Positions 1 to 64,000 of a stretch of DNA of 64,000 bases are shown here, piece after piece. The stretch is taken from the NCBI GenBank assembly GCA_965644315.1, contig CBFFRQ010000018.1, forward strand, positions 1,054,001 to 1,118,000. The letters are read 5' to 3'. Both the position numbers and the translations under genes were made by a program. The DNA is from Caecitellus pseudoparvulus (Eukaryota; Protista; Bigyra: Bicosoecida). Position 1 is the stretch's first letter. Every line of letters begins with the position of its first letter. The notes beneath the pieces are model-generated. The model was not told the origin of the DNA. It was given only the letters and a program-made list of their open reading frames with translations, and made no database searches.

Positions 1-52
1 AGAGTGGAGGCGTCAATCCCAGGCCTCACTGAGCCATCGGGGTGGTACTCAC

Positions 53-644
53 AATGTGCCCATACTGCACCAGTTCTTCTGCGCTCAGCACGGTGCAGTC
101 TAGCACTGGCAAGTTGGTGTACCTGCGTCACACGGGCGGGGGTGTGCTGCGGAAATCGAACCGAGCCTGCGCCCCTGCACACTTACGACCGTCCCTGCCG
201 AACAGCGGAGGAGGACGAGAACTCGCAAGTGAGGTCCACGACATGCTTGACCTGCTTAGGAAACTCAGTCGCGTAGTCTATCGGGTACCGCCCCACATAG
301 ATGCCGTCTGCCACTTCTTCATACGGGTTCTCAAGCCGATCCAGCACCAGGCGGTGTCGCAGGTACCAAACCGTCCACATCGGAAGCAAGAAGGGCGCCA
401 TGAAAATGCGCAGGGCCCACGGCACCTGCCCAGTGTTGGGATCCTTGCAGAAGAAGCTGTGGGGGTTGCTGCTCCAGGGCAGGAAGTACAGCACGGCGAT
501 GATGGCATACACAATGCCAGGCCACAGTGCCGCACACCACACGAAGGGCAGTGGCGTGAGGGCCAGCACTGGCATGGCCACACCAGCCCCGAGGAAGGCC
601 AGAGCCAGAAAAGTGAACACGATGCGGTACGTCGTCACACCCAT
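53..644 (-). CDS. Membrane-anchored dual-specificity phosphatase-like protein (YnbD C-terminal-like); 3' part runs off the window edge
   Basis: Three hydrophobic segments are followed by the DSP N-lobe motifs EVADGIYVGRYP and VVDLTCEF. A GT-AG intron (186..123) joins in frame to YTNLPVLDCT, and another donor follows at 52. The catalytic HCx5R motif is not visible in the window. Confidence 0.7.
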
Positions 645-867
645 GCTGGTTGGAAGGTGCGCTCGGATGCAGGGCCTGGAGCTGACGGGGTTTCCTGTCG
701 CCTGACCACGCCAACGGTGCTCTGCCAGGAACTCTCCTGGCCCGAGCAGTCTACGAAAGGAATGCCCCAGCCAAGACTGGCACCCGAGCGTAAACTGCAG
801 GGGCCATCAGCGGCAGAGGCTGGTGCGTTGAATGTGGCGTTGGGGTGCATTTGTACAGGCAGCTTGC

Positions 868-3207
868 CTACATGTCCAAGTCGTCAAAGTCGTCCTCCTC
901 GTCATCGGACAAGTCCGCGCCCGGCGCAATGACGAACATGCCAGGGCGCTGCGCCTTGGCCTTGGGCGGTGCCTGTTCTTCCCCTTCGCGGCTTCGCTTG
1001 GACCCGCCCACTGCAGCAGCAGCGGAAGCCTCCTCCTCCTCCTCCTGCGCCTCGCCGTCTGCGGCGTCCTCGCCCATGGTGACGACCATGGACTTGAGCT
1101 CCTCCCCGGCAGCTGACGGCGCCTCTGGCTTCTCGGGCGGGCGCACGTAGAACGGCAGCTTGCCCCTCTGGAAGTCGTTGATGAGGTTGCGCGCGGTGAT
1201 GGTGGTGTCGGGGTCGCCACCCTTGCGCAGCTTGCCCAGCCGCTTCCCCACCGCCTCCAGGAACCCCATGTGGTCCACGTGGGTGATGCGCCCGCCCACA
1301 GGCAAGTAGTGGCTGCCGTCAAACGTCTCCCCTGGCTCCAGGCGCAGCTGCCACCTGCCAGTGTACCCCCCCGCTGACTCGGGCCCCTGGCTGTGCTGCA
1401 GTGCCCGCCCCGCACCCTTGGGCTGTGTCATGCTGGCAGCGACAGGGACGCCCTCGGGACCAGAGGGCAGCACGGGCGCCGTGGCATCTGTGCCGGCACT
1501 GGGCGTGCCACTGGGCAGCTCGGCGCCTTCATAGGCGCTGGCTGCCTCGGGGTGGTCGGCGAGCAGGGCCGCCAGGGCACGCTGGGATGCCGTGGGGCCA
1601 CTGGGCGCGCCGGAGGCAGCCTTGTCCCCAGGTCCAGCAGCAGCATCATCACTGCCACTGCCCTCCCCACCCTCCGCACTGTCCTCCCCGTCCTCTGGCG
1701 CGAAGGTGAAGTACTTGGCGGCGTTCACGCCGTACGTGCGGGAGAGGAACTCGGGGCGTACCCGGCGCATGAGCTCCGGGATGTGGTCTTCCGGCGCATC
1801 CAGGCGCTCGGAGCGGATGACACCCTTCAGCACGATGTCCGCCTCGCTGTCCCCTGACGGGATGACGACACCGGGGCAGTCGATGAGGAAGACACGGCGC
1901 ATGAGGGTGATGTACTGCCACACCTTGGTCTCGCCAGGCACCGGCGCCACCTTGCACACCTTCTTGCCCTTGACGGCGTTGATGACGCTGCTCTTGCCGA
2001 CGTTGGGGTACCCGATGAGCCCCACGCTGATCTGCTTCTTCTCCTCGTGCAGGCTGCTGAACTGCCGCAGCAGCGCGATGAGGTTGCCCTTCCCGAACGG
2101 GTTCGTCATGCTGGCGTGGAAGGCCAGCGTGGGGTACTCCCGGGACAGCACCGCCACCCACTTCTTGACGGCCCAGTTGGGCACCAGGTCGCACTTGTTC
2201 AGTACGAAGATGAGCTGCTTGTGGCGGGCGTGCGTCTTCAGGTGGTGCTCCACGCGGTACGACCGCGTGCCCACGGGGTCCCGTGCATCCAGCACCTGCA
2301 GCACGACATCTGAGCTGTCCAGGACCTTGTACAGCTCCGCCCAGATGCGGCGGGACTGCCCTGCGTCGAAGGCCCAGTGCCGCACCGCTGTCAGCTCCGT
2401 GGACCGGTCTGTCACGCCCAGGCTGTCCCAGGCCCCCTCCAGATCGGCGCTGAGGGCTGCCGCGTCCAGGGTCTCCCCACCACTGGCTTTCGACTCGGCT
2501 GCTGCGGCTGCATCCCCTGCTGTGCCACTCTCAGGGTTGCTGGCGGCGCCCACCTGCACCGCCGAGCCAGCCCCCGCAAACACCGCCGGCATGCGCTTCT
2601 TGATGTACTGCGTGCGCACGTCTGTGGCAGAGGCGGCGAGAGACGCCAGGTCTGTGACGTGCTCGCTCAGCTTGGGGCGCTTGCGGCGCTTGTTCTTGCC
2701 AAACGTTGCCTGGAACGTCTCGGCGCTGAGGAGGTTCAGCTTGGCGGCTTTTTCCGAGTCGGTGAGCAGGCCCATGGGCAGCGTCTTGGTGCGGAGGACC
2801 ATGGAGTAGGGATCGGACAGTCGCTTCTTCATCTCGTCGCGGAACGTGTCCAGCTCGCCCTGGCCCACGACGCGTGTGTTGCCGAACCAGCGACGGTCCG
2901 GCTGCACTCGCCCGCTTTCGGCCGTCAGGTCCTGGTTCCCTGCTTGCGTGCGCGACATGAAAGTCCCACCAATGATCTTGCCATCTCGGTTGCGAATGGC
3001 CTTGCCCTGCCGGTACATGTTCAGCCTGCTCGTGGGGGCGCGGGGGCGAGTGCAGGGAGGCACGGCGTTTCACTCGCGTTCCGGGCCTGCGCCGCACCTG
3101 TTGATTGTTGAGCGGTCTCGGCGGAACTTGTCGCCCTTGTCCTTCACTCGGTCAGGGTTATCTGCCGAGGCTCCCTTGCGGAAGCCATGGCGACCGCGCC
3201 CACTCAT
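868..3207 (-). CDS. NOG2: Nucleolar GTP-binding protein 2 (NOG2/GNL2)
   Basis: Exon 1 (3207..3098, MSGRGRHG...NPDRVK...RSTINR) splices via a 72-nt intron to LNMYRQGK. It has the NGP1NT motif [34 protein letters not shown]4 NKCD, G1 GYPNVGKSS and G3 DCPG in circularly permuted order. Confidence 0.96.
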
Positions 3208-3471
3208 GGTGCTGAGATGGGAACTCGCAGCTGCACCCTGGCGTTTCACGCAGACACTCGCCTGCCGAACACGCCCACTCGCCAGCAGCGCCTGTGAGTC
3301 GCAGGTGTGCAGTTCGGAACAAATACGTGAAACACACTGTTGTGTGCTGCACTTTGTTTTAGTGTATCGCTGTGCCTGTCGGCTTGCTCGGCAGGGAGCA
3401 CCCCAGCAGCCTTCGCATACAATCCGTGCTCAGCGTCCCTCGCGGAAATTGCTTGCTGGCACTGTCACCCA

Positions 3472-6400
3472 ATGCTGGCTGCCTGCCGTCGCCTGGCGGG
3501 CCTGTGCACCCATGGTGCACACGGCGGGCGAGCGTCCCGCCTTGCCACATCAGCGACATCACAGTTCCTGACAAAGCCTCCATCCAGCGCTGCTGCGGCA
3601 CCTCCCAAACGTGGTGGCGGCAAGCCGCGAAGCAGCGCCTGGACTGCGGAGCCTGGTGCCTCATCGCCAGGCCAGGGCACTGCAGGAGCGACACCCATGG
3701 AATCTGACATGTCTTCCGGCGTGCATGTGCCCCAGTACCGCCCCGCCACCAAGCTGGAGGCGGGCTTCGTCCATGCCACAGACCGGGACATGCTGGTGCA
3801 GCACGCCATGCTGCCCCTCGCACGGTCCCAGCCGGCGCAGGCCCTGGCGGCGGCACAGTTCGGCATCCCGCAGGAGAAGTGGGAGTCAGCAGTGTCGCGC
3901 CTGCAGCACACACTGTGCACAGAGCCCTGGCAGGTCATGGACAGCTCAGCCCAGTTCCATGCATTCCTCTCCCGGTGCAACCTGGCCGACCCCGCGTCCA
4001 CTGCGGAGCACTGCCTGGAGCTGGTGCCCATGGTGGCGGCAGTGCAGCCACAAGCTACCAAGCCGCCAGCAGCTGCCGCGTCGCGTCAGGCGGCAGGAAG
4101 GGCGGGGCACCGTAGCAGCCCCAGTGCCGCCTATGCCACCCGCAGCTCCGTGGCCAAGGGCGACCTGGCGCAGACCGACACGGAGGCCATTGTGGCTCGC
4201 GTCCGCCCCCTGTACCACAACACGCGCGCCATGGAGCTAGCTGACGCCCAGTTCAGCATTGGCCCTGCCCTGTGGGTGCGGGCCGTCGCCAAGCTGCGAC
4301 GGGTGCTGTGCTCGGACCCCAAGGCGCTGTGGTTTGAAGATGGGCACGCGACAGCCCAGCCGGCGCCGGCAGCCCCCGCGGCAGGTGCTCCCAAACCTGT
4401 CTTCTCGGCCTGGCTCAACAAGCCCGCGGCGTCTCCTGCACCCGCACCTGCCTCCACACCCGCTGCTCCGTCGCCACCTGCGGCTCCGCTGCCGCTCACG
4501 CCTGGCGCGGCACTGCCCCGTACTATGACCAGCGTGAAGGCAGCGGTGGCAGCTCTGACGCAGCAAGCGCAGGACTCAGCAGCGGCAGCTGCCGTGCGCG
4601 ACATTTCTTCCACTGCGGGGCTGCTGCTTACCCCGGCGCCGTTTGCCGCACAGGCCGCCGCTGGCAGTGGCCAGGCAGTCGGAACGCGGACCTCCTTCCT
4701 CCCACCCGCGAATGCCCCCGCGCAGTGGAGCAGTCTGCAGGCCGCCCAGGACACATGGCAGGCGTTTCTTGCCCGTGGCGCTGCTATGGCTGCCAACGCC
4801 AACAACCTACCGACAGGCAAGAGCGCCCGAGCCCGGGAGGCCCGTGCTGACGCGGAGGCGGCTGCTTCCCAGGCCTGCCTGGACATGATCCCCCTTGTCG
4901 CGCGCACGGCAGAGGTGTTCATGCCGGAGGAGGTGGCCCTGGCGCGGAAAATGCGCAGCAGCGCCGACCTCCGAGCCACGCATGAGTGGTACCCCGTCGC
5001 CCGCAGCGTGAAGCGCAGGGTCGTCTTCCACGCCGGGCCCACGAACAGCGGCAAGACGTACCACGCGCTGCAGGCACTGAAGGGCGTGCAGCAGGGCGTG
5101 TATGCGGGGCCGCTGCGCCTGCTGGCGCTGGAGGTGTACGAGACGCTGAACCGCGACGGCGTCATCGCCAACTTGCTCACGGGGCAGGAGCGCTCCGTCA
5201 TGCCCTTCGCCACGCACATGGCCTGCACGGTGGAGATGGCCCCCACTGAGGAGCTCCTGGACTGCGCCGTGCTGGACGAGGTGCAGTTGCTGGCGGACCC
5301 GCAGCGGGGCTGGGCCTGGACGCGGGCGTACATGGGCCTGGCTGCCAAGGAGCTGCACGTGTGCGGGGAGCCGGCCGCTCTGCCTGCCGTGCAGGCACTG
5401 GCGGACATGTGTGGGGACACGGTGGAAGTGGCGCAGTACAGCCGCCTGACGCCTTTGCGCGTGGAGGAGCGGTCGCTGGAGGGAGACCTGCGCCGCATCC
5501 AGCCAGGGGACGCCGTCATCGCCTTCAACCGGCGCAGCATCTACTCCCTGCGGGAGGAGATCGAGGCCTGCACGCCGTACAAGTGCGCCGTCGTGTACGG
5601 CAGCCTGCCCCCCGAGACGAGGTCCAAGCAGGCCGCACGCTTCAACGACCCCGACTCGGATGCCCAGGTGCTGGTGGCGACAGACGCAGTGGGCATGGGC
5701 ATGAACTTGAACATCAAGCGTGTCGTGTTCCACGCCATGGAGAAGTTCAAGTACCACGTCGGCGGCACGGCGCCGTTGTCACCTGCGGACGTCAAGCAGA
5801 TCGCCGGGCGTGCGGGGCGGGCGCGCTCCGCCTTCAAAGACGGCTCCGTCACCACCCTGCACGAGGAAGACATGCCCTTCTTGCGGGAGGCCATGGCAGC
5901 AGAGGCGCCGGCCATCACCCACGCTGGGCAGTTCCCCGGCGAGGAGCAGTTGCTAGCCTTCTCCGCCCTCCTGCCCCCCGAGACGCCCCTGGACAAGCTC
6001 CTCGTGGCGTTCATGGATGCGTCCCAGGTGCAGTCTGACTTCTTCTTCATGTGCCGGCACGAGGAGGTGGTGGAGACGGCCCGCGCCCTGCACGAAGTGC
6101 CTGGCCTGACGCTCTCAGAGCGCATCCAGCTGTGTGCAGCGCCTGTCAAGCTGCGCCAGCACGAGCCCCGGGTGGCCTTCCTGGAGGCTGTGCGTGCCAT
6201 TGCAGCCCGCACCGCCATGCCCATGGAGGTGCAGCTGCCCCTCGCCGCCGTGCAGCTGCTGCAGGAGGCGGCGCAGGGCGGCGTCCGGTCCCCACGTGTG
6301 GTGCAGCACGCACAGCAGCTGGACTTCGAGGTGCTGGAGGGGCGGGCTGCCATCGTGGACTTGTACATCTGGCTGGCGTACCGCTTCCCCCGCGCCTTCC

Positions 6401-6585
6401 CCGACCTGGAGCGCGCGACGCAGTTGAGGTCCCAAGTCTGCGACGCCATCGACGTCGGCCTGGCGGCGCTGTCCACTGTGTGGGCACGCAGGCGGCAGAG
6501 GCGGTCACAAGGCGCCAGTCAGGGTCGTCGGAGGGCGCCCCCATCACCCCAGCGGCCCGGCGGCCGGAGGCAGGCGCGCAAGTAG
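3472..6585 (+). CDS. SUV3: Mitochondrial ATP-dependent RNA helicase SUV3
   Basis: Motifs HAGPTNSGKTYHAL, GPLRLLALEV, CTVEM, DEVQ, RGWAWTRA, VYGSLPPETR, ATDAVGMGMNLNIKRV, KQIAGRAGR and LYIWLAYRFP. The ATG at 3472 starts an Arg/Ala/Ser-rich presequence-like stretch. Confidence 0.95.
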   Translation: MLAACRRLAGLCTHGAHGGRASRLATSATSQFLTKPPSSAAAAPPKRGGGKPRSSAWTAEPGASSPGQGTAGATPMESDMSSGVHVPQYRPATKLEAGFVHATDRDMLVQHAMLPLARSQPAQALAAAQFGIPQEKWESAVSRLQHTLCTEPWQVMDSSAQFHAFLSRCNLADPASTAEHCLELVPMVAAVQPQATKPPAAAASRQAAGRAGHRSSPSAAYATRSSVAKGDLAQTDTEAIVARVRPLYHNTRAMELADAQFSIGPALWVRAVAKLRRVLCSDPKALWFEDGHATAQPAPAAPAAGAPKPVFSAWLNKPAASPAPAPASTPAAPSPPAAPLPLTPGAALPRTMTSVKAAVAALTQQAQDSAAAAAVRDISSTAGLLLTPAPFAAQAAAGSGQAVGTRTSFLPPANAPAQWSSLQAAQDTWQAFLARGAAMAANANNLPTGKSARAREARADAEAAASQACLDMIPLVARTAEVFMPEEVALARKMRSSADLRATHEWYPVARSVKRRVVFHAGPTNSGKTYHALQALKGVQQGVYAGPLRLLALEVYETLNRDGVIANLLTGQERSVMPFATHMACTVEMAPTEELLDCAVLDEVQLLADPQRGWAWTRAYMGLAAKELHVCGEPAALPAVQALADMCGDTVEVAQYSRLTPLRVEERSLEGDLRRIQPGDAVIAFNRRSIYSLREEIEACTPYKCAVVYGSLPPETRSKQAARFNDPDSDAQVLVATDAVGMGMNLNIKRVVFHAMEKFKYHVGGTAPLSPADVKQIAGRAGRARSAFKDGSVTTLHEEDMPFLREAMAAEAPAITHAGQFPGEEQLLAFSALLPPETPLDKLLVAFMDASQVQSDFFFMCRHEEVVETARALHEVPGLTLSERIQLCAAPVKLRQHEPRVAFLEAVRAIAARTAMPMEVQLPLAAVQLLQEAAQGGVRSPRVVQHAQQLDFEVLEGRAAIVDLYIWLAYRFPRAFPDLERATQLRSQVCDAIDVGLAALSTVWARRRQRRSQGASQGRRRAPPSPQRPGGRRQARK

Positions 6586-7500
6586 CCCCCCGGCTGTGGC
6601 GGCAGCCTGCCCCTCCCAGGGGCCGCAGATGACAGCTAGGGGCTGCGCGCCGTGGCGTGTGGCCATGCTAGCGATGTTGCTGCTGAAGGCTGCGCGGGGG
6701 GCGGGGGCAGCCTCCGCATGAGGCAAGGGTAGTGCCGCCACGAACACGGCGTGCTGGGCACAGGCCCCGTCTGCCTGCGAACTGAAGCTGCTCGGCACTG
6801 CCGCACGCAAGTGCTGTGTGCCTAGCTCTGCTGGAAGCACCCAGCTTGCGCCTTGAGGCAGCAAGGGCTCGGCTGACTTTGTCGGTCGGCCGTGAGCGGC
6901 AGCTGCCTGCGAGACAGAGCTGCCAGATACGTGCACAGCAGCACGCCCACTTGCATCAGGATCAGGAGGGAGCGCCAGCATCAGCCTCCGAGGCCCATGC
7001 GCTTGGCCTCCCGCTTTGGCGTGCAGGAAGTGGCATGCCCCTGCCAGAGAGGCCCCGGAGTCGCCTTGGTCAGGCTTGGGCTTGGAGCCAGCCTTGCTCT
7101 CGAGGTACCCCTTCACACTCTCCCAGTCCATCCCTAGCGCTGAATACATGTCATGGATGTGAATCTCCACCTCTGTATCCCACATGGCTTCCTCCTCCGT
7201 TGCAGCCTCCTCAAGACTGTGGCATTCAGCGCGCAACGCCGCCTCGGCGTTTCGCAGCTGTTTCAGTAGCTCTTCTTCGTCGGCCCCGCTGTCGCCACCC
7301 ACGGGGGTACCTGCGAAAGAATCAACCTCTTCTTGGGGGCATAAGGTAACTTTCGTGGCTTGCCTCGAAGGTGGGCTCCCCTTCGCTTCTACTGTCGCTG
7401 CAACAGCGACAGCCGGCTGCAGCGAGGACCAGCACTGCTCTGCGCTTTGGGCAATGCGCTCCTCCAACACCCGTCGGCGAATGTCACCAGCGCTTGCCAT
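6544..7500 (-). CDS. Hypothetical protein with an acidic coiled-coil segment
   Basis: Long ORF with a likely start at MASAGDIRRR. No family recognised. Its 3' end overlaps the SUV3 stop. Confidence 0.5.
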   Translation of the reverse strand: MASAGDIRRRVLEERIAQSAEQCWSSLQPAVAVAATVEAKGSPPSRQATKVTLCPQEEVDSFAGTPVGGDSGADEEELLKQLRNAEAALRAECHSLEEAATEEEAMWDTEVEIHIHDMYSALGMDWESVKGYLESKAGSKPKPDQGDSGASLAGACHFLHAKAGGQAHGPRRLMLALPPDPDASGRAAVHVSGSSVSQAAAAHGRPTKSAEPLLPQGASWVLPAELGTQHLRAAVPSSFSSQADGACAQHAVFVAALPLPHAEAAPAPRAAFSSNIASMATRHGAQPLAVICGPWEGQAAATAGGLLARLPPAAGPLG

Positions 7501-7632
7501 GATGCAGCCCACCCCTGGCTTCGGGCAATCAAATGGAAGGATCTGTGTTGCATTTCTTGTGCGTGGGATTTGCCGTGCGTACACCTGTCCAGAGGGAGCT
7601 TCCAGGTCAGGTGAACGACACCACAGCACACC

Positions 7633-10600
7633 TCACTCACTGTCCGCCTGCTCAAACTGTCGACGTAGAAAGCCCAGCATGCCTCGAGCTTGATCAAGCT
7701 GTGGGTCTGCAGCTTGACCCGGCTGCGTGTCCGCACAGGCCCACATGTCCTCTTCGGAATCCGGCACCACTTCGTCCTCGGAGAAGTAGTCAGTTTCCTC
7801 TTCCATCTCATGCTCGTACACGAACTCAATTGGCCGCGCAGCACAAGGCGGATGCGGTCCACCTCGTCCAGGAAGCAGTATGTGATTTTCTCGGATTAAG
7901 CTTCGCAAGGTTGGCAGCCTCGCAGGCCGCATCCTCGGCCGTCGACGCCTGTTCCCGTGTACGTGGCTGCTGTTCACAAAGTCCCAATTCGCGCGATGTG
8001 CCACAGCTCTGTACAATTCAGCGGCCCGGGCCATGGCAGGGCCATGCTGCACTTCAATTTCAGTCAAGCTCATGTCGTGGGTGAGGGGCGCAGCATCTGA
8101 GAAGGGCGGTGCCCACTGCGGCATGTGCGTGTCCGCTTGCGCACCGTACTTGGACATGACCAATGCAAACTCAGCCGTGCTAGTGTACTGCATGTTGGTT
8201 GCGACCCGAGGACACCCTGTCCCTGCGGCAAGCCTCGCCCATGCTAGCAGGTCTTCAGCAGACAAGTTGACCACAGTCAAGGACAGTGACTTCATGCCCG
8301 GCCACGCACCACCTGCGGCGAGCTGCAGCACAGTGGACGTTGCTGTGCCAAGGCGCGACGTCACGATTACCCGCAGCGCGCGTGACATTTCGAATGCCGT
8401 TGTCCTAATGGAGCAATCGCTGCGTGGGAATCCAGCAGCCAGGCCAAGCAGCCAGTCCAGGCCACCGCACCACTTGCGCGCCAAGCCACTCACGGGGTTA
8501 CCACCGGCATCCCGAGCGTCCAGGCAAGCAATGTGCGCCTCCAGAAGCTCAAAGGCGTCGCAGGACCATCCACCATCCAGCACCGGCTGCGTCAAGGCGT
8601 ACTCCCAAACCTTCTTGAAGTGAAAGTGGCGCTCGGTCGCAGCAGGCCCAACGCTCTTCCTATACTTGAACTCATCCACGCTTTCCCGCCTCACTTGAAT
8701 CAGGGGTGCAAGGTGCAGCTCTCTCAGCATGGACAAGGCCTGGCACAAATCCACGAGGGTGGACTGCCCGAGCCACCCTAGTGGAACATCTGTCAGCCGC
8801 AAGGACTCGCAGGCTTGCAAACATGGTGCTGTTGAGAGCGCCTGCCAAAGCTCGGCGGCAGCGGCGTCAGACGCTCGGATGCCAGGGCTCACAGCGGACG
8901 ATGCATCCACCTCAAGCCTAGAGACCGAGGCATCGGTGCCTTGCCTGTGCAAGCATGCTGCGAGTGCAGCCATCTCACGTGGCGAGGGCGACAGATGAAG
9001 ACAAAGCGATGCTCCCTTGTCCAGTGCCAAGGCTGAGAAGAAGCTGTCCAGCTGAACCAAGACCTCATCTGGTGGGCACAGCGGAGCGCCATCTGGTGCG
9101 CACGAGTCAAAGGTCCAAGATCCCTGAAGCTTCGGGGACAGGCTCTCGCAGCACGTGAACTCCACGTGGGACAGCAGCCCCGCACTGGCTGCCACCTCCC
9201 CCAGCGCAGCTGAGACGTCGGCAGCGTGGTCCTTGTCTTGCCGGGCAAACGTGATGTGCAAAGAGCGCAGAGTAGCCGCATGTCTAAGCACGGCTCCATG
9301 CAGTGCCATGGCAGACTCCACGCTGGTCACAGTTCCCTCCAGATGGGTGAGCGACCCGGCCGCGGCAGCTTCCGCGCCTTTGCAGGCGCTCAGCGCTGCG
9401 AAGTAGAGAGCATCCTCGAATTCAGCACCTCGCATTGCCTTAACAAACGGGTCTGCAGGAAGGGACAGCGTTCTCAAATGCGTGCGTGGGATTGTTGCCG
9501 TAATCCCCGCCAGGGCATCTTGGAACTGGCTGCTCCACACCTGGAGCGGAGTGGACGCAGGCGCAGCAGGGTCAAGCCCCCCGCCTTCCGCCGGAAAACG
9601 GTCGCCCCACCAGTCCACGAAGAAGGATTTCGTCGCCGGGCGTGGCTCAGCGAACACCTCTGCCCAAGCACCACTCAGCTCAACGACGCAGGACTTGATG
9701 TTCACGAACGTTGGGGCTGCAGTCCGCACAGCAGCCAGAACACCGAGGGAATCGCACGATATCTCCAACTCTTCAATGTGAGGACCCAGAGAGCACAAGA
9801 GCTGCTCAACTTGGGCAGAAAACGCTGAGGTCAGCTCACGAGCTTGGTCAAGCCCCATCATGGCCTGAACCTCAAGCGGCTGTGCGGGCCTGCCCGCATC
9901 ACCTGCTGGGGCCCCCCTCCGCCTCTTGGCGCTCTCTTGCGCACGCGCGACGGTGTCGGAGTTCCACGGACACTCCAACCGCAACGACAAGGATTTCAGC
10001 CTTGTGCAAGCGCTGATTGCCTGCAGCAGGGCACCGTCAGGGACGAGTGCTGCATGCATGGGAATGGACACGGAAAGGCGCTGCAAGTGGCTCGCATGTT
10101 GGTGCACTGCTTGAGTGGTTGCGTGCAGTGTGCCTTGCAGCGCCTCAGCCACGTGAATGCCGTCGTCAGTCAAATTTGCATGCCAGGTGACAGTCATGGA
10201 GCGCAGCTGGCTGCACATAAGTGGGGGGAAGGTTTCGGGCCGATCAGGATCGGGGAAGAATGGAGAGCTTGGCTTGGAGTACGCCCCCTCCTGCTCGTGG
10301 CCAAACTCGGTGCACATGACGAATGGTGGGTCGTGCTCTGGCCGGGTGCGGCGCAGCAGGTCATAAATGCACACCTGGCCGACCTGCGTGCTGTGCATGT
10401 TCTCAGTGGGATTCGACAGCACTCTGCAGGGCCTTGACACCACACACACTACCGTGGTCAACTCTCGCAGGCTGGTCCTGTGTCTGTGCAGCAGCAGCAA
10501 GGCTGGGAGGAATGGCGAAGGCAGCGCCAAGTTCCACACAAGCACCGTGCTCTTGAGCCGGGAGGCGCGGTCGGGTTCCAGGTAAGGCTCGTGTAGGAAA

Positions 10601-11469
10601 GCTTCCTGTCCTTTCGTGGCAGCCACGATGTCTCGGCTGCGGGCAGCTCGCTCCATGGGCCCGCCTTGCGAGCGAACGTCACTGCTTGGACTGGTCAGTT
10701 CCTGCAGCGATGTGCGCTTGCAATACACCAACTCTCGCAGAGTTGCCAGCAGCCTCAACGAGGAGGGGGGCGCCGGGAAAGCAAGACCACAGGTCGTCCA
10801 GTGTGATTCTGACAGTATGTCCGAGGCTGGAAAGTTGGTGGAACCGTGAAGTAGGTGTTGCTCCGAGCCCACATCCATCCGCCCCATGAGCGAGGGATGC
10901 ATGGGGGGTATCTCCACGCGGGAGAGAGGGCAATGCGACAGGGCCACTGCCGCAACTGCAAGCCCACCAACAAATGTCGATCTGCCGCCGTACATGAACA
11001 AGATTTCGCTGCGCGTGGCAGTGCGAACTCTTAGTGTGCTGAGCTGCAGCAATATGTCGCGGTTTGAGAACAACCACAGCCCCATGGGGGCCAGCGAGTC
11101 GTAGTGGCAGTGCTTAGCGTCGCCGTGCAGTGTGATGGTGAGGCTCTGCAGGCAGCTAATTGCCACCTTGCGGTGTGCGGAGCTGGCTGCGCCGAGATGG
11201 AGGCTGTCTGCCAAGGACAGGAAGCCACTGGACAGCGCCAGGCGAAGCGGCAGGGGCACGCCCAAGAGGTTCGCACCAGCGACACGCAAGGCGAGGGACT
11301 TGGACTTCTCAACCATGTCCCTTGCCCGGCAAATAGCTTCCTCTTTGCGCTTGTCATGCGGCGACAGGCCGCCGAGTGGAGTCAGGTCCAGTAGCATGTA
11401 CGCAAGGTCTGCACAGAGCTGGCACGGGCGCTCAGTTGGGTGCATGGCACGAAGCGAGGCCGAGCACAC
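7633..11469 (-). CDS. Large leucine-rich (RNI-like/LRR-like) protein, paralog A; start uncertain
   Basis: 1278-aa ORF with repeated LxxLxL patterns (LRELTT, LQRLSV, LKSLSL, IEELEI, LRSLHI). It is collinearly similar to the ORF at 12065..15817. Confidence 0.7.
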   Translation of the reverse strand: MCSASLRAMHPTERPCQLCADLAYMLLDLTPLGGLSPHDKRKEEAICRARDMVEKSKSLALRVAGANLLGVPLPLRLALSSGFLSLADSLHLGAASSAHRKVAISCLQSLTITLHGDAKHCHYDSLAPMGLWLFSNRDILLQLSTLRVRTATRSEILFMYGGRSTFVGGLAVAAVALSHCPLSRVEIPPMHPSLMGRMDVGSEQHLLHGSTNFPASDILSESHWTTCGLAFPAPPSSLRLLATLRELVYCKRTSLQELTSPSSDVRSQGGPMERAARSRDIVAATKGQEAFLHEPYLEPDRASRLKSTVLVWNLALPSPFLPALLLLHRHRTSLRELTTVVCVVSRPCRVLSNPTENMHSTQVGQVCIYDLLRRTRPEHDPPFVMCTEFGHEQEGAYSKPSSPFFPDPDRPETFPPLMCSQLRSMTVTWHANLTDDGIHVAEALQGTLHATTQAVHQHASHLQRLSVSIPMHAALVPDGALLQAISACTRLKSLSLRLECPWNSDTVARAQESAKRRRGAPAGDAGRPAQPLEVQAMMGLDQARELTSAFSAQVEQLLCSLGPHIEELEISCDSLGVLAAVRTAAPTFVNIKSCVVELSGAWAEVFAEPRPATKSFFVDWWGDRFPAEGGGLDPAAPASTPLQVWSSQFQDALAGITATIPRTHLRTLSLPADPFVKAMRGAEFEDALYFAALSACKGAEAAAAGSLTHLEGTVTSVESAMALHGAVLRHAATLRSLHITFARQDKDHAADVSAALGEVAASAGLLSHVEFTCCESLSPKLQGSWTFDSCAPDGAPLCPPDEVLVQLDSFFSALALDKGASLCLHLSPSPREMAALAACLHRQGTDASVSRLEVDASSAVSPGIRASDAAAAELWQALSTAPCLQACESLRLTDVPLGWLGQSTLVDLCQALSMLRELHLAPLIQVRRESVDEFKYRKSVGPAATERHFHFKKVWEYALTQPVLDGGWSCDAFELLEAHIACLDARDAGGNPVSGLARKWCGGLDWLLGLAAGFPRSDCSIRTTAFEMSRALRVIVTSRLGTATSTVLQLAAGGAWPGMKSLSLTVVNLSAEDLLAWARLAAGTGCPRVATNMQYTSTAEFALVMSKYGAQADTHMPQWAPPFSDAAPLTHDMSLTEIEVQHGPAMARAAELYRAVAHRANWDFVNSSHVHGNRRRRPRMRPARLPTLRSLIRENHILLPGRGGPHPPCAARPIEFVYEHEMEEETDYFSEDEVVPDSEEDMWACADTQPGQAADPQLDQARGMLGFLRRQFEQADSE

Positions 11470-11987
11470 ACACCATTCAATATCGCAGCTTCCACGCGCT
11501 CCGGCTCCAGCTCTTCACGGGGCACACAAGAGCCTGCCATGCTTGCTCAGTGCACGGACGTGCGGAAAATGCCCACCACGCCGAAAGCAGGGCGACCACG
11601 CCAAAGGCAGGTGAGCGACGAGTGCCTTTGAGCAATGGGGGTTGAAGGCGGGGGCCAGGAAGGCACTGTCACGGACACTGTGGCGCTTTGGGTGCCAGGG
11701 ACTACTGTGCTGAGGTCGCTCCCGCCCCAAGTACCCAAGACAGCTGCTCGCCACACACGTTGGTCTGGGTTGCATCAGGTGATGGGCCTGCCCCCCTTGG
11801 CGCTTCCCGCGCAGTTCCCTACAGAACGCAACATCCCCACGCAAGCAAAACCCAACGCCACAGCACCTGACGCCAACTAACGTTCGCACACCCTTGCTTG
11901 CTCTCCGGTTGGCTGTGAAAGCCCTAGCTTTCGACGGCCCAAGCGCCAGCGTGAGCAGGTCGCCGACGACAGCAATACAGCTCCACC

Positions 11988-14900
11988 ATGGCTGGCTCCG
12001 CCGGATCCTCGGGCCTCAAGGCCTTTGACAGGGACAACCTCTTACTGGCCATCGAGTACAGTGAGTGGGCGCGTTGTCCACGACATGCTCGCCGCAAGGC
12101 GCCATGGAGACCCTTGAGCGTGTCGCAGGTATGGCGGAAATTGGGCACTTGGCTGTGCCTCTCGGCAAGTTGCAGCTTGGGGAGCGTTACGAAGAGCTGG
12201 CTGCCGCAGCGCGAGACTCCATGGCCGATTGCGAAGATTTGGCTGAGAGGGTGCATGCGACTCCTCCTTCCGAGCTACCACTCCCACTGCGCATGGTGCT
12301 GGGCAGCGGCTTCTTGAGCACTGGGGAGATGCTGCAAGTGGGCTCCCTCAGCCTTGCTGCGCGCCGCGAGGCCATTTGCAATGTCCAGTGCATATCCATG
12401 TCCATCGATGGGTCCCAGCTGAGCGGAGACTCGGGAGCCTCCGTGTACGACGCCCTGGCACCCATGGCCATGTGGGTGCTTGCCAATGGTCGCCTTCTGC
12501 GCCGGCTGCACACTTTCAAAACTGACGGCTGGGATGCACAAGGGTGCCAAGGATCCACGCTAGTGGCAGCTTTGGCTCTTTCAGAGGCCCCCCTGAGGGT
12601 TCTCACAGGCAGCCTCTTCGCCCCGCACACCTTCGAAAGGGACGAGGAGGAGTGGCAGGACCGCATCAGGGACACTGACGTGTCTCCCATCCGTCGCCTG
12701 TACTGCCAGCGGGGAGATTCACTCCCTGAATCACCTGATGTGCTGCCAGTGTACTCGCCCGCCTATGCGGCCGTGGGGCACTTGCAGCAGCTGCTGCAGG
12801 GGCTATTGTCGGCCAAGGCCAGCACCTTGTGCCGTGTGGGCCACAGTGCACTGGAAGACCAGACCTGGGCCTTGCATGATTCGTTCGCCTTCGAAGCAGA
12901 CTGCCAGTGCATCGAGAGGTATGAGGGGCGGCTTGTAGCGCCCCTCATGCTGTCTGGGGCTCGTCTGACGTGCCTGCACACTGAGCTGTGCTACTGCGCG
13001 GGAGCGCAGCAGAACGCCACTCTGGGGCTTTTTCGCGATGGTGCTGACTCCCTGCGCGAAGTCTTTGTCATAGTCAGCTCGGATGGGGACCTGGACGGCC
13101 CTTTCACTTTCCAGAACATGGACCGGGTTGCTCAGCACCTGGGTGGAGATGCCAACGGCATTCCAATGGCTGGCATGGGTGCACCGAGCGCGCAGAACCC
13201 GACAAGCTTTCCTCCTCTCATGTGCACTGCCCTGGAGACGCTGCGCGTGCAAGTGGAGATCTCAGACGAGCCAGTCCCAGACAAGTGGAACGTGCTGCAA
13301 GGCGTGCTCGGCGCCGTCGCAGCCACGCTCCGGAAGAATGCCGGCACGCTGCAGAACGTGTACCTTGATATGGTTGTGAGTGCAAACACTGAAGCGACAG
13401 AGGACTTGCTGCAAGCCTTGGAGGGCGTCGCACACCTGAAGCGGCTCTCCTTGCGCTTAAAGCTGCCTTGGATGAACCACGGCATGTTCGACGCGCTGGA
13501 GGAGGCTGATGAGGTGCCTGCAGAGTTGACTCATCTGGTCGCCCCCGAGCCGCAGACCAGGCACATGGTGGAGGCTCGCCTTGGCGATGGCATCCGTGGC
13601 GTGCTGGGCACTCATGCTGCCGAGTTGGAGGCGCTGTGCATGTACGTGTCCACCGCACAGGATGCACTTGCATTGCTGGAGGTCGCCCCAATGCTGACCA
13701 ACCTGAAGCACTTTGACGTTGAGACTGCGGGCCGTCTCAGATTTGACGCTGAAGCCATGGCTGAGGACCATGCTGATGCGGCGTATGAGTTCGGCATTGG
13801 GGGAGCCCTCCCAGAAGACTTGGTGGAGTCTCTGGACGCCGAGGTGGACGAAGAGCTCTTTGGCGGGGAAGGCTGGCCCCTCCCTGAGCCAGTGATGGAG
13901 GACGCCAGTGATGCGGGGCGAGCATGGCAGCAGTACGTGCACTCTGCAGTTGCAGTGCTGTGCCATGCTGTTCGCACACTGGGCAGCCCCTTGACAGACG
14001 TCGACCCGACCTGGTACTCTTCCAGTGACGCACTGGCCCCAAACCTGCTGACTCGACGCCTAGCAGCTCTCGCAGCACACTCCCAGAGCTTGAAGGCCTT
14101 GAACATTCCTTCACATTCCGCCACAGAAGGCTGGTGGAGCAGGCCCGTCGCTTGCCGTGCCTTGCAGACGCTGTTTTCAGCACCCGATAGTGCCTTGGCT
14201 TCCGTCACCTTGCCGATGCCCGGACGCTGCTCCCCCGAAGAGCAGGCAGCAGTGGATGCCGTGGCCAGCACCTTGCCGCCACTGCGGGATGTCAACTTTT
14301 CTGCGTCAGGAAGGCAAGGGGTGGCTGGCTGGGCAGGCGGCTTCAACCCGGAAGTGCACCGGTGCAACCTGGCCGCTTGCCTCGCAGCTCTGCAGTTCAA
14401 GCCAGGCGTTCCTTGTGAGTTGAAGGTTGGGTTCTCTATGCAGCCACAGGAGCTGAGGGCACTGGCGAGTGCCTTGGAGTCGCAGCCTGAAGGGGTCATG
14501 CTGCGCGAAGTGTCCTTGAACTTGGGTGCGAGCCACGATGGGCTGGAGCCTTCTCCAGCAGCGGCAGCCGCGCTGTGGGATGCACTCGCCACCGCGCCTT
14601 GCTGCAGGGACATTGAAAGCCTCACTCTTCGGCACGTTCCACCCGCCTTCTTTGCGTCTCCCAGCTTCCTGCCGGCACTCATGTCTCTGTACAAGTTGAA
14701 ATCTCTCGACGTCCGCGCAGGAGACATGGAGATGTGCTGCATTTCGCTGACTGACCTGCCCGGGGAGGAGGATGACGATGAGGAGCCCCTTCCAGGCGGG
14801 GAGATGGAAGACTGCAGCTTGCAGGCCATGCATGCCATGCTCTCCCGCACCGACCTGCCCGACGACTGGGTTCGGAACGACACCGCCATTTACGGCTACT

Positions 14901-15817
14901 TCATGAGCAAGGCAGAACTTGGCAAGGGTGCGTTGACAAAGCCTGAGCAAGTTGGGCAGTTGAACCAGCAGCTGGGACGGGTGCTGTTGGACACTGTGGC
15001 TGCACACCCCCTGACCCCTTCGACCCCCGAGCTCGTGAGGCAGACTGTGCAGTACGTGAAAGGCGGCGAGCGCCTCGCCTCTAATAGCAAGCGCCTGCAT
15101 GACATTGTGGTCAGCATCGTCGAGTGTCAAAGTGGCTCCGCCACTCGGGCACTGCTCCAAGCAGCAGGTCAAGGGCACTGGAAGCACCTTGGGAAAGTTC
15201 GCCTGTCCTTGGCAGTGGCGACTGCAGGCGACCTGCTCTCCTTCTCAAACATCGTCTCAGCAGATGCGCCCACCTTGTGCACGGCCTCTATCTCTGCCAT
15301 GGCTTTTGACGTTGACTTGCCTGAGCAGCTGCAGAAGTACGGCCAAACCTGTGCGTTGGCAGAGCTGCAAGGCGCCGCGGAGGACCCTGGCGCGTTGGGC
15401 CACACCGTTCCTGCTGAGAAGGCTGCCGAGTTGCTGGACCTTCCCGTGGCCGTGGTGCAGGCGTATCGCCGCCTGGCATTGGTCACGAGCTTGCAGCGTG
15501 TGTGCTTCGAGGCAGCAGGAGGCGGGCAGGCTTTCGACCCCGCCAGGGCGAGGAAAAGCCCCTCTGTCTTCCAACAGATTCAGGAGGACTGCGGCATCGA
15601 CATCGATCTCCTGCCATTCTCTTACCGTTCTTCGACCATCACCGTTTCGGAGCCTATCGTCTTGCCTGACAGAGTCAAGTCGGGTGCAGTGGTCCTGCCA
15701 GACTACCTCAGCCCGGAGCAGCCATGGACCACAGGGGTGGCATCCGGCAGCAGCTCGGACGAGGAAAGCGAGTCAGGTTCTGATGGCAGCGACCTGGGCA
15801 GCATTGGGTCAATATAG
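11988..15817 (+). CDS. Large leucine-rich (RNI-like/LRR-like) protein, paralog B
   Basis: 1250-aa ORF (12065..15817) with LxxLxL repeats. A possible first exon at 11988..12060 joins in frame through a short gtgagt...aag intron (12061..12098); this exon is low confidence. Confidence 0.7.
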
Positions 15818-16046
15818 GCGATCTCCATTCCTGAGTTTCTTTCCGTGAACGTGACGCTTTCGACACGATGCCGGGACGCGACAGCAATGCACACGTAGCC
15901 GCCAAGAGCAATCCCCCCCGCGCGACACAAACTACTGCATGCGTCCTCTGGCGAGTACGCACCGCATCTTTGTGTGACACAGTTTTTGCAGCGCAGGTCC
16001 TGCTGCCGTCCCGACCAAGTGGAGTGCGCCCTCCTGTCCCTCCATC

Positions 16047-18514
16047 ATGGCAGCCGCCGTGGCCATGCCAGGCCGCACCACAGGGCACATGGTGTACCCA
16101 GGAGTGCCATCACAGACGCCCACAGCTGAAGTTGTGGAAGACAGGAGGAAAGCATCAGATGGATCGACAGTTGTGCGCAGGTATAGCAAGGGGCGCCTGC
16201 TGGGGAAGGTGAGCAGCTTGTGGCGCGATGCCTGCTGCCGTTAGCACTGAGCAGGCACCGGTCTCCGCTTCGCCCACAGGGAGGCTTCGCCAAGTGCTAC
16301 AAGTTCATCAGCCTGGCAACAGGCGTGGAGTGTGCTGGGAAAGTGGTTGCAAAGACGTCCCTTCAGAAATCCCGCACGAAGCAGAAGGTGAGCCTCAACG
16401 CCTGGCGGCGGTGCGAAGTGCGGCATTTCATCACCCGCGCGGCTGCCTCCCGATCAGTTGCTGGCTGAAATCCGCATCCACCGCGCGCTGAGCCACAAGA
16501 ACATCGTCAGATTTGATTCCTACTTTGAGGATCGATCCAATGTGTACATCATGTTGGAGATCTGCAGCAATCAGGTGCGCTCGCCCTCTCGCGTCCAAGC
16601 TGGCGTTTCGTGTGTCACAGGTGTCACAACATTGCCCCGCAGACCCTCATGGAGCTGGTGCGGCGCAGAAAGCGCCTGACTGAGCCCGAGGCCCGTTTTT
16701 ACTCCCTTCAGCTCCTGGATGCCATGCGTTACATGCACGGGAACCGGGTCATCCACCGTGACCTGAAGCTTGGGAACCTCTTCCTGAACTCAACGCTGGA
16801 CCTCAAGGTGGGCGACTTAGGCCTGGCAACCTTGCTGAGCCATGATGAAGAGCGCAAGCGCACCATCTGCGGTACGCCCAACTACATCGCCCCTGAAATC
16901 CTCATGAACTCCCCCGACGGGCACAGCTACGAAGTTGACACTTGGAGCTTCGGGGTCATTCTGTACACCATGGTAGTGGGGAAGCCCCCCTTCGAGACCT
17001 CGGACGTGAAGAGCACGTACCGCCGCATCAAGCACAACACGTACTCCTTCCCCTCCTCTGTGCCCATCAGCGAGTCTGCCAAAGACCTCATCACGCGCCT
17101 GCTGGCGCACCAGCCAGTGCACCGGCCCAACCTGCAGGCGACGTTGAGGCATGCCTGGTTCACGGAGCCTGGCGCCGTGGTGCCGCGCAGGATGCCTGCC
17201 ACCTGTCTGTCGTCTCGCCCTCACTTCTCCGCCTCTGACCTCATGCCTGCTGCCGATGCAGTGGCTGCCATCTTGGCGGCGCCCGTTGGAGGCCTCGTTT
17301 CGCGCGCATCCACGCGCAGATCCGCGCCTGTCGACGCTGCCGACCCAGAAAACGCGCACATCGTGCCAGCGGCCAAGGGCGGTGACCGCACTGCAGGTCT
17401 CAGTTCCCAAACTACCCGTGCTCCTCTGCGCTCCGTGGACATGAACGCGCACGGCGGCGTGGCCGGGCACTCCCGCCAGCAGCCTCTGGCTGCTTCAAAG
17501 CCGGCACGCACCACCTCCGCTCATCCAGGCATTCAAGTGTACACGGGGCCTGAGAATGTGGCGCTGCCTGCTGCCCCCCCTGCCGCACCGGCGCCGACTG
17601 CCGCGGGGCTGGCACGGCTGTCTGCCCCTCCCCCACGCGCAGCCACGCCGCCTCGCGCCAGCCACACGCCGGCTTCGGGCACAGCCAGCAGCGCAAGTGG
17701 CGCTGGCGCTGGTGTGGGTGCGCGTGTGCCAGATGTTGAGACACTGCGCAAGATGCACAGCACATTGAGCAAGTCCGGGGCGGGGCGGGCAGGTGGCCGC
17801 AATCTTGCTGGTGACCTTGCTGCGGCAGGGGCTTCCCATGCCACCCTGCACACGGTGGGTAGCAACCCAGCTGTGCCAAGTGGTGTGCCGCCCACGTGGG
17901 TATCTGTGTGGGTGGACTACACCTCCAAGTACGGCGTGGGCTACCTCCTGTGCAACGGCTGTGTGGGGGTGTACTTCAACGACAGCACAAAGATCGTGCT
18001 TGCTTCAGATGGGCAGCACTTTGAGTACATTGAGCGGTCTGGCACCACCACTGACCCGAGCTCGGGGGCCAAGCGAAGGCTTGAGGCCCCGCGACAGGCA
18101 TACACGTTGGACAACTACGCTCCCGCGCTGAAGAAGAAGGTGACCCTGCTGAAGCACTTCAAGAGCCACCTGCTGGAAGAGCAAGAAAAGAAGTCCCACG
18201 TGGCCGAGGAGGAGCGGGCGTCCCTTGCGGCAGGCTCCAGCAGGGAGGACATGCCCTACTTGAAGAAGTGGATCCGCACTCGCCACGCGCTCATTTTCAG
18301 GCTGTCCAACAAGACAGTCCAGGTTGCTTTCATGGACGGCACATCCATCACACTGTCCTCTGAGCTACCGCGCATCACGTACGTAGGGAAGGAGGGGGAA
18401 CGGTCCTACCACGCGCTGGCTGACCTGTCTGCCGCTGACCGGCCGGACATCGCCAAGAGACTGAAGTACACTAAGGACATCCTGCATCAGCTGATCACTG
18501 GCTCTCGCAAGTGA
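16047..18514 (+). CDS. PLK1: Polo-like kinase
   Basis: Four exons (16047-16208, 16280-16387, 16458-16574, 16643-18514) reconstruct LGKGGFAKCY, AGKVV, EIRIHR, HRDLKLGN and TICGTPNYIAPE. C-terminal polo boxes: WVDYTSKYGVGY, GVYFNDSTK, KKVTLLKHF, LKKWIRTRHALIFRLSN. Confidence 0.96.
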
Positions 18515-18557
18515 ATTGTGGGGTCTAGGCTGCAGAAATGCACACATAGCTAGTCCA

Positions 18558-20945
18558 TCAAGGCGCTGCAGTACTCGTCACGTACGTGCGCAGACACAGC
18601 GGCCAGGCACTCTCCCGGCAAAGGGACGCGAGCAACTTGACCAGTCCTCGGTTGAGTGGGACTTCTGTTGGGAGGGGCAGCCGGCGACCGTTACCGGAAA
18701 CCACGCCAGCAGCGGCCAGGACTGAGCGGGTGACTGCGGCCCAGTCCACGCCTTCGAAGCCCTCCACCAGCATGGGGGCACCCGTCCGGGTGTGCAGGAT
18801 GCCGCCGTTGTACTGCACCGCAGCATTGGCAGCCTCGCGACCCCATGGTACGAGCTGCTGGCACAGCTGCCGCATGGCTTCCCCTGCCCTCGCTGCCCCT
18901 CGCAAGTTGTCTTCCTGCGCAGCTTCGGCCTCTTGTATAGCTCCTGGGCGGCCATTCTTCACTGCATCGTGCCAGCGCTTGGTGGACTGGACGTCATCCA
19001 GCACATATGTGCCTGGAATACTGGACACTAGCACACTTTCCACCCAGTCAATGACTGGCCGCAAGGCGTTAGGGGGCGCCACAGCCCCTTCAGGCAGTCG
19101 AACGCAAGCCAGCTTGGGCCATGCTTCCGACAACTTTGCATCAGCCACATCCTGGCGGTACCAGGCCTCCGCTCGACCCACCATGCACTGCGTGTATCTG
19201 CACGAAAAGACACTGTCAAGCGTGGGAGGTGGCGCTTGCATGGCTGCCGCCAGGGCTGGTGGGGGAGGCGCCCCGACTCCCGGGTGCCACGGTAGCGCCT
19301 GCCCAGCGTGCAGAAAGCTCGGTGCCAAGCATTCAGACGCAGCTAGAGTTGAGTTACCACTGTACCTGGGCAGCTTGCCGAGCAGAGATGGCAGGCGGCG
19401 CGTTTCCAGGGGCAGAGCCAAGTCTTCCGCCGCCGCCTGACGACAGGCGTCCGCATCAGCAGCTGACAGCACGTCCAGCCACACTGGCATGGCTTGCGCG
19501 CCGTACGTATCTTTCGTATTCCAGATAAACCTCTGCAGTCGAAACCCCCAGAACTCGTCTGGAACTGCGCCGAGATTGTTCACTTCGGCCACGAGCGGGA
19601 CGCTGGCCGGCGCTCCAGCAGGATCCTGCAGCTGTGCGCCAATGTGCAGAGCTCGCTGCAAGGCAGCTATCCCGGACAAGCTACCCTCGCTGCTCAACCA
19701 CACCTCTGGCATGTACAGGCGCGGGTACAGCCGGCGCACCCAGCGAGCCCGCACGTCCACATCCAGTGCCCAGGACAGCAGCATGTCCAGTGAGTCCCCG
19801 CCCTGCACGCTGGAGGTGATGGACAGTGTCCGCCAAGAGGCAGGGAAGGGTCCTCCCTCCCATTTCGTCGGCAGTGGCTGCATCCCCAGGTTTCTGTGGG
19901 CTGTGAGACTTCGCAGGGCTTCCGCGGCGTTCTGCCGCAGGCGCACCAGGGACACGGAGAAGTAGTCCTGGTGAGAGGAGGGGCCGAGGAGGTAGGGCAG
20001 CACTACATCGCTCCACACTGATAGGAAATCGGGCGTCGTGTCGCAGTAGGCGTCACCTGTGCGGCTGCTGCCGCGTTCCAGGACTGCCTTGTTCCATGTG
20101 GACTTGCCCGGGTGTTCGTGCCCAGCGAAGACGAACTCCTCAGGGACGGTGGGCGGCGGTCCCACCGACCTGTTGACGCCCGGCACGGGCGCTGCAGGCG
20201 TGGCAGTCAGTGGAACCCAATGTGTTGCAGATGCTGCCTCCCCAGACAGCGTGCCCACCTGCCGCCAGCCAGCCTGAGCAGCTGTGTGCACGCTGAACAG
20301 TGGCACGCCTGCCTCTGAGCCCTCCCTGGGGGTGTCAGATGTGTTCACGAACGGCCGCCGTTGAAGTTCAGAGAGGATGCTGAGCAGCTTGCGACTGCGC
20401 GTGGCAGCTGTGGGCCCAAGGCCCCACGCAGCGGCACTGCTCCCTGCCTCGGCCACCGTGGGGGTCCTGTCAAAGAAGCAACTCACGCCCTGCAGCGCAT
20501 CCAGTGCGCCCGCAAGTACAGCGGACCCCGTCCACGTTGTCGCGGCAGAAAAAATTAGCCGCCTTGAGGGTAGGGCGCCTGCCGCGGTCGACTTGCTGCT
20601 TTGCTGGGCGACGCTGGCCAGTCGCTGCATCCATGGCAAAGGAGTTGGCAGGCCATCAGACTCGCTCGCGGGAGATGGGGGCTGTGTGGTGGGCACCAGT
20701 GGTGACGGGGATGGTGAGATGGGACCTGCGGCGCTATTCGCCGCGGGTGTGGTGAGGGGAACGCGCGTGCGCTGTCCCTGCTCAGGCTGCGATCGGATGC
20801 TGAGACCAGCACTCCCTGCAGAGGATCGTACTCCCGGGACGCTCGGTGAACAAGAGCTCCACCACAGCAAGGATGCGGCTACAAATCCTAGCAAGAATAC
20901 AAGCATGGCCTTGCGGGTGCTTAAGGTGACCTGCAACTGTGCCAT
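18558..20945 (-). CDS. Type II membrane protein, possibly a degenerate sulfotransferase-fold protein
   Basis: N-terminal single TM (MLVFLLGFVAASLLWW) and a Ser/Pro stem, then LIFSAATTWTGSAVLAGAL, which resembles a sulfotransferase 5'-PSB loop, and LVRLRQNAAEALRS, which resembles a 3'-PB motif. Confidence 0.55.
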   Translation of the reverse strand: MAQLQVTLSTRKAMLVFLLGFVAASLLWWSSCSPSVPGVRSSAGSAGLSIRSQPEQGQRTRVPLTTPAANSAAGPISPSPSPLVPTTQPPSPASESDGLPTPLPWMQRLASVAQQSSKSTAAGALPSRRLIFSAATTWTGSAVLAGALDALQGVSCFFDRTPTVAEAGSSAAAWGLGPTAATRSRKLLSILSELQRRPFVNTSDTPREGSEAGVPLFSVHTAAQAGWRQVGTLSGEAASATHWVPLTATPAAPVPGVNRSVGPPPTVPEEFVFAGHEHPGKSTWNKAVLERGSSRTGDAYCDTTPDFLSVWSDVVLPYLLGPSSHQDYFSVSLVRLRQNAAEALRSLTAHRNLGMQPLPTKWEGGPFPASWRTLSITSSVQGGDSLDMLLSWALDVDVRARWVRRLYPRLYMPEVWLSSEGSLSGIAALQRALHIGAQLQDPAGAPASVPLVAEVNNLGAVPDEFWGFRLQRFIWNTKDTYGAQAMPVWLDVLSAADADACRQAAAEDLALPLETRRLPSLLGKLPRYSGNSTLAASECLAPSFLHAGQALPWHPGVGAPPPPALAAAMQAPPPTLDSVFSCRYTQCMVGRAEAWYRQDVADAKLSEAWPKLACVRLPEGAVAPPNALRPVIDWVESVLVSSIPGTYVLDDVQSTKRWHDAVKNGRPGAIQEAEAAQEDNLRGAARAGEAMRQLCQQLVPWGREAANAAVQYNGGILHTRTGAPMLVEGFEGVDWAAVTRSVLAAAGVVSGNGRRLPLPTEVPLNRGLVKLLASLCRESAWPLCLRTYVTSTAAP

Positions 20946-21260
20946 TCGGCCTTCGGAAGAGTTTCACGGGAGTTTCAACGGGCGGTAAACGAGACAGACG
21001 ACATGGCCACAGCATCAGACTTGAACTTGAGCACCTCTCCGTAGTCCCCATTCTAACAGAGCTTGGCTGAGGGGGGTGGGCTGCAGTGCATTTGCATGTG
21101 TCCGCCTGAGTCCTCTGCTCACAAGTCCAAAAAGACAAGATGTGCGGGCAGCTGGCTGCTGGCTTTGCTGCGTCGGCTCCCGCACCCAGCAGGGCGGTGG
21201 CATCAACAAAGCAGTACTGCCCGTACAGTTGGGAGTGCCCTTGCGCCCAGCTGCTAGCTC

Positions 21261-21930
21261 TCACCGCTCTGCGTCAGGCACATTGTGCACCTCACGGAAC
21301 TCCCCAGCCACCTCATCCGCACGTCGAATAGCCGCAGCAGACTCGTGCAGCACCTCCGTGATGTCAAACATATCCATGTGCTTTGCGTCGAACTCGGCCT
21401 TGTTGCCGTCCACTGTGCGGGGAGCAAGGAGCGCAGGACCGTGCGCTTTGCAACGAAACCAATCGCGCAACCAGTGAGCGATCACGTGTTGTAGCAAGCC
21501 GGCGCAGTGAAAACTGGCACCACAGTAACTCCACAAACTCACCAAACTCTGCCTTGATCACGGGGTCGGCCTCGGACAGCGTCATCGTCACAGCACACTT
21601 GGGATAAAAGCCACGCATCTGTGAGGTACGGAAGACGAGCACCATGCGAACTGCACTGATGCAAAACCTTGAGCAGGGGGCACTTTGGTGGTGTTGCTGT
21701 GCGCACCTTCTTGCTGTTAGCCTGCCGGAACAGCTCCCTGCGGCAAGCGGGCGGTGCAGCTGTGGGAGTGCGGAAATCGCAGGGGGGCTCAGCACCAGAA
21801 CGCACTTGCAGCCGCTCGTGCCAGCAGCACTTGGATCCAAACAAATGTCCAATTTGCTCAGGTAGGGCACAACAGACGGCCAGTTGAAGCGGCTCGCCAG
21901 CCGGATGCGAGGGGCCAAAGGGCTTGGCAT
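21261..21930 (-). CDS. Mitochondrial large-subunit ribosomal protein mL53-like
   Basis: Four exons (21930-21806, 21737-21707, 21618-21543, 21412-21261) splice in frame to YLSKLDICLDP...KELFRQANSKKMRGFYPKCAV...PVIKAEFVDGNKAEFDA, matching the mL53 (L51/S25/CI-B8 fold) pattern. The N-terminus is Arg-rich. Confidence 0.7.
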
Positions 21931-22416
21931 GGCGCTCAAGTTCAGAGTATGACTGGCTTCAGGGGTCTAGGCACAGGTGCATGCCCGTCAAACACGCACT
22001 CGAGGAGATGATCGTGCAGGAGGAGGGAATGGAAAGTGTTGACAGAGTTGGTATCCGTTTTGGGGGCGGGCGCGATTGCCATTCCGCACGGAGCGCTCAA
22101 GTTGTTGCGAAAGGACGCGTCAGGTCTGCTTGAAGCGAAGGCGGGCTCTCGATCGTGCCCGTGTCCCCTTCATGGGGGCCAGTCTTGTGGTTTCACACCA
22201 AATCGGCACACAGCTCAAACACCAGAGCACACCACATCGTACCCCCTCTCTCCTCAATGCTTGCATTGGGCTTGCAGCACCAGCCTGCTTTCTTTCCTGT
22301 GCATTGGGTTGCCGCCTTTCCAGCGACGCACGCCAGTAGAGTCTTCAGCAGCTCGATCCGTTGCGTCCCTGAACGCGCCGAGTCGTCAGCAAGAGAACCC
22401 ATAGTAACCCGTAGCC

Positions 22417-23584
22417 ATGAACCGGAACATGTATGACACTGATGCGACGACCTTCTCGCCGGAAGGGCGCTTGTACCAGGTGCAGTACGCAAAGGAGGCG
22501 GTGAACCAGGGCAGCGCGAGCCTGGGTCTCGTGTCCAAGACCCACGCAGTGCTGGTTGGGCTGAAGCGGTGCGTAGTGCATGGCATACAGCTTGCACACT
22601 CTTGTGGCTGTTTATGGGTCCCTCGCTTGGGGAGAAAGGGAACCGCCGCTGCCGCACTTGGCGTGGCAGGCGTCGCTGCACAGCTCGGTCGCGCCTGTGC
22701 GTTGCAGATCTCCGTCGGAGCTGGCTGAGCACCAAAAGAAAGTGTTTCGCATCGATGACCACATGGGGATTGCGATTTCCGGCCTTACGGCGGACGCGCG
22801 CACGCTGTCAAGGTGCGTCACTGGCGTTGCGTTGGCGTTTCATACTGACTGGCGCAGGCGCGGAGGAGCTCCTTTGCCAGTGGAGAGGGAGTGGGCTGGC
22901 CCAGCCCTTGCCACACGTCTGCACATGCTACTTGCACAGGTGGATGCGCACGGAGTGCTTGAACCACAAGTTCACCTTCGGTAGCCGCATGCAAACGGGC
23001 CGCCTCGTGGAGGCGCTGGCTGACAAGCATCAGGAGTGCACACAGTCTTACGTGCGACGCCCGTACGGAGTTGGCCTGCTGGTTGCCGGTTACGACGTGC
23101 GTTCACGTCTCTACAGCGTGCGCTAGCCTGCACGGCACTGCTAAGCTTGCTTCGCTTGATGTCACAGAAGTCAACCGGGCCTCACCTGTACCAGACGGAT
23201 CCTGCGGGTGAGTTTTTCGAGTGGAAGGCCATGGCCATCGGAGCTCGCAGCCAGACGGCCAAGTCGTACCTGGAGAAGCACTTTGAGACCTTCGAGGACG
23301 CAAGCCTTGAGGAGCTCATCCAGCATGGGCTGAAGGCTTTGAACGGCTGCACCGAAGCCGACAAAGAGCTGACAGCTGCAAGCGTCACGATTGCCTTTGT
23401 CGGGGCAGGCACCAAGTTCACCTTGGTCGATGGCGTCGGGGTCGCGCCCTTCCTGCAAACCCTGCACGCTTCCATGGCTGACAGCGCTGGAGCAGCTGAG
23501 GGCAAGGCAGATGCCGAGGGTGATGTGGACTTGACTGCTGCCGCAGAGGGGAAGGGTGATGAAGGTGATGATGTGGACATCTGA
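22417..23584 (+). CDS. PSMA1: 20S proteasome subunit alpha-6 (alpha type-1)
   Basis: Exons 22417-22568, 22708-22812, 22940-23096 and 23168-23584 give [66 protein letters not shown] and [17 protein letters not shown]. Confidence 0.97.
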
Positions 23585-23607
23585 TGACAAGAATGCACCC
23601 GCTCTCC

Positions 23608-24772
23608 TCAGTGCATTGGCAGGGCGGACAGCCACCGGGCTTGGCAAGCCAGGGGGGCATCGCCCCCCGCAGTGACCTCCACGTTGTCCAACGCTGTCAC
23701 TTCATGGCTCTGAGTGAGGTCACCGGTGATGAGAATGCGACTCATGTGGGCCAATGCCTCCACAAAGTCGCACTGGGATGGTTGGAACCACTCCTCGATG
23801 GAGGACCGCGGGTCTTGCTTCCAGTTAGCTTCGTCAAGAGGCAACGCAACTTGCAGCACGCCCTTGTCAAACATGTACCCGATCGTGTCCATGAACACCC
23901 CCATTCGAGTGCCTTGGCCGTTTCCGCACGAATCACACTCAATCAAGACAGCAGGGACGCCGGTGTTCATCGCATGTGGAGCCCTGCTGCCTGCAGGCAG
24001 CGCGATGGTGAAGCGCAGGTGCCCCCCGTACGCTAGAGCGAAGTTCCCCTGGAACTTGGGGGGTGAGTGGAAGGCCCACAGGTGTCCATCGTGCTTCTCC
24101 GAGCCGTGGGTGTGCACTTGGCCCTCCTCTCCCAAAACGTAGCCCGCCATGTTGTCTAGGGTGTACGGCATGTGTTTCAACCCCCCGGAGGCCTGCACCC
24201 CAGCACGCTGTCCATTACGTACAATGGACCAGCCATCCACCCCCTCGTCAAATCTGCTGGCCACAAGCACTCGGCTGGACGAAAGGAGCCAGGCCATGCC
24301 TGGCTCGCTCACGGCCGTGGAATCTTCGACGGTGTAGAGGATGCTCCCCCACGGCATCTCGCGGGGCTCCCTGCCGTCGACCATTGTCACTGCGAAACGG
24401 GCCTTCTCATCCAGAACTTTCACGCCTGAGCCATCCTGCTCCAGCAGCTCCCCCGCCATGGGCTCGTACCCGTGAACGCCGTACACCTGCGACAGCTGGC
24501 TCAAGTACCCAGCAGTCAGGTTCCAGCTCAGCAACCTCGTGACAAGGTGGTCTCCGTCCCAATCAAGCCCTGCCAGCGCCACCTCCGTGACCTGACCAGC
24601 TGGCAGCGTGATTGCCCTCAGCGGCGCGATGGGGCCTGTGTACAAGAGGGGTCTCCTATGTGCCCCAGACGGGCAGCAGGCGGTGGGCTCTGGCACACGC
24701 ACGACTTTCCCCGGCAGCCAGAGACCAGCAGAGAAGGGTCGCTAGTGTGAATGCGGCATGCCGGGCCAACAT
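23608..24772 (-). CDS. Secreted protein with a laminin IV/B-like domain
   Basis: A signal-peptide exon (24772..24703, MLARHAAFTLATLLCWSLAAG) is spliced through a 67-nt intron in frame to the ORF. Laminin-B-like motifs: WAFHSPPKFQGNFALAYGGHLRFTI, LDEANWK, FVEALAHMSRILITGD, ALDNVEV. Confidence 0.7.
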
Positions 24773-24975
24773 CTTGCTGCATGAAACACCGCACCCGAAA
24801 CGCAGCAACAGCTGCTCCAATAGGCCAGTTGCACAGCGTCAGGGGCCCCTGTAGCCCGGTGTGCGCGACAGGAGGAGTGAATTTTGTGTAAACACTCGAC
24901 TTGGTGACTTCGTTGTGTCCCAGATTTGATGCAATGCGGGGAGTGCTCCTTGCAATCCGTCACTGGAGGATGGCC

Positions 24976-25313
24976 CACTAGTAATTTGCAAGTTCAAAGT
25001 GTTTTTTACTAAGTGAGAATCTTGTACTAGTGCGAAGACAATGAAAAAATATCGTGCTAGTGTGAGCATGAGGGTCAGTGCGCATGCAGTCAGCTGTGCT
25101 AGTGTCAAGTCCGTGCTAGTGAAGTGCTTGAAAGCCGCAGAGGCGATGTGAAATACTAGTGTGCTTGGGGTTTGCCAAAACTGCACATCACCCTGTTCAC
25201 TAGGGGTGGGTTGTGCGCTAGTGCGTTAGACCTGTCCGAAGCGTCACTAGTGTGAGCGCGGTAGGCAGGATTCACGAGGGCCAGCTGTACTAGTGAGGGG
25301 AGCTGTACTAGTG
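24976..25313 (+). repeat. Left CTAG(TG) motif array
   Basis: Eleven CTAG sites in about 335 bp (24978, 25027, 25057, 25099, 25116, 25156, 25200, 25218, 25247, 25290, 25308). Nine are followed by TG, and AGCTGTACTAGTG occurs twice. Confidence 0.85.
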
Positions 25314-25859
25314 CAGAAGCATGCCCGAGCTAACGCTGCGGGAGGAGCAGACCTCCCTCGTACACACACCAATAAACACAATGTTGGTGCAGTCTTCGAC
25401 TCTGTGTGCCATCTTCATCGTTGTCTCACGACTACTACGGCTTTTGTTTGGACCATGATCATGCTGTCGGGCTAGGAGGAGCCCTGCGTCGAAAGGCGTG
25501 GCGTTTCGCCCCTGTCTAACGGCTCCAGCCAAACCTCACCCGTGTGGGACCGGGCAGGGCTCACACCAGGTCCCCGGCCCCTGGAAAACCTACCATGACT
25601 TAAGTTCAGGTTTTTCTGGCCCTGGTGCGTTGTGGTGGGCTTGTGATAGCGGTGTTGGACGGCTTCGCCATGGTGCAGTGTGTGGCGCGGTCAGCCTCGC
25701 CAGGCGTGCCGTCACAAGACAAGCTCAGTGCATTGACAAGGGCAGCGCGGGAAGACGCAAGCGCTGAAAGATGGTCTGTCTGTGCTGCAACATGGCGCTC
25801 CTCGTGGCAGCCAGCGTGTGGCGCTGAGCTCCCACAAGCTCAGTGCTGCCGCGCGGTGA

Positions 25860-26700
25860 TCGATGGCGCAGCCAGAGGGGAAGTGGGTCATCATCCGGCT
25901 CCTCTGTAAGTGTGCCCCTCCACTTCTGTGGGGTGAACCACTGCTGGAGCGATGAGAGCACTACCACTCACTGCGTTTGCTGCAGGTGCGAGCACCTAGC
26001 TTGACCACGACCCAGCCTTCTTCGAGGTATCCTCCGGGACTCCGAGTACCACTACGGCCGGGAGCCCAAGGTGTGCATGAGTGTGCGTCTAGACCCGCTT
26101 GGGCGACGCTGTGCCCGAACGCTGCTTCCTCATGCATTTTCTTTGTACCTCAGGCCGAGAGGGGTAAACAAAGGGCCAATTGATCGAGGCATCGCCTGCG
26201 CTTGTGAGTAGGCAGCATTTCCCGTGGGACAGTCGTCAATCATGACACCACCAAGGCCGTTCTCAAACGCAGTGGACCCGAGGACTCCAGTACCGGCTCC
26301 CATTTCAGCACCAGCTTCAGGCAGTTGGAGGTGGCCCTTCGTGGCTCAGAAGATGTGGCACAAGGAGCCCTGCTGTCTTCGGCGGTTGGAGGCTGCGGAA
26401 AACGCTGCCGTTATCTGCTTGTACGCCAAGAACAAGCCGTGGGTGGCTGATTGTGCGGACCTAAGCAGCCTGATCGATGACGACAAGGTGCATTTGTGCT
26501 ATATGTTGGTCATGGCGTGGACATCGTCGCGCATGAAGCATCCAGTGCAGACAGAGATGGCAGAGCTTGTGTGCAAAATTTTGGCCAAGACAGCCTGAAA
26601 CTCCCTCCCTCCGCCTGGCGCCGAAGCATCCGAGCTGAAGCTCTTGCAGTGTTTCAAGGCTTTCCTGTTGCATTCCCATGCATTCGATTCACAACAGACC
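25860..26700 (+). pseudogene. Decayed, apparently spliced gene of unknown identity inside the CTAG-bounded island
   Basis: Intron-like segments (gtaagt...ttgctgcag; gtgtgc...tttgtacctcag) and protein-like fragments (LDHDPAFFEV/ILRDSEYHYGREPK; ORF 26224..26598) are broken by stops and frameshifts. Confidence 0.35.
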
Positions 26701-26730
26701 GGCCAGGCTGCGCTTGCGAAGAATGCACTA

Positions 26731-26921
26731 CTAGGAAAAAATCCACCTATTCGAGGCGCTAGTAGTGCACTGGGCAGCCCTCCGCACTAGTAGCGCGGCA
26801 GCCAGCGAAGTTTACTAGTACAGATCCCACCACCCCCGCTCACTAGCGTGCTTCTGGGCATGCATTCTCACTAGCATCGCAGTCGCCCCACTCACTTCAC
26901 TAGCGCAAAATTGAGCTCTAG
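26731..26921 (-). repeat. Right CACTAG motif array, inverted relative to the left array
   Basis: Eight CTAG sites in about 190 bp (26731, 26759, 26787, 26815, 26843, 26871, 26900, 26918), four of them as CACTAG. The reverse complement contains CTGTACTAGT and GCTAGTGAAGTG, which also occur in the left array. Confidence 0.8.
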
Positions 26922-27384
26922 AAAAAAAGCACTCGTCAAACTCTCCTTACAGAGCGCTCTCAGGTATGGATACCTGCTGGGGAGTGGCGGCGGCGCGCTT
27001 CTCGGGCAGTGTGTGCCGCCCCAGCCTCACTACGTGGCAAAGGTGTTGGCTAAAATTTACCTGCCCTTCGAAACACGTCCTAGAGAACATGCTACCTCTC
27101 ACTCTGCTCTTTGTGGTTGTCTCAAGTCCGTTCTTGTCGACGTTTTCAAGCCTGAGGTAGTGGGCCACGCAAGCAGCACCAATCGTTTGGAACCCTGCAG
27201 CTCCCGAATCAGGCCGCTTTCCCGCCTTTTGGGAACCGACCCGCCGGTTCGTGCTTAGCTCCAGTCGTACAACCTGCTTCACGCGCCTCCTCCTGGCTGT
27301 GGCCGTCCCCTTGCATCAGGGGCAGCTTGCTACTTGCAAGAAACGTGCGCCAAGCTAGCAGCGCCAACACGCGCTCCCAACGCC

Positions 27385-30300
27385 ATGGCAGCGCGAGATC
27401 CTTCTCCGGACATCTCGAGCTGCTCCCGAAGTATTCGATCTTTACCACCCTCGCCACGAGTGTCCAGTGTAGCGCGGTCTGCGTCCACTTCACCACATGT
27501 GAGCTTGCTTGCGGGAGCTGGTGTGCCTCCGCCCGGCATGTCCATTCGAGCCCCAAGTGCTGAGAGAAGCCAGGCCTCTGGAGGCGCTGCAAGCATGGGG
27601 CTCAGGTCCCCCATCCAATCATCTGGCTCGGGGCTGGCTACAGCGCACAGTGCGAGTGTCCCTGTCTTGCCAGGTGCAAGTGGGGCACGAGTTCATTCCG
27701 GGCCTTCCCACGGCACTGGCAATGTTGCACGCAGCAGCTGGACACGGGTGGATGCTGGGCTTACCAGGCGGTTTTCTGCCCACTCCACCTCTGACAGTGA
27801 CGAGGAGGAGGGCTTCCTGGCACATGTTGGCATTCCACCCCAGCACGAGGCAGGCGGCAAGCCTCTCGGAGGTTTAGAGCCGGGGCCAAGAACGAGCTCC
27901 ACGGCCCTGGAATGGGACGAGGGGGATGCTCCCCACCACACAAGGAAGCCGGGAGGGTATGCGAGCTCCACATCCGCCTCGTTTCACGGCGCCCTGGGAG
28001 GCGGCGCCGACAGCGCCACTTCCCGACGGGGCTTCACCGTGACGCCTTCGCCGGCCCACCTCGCGCCGTCCACACAGCCCTTCGGGCACGCAATGGCGTC
28101 TGACGCGTATTCCCCGCTCAGTGCAAGCCTGCCGCCACCCCCTTCCTTTGCGAAGCACCAAGCCAGTGCTACTGCAGAGCTGCCTTCGGACGGTGGCGCT
28201 TCCCGCAATCGGCGCAGGTCACAGTCCGCAACGACTCCCCCCAACCCGGCCACACTTTCTTCCCAGGCCCGCCGACGAGGGAGCGCAACAGTGCGATCCA
28301 GCAGCTCGCTGGCCGCCCCACCGAAAGACACTGATGCTGCTCGGCCTACGCCACGCCTGCACGACAGCTCGCTGTCCTTGCGCCTCATGCACGCATTGAG
28401 CCACACAAGCTTGAGTCGGGACGGCACACCGACCGCATGGAAGGCGCCACCTGCATCTCCGACAGGCGCTCGGAGGCCGGTGCATGCGAAGGCGGTAAAG
28501 CGCCCTGCGCGGGGCAAGCAGGGCGGCGGCTCCAAGTGCGCGAAACCGCGCGCCGCCAGCTCTTGGCAGGTGGTTCCCATTCCGCGCCCCAGGCCCGTGC
28601 ACGACTCTCAAGGGACTGCTGAACTCCCTGACAGGCCCCATTGCCACCGTAAACGTTCAGCCTCAGGCGGCTCGGCTGTGACATCCATCTTGAGCCAAGT
28701 CAATGATGACTCAAACACCGCTCCAGACGCGGACCTGGAGCGCGCCCTGCTTGGGGAGGACGGCGCTTGGCGAGACATTTCCAAGTCTTCAGATCGTGAA
28801 GAAGAGTCAGCTTCGGTCCTGGACACAGCGCGGCTGGCTCAACTTACCCAGGCAGCGTCCATTGCTGCGAGGCCAGGCAGCGTGAAGCCTTCAAGCAGCC
28901 GAGCTGACCTCCCCAGCAAGCGCAGCCTGTCTGGTCCAACTGTCCGGGGCAGCACAAGAACCCGGCGCACACGCAAGGCGCAATCCCGCACGGGGTCCCG
29001 CAAGAAGCCGCCCACTGGGAGTGTGATGACGGCGGCGTCCGAGCGGCGCCACGCTTCGACCGGCTCACCGGCCGTGTCGCGCAGCGGCGGGTCCCCCCAC
29101 GGCACGGGTCCGCCGACTCCCCGAGCTCGCAGGACAGATGGTGCCTGTGCGCCCCATTCGAAGATGTTCAAGTCCAGCTCTCGCCAAGAGGCCTCCAGTG
29201 CCGGGCTGTCGGATCGGGAGCGGACGGCTGAGGGAGCTGCGCAGTCAGATGCAGATGCGCCTGGCAGTTCCCGCAGGCCACCCGCCATGCAGCACATGTA
29301 CCAAGGTCTCCCCGTGTTCCCCATGCCCGCCCACGCGCTGCCGAGTGAATGGCGTGCTGATGCAGCTTTGGCGCCGGTGCACGTGCCTTGCGCCCCCGCG
29401 CAGCTACAAGGGCTGCAGGCAGTGCCAGAAGAACCCGGGGCGCACGGCCCTCTGCCTCACTTGGCAGGTCCTTCGTGGGAGCTCAGCCATGCCGCTGGTT
29501 TGCCCCGTCGAACCCCCTCAGACTCGCACAGCCACATCTCAGCGTTCTCGGAAATGTCCAACACTGCGCGTTCTGCCTTGAGCCAAACCTCTGCGTTTGG
29601 TTCCTGGGCGAACTCGACAGTGGGTTCTTTCGGCGAAGCGTTTGTAGGCGAGTCAGCCTCAACGGGGCCCAAGGCGCGTGGCCTGGACCGAGACAGGCGC
29701 GCACGCACAGGCTCCCGGCGCTCCTCAAAAGGGTCCAGGCGCAGGCGCGCGTCGGCCCAGTCGCGTCACTCTGGAGCTTCTGCTGGCGACCATAGCCGGG
29801 CATCTCGTCTGACCGCGAGTGGCCGATCCAGTCGGAGTTCTGGCGTGCGGCGCCGCCCTCGTAAGGCAGACCTGTTCCCAGAAGGCGCTTCGCGCGACGC
29901 GTCTGGCAGAGTGGAAGGTGATGCCGGCGGCATGTCGAAAGTCAAGCGGCAGTGGCAGCGCATGCAAGAGGAAACACGCAATAGCTTGGCTGCACAAGTT
30001 GCGCACAGGGCGGCCTTCAACCCCGCACAGGAAGTTTCTGACCTGGTCTTCTCCAAGGAGTCCGGGCAGCTACCTGGTATCGGCCACCTGCAGCACACCC
30101 ACCCAAGCTCTGGCGCTCACTTGCCAGCAGCCCCACGGCCCATTCAGCATGCATTGCTCTCTGCTCCATCTTCCCCTAGGCAGAGCCCACCCCAGTCCAC
30201 GTCAGAGGCTGGCAGCTTGGCTCACGCTGCAGCCCGCCCCCAGCGCAAGGTCCCTCGAAAAGCTCCGAAAAAGAAACGATCTGGCGTGCCGTCATCGTCA

Positions 30301-31110
30301 AGCAGCACTGCCGGACGGTCCCAGGCTTCAAAAGCAGCTTCCAGCGCGTCCAGCCGCCGCAAGAAGAAGTCGGGGGTCAAGGGGGGGCGCAAGCGAGAGG
30401 CAGCGCAGAATGCCGACTCTTCTCCGTCGATCCACGGTAAGGTTGGCTTCTACCCGAGAACAGCTTTCATGGCACCGGCTTCCGCAGCGCTCCACTTCAC
30501 GGGGCACTACGCTTTTACTCCCAGCGGCGCTCAAGTCATGCTCATGAAGCATGCCAGTGGAGGGATGTGCTGGGTTCCGCTTCCCTACGCTTCAGTCGGC
30601 ATGCCCTTCACACGGCATGCAGCCAGCGAAAGGGTTGACTCGCTGCAGGGCTCTGGGGACGTGTCTGCATACCAGAGTGGGCCCGAGCTGTCCGTCCTCA
30701 CCGAAAGCCAAGATGGCATGGCGGATCCTGCGTCCGGATCCTGGTCAGATGATTCAACGTCTGCTTTGCGGAAGCGTGGCGCAGTGCCACCGCCACCACC
30801 GGCACAGGATACACCGTCTGGCCAGCTGTCAGGATCAGGCGGGCCAGGTGGGCTGCTGCGGGCACCGCCGTGCCCCTCCCCAGCAGCGATAGCCACAACA
30901 GCCCACCACGCTGCACAGCACCTCCCCGCGCGCCGTGCGGCTCCGACGGGGGAGCCAGCGGCTCTGCCCCCAAGTCAGCTGGCGATTGTGACTGCGGCCT
31001 CGGTTTTGAGCACCAACTCCATAACCTCCATTCCAACCTCCCCACACAGCACGTCTGCTGCGTCGCTGTCAGCGTTCAGTTCCACTGGGCGGCGCCACAG
31101 CCGCTCTTAG
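27385..31110 (+). CDS. Large, intrinsically disordered Ser/Arg/Pro/Ala-rich protein
   Basis: Uninterrupted ORF of about 1240 aa with low complexity and basic NLS-like clusters (RKAPKKKR, RRKKKS). No folded domain recognised. Confidence 0.6.
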   Translation: MAARDPSPDISSCSRSIRSLPPSPRVSSVARSASTSPHVSLLAGAGVPPPGMSIRAPSAERSQASGGAASMGLRSPIQSSGSGLATAHSASVPVLPGASGARVHSGPSHGTGNVARSSWTRVDAGLTRRFSAHSTSDSDEEEGFLAHVGIPPQHEAGGKPLGGLEPGPRTSSTALEWDEGDAPHHTRKPGGYASSTSASFHGALGGGADSATSRRGFTVTPSPAHLAPSTQPFGHAMASDAYSPLSASLPPPPSFAKHQASATAELPSDGGASRNRRRSQSATTPPNPATLSSQARRRGSATVRSSSSLAAPPKDTDAARPTPRLHDSSLSLRLMHALSHTSLSRDGTPTAWKAPPASPTGARRPVHAKAVKRPARGKQGGGSKCAKPRAASSWQVVPIPRPRPVHDSQGTAELPDRPHCHRKRSASGGSAVTSILSQVNDDSNTAPDADLERALLGEDGAWRDISKSSDREEESASVLDTARLAQLTQAASIAARPGSVKPSSSRADLPSKRSLSGPTVRGSTRTRRTRKAQSRTGSRKKPPTGSVMTAASERRHASTGSPAVSRSGGSPHGTGPPTPRARRTDGACAPHSKMFKSSSRQEASSAGLSDRERTAEGAAQSDADAPGSSRRPPAMQHMYQGLPVFPMPAHALPSEWRADAALAPVHVPCAPAQLQGLQAVPEEPGAHGPLPHLAGPSWELSHAAGLPRRTPSDSHSHISAFSEMSNTARSALSQTSAFGSWANSTVGSFGEAFVGESASTGPKARGLDRDRRARTGSRRSSKGSRRRRASAQSRHSGASAGDHSRASRLTASGRSSRSSGVRRRPRKADLFPEGASRDASGRVEGDAGGMSKVKRQWQRMQEETRNSLAAQVAHRAAFNPAQEVSDLVFSKESGQLPGIGHLQHTHPSSGAHLPAAPRPIQHALLSAPSSPRQSPPQSTSEAGSLAHAAARPQRKVPRKAPKKKRSGVPSSSSSTAGRSQASKAASSASSRRKKKSGVKGGRKREAAQNADSSPSIHGKVGFYPRTAFMAPASAALHFTGHYAFTPSGAQVMLMKHASGGMCWVPLPYASVGMPFTRHAASERVDSLQGSGDVSAYQSGPELSVLTESQDGMADPASGSWSDDSTSALRKRGAVPPPPPAQDTPSGQLSGSGGPGGLLRAPPCPSPAAIATTAHHAAQHLPARRAAPTGEPAALPPSQLAIVTAASVLSTNSITSIPTSPHSTSAASLSAFSSTGRRHSRS

Positions 31111-31805
31111 GGTGCCCAAGTGCGGGGACGAAAAGCGAGCACGGCGAGGGTCAGCAGCCCCAGCAGGACACGGGAGCTGGTGTTCACCAGTTGCGGAGAG
31201 AAGAATATCATGGCCCACACAATACAAAGAAAGGCAATGATGACGAGCATGAGCACCGTCCCTGGCCGCAATGGTGGTTGTAGTGGGGCGGGAGGCTGGT
31301 CCTGCGCCGGGCTTGCTGCAGGTGGAGCTGACGCTGCTCGAGAAAGAACAGCGTGCAGGGTCGCTTCAGCGGTATCTGGAGGAATGTCTAGGCAATCCGA
31401 AGCCCCGTGCACCCTTCCATTGTACACAAGTCGGACACGACGACCACTTTGCACCTCAGCTTCCAGCAGGGTCGACAGCACGGCCTCCACTTGAACTGGC
31501 CTTGCGAATGTCGCGGTCCTGCATTCCTCCCCAAGCCTGACCGTGACCAGCACTTGTTGTCCTCCAACAGACTCGGGGCCTGTGCCCATTCTCCTCCGGC
31601 GAAGTGTCTCATCGTGCTGGGGTTCAGCTGCGTGCTCCCCACCAGTTGATGCAGATTCGCCCGCATCACAAGGCGCTGCAGCAGTTTGGGGGCTCCGAGA
31701 GAGGCTTAGGCCAGCGAGCGCATATGAAATAAGAAATGAAGCTGTGATGACCACAAAAAGCAGGCTGGCAGCGGCCTCAAGGTGGTAGTACGCCCCGTCG
31801 TCCAT
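31107..31805 (-). CDS. Transmembrane and ubiquitin-like domain protein (TMUB/Dsc3-like)
   Basis: N-terminal TM, a Ubl-like core (VLVTVRLG...RRVRLVYNGRV...TLHAVLS), a Pro-rich linker and two C-terminal TMs. Confidence 0.7.
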   Translation of the reverse strand: MDDGAYYHLEAAASLLFVVITASFLISYALAGLSLSRSPQTAAAPCDAGESASTGGEHAAEPQHDETLRRRRMGTGPESVGGQQVLVTVRLGEECRTATFARPVQVEAVLSTLLEAEVQSGRRVRLVYNGRVHGASDCLDIPPDTAEATLHAVLSRAASAPPAASPAQDQPPAPLQPPLRPGTVLMLVIIAFLCIVWAMIFFSPQLVNTSSRVLLGLLTLAVLAFRPRTWAP

Positions 31806-32255
31806 GACGGAGCGTGACAATGAAACGCAGCCGAAACAGCACCTGCTCCAATCAGTCGGCGCGCAATAAGCGGGTGGGTGCAGGGGTATGCCCAGGCACG
31901 GCACCCTCCTCTTAACGAGTTGCTGTGGATTTAGTCCCGCACAGGTTCTGAACTTCACCTACTTCGGCACGACCCTCTCTCACAGGTGGCCTGACACACT
32001 TGCTCATCATGTCGGCGCGCCTGGCAAAACGAAAAACTTGCGCTGCCACGACCTGGGTGCCAAGCAGGTTTACAACGGAGAGCAGCCTGCTGTAGTCGTT
32101 TTTCACTGAGGGTGTACCCTTTGCCGGTTGTGCTAGCGGTGCGGCCGGGTCGGGAGTACAACAGAGTCACTATCCCGCCAAGGAGGGGCTTAAGAGGCGC
32201 CCCTTTTGCCGAGTGCTAGCGGAAGATTTGAGCGAAAAGCTTTTGAATGTGGCCA

Positions 32256-35200
32256 ATGAGTAAAACCAGAGTGCCTCCACAGCACTGGCTTTGCCGTGCG
32301 CTGCACAGCTGCTTGGTTTTGGCTTGCATTGCTCATGCTTACGGTGGGTGTGTAAGCTCAACTTCCGCCATGCTCAAAGGGCACTTGCGTTGCCGCGCAA
32401 ACACGCAGGTTCAAGCATATACCCCACAACGTGTGAGCTTGGATGGACGCTTCTTGATACAGGGGAGCCTGGCAAGCTTGTCAGGTGCCTTCAGTTCAAC
32501 CCCGTCAAGCTGACGCACTCAGCAGCAAACACCGCTTGCGTTGGTGGAACTCTGGCCATTGCACGGAGCCAGCCCGAGCTCAACTACATGTTCCAACTAT
32601 GTGCTACGCCTGATCGCGACTGCTGGCTGGGACACAAAGACTCTGGTGCCAACAACATCTGGCTACCCGTGGACACGAACCCGGCTTTCTCCACGAGCTT
32701 TGTGCCCTTGACTGATCCATCAACCTTCCAGCCGTTGCAAGGGGACACAGAAGCCCCATGGGCTGCATTTGAACCAGACGATGGCATTGTTCCTTGGGTC
32801 TCTGAGGACTGTGCTCACTTCGCCAGTGGCAGTGGAAATGCGACCATCATGGACGGCGCATGTGACGCGTTGCAGCCGAGTGTCTGCCAGACGCTTGCTC
32901 GGTGTCCAGCAGGGTGGTTCCGGAGTGGAACGATGTGCCAGGCATGCCCTCTTGGTCGCTACAACTCCCAGCCAACAACTGCAGGAGCTGAGGTGTGCCA
33001 GCCGTGCCTTGCGGGACGATACGGAGGAGCAGTTGGCTTGACAGACGCGCAGTGTTCTGGGCCATGCTCGGAAGGTCACTACTGCTCCGGGGCGAACACA
33101 AGCCCGACTGAATCTCCCTGCCCACCTGGTCGGTATGGCAGCAGCGAGGGTCTTGCGACGAGTGCCTGTAGTGGGCGTTGTGATGCAGGTTTCTACTGCG
33201 TGGGCGGCGAAGTGTCGCGGGAAGGCGTCGATGCGCTGCATCCTGAGGGGAAGAAGTGTGCTGCAGGAAGGTACGGTAACAGTGGAGAAGGCAGTTCATC
33301 ATGCACGGGACCGTGCCAGGCAGGTTACTTTTGCCCTGCAGGGAGCTGGAAGCGAAACATGTACCACTGCTCGCGAGACGCCACAGACCCGTCACAGCCA
33401 TTCATGTGCCTGAGCAACGATCCTGTTCCTGTCCTTGTGGAGTGCCCACACCAGCAAATCTGCCCGCTTGGCTCGGCAGAACCTCAACCGGTTCCACGGT
33501 ACTATCATTCATATTCTGACTTGTGCTGTGCAGCGCCTTGCCAAGAGGGGGAGTACTGTGTGAACGGCCAGGATCTCAAGTGTGCTGCAGGTTACTGGGG
33601 AGAAAGCAGCAATGAGCATGAAGATCCGACATGTGCTGGCCCTTGCACCGCTGGGTATCAGTGTCCTTTGGGCAGTGAGAGTCCAACCGCCTTTCCCTGT
33701 GGCTGGGACGTGGCGAACGACATGCCTCGGGCGTACCCTCGCAACTACTACTGCCCGGAAGGCACCAGCGAGTCCATAGTGGTCCCAGCTGATCACTACT
33801 CTACCGGTGGCTCCATCGAGACAAGAACTGGGATAGAAAAGTGCCCTGCCGACTATGCGTGTATTCTTGGATGGCATGAAATGAAGGTGGAGTACTATGA
33901 AGGCTGCACGCGGTACGTAGATGGGAGGGAGGGAAGCCGCACCTTCAGCGGGGCAGCCAGCGCTGACGAAAACACGTTGGATGCAGTTGCGGACATAACG
34001 GTTGCCATCCGTCCTCCTGGCTTAAACGTGACGTGGGCTGTTGCTGCATCTTGCAGCCGGCTTAGCTCTCAGTACTCCGGGCCAGAGCCACTGGACACCT
34101 CCTCTCAATTCTCGGTGACGGTCGGGCCTGCGACCTCCACAACCGTGTACGGGGAATGGCGCACTGCCACAGTGAGCGCTGCAGTCCCTCTCAACTACGA
34201 GGAGTGCGAAGTGCACGCTGTTAAGCTCGTGGCGACTGTCCTTGAACCAAGCGAGCCTCTGCCAGAGCACCAAGTGCAAGTGTTCGCGTGTGACTTGGCT
34301 GTGCAGGTGCGGGACACCAACGACCCGCCATACTTTGAAGGGGAAGACGGGGAAGACTTCTACGTTCGGGTGACTCCCGAGGGGGTGAACATCAACAGTC
34401 CTGTGGGAGAACCTGTGACGGCGAGTGATGAGGATGTCGGGCAGGAGCACACGTACATCATTACAGCAGGCAACAGTGAAGGCATGTTTGGCGTCACAAG
34501 GTGTGGAGGGCAACTCTTCACCTTGAACGATAGACTGGACTTTGAAGGCACTGCTGAGTACAATCTCACGTTGACTGTGGCTGATTCTGCCGAGAAGGGG
34601 CCTAGCCTTCAAGCCAGCACGACAGTGCGTGTGCTGCTGACCAATGTCAACGAGCAGCCCTTCTTCAATGTGTCATCAGGCACCCACGGCTGGTCAGTGG
34701 CTGAAAATGACGATGATGGCAGGCGGGTGCAACCATTGCCGGTGCTAGTTGTGGACCCAGATGGTGACAACCTCACCGTGTCAATTTCATTAAAGGATGG
34801 TGATGTGGAGAACCCAGCGCTTCAGTTGGAAGGGGGCGTCGGGCCGTGGCTCGAGACGGCATTTCCATTGGACTTCGAAGGCATCCAGAAGTACAGGTTG
34901 ACAGTCTTTGCCCATGACAGCGAGTTCACGATTGAGTTGGACGACGTTGTGGACGTGCTTGATCGCAACGACCCTCCCACCTTCGCACAAGCCTACTCAT
35001 TCGTCATCCCAGAGGACACCCCCTTCAACTTCTCATCCCCTCTCATCGAAGCTAGTGACCCCGATGGGGGTGCAGTTATCGCCATGTCCATCGTCGAAGG
35101 GAACGAAGACGGCGCTTTCCGCCTCGCCAGGGTGACTGACACCGCCTTCCAGCTGCAAGTGACGTCTGGTCTTGACTTCGAGTCAACTTTCTTCCGATAT

Positions 35201-38200
35201 CAGACACAGCAAGTTGGCCAAGTGCTGACACGCTTTCGACAAGTCCGAATCATGGCCAATGACAGCGTTGCAGTGGCTTTCACTGTGGCAAACATCACAG
35301 TGGAAGATGCGAACGAGCCCCCCAGCACAGCACCCTTTTTTAACGTCAACGTGTCTGAAAGCACCCCTGTTGGAGCCTTCTTTGGCCCAGCACCCAATGT
35401 TTCAGATCCTGAGTTTGCATTTTCTACCTATACCTGGTCTGTCTCGCCAAGTGGACTTGGCCCGCTGCCGTTCACGGTTGACCCGCGCACAGGACGACTG
35501 AGATTGACGGGAGCACTCGATTTCGAAGGAGGAGGGTCGAATCACTTCCATGCCATTCTTCACGTGGCAGACAGCGGCACGCCACCTCTATCGACCCAGG
35601 CGAATCTTTCTGTGCATGTAGAGAATGCTAATGAGCCGCCCCAGGTAAGCTCCGCCTCACTGGCGTTAATCGAGAACGCTGCCCCAGCGACTCAGGTTGG
35701 CCTACTGGCTGGGTTTGACGTCGATGCTGGAGATACCGCACACCTTCGATGGGCCCCCTGCAACAACTCCCACCCGCTTGCAACGCCCAGCGGGTGGGGG
35801 CTTTTCAACTTGACTGCTTCCGGGAACATCAGCGTGGCGGTGGGCGCCAACACGACAAACCCTTGGGCATCAGATTTGGACTTCGAAGACCGTGCAGTCT
35901 ACCAGCTTTGCGTTATCTGTACAGATCGCGGGATTGACGGGCCCCCACTCAGCACCGCCACAACCGTTGTTGTAACCCTCCTTGACGTGAACGAACCGCC
36001 TCGATTCTCCAGCGGAGTCCAAGTCATGACGATCGGAGACGGAACACCGGCTGGGGTGTCCCTCGGCATGATACAGATTGAGGATCAAGACTTTGCGGAC
36101 GTACACACGTTCTCCTTTCTGTCTGGGAACCTGTCTCTGTTTGAGACGACTGCGGATGGAAATGTGACCACGAGCCAAAGCGTGCGCATAGTCACGAGCG
36201 CTGAGCATGAAGTGTACGCCGTCAGGGCCGTCGACTCTGGAGGGTTCGTAGCCAACACAACCCTCAATATCACGATAGCTGACTCGAATGACCGCCCTGA
36301 GTTTTCAGGCTTCCCTCGTCTGGTGTCTGTGTTCGAGCACTCTACGTCCACAGTTCCCTTGCTTCAGGTGACGGCGACGGATGCCGACCCTGATGACACA
36401 TTACAGTTCTCCATCACCCAAATCGTGCCATCTCTCGCATCCAGCGCCATTCAGATTGACACGTCATCGGGGGAGGTTTCGATCGCGGACTCAGCTGCGT
36501 TAGATTTTGAAGGTTATGGGCAAGGCAATAGCGTGTGGAAGGTGTGGGTCCGAGTCAACGACAAGAATGACGCTGACCCTGGACATGTCTCCTTGAGCAA
36601 CGATGTTCTGGTAGAAATAGACGTGAAGGATGTGCCTGAGTCACCGAGCATCGTCCCGGCGGCTTTCTCCGTTCAGGAGAACCACGTCGGGCCCATCGGC
36701 ACCCTGACAGCCACTGACGCCGACTTTGACGAGGTCTTTGTGTGGGTCCTTCAAAATGTCTCTGCGACGGCTTCCTTTGACTCTAATGCGTTCGCCCTGA
36801 ATGCGACAACAGGTGAGCTATCAGTCATTCCTGGAAAAGTAGTTGACTTCGAGGCGCTGACTTCATCGAACCCGGTGGTGACTCTGACTGTCCGGGTAAC
36901 GGACAAGTATGGCGAAAGCGCAGTAAGGGATGTCCCAGTAAGTGTCGGCAACGAGAACGAAGCACCGTCAATAGAGTCTGCAGTAGGCAGAGTAGTTGAA
37001 GAAATTGTCGTGGCGCGAGTGACCGAGAGTGAGGGGTCATCGCCCCTCACCTTAGTCGTGTCAGATCCAGATTCCATGGCCTTGCCAATGGGACAAGTAG
37101 GGCTGTTCATCAGGGAAGTGTGGCCTTTTGAGAGCGTCATCCCGTTCTCCATCGTGAGCGAGGGCGGGACGTTTGGAGTCACCACGCAGCGCGCCCTTGA
37201 CTTTGAGAATGTTGGCCAGTGGACCCTGGATGTCTGCGTGGAGGACGGTGGCTCGCCACCCCTGCTCGCGTGCGCCCTGTTGAACGTATCTGTTGTGAAC
37301 GACCTCAGCGATGTTCGACTGACAAGCGTTCAGGGCTGGAGTGGAAACACTTCCGTGTCAACCGTGCAAGTCGACGACTTTGTGCGCATTTCGGGAGACA
37401 ATTTGGGCTTCACCAACCGACGCCTCGCACTCGGTGGTGAGCAACCCCTCTTGACTGCTTCAGTCAGCTTTGACTTGCAAGGCGAAGGATCGCTCGTAGC
37501 AGAAGTGGGAATTCCCTGCGAAGCCATCGTTGCAAACACAGTCGTACAATGCCCCGTGCCAGACGGCCTGGGCACTGGTGTTTGGTCTCTGCAAGTTGTC
37601 TTCAGTGCCACCGAGATTGCTTCCTCGACCTCAGCGGAGCCGATAAGGGTGCCATACTCCGCCCCTCTGCTTACCTCAGTTGATCGCGTAGATGGTGAGA
37701 GCATGGACTTGCTTCCTACTGCTGGTGGAGTGCAAGTCCGACTGCGAGGCGTCAACTTCGGCCCCTTATCAGCAACTCTTGGGGCGAATCCAGTCTCATA
37801 CGGGCGGAGTGGGGGCAGCGTCAGGGAAGGGCAACTTTGTGTTCGGGAAGCAGATGGAGGTGTCTCAGCCTTGCTGTGCATGACTGCACCCGCCGTTGGC
37901 ATCGAGCTGGAGTGGCAGGTGGCGCTGGGAGGCCAGCAGTCGAACCAGCTGCGTGTCGGGAAGCACAAGCGGCCGTCCGTTGACACAGTGCGCCTATTTC
38001 GAGATGCCACCCCGATAGCTTTTCTCTCCAGTGGAGGGTCTGAGTTTATACAAGTGCAAGGGGGAGACTTGGGGAATGCTGGGGTGCAGCTGGTGTACCG
38101 TCTTGCCACAGACAGTTCAGCAAACGGAGCGCTTGCCCGCTACAAGGGGACTAGCTGCAGCATTTCGCTGCCGCATGACACTGCTGTGTGCCAGTCGATG

Positions 38201-41200
38201 CCGGGGTCAGGACGCAACCATCGGCTGCAAGTGATAGTTGGCAGCGACGAGGACGGGTGGCAGACATCAGACCCAAGCACTGTGACAGTGAGCTATGGTG
38301 CCCCAAGTATTCAAGTAGGGGGGATATCAGGCCCAGGTGCCATTCGAGCTGATACTCAGGGGGGGCAGGTCATCATTGTCGCGGGCGCCAACTTCGGTGC
38401 CCGCACGCCGCTGTTGCCTGGTGCGCCTGCCGCATGTGGGGGCACGCCCCATCCGCCATCCTCTGTCCACCTGCTCGAGGATCCTTCCCTCTTGCCCTTC
38501 AATGTCACAAGCGAGGTGCCCCAGCTTGTTTATGGCCCTGCATCCGACCCCAACCGGTACAAGTCGTCAAGCTGCGTTGTTTCAAATGTGCAGTCCACGC
38601 GCCTCAGCTGTTGCTCTGCAGTGGGCACGGGAAAGGGTTTTGTGTACAGGGTGAGCGTGGATGGGCAAGAGTCCCCACTGCACGCCTCCCAGAACTCGAG
38701 CACGGGGTATCACCCCCCTGTTCTGCAATCCTTTGACCCACGAGATGCTCAAGGCAGGCGAACAGAGGGTGGTGGCGTCATCTCAGTGCTAGGCTCGTTT
38801 TTTGGGCCGAGCATGGAGTTCGTCGAGCAAGTGGCGTATGGAAAGGCCCCACTTGCGGAGAACCTTGAGTTCTCAGCGGAGAACTGCACCATGGTGCGGC
38901 CTCACTTTGAGCTCGAGTGCCTCACCGCTGAAGGTGCTGGCAAGGGACTGTCCTGGACGGTCAAGGTGAACGGCCAGCGGAGCGAGACTCCTACAACTGG
39001 GCACGAACACCCTCAAATATCTCATTTCTCCGGCCAAGCAATGCCTGTGGGGAGCGCGAGAGGGGGACAGTGGCTGATTGTCCATGGCAGTGACTTTGGG
39101 CCGCCAACTGGGACGGTTGAGTTCGGCGGGCAGGACTTCGTGGACTGGGTCAGGTACGGCCCGACAGGGGCGGAGTACACTGCCTCGTGCGCTGTGCTGT
39201 CGCACTTCTCGATGAACTGTACCACTGTGCCTGGCACTGGCCCCAACCTTTTGTGGACAGTGAGCGTCGCTGACCTTGTGTCTAGTCCATCTCTCACGCC
39301 TTGGTCCTACGCATCCGCCCGCATCCTGGACCTGCACTGGCAGGGGCAGCTGAGCACGGCCGGCAATGTGAACTTCTTCGTTAGGGGGACTGACTTCGGG
39401 ATTCTCGATGCCAATACCCTGCTGCGTGTGCGCTTTCGCCCAGAAGTGGGGAACGTGACCGTGCGACTGGTTGAAATAGCCCGGCCATTGCCAGCGAACG
39501 CGAGTCAAGACGAGCTGCAGGTCCGCGTGCCATTTGGCTGGGGGAGCTCTTGCGTGGTGACAGTGGAGAGTGTTACGGTGTTCAATGGCATCCAGCGTGG
39601 AGGCGTGCTGGTTTCGCAGCCGCTTTCTTTTTCATACGCTCCTCCTGCAGTGTCCGGAACCAGCGTCATTTCGGGAACCCGGCAAGAGATCACAATCGTT
39701 GGATCATCCTTTGGCGCAGTGAGAATTGCGGACAACATCACGTTCCCTTTGGGTGTGCTTGTGGTGCATGATGCTTCGTCCAATGAGACGCATTCTTCCG
39801 ATGATGGCTCAGGGGCGGTGCAGCTCCTGTCTTGGAGCCACTCACGAATCGTCGCGAGCATCACCGCCTCGCGCGGGCATGTGATTGTGAAGACATTCAT
39901 GACTTTTGCCAGCGATGGAGGCCCTGATTACTTCGCTTCGCCGGCCTCCCCGTTTGAGAGCTCCACCCCCCAGGCTACGACAGGCTGGATTGCCGGCCTG
40001 CGGGACGATCCCACGCAGTACAGACTGCCCACTCTCGGAGGGATGCAGCTCAACATCCGAGCCACAAATGTGGATGGTTGTGATGAGTCATCCTTGGAAG
40101 TGTACATTGGTGAGGCTGAGGAACTAGCATTGGGGGATCGATCAGATTGCGGCCTGGTGCCGTGCTTGGTCTCGAGAGGCCGGAGGGAGTGCGCTATCAC
40201 CAAAGTCGAACACACTGGTGAGGTGGCCCCTGGAACCACAGATCAACTGTCAAAGGTGTCGTGCATGACTCCTCCTGGCCAAGGCACGGTGGGGGGGCTC
40301 CCAATTTCGGAAGTGGAGAACGAACTGCAGGTGTCTCCCCGATCTGTGTGCACCGGGTGCGCTGGGCAGCGGTTGATCCTGAACTGCGCGGGGAAGTTCT
40401 CGGTCAACGAGCACATGCCAGTCCTGTCTTATGCCCGCCCTACCATCACGACTGTAACAGTGCTGCCAGGCTCCCACGACGCTGAGCTGGGAGAAAGCGC
40501 CGTGTTCGGCTGGACGCTGGACGTGGGCACACGGGGCGGCAGAGTCGGCGTGATGGGCCACAACTTTGGGCAGCTGAAGCACTGGGAGTTCGATGGCTTG
40601 CGTCCCGGAATGCTTGATGACTCGACTCTTGGTCCGCCCCTGTCCCAGCTTCCCCACTGGATGAATCACTCTGTCTTCGAGCTGTCTATCCCTCCACTCG
40701 TCCACGGCAGCCCGACCATGGCGGCATTCCCCATTCGCTTAGTTGTGGGGCCTGACCCAAACCTAGCCCTTGATGTGCCCCTTGTCAGTGCAACAGCAGT
40801 TGAGGACTACGCCTTCAGTTTGGAAGCGTATCAGCAGTTGTTCGGATACCCAGCGACTTCCCGAGAGGCCATTCACATACGTGTGCGGCCTCCAGTCGTT
40901 GCTGCCCAGGAAGTGTCGTTTGGAACAGCTGGCGGGGAGGTGCTGAGGCTGGAAGGAGACAACTTCGGGGAGGGCAGTAAGCCGCAGCATCTGCCGGAAG
41001 TCCTCATTGGCGGCAAGAAGTGCGTCTTGCAGGAGACATACGGGAGCCAGTCTGCAGCCCGTGCAGAGCTGGTGGCCAGCAACCCCGATTCACCACACGA
41101 AGTCATCACTTGCTTCGTTCCACCCGGAGTGGGGAGAAGCAAAGAAGTTCTGCTGCGTATCGGTGGCCACATGCTGTCTAACCAGCCAGGCGGGGGCCTC

Positions 41201-44200
41201 GAGCACGTCAAGGTCCACTACAGACCGCCGGAGGTGCAAGCCGTCCACCCCGAGCGCGGCCCCACCCAGGGCGGCACAGTCATCACCATGTCTGGACTCA
41301 ATTTTGGAGCTTCCGCAGAGGACGCCATGATTCTCTTTGCCTCCCAGACGTATCCCGTAGGAACCCCGGACGACATCACAGCTGTGGATCCAGAGAGCGA
41401 AGCCGACCTTGTTGGCGACCTCATCTCCTACAACCACACCCACGTGGTGTTCAAGGCACCAGCAGGTCAGGGAGAGATCAAGCAGGTGCAGCTTACAGTC
41501 GCTGGCCAAGTTTCGGTTGAGATTGAGCGCAGCGCGACGGCTGTCTGGCCTCCCCAACCACATGCAGCGTTTGAATACGGAGATCCCCGCATCACCTTCA
41601 TTCGCAAGAATGGGACATGCTTTACGGAGGGGTGCGAAGTGTCCCTGGAGGGTGAGAACTTTGGCCGCGCCGTGGTGGTCAACGGCTCAGTTCTGCAGCC
41701 ACTCACCATTGACGTACTGCCAGACAAGCTGCGCTGCCGGCTCGTGGCTTTGGAACACACCATAGCAAGGTGCCGCATTGGGGAGGGGATAGGCAAGCAC
41801 CGCAACATCCATTTTCAGCTGGGGTACAAGTCTGCAGACTTCCCATGGTTCACGTATGCCCCTCCCCTGCTCCGAGACGTGGTGCCCAACGTCGTCAATG
41901 CGCTGGGCGGCCGGACACTGCGGTTTGACGGCGTCAATTTCGGCCCCGTGAAGCCTACCTGGTCCCCTGCAGTGAACGTGACGCTGAACAATGCTACATG
42001 CGAGGGCGCCGCGGTGTTCAACTCTCACAACGAAATCAGGTGTGTGCAGCCGGCCGGCGTGGTCGGCCCTGCCATCGTGCAGATGACCATTGCAGGGAAT
42101 GAAATGGACCAAGACCCCGCTGAAATCGAGGGCTTGCTGCAGTATACGTGCGAGCGGGGTTGGTACGGCCAAGTCTCTGAAGTGTGCGTTCCCTGTCCAT
42201 TTGGTGCCGTGTGCGATTTTAGTGGCCGGTACAACTGCACTGCTTATCGCGGCACGGTGTGCACTGCGTACCCCGAGCCTTGGTCAGATGCGACGTTTTG
42301 GCGAGACGATAAGCCTGCCGACAGCGTGCTGTGCGACCCGCTGCGTCGGGTAAGGCCTCCCCCGTTCAACGGGACTTGCCCAGTTTTCCTCCGGTGCGAG
42401 CCAGAGAATGCCTGCCTCGGCAACAACACATGTGCGACGGGGTACACGGGCTTTCGCTGTTCGAGCTGCGCAGAGCGGTTCTACCGCTTCGACGGGGAGT
42501 GCAAGAGGTGCCCTGACCGAGACTGGTTGCTTCCCCTGCTGTTCGCGGTGGGTTTGATAGTCGTGGGTGGCTTCGGGTGGTGGCTGAACAAGAAGAACAT
42601 CAACCTAGCTCTCATGTCCATTTCAGTCGACTACATGCAAGTCTTAGCGCTTTTCGCCCGCTCGAAAATCGAGTGGCCGCAGCTCCTCAAGGACTTGTTC
42701 TCGTACATGTCATTCTTCAACTTCAACTTGGACATCACGGCGCCTGAGTGCGCCATGCCAGAGCTTGGGTACGGGACAAAGTGGACAGCGATCATGATTC
42801 TCCCGATGGCGATATTCTTCCTTTTCTGGCTCATGTACATCTGCACCCTGGCCTACAAGCGATTCGTTCGTCGACTGTCACCGAAGGCCAGGACTGCTCA
42901 CAGGGCACCCATCGTGGGGGCGTGCCTGACGCTCTCATACTTCATGTACCTGTACGTCTCCCGAACGGTACTCGACGTCTTCAACTGCAGCCCGACAGAT
43001 CCACCCGATGACTGGCCGCCCGGGTACATGCAGGCGGACTTCATTCCATGTTTCAAGCCGGGCGGGCTGCATGAGCGCCTCTTTCCTCCTGCCATCGTCC
43101 TGTTCTTTGTGTACGTACTGGCATACCCCATTTCGATTTTTCTGTGGCTCAGGCGCAACAAAGGTGTTGTGAAGGTGGACCAGCTGCTGCGAGCGTACGG
43201 CTACGGCGAATCTGAACGGACGTCAGACGCAAAGCACTACGGCTTCCGCCGCATGTTCCACAAGATCTACTACCACTTCAAGCCCGGAAAGTGGTACTGG
43301 ATCACAGTCATCATCACCCGGAAGTTCTTCATTGCCATAACCTCACTCCTATTCCGCTCCACGCCAGCGTACCAGATGGCCATGATTGTCATGGTCCTGT
43401 TCTTCGGATACTCTGCGCATATCCACGCCGAGCCCTTCATGTCACGCCCTGAGCACCGAGCCATCGTGCTCGCGCACGAGCGACAAGTTGCGGAGCACAA
43501 CACACAGCACCAGCTCATCGATGCCGAGCTGCAGCCACTGGTTTCCAAGGCGCGGCGCGCGGAGCGGGCAGAGTTCCGAAAGGTGGGCTTTAGGGCAGAG
43601 GAGAAGCGGGCCGCGGCAAAGGAAAGCAGTCAACTCCAAACAAACTACAACACAGTCGAGTCGGTGCTGCTCGTCAGCGCCATCCTTGTGGCCCTTTCCG
43701 GCATCATGTTCAACTCCAACAAGATGACAAACATGGAGAGCTCCCCCGCAAAGGACGCACTTACCATGCTCGTGTTATTGATCATTGCTGCGTCAGTTGC
43801 GTACTTCGTCATCGTGTTCACGGTGGAAATCGTTGAGACGATTGGCGACGACCCTGTCTGCTGCTGCCATTGCCTCCGTCCGCGCATCCGGAGGTGGGTC
43901 CTGTGCGCCGCCTGTGGACCGTGCCAGGTGGGGTATGCCGCCTTGAAGTGGGCACACAGTCGGTACTTGATGAGCCAGCGGCGCGTGGCGACGGTGGATG
44001 AGCTTGTGGAGGCTACACGAGCGAAAAGCAAGGAGGCCGACACAGATTCTCGGTTGAACCCCCTGGCGGCCATGGCACTTGCTCGCAATGCGGAGAAAGG
44101 AGGCGCTGGGCAAGCAATCGGGAAAGCCGACGCTCTCTTGAAGCAGCCATCTCCCCCGTCCCAGTCGGATTGGTTCTTGTTGCAGCTCGCTTTCAAAGAG

Positions 44201-44467
44201 CTTGAGCGCCTGGTGCAGCAAGAATTGCCGTCCAGCATTCGCACTGCCAAGCGCTCTGGCAGTCGCCAAAGGCTGAACCACTTCAAAGCAGCGATGCAAC
44301 AAGGCAACTTGATTCGAACAGGAAAGAAGGCCCGGCGTCAGTTCAGCCAGAAGCTGTCTGACCAGCCACAGAGTCCAGCCGCTGGGGCGCACCGTGGCAG
44401 GGACAGCAGTGCTATTTCATCCAGGCAAAGTAGTGGCGCAAAGCGAGTCAGCTCTCTTAATTTTTAG
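32256..44467 (+). CDS. Giant cadherin-repeat surface receptor: C-type-lectin-like, Cys-rich repeats, about 10 cadherin repeats, multiple IPT/TIG domains, Cys-rich region and a 9-TM module
   Basis: A signal exon (32256..32343) and a 65-nt intron precede a single 12-kb exon. Cadherin Ca-binding motifs LDFE/LNYE and linkers DTNDPP, NVNEQP, DRNDPP, DANEPP, NANEPP, DVNEPP, DSNDRP, DVPESP and NENEAP are present. IPT motifs T.GG...I.G.NFG recur, and about nine hydrophobic helices lie at roughly 42520-43830. Confidence 0.9.
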
Positions 44468-44527
44468 GCTATGGCAGCTGCTATCCAAGTTTCATTCTTA
44501 CTTGCTCGTCCGGGCCCGGCTCTGAAT

Positions 44528-45520
44528 TCATGCGGCTCTCTTGATTGGGCGATCGCGGCGTGGGCTCCTGCTGGCCCCACGCTTTGCCGCCCCACCAATG
44601 TGCCGCACCTGTCCGCGTGCACCTCTGGCATCTGCACTGTGGTGCACTGCTGCCTGTCCTCGAAGCGCAGAGTGGGACGGCGGTTGGGACGGAGGCGGGG
44701 GGATGGAGCTGCCTGCTGCATACGGATTGAAGCCTGCTGGGCGCTGCCAAATGCTCGCGGCAGCGCCTGTGGCGACTGCAGCGGGACCTCGTCGGGGCGC
44801 ATGTGTCGGAGACGAATGGCGCGCAGGCTGCAGCGGTGCCAGAGGGGCTGGCGACGTTGACGGTCCGCCAGGGCTGCCAATGAGCACCTCGGCGCTGGCA
44901 GCGGGTGCGGGCTGGGGGGCCCGCGCGGGTGGTGCGAGCATAGTCTTGACCTCCTTCCCAGTCTTCTTTGCGAGGTACTTGGCGACGAACTTCCGAATCC
45001 GAGGGGAGGTCACGCTGCGGCTGAAGTGCCAGCGTCGCTCCTTGGCTCCTAGCTTGCGTTGCTTCTCATGCTCGACGATGCCGTGCACGATTTTCCGCAC
45101 AGTGACCTTGTAGGCGTCCTTGTCGACCAGTGCGCCAGACCTCAGCGCGGGAAGTGTCGCGAAGCGCACGACATCTGCCACCTTGCGTTTGAAGGAGTGG
45201 CGTGCCGACGAGGCGGACCTCCGCGGTTCGCTGTGCTGAGTGGGGGCAGCTCCCGTGCCCAATGAAGGCGCCTGCTCAGCATCACTGGCGGGGGAATCCT
45301 TGCTTGTCGTGCCAGCCTCTGGGTGGTCGGTGGCGTCAGGCTGGTGCTGGGGAGCAGGGTCGCCGCCGCCTTCCAGTCCGTCGGGAGCAGCGTCACCAGG
45401 GGTGGAGCCATCGTAGTCAAGGTCGATGGTGTCAGGTGACGGTTCTGGCGGCGTCGCTTCCTGACTTGCTTCCAGTGCTTGCGCTGTGCCAGATTTAAAC
45501 CCAGCCAGCAGAGCGTCCAT
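44528..45520 (-). CDS. Protein with an SRI-like (Set2-Rpb1-interacting) helical domain
   Basis: FKRKVADVVR...LVDKDAYKVTVRKIVHGIVEHE...RIRKFVAKYL, flanked by disordered acidic and Pro-rich regions. Confidence 0.6.
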   Translation of the reverse strand: MDALLAGFKSGTAQALEASQEATPPEPSPDTIDLDYDGSTPGDAAPDGLEGGGDPAPQHQPDATDHPEAGTTSKDSPASDAEQAPSLGTGAAPTQHSEPRRSASSARHSFKRKVADVVRFATLPALRSGALVDKDAYKVTVRKIVHGIVEHEKQRKLGAKERRWHFSRSVTSPRIRKFVAKYLAKKTGKEVKTMLAPPARAPQPAPAASAEVLIGSPGGPSTSPAPLAPLQPARHSSPTHAPRRGPAAVATGAAASIWQRPAGFNPYAAGSSIPPPPSQPPSHSALRGQAAVHHSADARGARGQVRHIGGAAKRGASRSPRRDRPIKRAA

Positions 45521-45852
45521 TGCTGCAGCGACGGAGTGAAACGCCTGGCTGCCTGCAAGCACAACTCGGTTCGAAGAAAGAGTCGTCTCGCCAGCAGCAG
45601 TTCAGTGCAGGCAAAAATGATGCAAAGCAGTTAAGTGCCCAATTTTTTGCCGCGGAGGAATCACCAGATGCAAGGTGAGTGCCCGGTGCTGAAGGTCAGC
45701 GTTTCATGTGGGGTTGGAATTTTGGCGCAGGCCGGCATGATGCGGGAAGGAAGGCGCAAGAAATATGAGTAGGGAGCACAAAGCCGGAACAGGTAACGCT
45801 TGATTAGCGGCCGCTTTTCCTCCATCTGTCTGCTCGCAGCATCCACTGGTAC

Positions 45853-48232
45853 CTAGCCTTCAGCCGGACTCACAGTGTACGACACGCGGGTCTCACCCTT
45901 CTTGACCTTCAGCTTCGTCACAGTGACAGTGCCCAGCTCTCCAGCACGATGGACATGGGTGCCTCCACACACGCAGCCGTTATTCGGAGCACCCACACAG
46001 ACCGCTCGCAGCGGCCGCTGGGCGAGCCCTGGCGCCAGCGACTCAGCTGCCACGCCAATGTTTGCCAGCCCGTCAGCGTCAGAAGGCGACAGGAAGTGCA
46101 CGTCGGTGGGGACATCCTCAGCGACGAGGCGCTTCAGCTCAGCATTGAGCCTCTCCACCAACGGCGCTCGTTCCGGCGCAGGCACGGCGCCTTCATAAGC
46201 CACCCACGCGCCATCTGGAAAGTGGTACCCTCGCCCCGGCACCAGCTGCACACCCACTCGGCGCATGGCAAGGTCGAGCAGGTGCCCTGCAGAGTGCAGC
46301 CGGGCAGCCAAGGACCGTGTGGGGCTGTGGACTGAGCTGGTCACCTTGGCGCCCGCGAATTGCTCGACTGAGGGGGCTGCCGCGCTGTCCCCGTCCACGC
46401 TGCAAAATAGCACAACTGCACTGGTGCCGGGCGAAGGCAAGGGCATGCTCCGAGCCGCTAGGACACGCAGGCATGCAGCTGGGTCGTGGACGACTAGGGT
46501 GCCGATGTCGCTGGGTTGCCCGCCCCCCCGAGGGTGGAACACACACGTGTCAAGCAGCAGACACACCACACTGGACGGCACCACGTCCGGCGGCAGCTTG
46601 GGCAGCTGCCCTTCCAGGCGCAGGGGCAGGGCAGGCAGGGGCACGTGGGGCCTGTCCTCTTTCTCCCCTGTCTCGGGGTGTCGCCCGGCTGACAGCACTG
46701 CCCCTGGCGCCACGCCGCCTGCCGAGAGCGCCACAGCGCACACCTTGCCGCCACTGCCCTCCAAGGCCTCACAGCGACCGGCTGCCACGATCACGGCGTC
46801 GCGCTCCAGCTGCTGGCTGTCTCGCATGTACAGCCGGTCTGTCTCCAGAGCCAGCGGCGGCCGTTGGGCCGCTTTGCGTATGGCGGTGACAGCCCCCACA
46901 ATAAGCTCCGCAGCACGCTGCACCTGGGCAAGCGTGGTGAACTTTCCGACAGAGCAGCGCACTGTGCTCAGGGCCACTTCAGCTGGCACGCCCATGGCCG
47001 TGAGGACGTGGCTTGGGCTTGCTAGGCCGCCCTCCTTGCATGCCGCACCGGCACTGACGGCCAGCCTCCCAGCCAGGGCGGCCTGCAGTTCCCGCGCGGC
47101 GACGCCGGGGAAGGCGATGCTGAGGGTGTTGGGCAGGCGTCTCTCTGTGGCGGCGGGGCCGTGCGTCAGGAAGGGGTGGGGCTCCTCCGCAGACCCTGCC
47201 GCGGCGCCCAGCCCCTCGGCAATGCCCTGTAGCAGGGCGGCACGCAGGGCCTCCAGCCGTGCACGGCCGCTCGAGGCCAAGGACGCCCCGGCCGCCTCAC
47301 AGGCGGCGCCGAGGGCCACAGCGCAGGGCACGGGCTCCGTGCCGGGGCGCCGGCCCGCCTCCTGCCCCCCCCCGAAGAGCAGGGGCGCCGGCATGCGCTC
47401 CGACGGCACGGAGCAGGCCACCAGGGCGCCGATGCCCTTGGGCGCGTACAGCTTGTGCCCGGCCACTGTGATGAAGTCCGCCCCTGCGGCGGGCAGCCCC
47501 TCCACGGGCACCTTGCCCAGGCTCTGGCTCGCGTCGACGTGCACGAGGAGGGGATGGGGGTTGCCGTCCGCGGCGCCCCTGGCAGCCGACACGATGGAGG
47601 CGATGTCCTGCAGGGTGCCCACTTCGTTGTTGGAGTGCATGAGAGACAGCAGCACGGTGTGGCGGGTCACAGCGGCCGCTGCGGCAGCGGGGCTCAGGAA
47701 GCCCTCCCCATCCACTGCCAGGGTGGTCACGGTGGCCAAGCCTTGGGACTGGGCGAACGCCAGTGTGCGCTGTGTCGCACAGTGCTCAACTGTGCTGGGC
47801 GGGGCGGGCACACTGCGAGGCGGTGGGTGCGCGCGGCAGATGGCTGGCACACGCACTGGCAGTGGTGATGACGTGTGGGAGGTGTGGGGCAAGCGCCGCA
47901 GCGCACCGGCGAATGGTTCCGAGAATGGCCCAGTTACTGGCCTCTGTCCCGCCCGACGTGAAGGTGACGCTGGGGGGCCCGAGGTTGAAGAGGGAGGCCA
48001 CCTGGGCACGGGCCTGCTCCAGCGCTGCTCGGGCCGATTGCCCGTACTCGTGTGACGAGGACGGGTTCCCCCACGCTTGGAGCATGGCATCATGGGCAGC
48101 ACGAGCAACGTCTTTGTCGACGGGGGTGGTTCCGTTGTAGTCCATGAAGATGCAGCCCTCATGAAAGCCCTCGGTGGAGGGCTGGGCAGGGCCAATTCCC
48201 GCACCAGCGGCTGGTGGGGCTGCGCCCTCCAT
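45853..48232 (-). CDS. Fusion: selenocysteine lyase/cysteine desulfurase (class V PLP) + AlaX tRNA-editing domain
   Basis: Exon 1 (48232..47857) and exon 2 (47789..45853) are separated by a 67-nt intron. Lyase motifs: MDYNGTTP, GNPSSSH, FTSGGTEA, HSNNEVGT, HVDASQ, AGHKLYAPKG (PLP Lys), RPGTE, SAGAAC (catalytic Cys). AlaX motifs: TDRLY, FHPRGGGQPSD, HSAGH and CGGTH (Zn ligands). Confidence 0.9.
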
Positions 48233-48384
48233 TGGAGGAACGGAAGGGGGGCCGAAACAACTTACAACACAAAAACACCCTACGTGCAAGTACCAGCTTC
48301 GGTGTGCGTGTTGCATGTGTTTTGTGTCAGCCTGTCAAGTCGTTGGGCTGGGTTCTGCGTTTCGCTTGCGTTTCTGCCTCAGCC

Positions 48385-49806
48385 ATGGCAGCCGCGCCTG
48401 AGGCTGCCTCTTCAGGCACGCGCATCCCGGTCGCAGTTGTGGATGACCACCATCATGTGCTTGCTCATTGGCAGCGGTGGAAAGATGCAGGCCTTCTGCC
48501 GTCTGGGGTGCACATGGTTCACTTTGACTCGCACGCTGACCTGGGCTGTGGCTCCCCGCTGGACGCGAGCGGAGACCTCGCCGCCGCCCAAGCCAGCCTG
48601 TCGAGATCTGACAGCGGCATCGCGGAGTGGATTCTTCCGCTAGCCTTTTTTGGGGATGTGGCCTCCGTGCACTGGTGGCGTCCTCGCTTCATCACCGAAA
48701 CAAGCGCGCCCGCAGAGCACCCTGATGAGGGCAGCAAGCCTCAGCTCGAGGGAAGCAGCCCACCCTCCGATGCAGGCAAGGGGCTGTGCACTGTTGTGCA
48801 GTGGGGTGCTGACCAAGATGTGGTGGTGGGGAAGGATACACGACCGCCTCCTGCGGCTGCCCCGAGCACCGCAGCTGAAGGAGAAATCCGCCTGGCAGTG
48901 CACTTCCCTGCCGCGTACTACGTGTCGGAAGGCGCCCACGCCCCTCTTGACTGCTTGGAGTCTCCAACAACATTTAATTTGACAGTGGGGAGTGAAGCAC
49001 GCCTTGATATGCAGGTGCCCGAGCCTGACGAGGCGTGCAGCGCGGCGCAGAGCAACCCGTGGGTTCTGGACGTCTGTTTGGACTACTTTCACTGCAGGAA
49101 CTACTTCATGGAAGACATGCTGTCCCACTTGTCCAGAAACCAAGTCGCAACGTTGAGGCGGGTGTTTGACGCAGAAGCTGCGATTGTCGGCATGCCCATA
49201 GAGCGTGCACAGGCTCTCGTGCGTGAGCACACGTGGCTTCTTGGCTGCATGCTGCGCTGCTCGGTAGAAAGTGCGCAGCCCTCACCACGACTGAATATGC
49301 CAGCATTTTTTGAGGATGCTGGTCTTGAGCTGCAGGAGTTCACGCGCGAAGCAGGGGAGGGCTTGGCGACGGTGCTGCACGAAGCCGGCCTTGCCCTTGA
49401 AGCCGCGCAGCTGCACTCCGCTGCGGAAGCCTTCAAGGAAGGAGACACTTCGCTGCCCGAGGCAGCCAGTGACCAGCCCCTTGTCGCGTCGATGATAGAG
49501 TCCGGAGGGCCGTGTCTGATCCAGCCTCACACAGCAACAACTGCTGAAAGCATGTTGGACAGCTTGGGCCGCTTCAAGGAGTGGCTGGCCTCGCAGGCCA
49601 CGCTCCCGGCAGCCATCACGATTGCGTGCTCCACTGGAGACGAGTTTGTCCCCCAGAAAGTGGTGCGGTGGCTGCTGCCTCAAGTGCTGTCCAGCATCGG
49701 AGAAGCCTGCGCGTGTGGTGGTTTGGAGTCGCAGGGTTCCCTTTGCATTCACGCAGACCCATCTGTGGAGCACTTTCTTGGTCGATCCAGCTCAGACTCT
49801 GGATGA
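48385..49806 (+). CDS. UPF0489 (C5orf22-like) protein
   Basis: Motifs IPVAVVDDHHHVL, MVHFDSHADL, IAEWILPL, WVLDVCLDYF and ITIACS. Confidence 0.85.
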   Translation: MAAAPEAASSGTRIPVAVVDDHHHVLAHWQRWKDAGLLPSGVHMVHFDSHADLGCGSPLDASGDLAAAQASLSRSDSGIAEWILPLAFFGDVASVHWWRPRFITETSAPAEHPDEGSKPQLEGSSPPSDAGKGLCTVVQWGADQDVVVGKDTRPPPAAAPSTAAEGEIRLAVHFPAAYYVSEGAHAPLDCLESPTTFNLTVGSEARLDMQVPEPDEACSAAQSNPWVLDVCLDYFHCRNYFMEDMLSHLSRNQVATLRRVFDAEAAIVGMPIERAQALVREHTWLLGCMLRCSVESAQPSPRLNMPAFFEDAGLELQEFTREAGEGLATVLHEAGLALEAAQLHSAAEAFKEGDTSLPEAASDQPLVASMIESGGPCLIQPHTATTAESMLDSLGRFKEWLASQATLPAAITIACSTGDEFVPQKVVRWLLPQVLSSIGEACACGGLESQGSLCIHADPSVEHFLGRSSSDSG

Positions 49807-51871
49807 TGCTCCCCGCATAGGACCACGCTGAAGGGTGGCCCCCCTGCTCCTTCCGCTGGCAGGATGCTGACTTGGCCGGCTGTAGGTCCGACACGCTGGT
49901 TGTGAGCGCTCACTGCAAGTAGGGCTGCAGCAAAGCCACCGGCGCAGTGCCCTGCTTCCTGCAGAAGCACGGAACACTGATGTTCTGTGTCCTCACCGGC
50001 TGCTGCAGCCAGCACTGCATCCCGAGCCCGGCGACCGAGCACCTCCGCCTGCGAGTGTTGTGCGCATGGGTGAGGTGAGAAAGCAGGGCATAGCTGTCTT
50101 CACGCACGCTGTGCCGTCGATCAGCTTCTCCATCCTGAAAGGCGATGGACCGCAGGACCTGTGCCATGAGCTGCTGCAGCGAAGTTTTGCTCGTGCGTGC
50201 TGGGCGTGCAGAAGGCTGCAGCACTGCCAAGAGGTCCTCCACGTCGGCAGCGTCCAAATTGTCCAAAGCTGCAACAAGCTCCGCGTCCTCCATGTCGGAC
50301 CAGGCAGGCGACGCCCGCGAGTGAACCTTGTCGCTGCCCTCTGCTGGGACTTTGGGTGACGGCGTAGTATCTGGTATTTGAGCTTTCGTTGGCTCCAAGC
50401 TCTCAAGCAGGTGCTCCAGTGCAGCTGCACCGCGAAGGGCAGCGTCATCGTCTGCTCCCGCATTCTCACAGCTCCCGCTGCGCTCCTTCACGGCTGCTGT
50501 GGGGACGCCCTTCTTTGCCCCCGGCATACAAGCCAAGGCAGCTTCGCGTCGACTAGCAAGTCTGCTCAGTCCTGGGCCGGTGTCTGGGGGAGAGAGCAGC
50601 AGCTCTCTGGCCTGCACAAGGCGCTCCTGGCTTCCTATGATTGAGGCGATGCTGGGACTTTGCAAGGCAAGCTCCCACGCTCTCTGACTTTCTTCCAGTT
50701 GTGCAGCCCTCGAAGCCTGAATCTGTGGCAGGGTCTGCTCGCAGACCAAGCTCCTACTCCACCAATCACTCCTATTGCGACCCTGCAGCTTCCTTGACAT
50801 GTTTGCCACCTGTTGCCGGGCCTGGGCAAGGTTTGCCTGCGTCCAGGCGAAGTAGGCCGCGCTTGATGTAGGCTGGTCAGGCGCCCGGGCCCGTTTCCTG
50901 TCCCTCGCAGGCTGCCGCTTCGCTTCGAGCGCGCGCATGGTCTGCTGCAGGTCCGCGGGGATCGACACAGAGCAAGGGCTTTCCCAGTGCGGAGCATCCA
51001 TCATGAACCACGTCATTTCTGTGCCTTTTCCGCACTCGGCAACGCACCTCGGCGCTGGCGCCCGGAAGCCAGCGCCTCTGCGCAAGGCAGGGCCAGCAAG
51101 CATGATCTCACGCGGCGCCTTGAGCCCCGCCCCTCGAGCAGCGAACCTGGTGGTCCTCTTTCCTTCTCTTTGTGCCTTCTCCAGTGCGCCAGCTGCGTCC
51201 TCAGCCGCATCTGCCACAGGTTTGCCCCAGCGCGCCAGCCACCTGAAGTCAACTGGTTGCCTCGCTTGAGAGGGCACAGCAGGGCTGGCGGAGGGTGGCG
51301 AAGCTGCTGACGTTCTGCTTGGGGCGGAAGGTGGTTGTCTCACATGTTGTTGTGAGGCAGCGAGGGATGTGCTTGTGGGGCTCCGCGGCTGAGTTGCACA
51401 GCGCTTCTCTGGCTCTTGATCTTCCCCTCCGGCGGCACGCCCTTCAACAGGCGAGGCAAGTGCGCCCCCCCCAGGCAGAGCAAACCAAGACGGTTGGTCC
51501 AGTTCCCGAAATTCAGACCGGAAGCGGCGAAGGAGAGCTTGCGCGCCCGGCGTCAGGCCCGCCTGCTTGTCTGGCAGTGGGAGCAAAGCAGCCTGCACGC
51601 GCGGGTTCTGCAGCAAGCCCGCACCGACACCTGGAGGCAGCGTCGCAACGACAGCCCACGGAGCCGCAAGAGCAGCCTTTGTGCTGTACCTTCCCCACGC
51701 GTCACTACCTCTCTGGACGTTGCTGGCGTTCAGCGCGGTGATGGCCGTGCGAAGCGAAAGTGGTTGCAACGCAGCATCTGCGTCAGGCATTGCAGCTTCT
51801 TCACTGCCAGGCGCCTCACGTGCGGCTTCGGAGTGTGCATGGCTACGCGCAGAAGTCTGCACGGTGAACAT
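49749..51871 (-). CDS. Hypothetical protein; start uncertain
   Basis: A 653-aa ORF. A phase-0 GT-AG intron (50107..50049) shifts it into the frame of ORF 49749..50042. No family recognised. Confidence 0.5.
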
Positions 51872-52416
51872 GACTGCAAGGCGCTTCTCAACTCTGGTGA
51901 GCGCCCCAGAAACAACCCTGCACGGGAGAGATTCGTTGTGGAGGTGCTTGCATGAAACGCCGCGTTTCCGAGGCTCTTCACAAACCGTGCAATTCTCCCT
52001 GTCTGGGACACACTTTTCTGCAGTGCTCCAGCATCTTCATCGAGTGCATGCCTGTCAGGTAAGGTGTCGGATGGCTTGCTTGGCAAGCGGTGGCTGCCAA
52101 GTCCGGCGTTCGCTGCCGGTAATGTGGCAGCACGAAGTCGCTTGGCACCACCCATGGCACTGGCAGTTGCAATGGATGGGTCCCTTGAAAGGTGGGTCCG
52201 ACCGGGGCACAGACTCGGGGCTGTCGCCAAGCCTACATGTCGGGGATCGCCGAAGGCTTGCGTGGGCGGTGACCGAGCCACGGTGTCCTCAAATTCACGG
52301 GAGCTCATTCGGCGCACGACTGTGCAGCACCCGCACACGCTTCAAGCAGAAGCACACAGGCTTGGGAGTGGGCGTGTTGGGTCACGCACAATGGGTGGTG
52401 CATTGGACGTGGGATT

Positions 52417-54291
<1,875 letters not shown>

Positions 54292-54598
54292 TTACCGGCA
54301 ATTGGAATGTGAAGGATAATTGTGATGCATTCTCATTTTCGGGGCCATAAAGGGCTCCTCAATAACAACGCGTTCTTTACCACGGGGAAAAAACAAATCT
54401 GTATCCTTCACAGAAGAATACAAACAAGTTAAGAGTGGAGTTCGCTCATGTCCTCCGCACTGCGGTTGGAGGTTTGTGAGGAATCTGCACATAGCTGCGT
54501 GATAAAACAAAGACCTCCAGAGCCTTCAAAGGGACTCCTGGGTCTATAAACAATGGAACCTGCACGCATTTGCGTGATAAAGGGTTCCTGCTTGCGCC

Positions 54599-56086
54599 TC
54601 ACTCGCGACGGGCGGCCTTCGCCTCCGATGCGCAAGACATGTCAGTGGGCTGGCCACCTTTCTCGCGTGGACGCCGGCGCCCACCGAGGCGTGGCAATGT
54701 CTGGCTGGCGGCAGCCATGTTCTGCAGGAAGTGCATCAGACGGCTCATGTCTGCCACATTGGCAGGTGCAGGACCTGCGGCTGCCGCTGCCGACGGAGGA
54801 ATAGCGGGCAACACAAAGGGCAAATTTGGGTCGGCTCGAGCCAGGGCCAGATTCGTGGTAGTGCACGGTACCTCCTTGCCGGTGGCCGCCCTAGCCGTGA
54901 ACAGGTCCGGTGTAAGCTTCTTCACCACGGTAATGTCCGAGGGGAAGGCGGCGTACGCACCCATGCTCGGCACGTGCACTCGCAGACGCAGCCGAAGGTG
55001 GCCCACGTCAGACGAGATGGGCAGGTGGTGCAGGGAGGGCAGGAGGTACACGACGCCAGGCTGGGGTGCTCCGCCCAGTGCATGCGTCAGGCTCTCTACG
55101 AGGGCCTGGTCGCTCATGCGACCGCGTTCCAGAGGGGCGCATCCCTCATCACGCTTGGTGACGTCATCCTGGATGACCAGGGCCTTGCCATCCAAGGTCT
55201 CGCTGAAGTACACCAGGGAGAAGACGGCGCGAACTGCTTCCACAGGCTGCAGGTCATGGTTGACGGAAGTCGTCTTGGTGCGGCGGTACACTGCTCTGCC
55301 CAGCTCGTCATGCAGCTGGAGGTCGACACAAGACAAGAGCTCAGTGGGGAAGAAATCCACCATGCGGGTTGCTTTCCCAGGGATGAAGTTGTACTCGCCC
55401 GTGTACTTCCTCATCGTCTGGTCAACGCCTGCACTGGCGCCCCACACTTGCACCACAGGCCGGCGCGTCTTGGACGAGCATATGGCCAAGGTGCAGTGTT
55501 GGAGGGCTGCGTGCGTGTCCCCCACTGAGCCGTCTTGGGGCAAGATATTGCGGACATCACCCACCACGGTGGGAAGGTGCCCGACAATGGTCAAGCCCTT
55601 GGGTTCAGGTGAGGCAGCGGAGCCGCTAGGGCTTTCACCCTGACCACTCGCAGCCAAGTGCTCAGACACACAGCCTGGCGGGGTAGCTTGGATACCCCCA
55701 ACGGGAGGTATAGCAATGGAGCAGGCTTCCGCGAGACTCTCGGCTTGAGCCTGGAGCAGGGGGTTTGGCTCAAGCCCGGAGCACGGCACAGGCTGCCCTG
55801 GTTGCACGCCAGTTGTGCTTTCACCCTCAGCACCTCCGGCGCCTCCCTGCTGCTGGCCAGCGCCTCCTGGGAGTAGCCCTTCCCACGAGCCGGTCTCGGC
55901 GTGCGAAGGTGTTCCTACAGGGGGTAGGAGTGTGTGGCTGTCCACAGGATCCAGGATCAGCAAGCCTTGCGGGTTGGGGGTCGTTGAAATTGAATCAAAT
56001 ACAAGCGACTCCACGCTGACACCAGGGGTTGCCTGAGGTGCGGATACTTGAGGAACAAAGCCCGTGGAATGGTTCTGGCTCGCCAT
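54599..56086 (-). CDS. Hypothetical protein, tandem paralog 1; putative Ig-fold (p53-like/CudA-like) DNA-binding domain
   Basis: The ATG at 56086 follows a ccgcag acceptor. The conserved core ends in ISSDVGHLRLRLRVHV...SDITVVKK, and there is a C-terminal basic NLS-like RRRPR. Confidence 0.65.
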   Translation of the reverse strand: MASQNHSTGFVPQVSAPQATPGVSVESLVFDSISTTPNPQGLLILDPVDSHTLLPPVGTPSHAETGSWEGLLPGGAGQQQGGAGGAEGESTTGVQPGQPVPCSGLEPNPLLQAQAESLAEACSIAIPPVGGIQATPPGCVSEHLAASGQGESPSGSAASPEPKGLTIVGHLPTVVGDVRNILPQDGSVGDTHAALQHCTLAICSSKTRRPVVQVWGASAGVDQTMRKYTGEYNFIPGKATRMVDFFPTELLSCVDLQLHDELGRAVYRRTKTTSVNHDLQPVEAVRAVFSLVYFSETLDGKALVIQDDVTKRDEGCAPLERGRMSDQALVESLTHALGGAPQPGVVYLLPSLHHLPISSDVGHLRLRLRVHVPSMGAYAAFPSDITVVKKLTPDLFTARAATGKEVPCTTTNLALARADPNLPFVLPAIPPSAAAAAGPAPANVADMSRLMHFLQNMAAASQTLPRLGGRRRPREKGGQPTDMSCASEAKAARRE

Positions 56087-57139
56087 GTCGTCCGTCTGCG
56101 GAAAGGCGGCCGAGTTCGGCTTGACACGACAGCAGAAACGGCGTCGAAACCCACCACGCCAAGCGGCGTGCAGCCCGCGCTCCGCGCAGTCACACACAAA
56201 CCACCGCACGACACAGGCACACATGCAGCAGACATGCAGTGTGGAGACACTTGCCGCAGGTGGGCGGGTGCGAGGGCGTGCGACAAGCACCCGTTCGCAG
56301 CGAGGTGCCGTTGGGGACTGTCGTCACGCACGGGTGTCGGGGGAGATGACTGGTGACGGGGAAGGTCGGGGGTGCGCGAAGGGCGGGGTGGTGCGGTGAG
56401 AGGTTGCAGGAGCTGAGAACAAGTGTACGGAGAGGTAAATGTGGCAAGTGCGAGTGACTGTGGCCTGTGGCGACCCCGCCCAATTTCCGCGGGGGGGCGA
56501 GGGGGTGCTCGCAAGGTGCACGGTGCTGGAGCAAGCCTTCTGTGACCCCATCTCACACACCTGCCACCTTCCCTGCATCGTAGCTTGGCCTTCCTGCCCT
56601 TTCATCTCCACTGAACGCGTGCTCATCCGCACGGTATGCCGGCATCGCGAGGAGTGGGCTCAAGTTCCCGTCCCGCTGGCGCTGCACAGGGGTTCCCCCC
56701 CACCCCCCACACTGAGAACTGCCTGTGCAGGCCAGAGCAGCGCCACCCACAGACCAGCGTAGCATGTGGCAGGCGTGCGTGCCATTGCCTTGCACGCTGG
56801 CGCTGTGACTTCACGCAGTGTTGCTGGAGCCATGCTCGGCTCTCGCGATGGGGCACAGGCGCAGCTCGGCGACGGTGTCATGCAGAGGCAGTCTTCACGC
56901 CAAGCCTGGCACTGCTCGGCGTCGCCCACGCTCCTGTGGTGTGGTGCGTGCAGTACAAAGGAAGTGTATTTGTTGCATCGAGGCCAGTGAATGACCTCTC
57001 CACAATAAATAAAAAAACCGCCCGTAGTATAGGATACACGGGCAACTGAGGTGAGGGGTGCCAACGGTCCACCTCCCGGCGAAGTGATGCACACGTTGCA
57101 GAACTTGTTCGCATCTGCGAGACAAGCCTTGCTAGTGCT

Positions 57140-58669
57140 TCACTCGCGCCGGGGGGCCTTGGCTTTGGAATGTTGCTCATCCTCGTCCGCTGTGTAAACG
57201 GCGTGATAGAGCATTTCGGCATACAGGTCGACTTCGTCGCGTGGACGACGGCGACCACCGAGGCGTGGCGATATATGGCTGGCGGCAGCCACGCTTTGGA
57301 TAGAGTGCATCAGACGGCTCATGTCTGCCACATCCACGGGTGCAGGACCCGCTGATGCAGGCGGGGCATCTGGCACAGTAGTAAGAGGGGGTTGCGGGTC
57401 AGCACGGGCACGGGCTAGGGGCGTGTCAAAGCACGGTACCTCCTTGCCTGTCGTTGACGTTGCCTCCAGCAGGTTCGAGGTCAGCTCCTTCACCACGGTA
57501 ATGTCCGAGGGGAAGGCGGCGTACGCACCCATGCTCGGCACGTGCACTCGCAGACGCAGCCGAAGGTGGCCCACGTCAGATGAGATGGGCAGGTGGTGCA
57601 GGGAGGGCAGGAGGTACACGACGCCAGGCTGGGGTGCTCCGCCCAGTGCATGCGTCAGATTCGCCACAAAGGCGTGGTCGCTCATGCGACCGCGTGACAG
57701 AGGGGCGCATCCTTCTTCGCGCTTGGTGACGTCATCCTGGATGACCAGGGCCTTGCCATCCAAGGTCTCGCTGAAGTACACCAGGGAGAAGACGGCGCGA
57801 ACTGCCTGCAAGGGCTGCAGGTCATGGTTGACGGAAGTCGTCTTGGTGCGGCGGTACACTGCTCGGCCCAGCTCGTCATGCAGCTGGAGATCGACACAAG
57901 ACAGGAGTGCAGGGGGGAGGGAATCCACCATGCGGGAGTCGCCCGGGGTGAAGGAGCACTGGTCCAGGTTGCTGAGCATGAGGTGCTCGATGGCAGTGCT
58001 CGCGCCCCTCAGTTGCAGCAATGGACGGCGCATGTTGGACGAGCACTTGACCAAGGTGCAGTGTTGGAGGGTTGCGCGGGAGTTCCTCACCAGCCCATCC
58101 TGAGGAAGGATGTTGCGAGGGTCACCCACCACGATGGGGAGGTGCCCGTCAATGGCCAAGCCCTTGGGTTCAGGTGAGGCAATGGAGCCGCTGGGGCTTT
58201 CGCCGTGCCCACTAGCAGCTGAGTACTCGGACGCAGTGCCAGGCGGGTTTGCCTGGGAAGGCTCCACCGGAGGAACGTCAGGGGCGAACGCTGCCGTTGG
58301 GCTCGCCGCTTGGACCTGCTGTGGTGTAGAAGCCTCTGGCTTGGGCAATGAGACAAGGTCGACTTGCACGTCATCCTCATCGTCGAAGTCACCCTCGGCG
58401 CCAAGCATCTCGGGTGCGCCCCGCGGAAGTCCACAAGCGGGAGGAGGTCGGGCATCAGGGGTTGCACTTGCCGTCAGGCCAGCTGGGGCTACACCTTCCC
58501 AGAGGCCCAGGTGGTCTTGTGAGGGTGCTCCTCCACGGGAAAGGAGTACAACGTCTGGCCCGGTTTCAGAGGCGAGTGAGTCAAGCCGGACAGCATGGAG
58601 TGGAAGGAGTTGGGCTGGGAGTGGGAAGATTTCTCTTCCAATTTCCGTGAAATGGTGAGGGTTGGACAT
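57140..58669 (-). CDS. Hypothetical protein, tandem paralog 2; putative Ig-fold DNA-binding domain
   Basis: 509-aa ORF collinear with paralog 1. The core is near-identical at the DNA level, offset by 2568 bp. Confidence 0.65.
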   Translation of the reverse strand: MSNPHHFTEIGREIFPLPAQLLPLHAVRLDSLASETGPDVVLLSRGGAPSQDHLGLWEGVAPAGLTASATPDARPPPACGLPRGAPEMLGAEGDFDDEDDVQVDLVSLPKPEASTPQQVQAASPTAAFAPDVPPVEPSQANPPGTASEYSAASGHGESPSGSIASPEPKGLAIDGHLPIVVGDPRNILPQDGLVRNSRATLQHCTLVKCSSNMRRPLLQLRGASTAIEHLMLSNLDQCSFTPGDSRMVDSLPPALLSCVDLQLHDELGRAVYRRTKTTSVNHDLQPLQAVRAVFSLVYFSETLDGKALVIQDDVTKREEGCAPLSRGRMSDHAFVANLTHALGGAPQPGVVYLLPSLHHLPISSDVGHLRLRLRVHVPSMGAYAAFPSDITVVKELTSNLLEATSTTGKEVPCFDTPLARARADPQPPLTTVPDAPPASAGPAPVDVADMSRLMHSIQSVAAASHISPRLGGRRRPRDEVDLYAEMLYHAVYTADEDEQHSKAKAPRRE

Positions 58670-59364
58670 GGTGTTGGTCTGCGGAAAGGTGGGGTGGGTT
58701 CAGCTTGTGACGAGCGCTGCCGAGAAGAACCGACGCGGAAACACACCACGCCAAACGGCATGCAGCCCATGCTTCGCCCAGTCACACACAAACCACCGCA
58801 CAACACAGGCATAGGTGAAGGAGACATGGAGTGTGCAGACTCTTGCCGCCGGGGGGCGGGCGCGAGGGTGTGCAACAGATAAGTGCAACAAGCAGCGTCA
58901 GCAAGCAGCCGTTGCAGGCAAAGATCACGCACAGGTCTTGGGGGAGGTGACGGGGTTGGTCAGGGTTGAATGGAAGGCAGGATGGTGCGGTGAGAGCTTG
59001 AAAGTTGGATAAATAAGTGCTGCAAGAGATAGATGTGGCAAGTGCTGGTGACTGTGGTCTGGCACGGACCCCCCCTAAAATTTTGGTTCGGGGGGGGGGT
59101 CGGTTGGCCTGCTGAGCGAGGTCTGGCACAACTCATCACTCAACCCCCAACCCTGTCCAATTACCCTGCGAGCCAGACCTTTGAGTGTTTATCCAGTCAT
59201 CCAGGTTGCTGCTTTGTTCGCCGACGGGTGCGTGTTGCTGCTGCTGCTCTGCTTCATTGGCTTGCATTCCGTGGAACGAGCTTCCGGAAGCTTGCGAGCC
59301 CTTCTCCACTGACCCGTGGCCTTTGCCTGCCACGCAGTGATCACCAGCCGACTTCTTATCCACC

Positions 59365-62300
59365 ATGGCAGCGGCCAGTGAGTATTTCCTGGCGCCGCGC
59401 GAAGTAGCAGCCACCACACCTCTGGTTGCCATGCTCAGGCACTGTTGCACACCAACACGCCGGAGAGCTGGAGGCCGAGACGCCCATCGCACGGGCCATG
59501 GAGACGGGGGGAGTGACCCCTGATGTCTTCAGTGTGTACAAGCGCACGCCAGCGAACAAGGCTTCGGACCTGCTGGTGCAGGCTTTGGAGCACGAGGGCG
59601 TGGAATATGTCTTCGGCGTGCCGGGTGAGAGCAGCTCGTCTGACGTGGAAGCCGGCGGCCCAGCTCAGGGTGCCCTGCGTTGCCTGTGCAGGTGAGGAGA
59701 ACCTGGACTTCTTGGAGTCCATGCGCACAAGCAGCTTGCAGCTGGTGACCACGCGCCATGAGGCCAGCGCGGCGTTCATGGCAGCGACGTATGGCAGGCT
59801 GACCGGCAAGGTGAGGCACGCTGGGCTGCCGCAGCACGCCAAGCGCTGCAAACTGGACCTCGCACGCCTTGCACAGCTGTCTGTCGTCTTGACCACGCTG
59901 GGGCCTGGTGCCACCAACACCAGCACCGCCTTGTCGTATGCCCTGCTGGGGGGCATGCCCCTGCTCATCGTGACGGTGCGTTGGACATGCCATCCCGCTG
60001 CGTCGCCACTTGCGCCAGGCCAGGACGTGCATGTCTCCCTCCGCGCGCAGGGCCAAAAGCCCATCCGGCACTCGAAGCAAGGGGCGTTCCAAGTCATCAA
60101 TGTCGTGGAGCATTTCGCGCCCATCACGAAGTTCACCAAGGTCATCGAGGACTGGCACAAGATCCCTTCGCTGGTGCGCGAGGCATCCAGGCTGGCACTG
60201 GAGCAGCGGCCTGGCCCGACCCACCTGGAGCTCCCTGAGGACATTGCCGCTCAAGAAGTGGATGGAGAGGCATTCTTGCTGCCACGGTACCGAGTGCGCC
60301 GCCCAGTGCCCGATGAGAAGGCTGTCCGCATCGCAGCTGAGATGGTGCTGGCATCCAAATCCCCGCTGCTGCTGATCGGCGCCGGCGCACAGCGCACACG
60401 CACCCAGACGATGCTGAGGAAGTTCGTGGATGAGCTTGGCATGCCGTTCATCACGACGCAAATGGGCAAGGGCGTCGTGTCAGAGGCACACAAGCAGAGC
60501 CTGGGCACGGCTGCGTTGAGCGCGGGCGACGCGGTGCATGCTGCACTGGAGGCGAGTGACTGCATCATCATGGTGGGGCACGACAAGATCGAGAAGCCGC
60601 CTCTGTTCATGCACGGCGACGACAAGCGCTCTGTGATCCACATCAACCACTCTGATGGGCAGGTGGACGACATCTACGCCCCGCACTGGGCCGTCGTGGG
60701 CGACATCGCCAACGCCATCTGGCAGCTGGGGCAGCAACTGCAGGCCGCCATCACGGCCAAGGGTGGGCGGTCCGGCTGGGACTTCCGGTTCTTCTACCGT
60801 GTCCGGGATGCTCTGCAGGCCGCCCTGGCAGCCACCGCTGCCGACGAGGCCTTCCCCATGCAAGTGGAGCGCGTGGTGGCTGACGTCCGGGCAGCCCTGC
60901 CCGGGGACGGCGTGGTCACCCTGGACAACGGCCTGTACAAGCTGGCGTTTGCCCGCAGCTACAAGACGTACGAGCCGAACACGCTGCTGCTGGACAACGC
61001 CCTGGCCACGATGGGGGCGGGCCTGCCCAGCGGCATGGCAGCGGGGCTCGTGGACCCCAACCGCAAGGTCGTGGCGGTGTGCGGGGACGGCGGCTTCATG
61101 ATGGGCAACAACGACTTTGAGACTGCCGTGCGCCTGCGCCTGAACCTCGTGCTGGTCGTGCTGAACGACGGCGCGTACGGCATGATCAAGTGGAAGCAGG
61201 CGGGGCACGGCTTCGCCGACGGCGGCGCGCTGGACTTTGGCAACCCCGACTTTGTCAAGTTCGCGGAAGCCTTCGGCGCCAAGGGGCACCGCATCCGCTC
61301 CACGGGCGAGTTCAAGGGCACGCTGCAAGCGGCTCTGGACGAGGGCGGCGTGCACCTCCTGGACGTCCCCATGAACTACAACACGTTCAACCACACCCTG
61401 AAGGAGGGCATGGCCGAGCTCCGCCGCGAGCTGGATGCAGCCCTGCAGGAGGTGCAGGCGGACGATGGGCCCTGGACTGTGGCGCACGCCAGTGCGCCTG
61501 GCACTCCTGCCAGCAGCCAAGGTGGCGAGGCGGAGGCTGCTCCTGCTCCGTCGGCCTCTGCGACCCCCGGCGCCTTCACAGCCCCTGACGCGAGCGAGGA
61601 GCGGTGCCCTGATGCCGTCCGCCTGGGCGTGCCGGCAACATACCCCATGTACGTCGCCGGCAAGGCAGTGCAGCCCAACACAGACTTGGCCGTGAGCAAC
61701 AAGATGACCGGCAAGGTCGTCGCCCGGGTGCCCCTCGCGTCTGCCGACGACATCGAGGCTGCCATTGCTGCTGCAGACAGCGCCAAGGAAGCCATGGCGG
61801 CGCTGCCCGCCTTCGAGCGCAAGCGCATCCTGCAGAGCTGCGTCGCATCGTTCAAGGAGGACGCCGAGGCGCTGGCTGTGGCGCTGGCCCTGGAAGCCGG
61901 CAAGCCCATCAAGGACGCGCGCGGCGAGGTGGCCCGCCTCATCGACACGTTCGAAGTGGCGGCGGAGGAGGCCACGCGCATCTACGGCGAGTGGATGCCG
62001 CTGGACATCTCTGCCCGCGCCGCCGGCACACAGGCCATCACGCGCAAGTTCCCCATCGGGCCCGTGTCCATGGTGTCCCCCTTCAACTTCCCCCTGAACC
62101 TGGCGGCACACAAGGTGGCGCCAGCCATCGCGGCGGGGTGCCCCTTCGTGCTCAAGCCCGCCAGCCGCACACCGCTGGGCGCCCTCATCATCGGCAAGGC
62201 CCTCGTCAAGGCGGGGCTTCCGGAAGGCGCCTTCTCCATCGTGCCCTGCCCCCGCGAGGCCGCTGACGCGTTCACCACCGACGAGCGCTTCAAGCTGCTG

Positions 62301-63086
62301 TCGTTCACGGGCTCCCCTGGCGTGGGGTGGGCCATGAAGGCGCGGGCAGGCAAGAAGCCCGTCGTGCTGGAGCTGGGGGGCAACGCCGCTGCCATCGTGG
62401 ACAGCGCCGTGGACCTGCCCCACGTCGTGAAACGCCTGGCTCTGGGCGCCTTCTACCAGTCGGGGCAGTCCTGCATCGGCGTGCAGCGCATCTTGATCCG
62501 CTCCACGGTGTACGAGGAGGTGAAGGCTGCCCTGGTGCGGGAGGTGGGCAGCCTGAAGGTGGGGGACCCCCTGGAGGAAGACACGTTCGTGGGCCCCCTC
62601 ATCACCGCCAAGGATGCTGATCGCATGGAGGAGTGGACGGAGGAGGCCCTGGCCGCCGGCGCCAAGGTCGTCGTGGGGCACCGCAAGGAGGGCTCCTTCT
62701 ACTGGCCCACGCTGCTGGAGGGCGTGCCGCCGCACTGCAAGGTGTACCGGGAGGAGGCCTTTGGCCCCGTGGCGGTGCTGGAGCCGTACCAGACGTTTGA
62801 GCAGGCCGTGCAGCGCGTGAACGACAGCAAGTTCGGCCTGCAGGCGGGCGTCTTCACGGAGGACCTGCGGCGCGCGTTTTACGCGTACGAGCACATCGAC
62901 GCGGGTGGCGTGGTGGTGGGGGACGTGCCATCGTTCCGCGTGGACTCCCAGCCGTACGGCGGCGTGAAGGACAGCGGCCTGGGCCGGGAGGGCATCCGCT
63001 ATGCCATCGAGGACATGACTGAAACCCGCATCATGACCCTGCGCAATGTGGGCGCCTTGCGGGGGGAGGCTGCTGCTGCGCAGTGA
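59365..63086 (+). CDS. Fusion: ThDP-dependent acetolactate-synthase-like enzyme (2-oxoglutarate decarboxylase-like) + ALDH21-type aldehyde (succinic semialdehyde) dehydrogenase
   Basis: Exons 59365-59377, 59439-59624, 59692-59810, 59877-59975 and 60051-63086. ThDP motifs: ALEHEGVEYVFGVPGEENL, TRHEASAAFMAATYGRLTG, TLGPGATN, LLDNALATMGAGLP, GDGGFMM...LND. ALDH motifs: GKPIKDARGEV, SPFNFPLNL, LKPASRTP, FTGS, ELGGN, GQSC, EEAFGP, PYGGVKDSGLGREG. Confidence 0.92.
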
Positions 63087-63196
63087 CGCGCAGCCGTGCC
63101 ACAATTCAAAACCCGCCCCCTTGCACACACACAACGCAGTGCGGCGCTACGTGCAGCAGGCTCGCCTAACAGCGTCTTGGGCAGAGGTTTGCCGGC

Positions 63197-64000
63197 ATGG
63201 AGGGGGCCTTCGGCCCCTCAGGGCCCGAAGCCCTGCACACCAAGCTCGACGAGCTGCGAGCGGCGGCACAGGGGGGCGACGCCCAGCTGGCGCAAGTTGT
63301 CAGCGTCCTGGACGCGCTGTGTTTGGCCCTCGACATGCAGCCGCCCATTCCCCCAGCGGCGTACTTGGCCGGCTTGCTAGCGCTCGTGGAGCGCTCGGGG
63401 GCTGGCAGTGCCCAGGAGGTGCGTCATCGAACACAGAGCCGGCACCCTGTTCCCTGCCGCGCCTGCCTCTGAGCTGTGCAGGAGCAGGCACGACGACCCC
63501 TGAGCCCCGCAGGTCTTTTATCTACTCTCGGTGATTGTGCCGTTTGTCCCCGTCTCTGTGCTGCGCTCCCACGCGGACAGCACGACGAAGCTCTTCACGG
63601 CAGCGCTGCAGGTGCGGAAATTGCTCCCCCCACACACCGCACGCAAACAGCCCCCGCCGCACTTGGCCCCGGCTTTCACAGGCACCTGGCGTGACGGGTG
63701 ACCCCATCATGTTGCGCAGTGTCATCGTGTCCCTCTCTGCCTGTCTAGCTGCGCTCGATGTGGACGAGGGCAGCTGGGGCAGCGGTGGGCGCCTGGGCCT
63801 CTTCGGCGCCCTGCTGAACCTGTGCGTGGACCCCCGGGACCGCGTGCGGCGCGCGGCGCAGAGCGGCGCACACCGCATCCTGTGCCGCCACGCCCTCGCC
63901 GCCAAGCGCTCCGAGACCCTGCTCACCAAGGCCTCCGTGCAGTTCTTCTCGGGCATCCTGCGCGCGACGACGCTGAAGGACTCCGTGCGCTCCGTGCACA
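63197..64000 (+). CDS. RRP12: RRP12-like ribosome biogenesis HEAT protein, 5' part (spliced, truncated by the window)
   Basis: Exon pieces AAYLAGLLALVE, LYLLSVIVPFVPVSVLRSH, LRSVIVSLSACLAA and LLNLCVDPRDRVRRAAQ match the RRP12 N-terminal pattern. Confidence 0.7.

What the first reader, a model, noticed from the sequence alone, without database searches (positions are those of the whole stretch)
45853..48232. Selenocysteine lyase/cysteine desulfurase fused to an AlaX tRNA-editing hydrolase
Seen: an intact class V PLP lyase (PLP Lys in GHKLY, catalytic Cys in SAGAAC) runs in frame through a short linker (AIRKAAQRPPLALE) into an AlaX-M-type domain retaining all four Zn ligands (HSAGH, CGGTH). 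There is no mitochondrial presequence. Established: these lyases convert Cys or Sec to L-alanine plus S or Se, and AlaX proteins deacylate mischarged tRNA-Ala. GAAC is closer to selenocysteine lyase than to the GSAC of Nfs1/IscS. Inference: both halves concern alanine or near-alanine amino acids, so the fusion could be a quality-control module that removes Cys or Sec from tRNA and destroys it, or converts it on the tRNA. Alternatively, the lyase may supply sulfur for a metal or Fe-S site in AlaX.
Basis: partly seen in the sequence, partly recalled or inferred. Interest (0 to 1): 0.85.

Follow-up and report, generated by a model that had tools for sequence, protein, structure and literature searches.

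The report
Conserved Cys/Sec lyase–tRNA deacylase fusion
Several deep-branching single-celled eukaryotes (stramenopiles) have kept, over a long evolutionary span, one protein that joins an enzyme that destroys cysteine or selenocysteine to an enzyme that strips wrong amino acids off tRNA; I found no description of this pairing, and it may be a built-in guard against selenium or sulfur amino acids ending up in the wrong place in proteins.

Summary
Real and conserved. The same fusion occurs in about 40 distinct proteins at 33-49% identity, including Cafeteria, Platysulcus and transcript-derived ORFs, so it is neither read-through nor misassembly. Both halves exist separately in other eukaryotes. 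The lyase is not Nfs1: it lies in a eukaryotic clade beside prokaryotic lyases often fused to SelD, and is this Sec-using genome's only selenocysteine-lyase candidate. It lacks the Asp that makes mammalian SCLY Sec-specific, so it probably takes Cys and Sec. The AlaX keeps its four metal ligands, but four pocket residues differ from AlaRS; bacterial relatives often neighbour Fe/2OG oxygenases, as in non-canonical amino-acid clusters. Best guess (0.4): a tethered module that removes Sec/Cys-like residues from tRNA and turns the freed amino acid into alanine. Coupling is untested; no fused-specific residues, rigid interface or RNA reads for this organism were found. No paper or earlier scan note on this fusion turned up.

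The parts
47857..48232 (-). Exon 1 (376 nt): start codon, short acidic/Ala-Pro-rich N-terminus without presequence, first 125 codons of the lyase (DYNGTT, GNPSS, SGGTE)
47790..47856 (-). 67-nt GT..AG intron, phase 1; inferred from sequence and family alignment, no RNA reads
   Evidence: family motif; no RNA holder
45853..47789 (-). Exon 2 (1937 nt): rest of lyase, linker and whole AlaX domain in one open frame, ending in the stop codon
46885..48145 (-). Group I NifS-type PLP lyase domain (aa about 30-427): stacking His128 followed by Cys129 (SCLY Asp146 position), PLP Lys238, catalytic Cys376, carboxylate-binding Arg403
46843..46884 (-). Linker (13-14 aa here; 9-66 aa, low-complexity and unconserved in relatives)
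45856..46842 (-). AlaX-M-type deacylase (aa 442-770): N-terminal barrel with T..LY and PxGGGQP motifs, editing domain with metal ligands His624, His628, Cys733, His737; pocket Gly627, Gly644, Tyr647, Cys731; no C-Ala domain
46620..46740 (-). Approximate position of a low-confidence, lineage-specific insertion in the AlaX N-terminal barrel (aa about 477-516)
   Evidence: low pLDDT stretch; not conserved

Best explanation
A cytosolic, two-domain 'deacylate and destroy' enzyme. Shown: one gene, both active sites intact, kept across deep stramenopile lineages. From family knowledge: the lyase half, as a PLP dimer, turns free Cys or Sec into L-alanine plus enzyme-bound S or Se, and the AlaX half hydrolyses an aminoacyl-tRNA ester. 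Inferred: the AlaX pocket, which differs from serine editors, removes a beta-substituted alanine (Sec, Cys or a similar analogue) from a wrongly charged tRNA such as Sec-tRNA(Cys); the tethered lyase then consumes the released amino acid so it cannot be recharged, and hands the selenium to selenophosphate synthetase. The tether gives proximity and fixed stoichiometry, not a sealed channel.
For: About 40 distinct fusions (42 clusters at 90%, 33 at 55%) with all catalytic and metal residues invariant or nearly so. One origin is not rejected (AU p 0.30). Lyase clade sits beside prokaryotic lyases, 47 of them SelD-fused in my set; NifS-SelD fusions deliver Se (PMC4561486). It is the only group I lyase besides Nfs1 in a genome with SepSecS, Sec-containing SPS2 and tRNA-Sec. 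AlaX pocket has G/G/Y/C where the genome's own AlaRS has T/Q/S/E; T567, Q584 and S587 are editing-site residues of E. coli AlaRS (PMC5409826; E664 from my knowledge). 15 of 80 prokaryotic loci of this AlaX subfamily neighbour Fe/2OG oxygenases, the layout in which AlaX proteins were shown to remove non-canonical amino acids; 11% of a large AlaX cluster sits by Cys biosynthesis genes (PMC13149037). CysRS generally does not exclude Sec (PMC13103439).
Against: No AlaX is shown to hydrolyse Cys- or Sec-tRNA in the papers I read; human AlaX is Ser-specific (PMC11260482). The pocket is the same in fused and stand-alone members, including land plants and Patescibacteria, so fusion brought no visible adaptation. 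0 of 80 prokaryotic loci have the lyase within 4 kb. Linker unconserved, and the long-linker model gives pTM 0.67 against about 0.59 expected for free domains. Oomycetes have the lyase alone, and a MAST-4-type lineage seems to have split the two.
Confidence: 0.4

Rival explanations
1. Selenium-pathway partner with different substrates: the lyase is the cell's selenocysteine lyase feeding SPS2, and the AlaX is a serine editor that, tethered to the Sec machinery, clears surplus Ser-tRNA(Sec) (and Ser-tRNA(Ala)) when selenium is short.
For: Human AlaX hydrolyses Ser-tRNA(Sec) in vitro (PMC11260482). Trypanosome SCLY binds SPS2 (PMC7595633). Host has full Sec machinery and no other SCLY candidate.
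Against: That activity was shown for the AlaX-L type with a C-Ala domain, absent here. This subfamily is kept in plants, which lack Sec (PMC4561486), and lacks the canonical serine pocket.
Confidence: 0.22
2. Inherited but uncoupled fusion: two housekeeping genes fused once in an early stramenopile; both are needed, so both stay intact, but they work independently.
For: Linker 9-66 aa and unconserved; no fused-specific active-site change; no confident interface; halves separate in most eukaryotes and apparently split again in some stramenopiles; no prokaryotic co-location.
Against: Kept across Platysulcus, Cafeteria and many unnamed lineages at 33-49% identity; the substrates of the two families differ by one atom (Ser, Cys, Sec), which makes a chance pairing less likely (inference).
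Confidence: 0.25
3. The lyase supplies sulfur (persulfide) to the AlaX Cys residues, to build a metal/Fe-S site or to switch editing on and off with sulfur or selenium status.
For: Subfamily has an extra Cys two residues before the metal Cys (CxCGGTH in most members); group I lyases pass persulfide to partners (PMC3266270).
Against: Stand-alone orthologues have the same CxC without a lyase; HxxxH/CxxxH is a mononuclear Zn-type site in solved AlaX structures (family knowledge).
Confidence: 0.07
4. The lyase converts Cys or Sec to Ala while it is still on the tRNA.
For: PLP enzymes acting on aminoacyl-tRNA exist (SepSecS, SepCysS); an AlaX could hold the tRNA end.
Against: The carboxylate-binding Arg is invariant, as expected for a free amino acid; the product would be Ala on a non-Ala tRNA, which is itself an error and which AlaX proteins normally spare.
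Confidence: 0.04
5. Artefact: misassembly or read-through of neighbouring genes.
For: No RNA reads for this organism.
Against: Independent contigs span the junction; about 40 relatives, several from transcript assemblies, hold both halves in one ORF.
Confidence: 0.02

Closest known systems
Selenocysteine lyase SCLY (mammals, trypanosomes)
   Same: Group I NifS fold (Z 52, rmsd 1.8 over 385-390 residues), GAACH-type Cys loop in most of the family, no presequence, Sec-using host.
   Different: Asp146 and Val256 equivalents absent; His389 is Lys here; carries a C-terminal AlaX. Structure score ties with Nfs1, and no metazoan SCLY sequence was in my trees.
NifS-SelD fusions (bacteria, Thorarchaeota, some amoebae; PMC4561486)
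   Same: Nearest prokaryotic relatives of the lyase half; lyase N-terminal, partner C-terminal.
   Different: Partner is a tRNA deacylase, not selenophosphate synthetase; SPS2 is a separate gene here.
AlaX-M (Pyrococcus, PDB 2E1B) and the AlaRS editing domain
   Same: N-terminal barrel plus editing domain, four metal ligands, no C-Ala.
   Different: Pocket T/Q/S/E replaced by G/G/Y/C; far below the AlaXM cut-off (56 vs 300 bits). Belongs to a separate subfamily found stand-alone in plants, Capsaspora, Trichoplax, ciliates and many bacteria, for which I found no biochemical study.
Resistance deacylases BesG and AlfB of non-canonical amino-acid clusters (PMC13149037)
   Same: AlaX-family deacylase linked to an enzyme acting on a free amino acid; bacterial members of this subfamily show such neighbourhoods.
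   Different: Those are separate bacterial genes beside biosynthetic enzymes; here it is a eukaryotic fusion to a degrading enzyme. Whether BesG/AlfB are in this subfamily was not testable (no sequences held).
YbaK Cys-tRNA deacylase (PMC11295145)
   Same: Removes Cys from tRNA, the activity proposed here.
   Different: Unrelated INS fold; no lyase attached.

Membership tests
Group I NifS-type Cys desulfurase / Sec lyase | PLP Lys in GHK motif, stacking His, carboxylate Arg | tested here: met
Group I NifS-type Cys desulfurase / Sec lyase | Catalytic Cys in the long group I loop | tested here: met
   Cys376; present in 35/35 non-redundant fusions
Group I NifS-type Cys desulfurase / Sec lyase | Fold | tested here: met
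   Z 50-53 to Nfs1, SCLY, IscS versus 42-44 to SufS (Platysulcus model)
Group I NifS-type Cys desulfurase / Sec lyase | Cys/Sec to Ala activity | not testable with these tools
   needs enzyme assay
Sec-specific SCLY (mammalian type) | Asp at position 146 | tested here: not met
   Cys here; V/P/C/I/A/E and never Asp in 35 fusions; determinant from PMC3266270
Sec-specific SCLY (mammalian type) | His389 and Val256 | tested here: not met
   Lys and Ala here; His in 30/35 and Val in 1/35 of the fusions
Sec-specific SCLY (mammalian type) | Orthology to metazoan SCLY | tested here: inconclusive
   profile and structure scores tie with IscS/Nfs1; no metazoan sequence in trees
Nfs1/IscS | EHK and GSACT motifs, mitochondrial presequence, grouping with Nfs1 | tested here: not met
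   genome has a separate Nfs1 with these motifs; query groups elsewhere; below all IscS/NifS cut-offs exon by exon; no presequence
NifS-SelD fusion | SelD (AIRS) domains on the same chain | tested here: not met
   SPS2 is on another contig
AlaX-M | HxxxH and CxxxH metal ligands | tested here: met
   invariant
AlaX-M | N-terminal barrel present, C-Ala absent | tested here: met
AlaX-M | Curated model score (NF040865) | tested here: not met
   56.3 vs 300 bits
AlaX-M | Serine-editing pocket residues as in AlaRS (T567, Q584, S587, E664) | tested here: not met
   G, G, Y, C against the genome's own AlaRS. The Q/S register rests on a profile alignment; HMMER placed it two residues off against A. fulgidus AlaRS
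AlaX-M | Hydrolysis of Ser/Gly-tRNA(Ala) | not testable with these tools
   needs assay

The most novel reading that the evidence does not exclude
The AlaX subfamily fused here is a selenocysteine/cysteine-tRNA deacylase, and the fusion is a dedicated proofreading enzyme against selenocysteine mischarging: it frees Sec from Sec-tRNA(Cys), destroys it, and recycles the selenium to selenophosphate synthetase. The stand-alone orthologues in land plants and bacteria would then be an overlooked defence against selenium toxicity.
Probability: 0.25. Interest if true: 0.9.

Novelty: new variant of a known kind. Interest (0 to 1): 0.66.

Why it matters
It links selenium/sulfur amino-acid breakdown to translation proofreading in one chain. 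It also gives a concrete substrate hypothesis for a widespread, apparently unstudied AlaX subfamily present in crops, protists, some animals and many bacteria. Sec mischarging by CysRS is a recognised cause of selenium toxicity and I found no editing enzyme described for it. Cafeteria and thraustochytrid-type hosts are culturable, and both activities have standard assays, so the question is directly testable. If the halves prove uncoupled, it remains a useful shared character for early stramenopile relationships.

Tried and rejected
RNA evidence for this organism: no RNA holder; the laid contigs are DNA-like, one keeps the intron. Literature: two searches pairing AlaX with desulfurase or Sec lyase gave no relevant paper; the library lacks most subscription journals. 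Earlier scan notes: none on this fusion. Organism names for MMETSP0963 and GECG01 could not be confirmed; from memory they are a thraustochytrid and Halocafeteria. ESM Atlas gave only bacterial desulfurases at 0.8. Single-sequence PDB search of the AlaX half was blank; the profile found AlaX-M and AlaRS. Prokaryotic co-location of the two genes: 0 of 80. Fused-specific residues: only scattered non-catalytic differences. Rigid interface: not supported by the long-linker model. A careful-mode tree did not return; quick trees were used. Novoa 2015 was not held. Database searches were made exon by exon by reference; the joined 770-aa model was never sent to a search tool and was used only inside local scripts for numbering, alignment and trees.

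Full report
The gene. The finding lies on the minus strand of a compact, about 62% GC eukaryotic genome (30.6 Mb, 215 contigs). It starts at 48232 and stops at 45853. The intron is inferred; no RNA run holds this stretch. The junction between the two domains lies inside exon 2 with no stop. NCBIfam and Pfam score a NifS-type lyase followed by an AlaX-M-like domain. An independent contig covers the whole gene without gaps and another spans the junction; strain variants spare all motif residues. Searches were run exon by exon; the joined model was used only in local scripts.

It is a conserved fusion. Two searches returned proteins matching both halves; 60 besides a partial one hold both domains, forming 42 clusters at 90% and 33 at 55% identity. 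Named carriers are Cafeteria (KAA0155887.1) and Platysulcus tardus; P0007, P0022 and P0130 come from MMETSP transcriptomes and P0133 and P0138 are transcript-style ORFs marked complete, so both halves are on one mRNA in several lineages. Seven metagenome loci hold both in one ORF. A relative at 41-49% identity keeps neighbouring genes. The host is probably a Bigyra-type stramenopile (weak grouping with Cafeteria); the 97% match labelled Symbiodinium KB8 is likely contamination, since that assembly also holds a Cafeteria-type copy (inference). Each half exists alone elsewhere: the lyase in oomycetes, Bigelowiella, Chlorokybus and Hanusia, the AlaX in land plants, Capsaspora, Nuclearia, Trichoplax, a ciliate and MAST-4. 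Trees do not resolve fused lyases as one clade, but one origin is not rejected (AU p 0.30). The simplest reading is fusion in an early stramenopile with later splits or losses (inference); several origins are not excluded.

The lyase. PLP Lys, catalytic Cys, stacking His and carboxylate Arg are invariant or nearly so. It is not Nfs1: the genome has a separate gene with Nfs1 motifs, and these two are the only group I lyases found. All fused lyases fall in a mostly eukaryotic clade (support 98 FastTree, 93 SH-aLRT) next to prokaryotic lyases that include most of 47 SelD-fused proteins; support for that sister relation is moderate (84-88). NifS-SelD fusions are known selenium donors (PMC4561486). 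The genome encodes SepSecS, an SPS2 with an in-frame TGA and tRNA-Sec. But the residue shown to give human SCLY its Sec specificity, Asp146 (PMC3266270), is Cys here and never Asp in 35 fusions. Structure scores tie between SCLY and Nfs1. So it works like an SCLY-branch enzyme that probably accepts both Cys and Sec; it fails membership of the Sec-specific type.

The deacylase. It has the AlaX-M layout and all four metal ligands, and is the only free AlaX found here; the other tRNA_SAD hits are AlaRS and two ThrRS-like genes. Against the genome's own AlaRS, the pocket positions T567, Q584, S587 and E664 (E. coli numbering) read G, G, Y, C. T567, Q584 and S587 are editing-site residues (PMC5409826). 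The same pocket is in fused and stand-alone members, so it marks a subfamily, not the fusion. In prokaryotes none of 80 loci has the lyase nearby, but 15 neighbour an Fe/2OG oxygenase, some with proline-pathway enzymes, and two follow a threonine-aldolase-like gene. AlaX proteins in such clusters were shown to remove non-canonical amino acids, and many AlaX genes sit by cysteine biosynthesis genes (PMC13149037). Its substrate is therefore open, and serine should not be assumed.

Architecture. The linker is 9-66 aa and unconserved. Both domains fold with high confidence. The short-linker model has pTM 0.72 against about 0.5 expected for free domains, but the long-linker Platysulcus model has 0.67 against about 0.59 (my rough estimate), and both are monomers of a dimeric enzyme. 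I read this as a flexible tether with no demonstrated interface.

Mechanism. Best explanation (0.40): AlaX releases a beta-substituted alanine such as Sec or Cys from mischarged tRNA and the lyase converts the free amino acid to alanine, passing selenium to SPS2. CysRS generally charges Sec (PMC13103439), which supplies the need. Shown: gene, motifs, conservation, clade, host machinery. Inferred: substrate of the AlaX, any coupling. Rivals: uncoupled inherited fusion (0.25); serine editor tethered to the Sec pathway, since human AlaX hydrolyses Ser-tRNA(Sec) (PMC11260482; 0.22); sulfur supply to the AlaX site (0.07); conversion on tRNA (0.04); artefact (0.02).

Novelty. Both domains are known; I found no paper and no earlier scan note on their fusion, though public databases hold the Cafeteria protein as a plain cysteine desulfurase. 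I rate it a new variant of a known kind, interest 0.66: real, old, unexpected and easy to test, with function unproven.

Noticed in passing
L059, L067, L068, L073, L078, L081, L083, L084, L098, L101, L106 (cyanobacteria), L063, L094 (actinobacteria), L054, L093: The same AlaX subfamily sits beside WelO5-like Fe/2OG oxygenase genes, in several Nostoc loci also a pyrroline-5-carboxylate reductase and a Zn dehydrogenase: candidate non-canonical amino-acid clusters with a resistance deacylase.
   Followed up: partly
L050:2763-4624 and L093:1980-4630: A threonine-aldolase-like PLP enzyme gene lies just upstream of the AlaX gene in two unrelated bacteria, a possible parallel deacylate-and-destroy pairing.
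   Followed up: partly
P0420, P0157 and P0283, P0284, P0287 (L035, L036): Lyases sister to fused P0139 end in low-complexity tails instead of AlaX, while stand-alone AlaX proteins (one named MAST-4) sister to P0139 carry mitochondrial-looking N-termini: possible fission with retargeting.
   Followed up: partly
window 32291-44467 (+): Single 4058-aa intronless ORF with cadherin repeats, IPT/TIG domains, Cys-rich repeats and a C-terminal multi-pass membrane region.
   Followed up: partly
window 48388-49806 (+): UPF0489 (C5orf22-like) gene, divergent from the fusion with only about 155 bp between start codons; same arrangement in L004/L005.
   Followed up: partly
window 49910-51871 (-) and 44528-45562 (-): Two long ORFs with no Pfam match; the second lies where L004 has an SRI-domain gene.
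   Followed up: no
window about 52400-54200 (-): Multi-exon WD40 gene of the RBBP4/CAF1C type.
   Followed up: no
P0185: A NifS-like protein fused to a TrmO tRNA-methyltransferase domain, another lyase-tRNA enzyme fusion.
   Followed up: no
P0473, P0442: NifS-SelD fusions in a eukaryote (gene id m51a1, Mastigamoeba from memory) and in Thorarchaeota.
   Followed up: no
P0002, P0278: Two different copies of this stramenopile gene are filed in NCBI under Symbiodinium sp. KB8, suggesting contamination of that assembly.
   Followed up: no

What the first reader, a model, noticed from the sequence alone, without database searches (positions are those of the whole stretch)
59365..63086. Candidate one-polypeptide TCA bypass: 2-oxoglutarate decarboxylase-like ThDP enzyme fused to an ALDH21-type SSA dehydrogenase in a eukaryote
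Seen: a single open reading frame joins a complete ThDP enzyme to a complete ALDH through an Ala/Pro-rich linker (about 61420-61640) with no stop. Introns occur only in the first ~700 nt. The N-terminus is acidic rather than presequence-like, and there is no PTS1 at the C-terminus. Established: the ...EGVEYxFGxPGEENL... subclass of 'acetolactate synthase large subunits' includes cyanobacterial 2-oxoglutarate decarboxylase (OgdA), which works with an SSA dehydrogenase to bypass the OGDH complex. The ALDH half (GKPIKDARGEV, RIYGE.IPLDISAR, KFPIGPVSMVSP, LKPASRTP) has the signature I recall for ALDH21, whose moss member is an NADP+-dependent SSA dehydrogenase. Inference: a bacterial two-gene operon was transferred, fused and intronised, giving a probably cytosolic route from 2-OG to SSA to succinate plus NADPH that channels the reactive aldehyde. 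I know of no described fusion of this kind, but cannot check this.
Basis: partly seen in the sequence, partly recalled or inferred. Interest (0 to 1): 0.92.

Follow-up and report, generated by a model that had tools for sequence, protein, structure and literature searches.

The report
Fused oxoglutarate-to-succinate shortcut enzyme
This protist gene joins two enzymes in one protein that probably turns 2-oxoglutarate into succinate plus NADPH, a citric-acid-cycle shortcut best known from cyanobacteria, and the same fusion sits in ferns, liverworts, green and red algae without, as far as I could find, having been described.

Summary
Observation confirmed: a five-exon, 1,150-aa gene whose last exon holds the rest of a PRK08322-family ThDP enzyme, an 88-aa linker and a full ALDH21-type dehydrogenase, with no stop. 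A relative's intron-less contig gives the same fusion and four matching intron sites. The ALDH half keeps the moss ALDH21 succinic-semialdehyde residues (R121, Y296, R457). The ThDP half is not the assayed cyanobacterial OgdA subtype but an unassayed sister subtype (about 36% identity). Indirect evidence still points to 2-oxoglutarate: 61 of 74 assessable bacterial orthologues sit directly before an ALDH, from three clades, two with proven SSA dehydrogenases; glutamate-synthase or glutamate-dehydrogenase genes are the commonest other neighbours; and this genome shows no ilvC, ilvD or acetolactate decarboxylase. Corrections: the fusion is not local but shared with ferns, liverworts, zygnematophytes, chlorophytes, a red alga and labyrinthulids; bacteria made a separate fusion; mosses keep a truncated ThDP half; OGDH is present, so this is a parallel route; channelling is unsupported. 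No paper on it was found. RNA reads could not be checked. The scan had noted only the ALDH half of this same stretch.

The parts
59365..59377 (+). Exon 1 (start codon, 13 nt, phase-1 intron follows)
   Evidence: same start and intron site in the relative's mRNA-like contig
59439..59624 (+). Exon 2: 40-aa N-terminal extension and start of the PYR domain up to the PG of the PGEEN motif
   Evidence: the intron after it is at the same site and phase in Coccomyxa viridis
59692..59810 (+). Exon 3: TPP_enzyme_N with the RHE motif (ThDP-activating Glu, E50 of Microcystis KGD; motif at 59754)
59877..59975 (+). Exon 4: TPP_enzyme_N, LGPGATN motif
60051..61379 (+). Exon 5, ThDP part: central and C-terminal domains of a PRK08322/NF006187 enzyme, DNGxYK subtype; Lys at 60939 and 61194 (K386 and K471 of Microcystis KGD), Met 61011, GDGG Asp 61086
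61380..61643 (+). Exon 5, 88-aa linker: helix, then low-complexity Ala/Pro/Ser stretch
   Evidence: pLDDT below 50 for the matching residues 619-648 of the relative's model
61644..63086 (+). Exon 5, ALDH21-type dehydrogenase to the stop; R121 at 61935, R228 at 62253, E267 at 62370, Y296 at 62454, catalytic C302 at 62472, R457 at 62937 (moss numbering)
59378..59438 (+). Intron 1 (61 nt, GT-AG)
59625..59691 (+). Intron 2 (67 nt, GT-AG)
59811..59876 (+). Intron 3 (66 nt, in frame, no stop)
59976..60050 (+). Intron 4 (75 nt, in frame, no stop); introns 3 and 4 explain the false 1,187-aa ORF from 59523

Best explanation
A bifunctional, probably cytosolic 2-oxoglutarate decarboxylase / succinic-semialdehyde dehydrogenase. 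The N-terminal ThDP/Mg enzyme decarboxylates 2-oxoglutarate non-oxidatively to succinic semialdehyde (SSA) and CO2 (inferred). SSA diffuses to the tethered ALDH21 domain, where two arginines and a tyrosine hold its carboxylate and the catalytic Cys oxidises it to succinate with NADP+ (residues shown; activity inferred from the assayed moss enzyme). Net: 2-OG to succinate + CO2 + NADPH, with no CoA, lipoate or GABA, running beside a normal OGDH. The fusion fixes 1:1 expression and keeps the sites near each other rather than forming a tunnel (inferred). It derives from a bacterial two-gene operon of the same order and is old, being shared by streptophytes, chlorophytes, a red alga and stramenopiles; a single origin is compatible with the trees but not proven.
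For: ALDH half: 594 bits to moss ALDH21 against 290 or less to other SSADHs; R121, Y296, R457, which bind the SSA carboxylate (bioRxiv 10.64898/2026.01.13.699213), are kept here and in nearly all fusions. ThDP half: NF006187 551 bits, cut-off 509, on exon 5 alone; AlsS 298, AHAS 214. It shares with cyanobacterial KGD the two lysines docked on 2-OG (K386, K471; PMC10418658), which E. coli AHAS and AlsS lack. Bacterial orthologues: ALDH directly downstream in 61 of 74 assessable loci, from three clades: ALDH21 (9, plus 1 distant), a second clade that keeps R121/Y296/R457 (49), and the Sad clade that also partners cyanobacterial OgdA (2). DVGAHK-type and DNGxYK-type ThDP genes share the same ALDH partners. 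The commonest other neighbours are a PF01645 glutamate-synthase-family gene (10 loci, co-oriented, 8 within 100 nt) and NADP-glutamate dehydrogenase (5 loci). Own genome: no ilvC, ilvD or acetolactate decarboxylase found; no bacterial/plant-type GAD over cut-off and no clear GABA transaminase.
Against: No member of the DNGxYK subtype has been assayed in anything I could read; it is only 35-37% identical to the OgdA proxies and differs at pocket positions Q254, V382, A384, H385. The 2-OG contacts come from docking on a predicted model, and K386/K471 were not among the mutants reported. The closest solved ThDP relative (13BB) is named acetolactate synthase. The genome has OGDH E1 and an ALDH5/GabD-type SSADH, so need is not obvious. 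One Burkholderia ALDH21-type structure is NAD-bound (5JRY), so NADP preference is likely, not certain. Expression in this organism was not checked.
Confidence: 0.7

Rival explanations
1. Same chemistry, different acidic substrate: the pair decarboxylates and oxidises another 2-oxo-dicarboxylate, such as 2-oxoadipate to glutarate, 4-hydroxy-2-oxoglutarate to malate, or oxaloacetate to malonate.
For: The DNGxYK pocket differs from OgdA at four positions; the Arg pair selects for a terminal carboxylate, not strictly for chain length (inference); the genome already has OGDH.
Against: Partners include Sad-clade and ALDH21 SSADHs; glutamate/2-OG enzymes are the recurrent neighbours and no lysine or hydroxyproline catabolic gene recurs among the top neighbour clusters; assayed PRK08322-type KGDs are strict for 2-OG; the genome has a second, divergent E1-like gene that may handle 2-oxoadipate (inference).
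Confidence: 0.17
2. The ThDP half is an acetolactate synthase or pyruvate decarboxylase as database names say, and the ALDH removes acetaldehyde or a by-product.
For: Family name of NF006187 and of PDB 13BB; best fold matches of the ThDP half are catabolic ALS structures; it is the only ThDP enzyme of this class found in the genome.
Against: No ilvC, ilvD or acetolactate decarboxylase in this genome; 37 of 43 bacterial carriers have a separate true AHAS and only 3 have acetolactate decarboxylase; AHAS and AlsS motifs are missing; acetolactate is not an ALDH substrate, and an Arg-lined pocket does not suit acetaldehyde (established knowledge).
Confidence: 0.06
3. The fusion mainly detoxifies or signals: ALDH21 clears SSA or stress aldehydes from other sources, and the ThDP half is a low-activity passenger or carboligase.
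For: Moss ALDH21A1 is stand-alone, stress-induced and its knockout raises GABA and Glu; some cyanobacterial KGDs have low activity.
Against: All ThDP catalytic residues are kept; both halves are conserved at about 45-57% and 51-64% identity across kingdoms; fusion arose twice with different ALDH clades; no clear GABA shunt here to supply SSA.
Confidence: 0.06
4. Two separate genes or an assembly artefact; the linker is not translated.
For: No reads of this organism were seen.
Against: Single stop-free exon with coding-like GC3; intron-less contig of a relative encodes the full fusion; about 30 full-length eukaryotic fusions, several from transcriptomes.
Confidence: 0.01

Closest known systems
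Cyanobacterial 2-oxoglutarate decarboxylase OgdA/KGD (SYNPCC7002_A2770, sll1981, MAE_06010) with its SSADH
   Same: Same ThDP superfamily branch, apart from AHAS; E50, K386, A408, M410, GDGG, D462, Y465, K471, Y531 kept; always paired with an aldehyde dehydrogenase; same proposed net reaction.
   Different: Sister subtype (DNGxYK against DVGAHK), 35-37% identity, four pocket changes; partner is ALDH21, not Sad-type, and lies downstream; one polypeptide; host has OGDH.
Moss ALDH21A1 (PDB 5MZ5, 5MZ8, 5N5S), cytosolic NADP+-dependent SSADH
   Same: 594 bits; R121, R228, E267, Y296, C302, R457 all kept; model of the relative superposes at 0.9 A rmsd.
   Different: The moss enzyme is stand-alone and explained by the GABA shunt. 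Its Marchantia orthologue (P0085, 841 bits to 5MZ5) is a separate paralogue from the Marchantia fusion (P0077), so the fused ALDH21 is a second, unassayed paralogue.
Bacterial 'acetolactate synthase large subunit' (PRK08322) + 'aldehyde dehydrogenase family protein' operons, and their fusions (P0033-P0075)
   Same: Same ThDP subtype (51-58% identity) and gene order; ALDH21-type partner in Alteromonas, Paraglaciecola, Pirellulaceae, Verrucomicrobiales, Alcanivoracaceae.
   Different: The bacterial fusions use another ALDH clade (34-39% identity), have 19-38-aa linkers and form their own clades in both trees: an independent fusion. None assayed.
Euglena and Mycobacterium 2-oxoglutarate decarboxylases
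   Same: Same reaction, and Euglena is a eukaryote.
   Different: Phylogenetically distinct from the acetolactate-synthase-like OGDC (PMC4224347); not fused to an ALDH (own knowledge).
Known ALDH fusions PutA, AdhE, P5CS
   Same: An aldehyde-making or aldehyde-using enzyme joined to an ALDH; P5CS also arose from an operon (PMC12041015).
   Different: Different partner folds; a ThDP-ALDH fusion did not appear in the passages of that review that I read; no sign here of a rigid channel.

Membership tests
PRK08322/NF006187 ThDP family | Score above the curated cut-off | tested here: met
   551 bits against 509 on exon 5 alone
Cyanobacterial OgdA/KGD clade | Groups with OgdA in a tree | tested here: not met
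   Separate starred clade (100) from the DVGAHK clades in both trees; OgdA represented by metagenomic proxies that match 17 of 17 published MaKGD positions
Cyanobacterial OgdA/KGD clade | ThDP/Mg residues E50, M410, D435, D462, Y465 | tested here: met
Cyanobacterial OgdA/KGD clade | Docked 2-OG pocket Q254, V382, K386, A408, L467, K471 | tested here: inconclusive
   K386, A408, K471 kept, L467 is Met; Q254 is Ser, V382 is Asn
Cyanobacterial OgdA/KGD clade | Decarboxylates 2-OG to SSA and not pyruvate | not testable with these tools
   needs an assay
ALDH21 | High identity to ALDH21A1 and placement in the ALDH21 clade | tested here: met
   594 bits to 5MZ5; 58% to the Marchantia orthologue; inside the starred ALDH21 clade
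ALDH21 | SSA-binding R121, Y296, R457 and catalytic C302, E267 | tested here: met
ALDH21 | R228, recalled as the NADP+ specificity residue | tested here: met
   Arg present; its role rests on my memory of Kopecna 2017, which was not readable
ALDH21 | SSA dehydrogenase activity with NADP+ | not testable with these tools
   needs an assay
Biosynthetic AHAS (TIGR00118) | Score above cut-off; AHAS motifs; ilvC and ilvD downstream pathway | tested here: not met
   214 against 538 bits on exon 5; motifs differ; ilvC and ilvD not found
Catabolic AlsS (TIGR02418, NF006378) | Score above cut-off; PGAKID motif; acetolactate decarboxylase partner | tested here: not met
   269 and 298 bits on exon 5 against 551 and 510, full-length Riccia half also below both; PGEEN instead; PF03306 not found
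Substrate-channelling bifunctional enzymes (PutA type) | Fixed domain interface with a tunnel | tested here: inconclusive
   Monomer model of the relative has pTM 0.57 and a disordered linker; linker 55-132 aa; oligomer not modelled

The most novel reading that the evidence does not exclude
An overlooked, ancient eukaryotic pathway: protists, algae and seed-free land plants carry a cytosolic, GABA-independent 2-oxoglutarate decarboxylase bypass on one polypeptide, apparently absent from flowering plants; mosses split it, so the much-studied stress gene ALDH21 has an unrecognised upstream partner (the 'uncharacterized' Physcomitrium ThDP protein), and thousands of bacterial 'acetolactate synthase large subunit' genes of the DNGxYK subtype are really 2-oxoglutarate decarboxylases.
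Probability: 0.55. Interest if true: 0.85.

Novelty: new variant of a known kind. Interest (0 to 1): 0.72.

Why it matters
The 2-OG decarboxylase bypass is known from cyanobacteria and, with unrelated enzymes, from Euglena and mycobacteria. If the inference holds, a single-chain version is part of central carbon and NADPH metabolism in ferns, liverworts, several algal groups and heterotrophic protists, where databases mislabel it as NADP-GAPDH, lactaldehyde dehydrogenase or acetolactate synthase. It offers a source of SSA for ALDH21 other than GABA, testable at once in Marchantia and Physcomitrium, gives a function to a large misnamed bacterial family, and would be a one-gene 2-OG-to-succinate module for metabolic engineering.

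Tried and rejected
The joined spliced model was not searched; searches were exon by exon, trees used exon 5, and the fold used the relative's protein P0270. The 1,187-aa ORF from 59523 was rejected as the gene model: it reads through two in-frame introns. Literature: nine searches; the combinations ALDH21 + 2-oxoglutarate decarboxylase and ALDH21 + acetolactate synthase returned no paper, and no other search surfaced the fusion; Kopecna 2017 is not held. Named cyanobacterial OgdA sequences could not be fetched, so proxies were used. 'Careful' bootstrap trees did not finish; supports are SH-aLRT only, and rows left out are listed. Replacement of a missing OGDH was rejected (26 of 43 bacterial carriers also have it). 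A cyanobacterial or plastid origin was rejected for the ThDP half. Shared introns as proof of one origin: only one of four window introns matches Coccomyxa and none matches Riccia, too weak. The Physcomitrium ThDP locus was not on record. The taxid printed for P0027 resolved to a fungus and was not used.
Full report
Observation. Five exons (59365-59377, 59439-59624, 59692-59810, 59877-59975, 60051-63086) and four short GT-AG introns give 1,150 aa. Exon 5 alone is 1,011 stop-free codons with TPP_enzyme_M, TPP_enzyme_C and Aldedh; exons 3 and 4 hit TPP_enzyme_N. Independent support comes from a relative: contig L236 (run DRR599622, intron-less, so presumably mRNA) encodes a 1,144-aa fusion, and against the syntenic genomic locus L237 it shows introns at the window's four sites plus one more; the window's exons tile its protein without gaps.

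The ALDH half is an ALDH21. Its best solved relatives are three Burkholderia ALDHs (623-629 bits) and moss ALDH21 (594 bits); the next hit scores 301. Reading the printed alignment with an 18-residue offset (515-aa chain; native length from memory), R121, R228, E267, Y296, C302 and R457 are all present. R121, R457 and Y296 bind the SSA carboxylate, and the moss enzyme is a cytosolic NADP+ SSADH with Km 181 uM (bioRxiv 10.64898/2026.01.13.699213). The role of R228 in NADP+ preference is from my memory.

The ThDP half belongs to PRK08322/NF006187 (551 bits, cut-off 509), not to AlsS or AHAS. The family has subtypes. A motif scan gave proxies for cyanobacterial OgdA; L116, L183 and L184 match all 17 residue positions published for Microcystis KGD and its 550-aa length. 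The window's enzyme is 35-37% identical to them and lies in a separate starred clade, which I call DNGxYK after its motif. It keeps the cofactor residues and the two lysines docked on 2-OG (K386, K471), which E. coli IlvB/IlvI and AlsS lack, but differs at Q254, V382, A384 and H385. So it is not a member of the assayed OgdA clade; whether it works like OgdA rests on context.

Context favours 2-OG. Of 80 bacterial DNGxYK loci, 6 end too early to judge; 61 of the other 74 have an ALDH directly downstream on the same strand. The partner is ALDH21-type in 9 (plus one distant relative and one 862 nt away), a second clade in 49, and Sad-like in 2. The second clade keeps R121, Y296 and R457; the Sad-like ones group with the SSADHs next to cyanobacterial OgdA. 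DVGAHK-type ThDP genes also pair with the second clade and, once, with ALDH21. The simplest reading is that all these ThDP enzymes make the same aldehyde, SSA. The most frequent other neighbours are a PF01645 glutamate-synthase-family gene (10 loci in several phyla, co-oriented, 8 within 100 nt; also in Leisingera) and NADP-glutamate dehydrogenase (5 loci). Of 43 carrier genomes, 37 have a separate true AHAS, 3 have acetolactate decarboxylase and 26 have OGDH E1.

In this genome (30.6 Mb) the gene is the only hit for NF006187, TIGR00118 and PF02775. ilvC, ilvD, acetolactate decarboxylase and light-harvesting proteins were not found, which fits a heterotroph that does not make branched-chain amino acids and leaves acetolactate without a use; exon-wise searches can miss intron-rich genes. 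A full OGDH E1 and an ALDH5/GabD-type SSADH are present, whereas no bacterial/plant-type GAD passes the cut-off and the class III aminotransferases look like ornithine, diaminobutyrate and other types. The fusion is therefore a parallel route, not a patch for a broken cycle. The N-terminal extension is near neutral, unconserved and predicted disordered, and most homologues lack it, so a cytosolic location is likely.

The fusion is widespread. The same architecture with an ALDH21 half (51-64% identity) occurs in Riccia, Calypogeia, Marchantia, Ceratopteris, Adiantum, two zygnematophyte gene sets, Ostreobium, Bryopsis, Coccomyxa, Elliptochloris, Rhodosorus, Hondaea and many unnamed eukaryotic contigs. 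Databases call them NADP-GAPDH, lactaldehyde dehydrogenase or hypothetical. No seed plant appeared among the listed hits, in line with the known absence of ALDH21 from angiosperms. About 43 further proteins (P0033-P0075), in bacterial-looking gene context where checked, fuse the same ThDP subtype to the second ALDH clade with short linkers; they form their own clades in both trees, an independent fusion. Eukaryotic fusions fall on one side of a branch in the ThDP trees with weak support (88 and 80) and in one ALDH tree with 97, but the mixture-model ALDH tree leaves the base open. One old origin followed by loss or eukaryote-to-eukaryote spread is thus compatible with the data, not shown. Coccomyxa and Riccia share three intron sites across both halves; the window shares one with Coccomyxa.

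Mosses split the fusion. Physcomitrium and Sphagnum have stand-alone DNGxYK proteins that nest among streptophyte fusions (99 in both models), and the Physcomitrium and related moss-like proteins end in a tail that matches the first 30 or so residues of the liverwort and fern linker, which bacterial stand-alones lack. The assayed ALDH21A1 is a separate paralogue: Marchantia has both a fusion (P0077) and a stand-alone orthologue of the moss enzyme (P0085). Whether ALDH21A1 itself derives from the fusion is unresolved.

Mechanism. Shown: architecture, intact catalytic residues, family placement, gene neighbourhood. Inferred: ThDP-dependent decarboxylation of 2-OG to SSA, oxidation to succinate with NADP+, cytosolic location; confidence 0.7. 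A model of the relative's protein has two confident domains (mean pLDDT 88.7), a disordered linker and pTM 0.57, each domain matching its stand-alone fold; linkers range from 55 to 132 aa. This suggests tethering rather than a tunnel. The main rival is another acidic 2-oxo acid (0.17); acetolactate synthesis is unlikely (0.06).

Novelty. Nine literature searches found no description of the fusion or of a eukaryotic PRK08322 enzyme; a 2025 ALDH review discusses PutA, AdhE and P5CS fusions, and I saw none with a ThDP enzyme in the passages read. Subscription papers, Kopecna 2017 among them, were not searchable. Both reactions and their pairing are known, so this is a new variant of a known kind; its interest lies in its unexpected breadth, including model plants, and in how directly it can be tested. 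The label 'marine stramenopile' for the host comes from earlier scan notes and was not tested beyond the lack of light-harvesting genes.

Noticed in passing
window 54599-56290 and 57140-58669 (minus strand): Two tandem paralogous ORFs (563 and 509 aa, 72% identical over 351 aa, 82% DNA identity over 1 kb) with no Pfam hit for the one scanned, lying between the WD40/CAF1C gene and the fusion gene; no match in the relative's syntenic locus L237, so probably a lineage-specific insertion and duplication.
   Followed up: partly
window 63197-64000 (+): Start of an RRP12 (HEAT) gene only 110 nt after the fusion's stop; same order in the relative.
   Followed up: partly
window about 52468-54120 (minus strand): WD40/CAF1C (RBBP4-like) gene, syntenic with the relative's locus L237.
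   Followed up: partly
P0290-P0299, P0120 (Physcomitrium, Sphagnum and moss-like contigs): Stand-alone 'uncharacterized' ThDP proteins; several end in a remnant of the fusion linker. Candidate upstream partner of moss ALDH21A1.
   Followed up: partly
P0033-P0075; L238: Independent bacterial-type fusion of the same ThDP subtype to a different ALDH clade, all annotated as acetolactate synthase or unnamed; host taxa not determined.
   Followed up: partly
L029, L032, L035, L038, L047, L054, L057, L062, L074, L076, L235: A stand-alone FMN-binding glutamate-synthase-family gene (PF01645) recurs as third gene of the operon, suggesting a glutamate-to-succinate module.
   Followed up: partly
L244 (G000:C8:44480-45721): A diaminobutyrate-2-oxoglutarate transaminase-like gene (TIGR00709 above cut-off), a family best known from bacteria, in this eukaryotic genome.
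   Followed up: no
P0102: A stand-alone DNGxYK ThDP enzyme in a EukProt gene set with Clim ids (Corallochytrium, from memory) that falls outside the eukaryotic fusion group: possibly a separate transfer.
   Followed up: no
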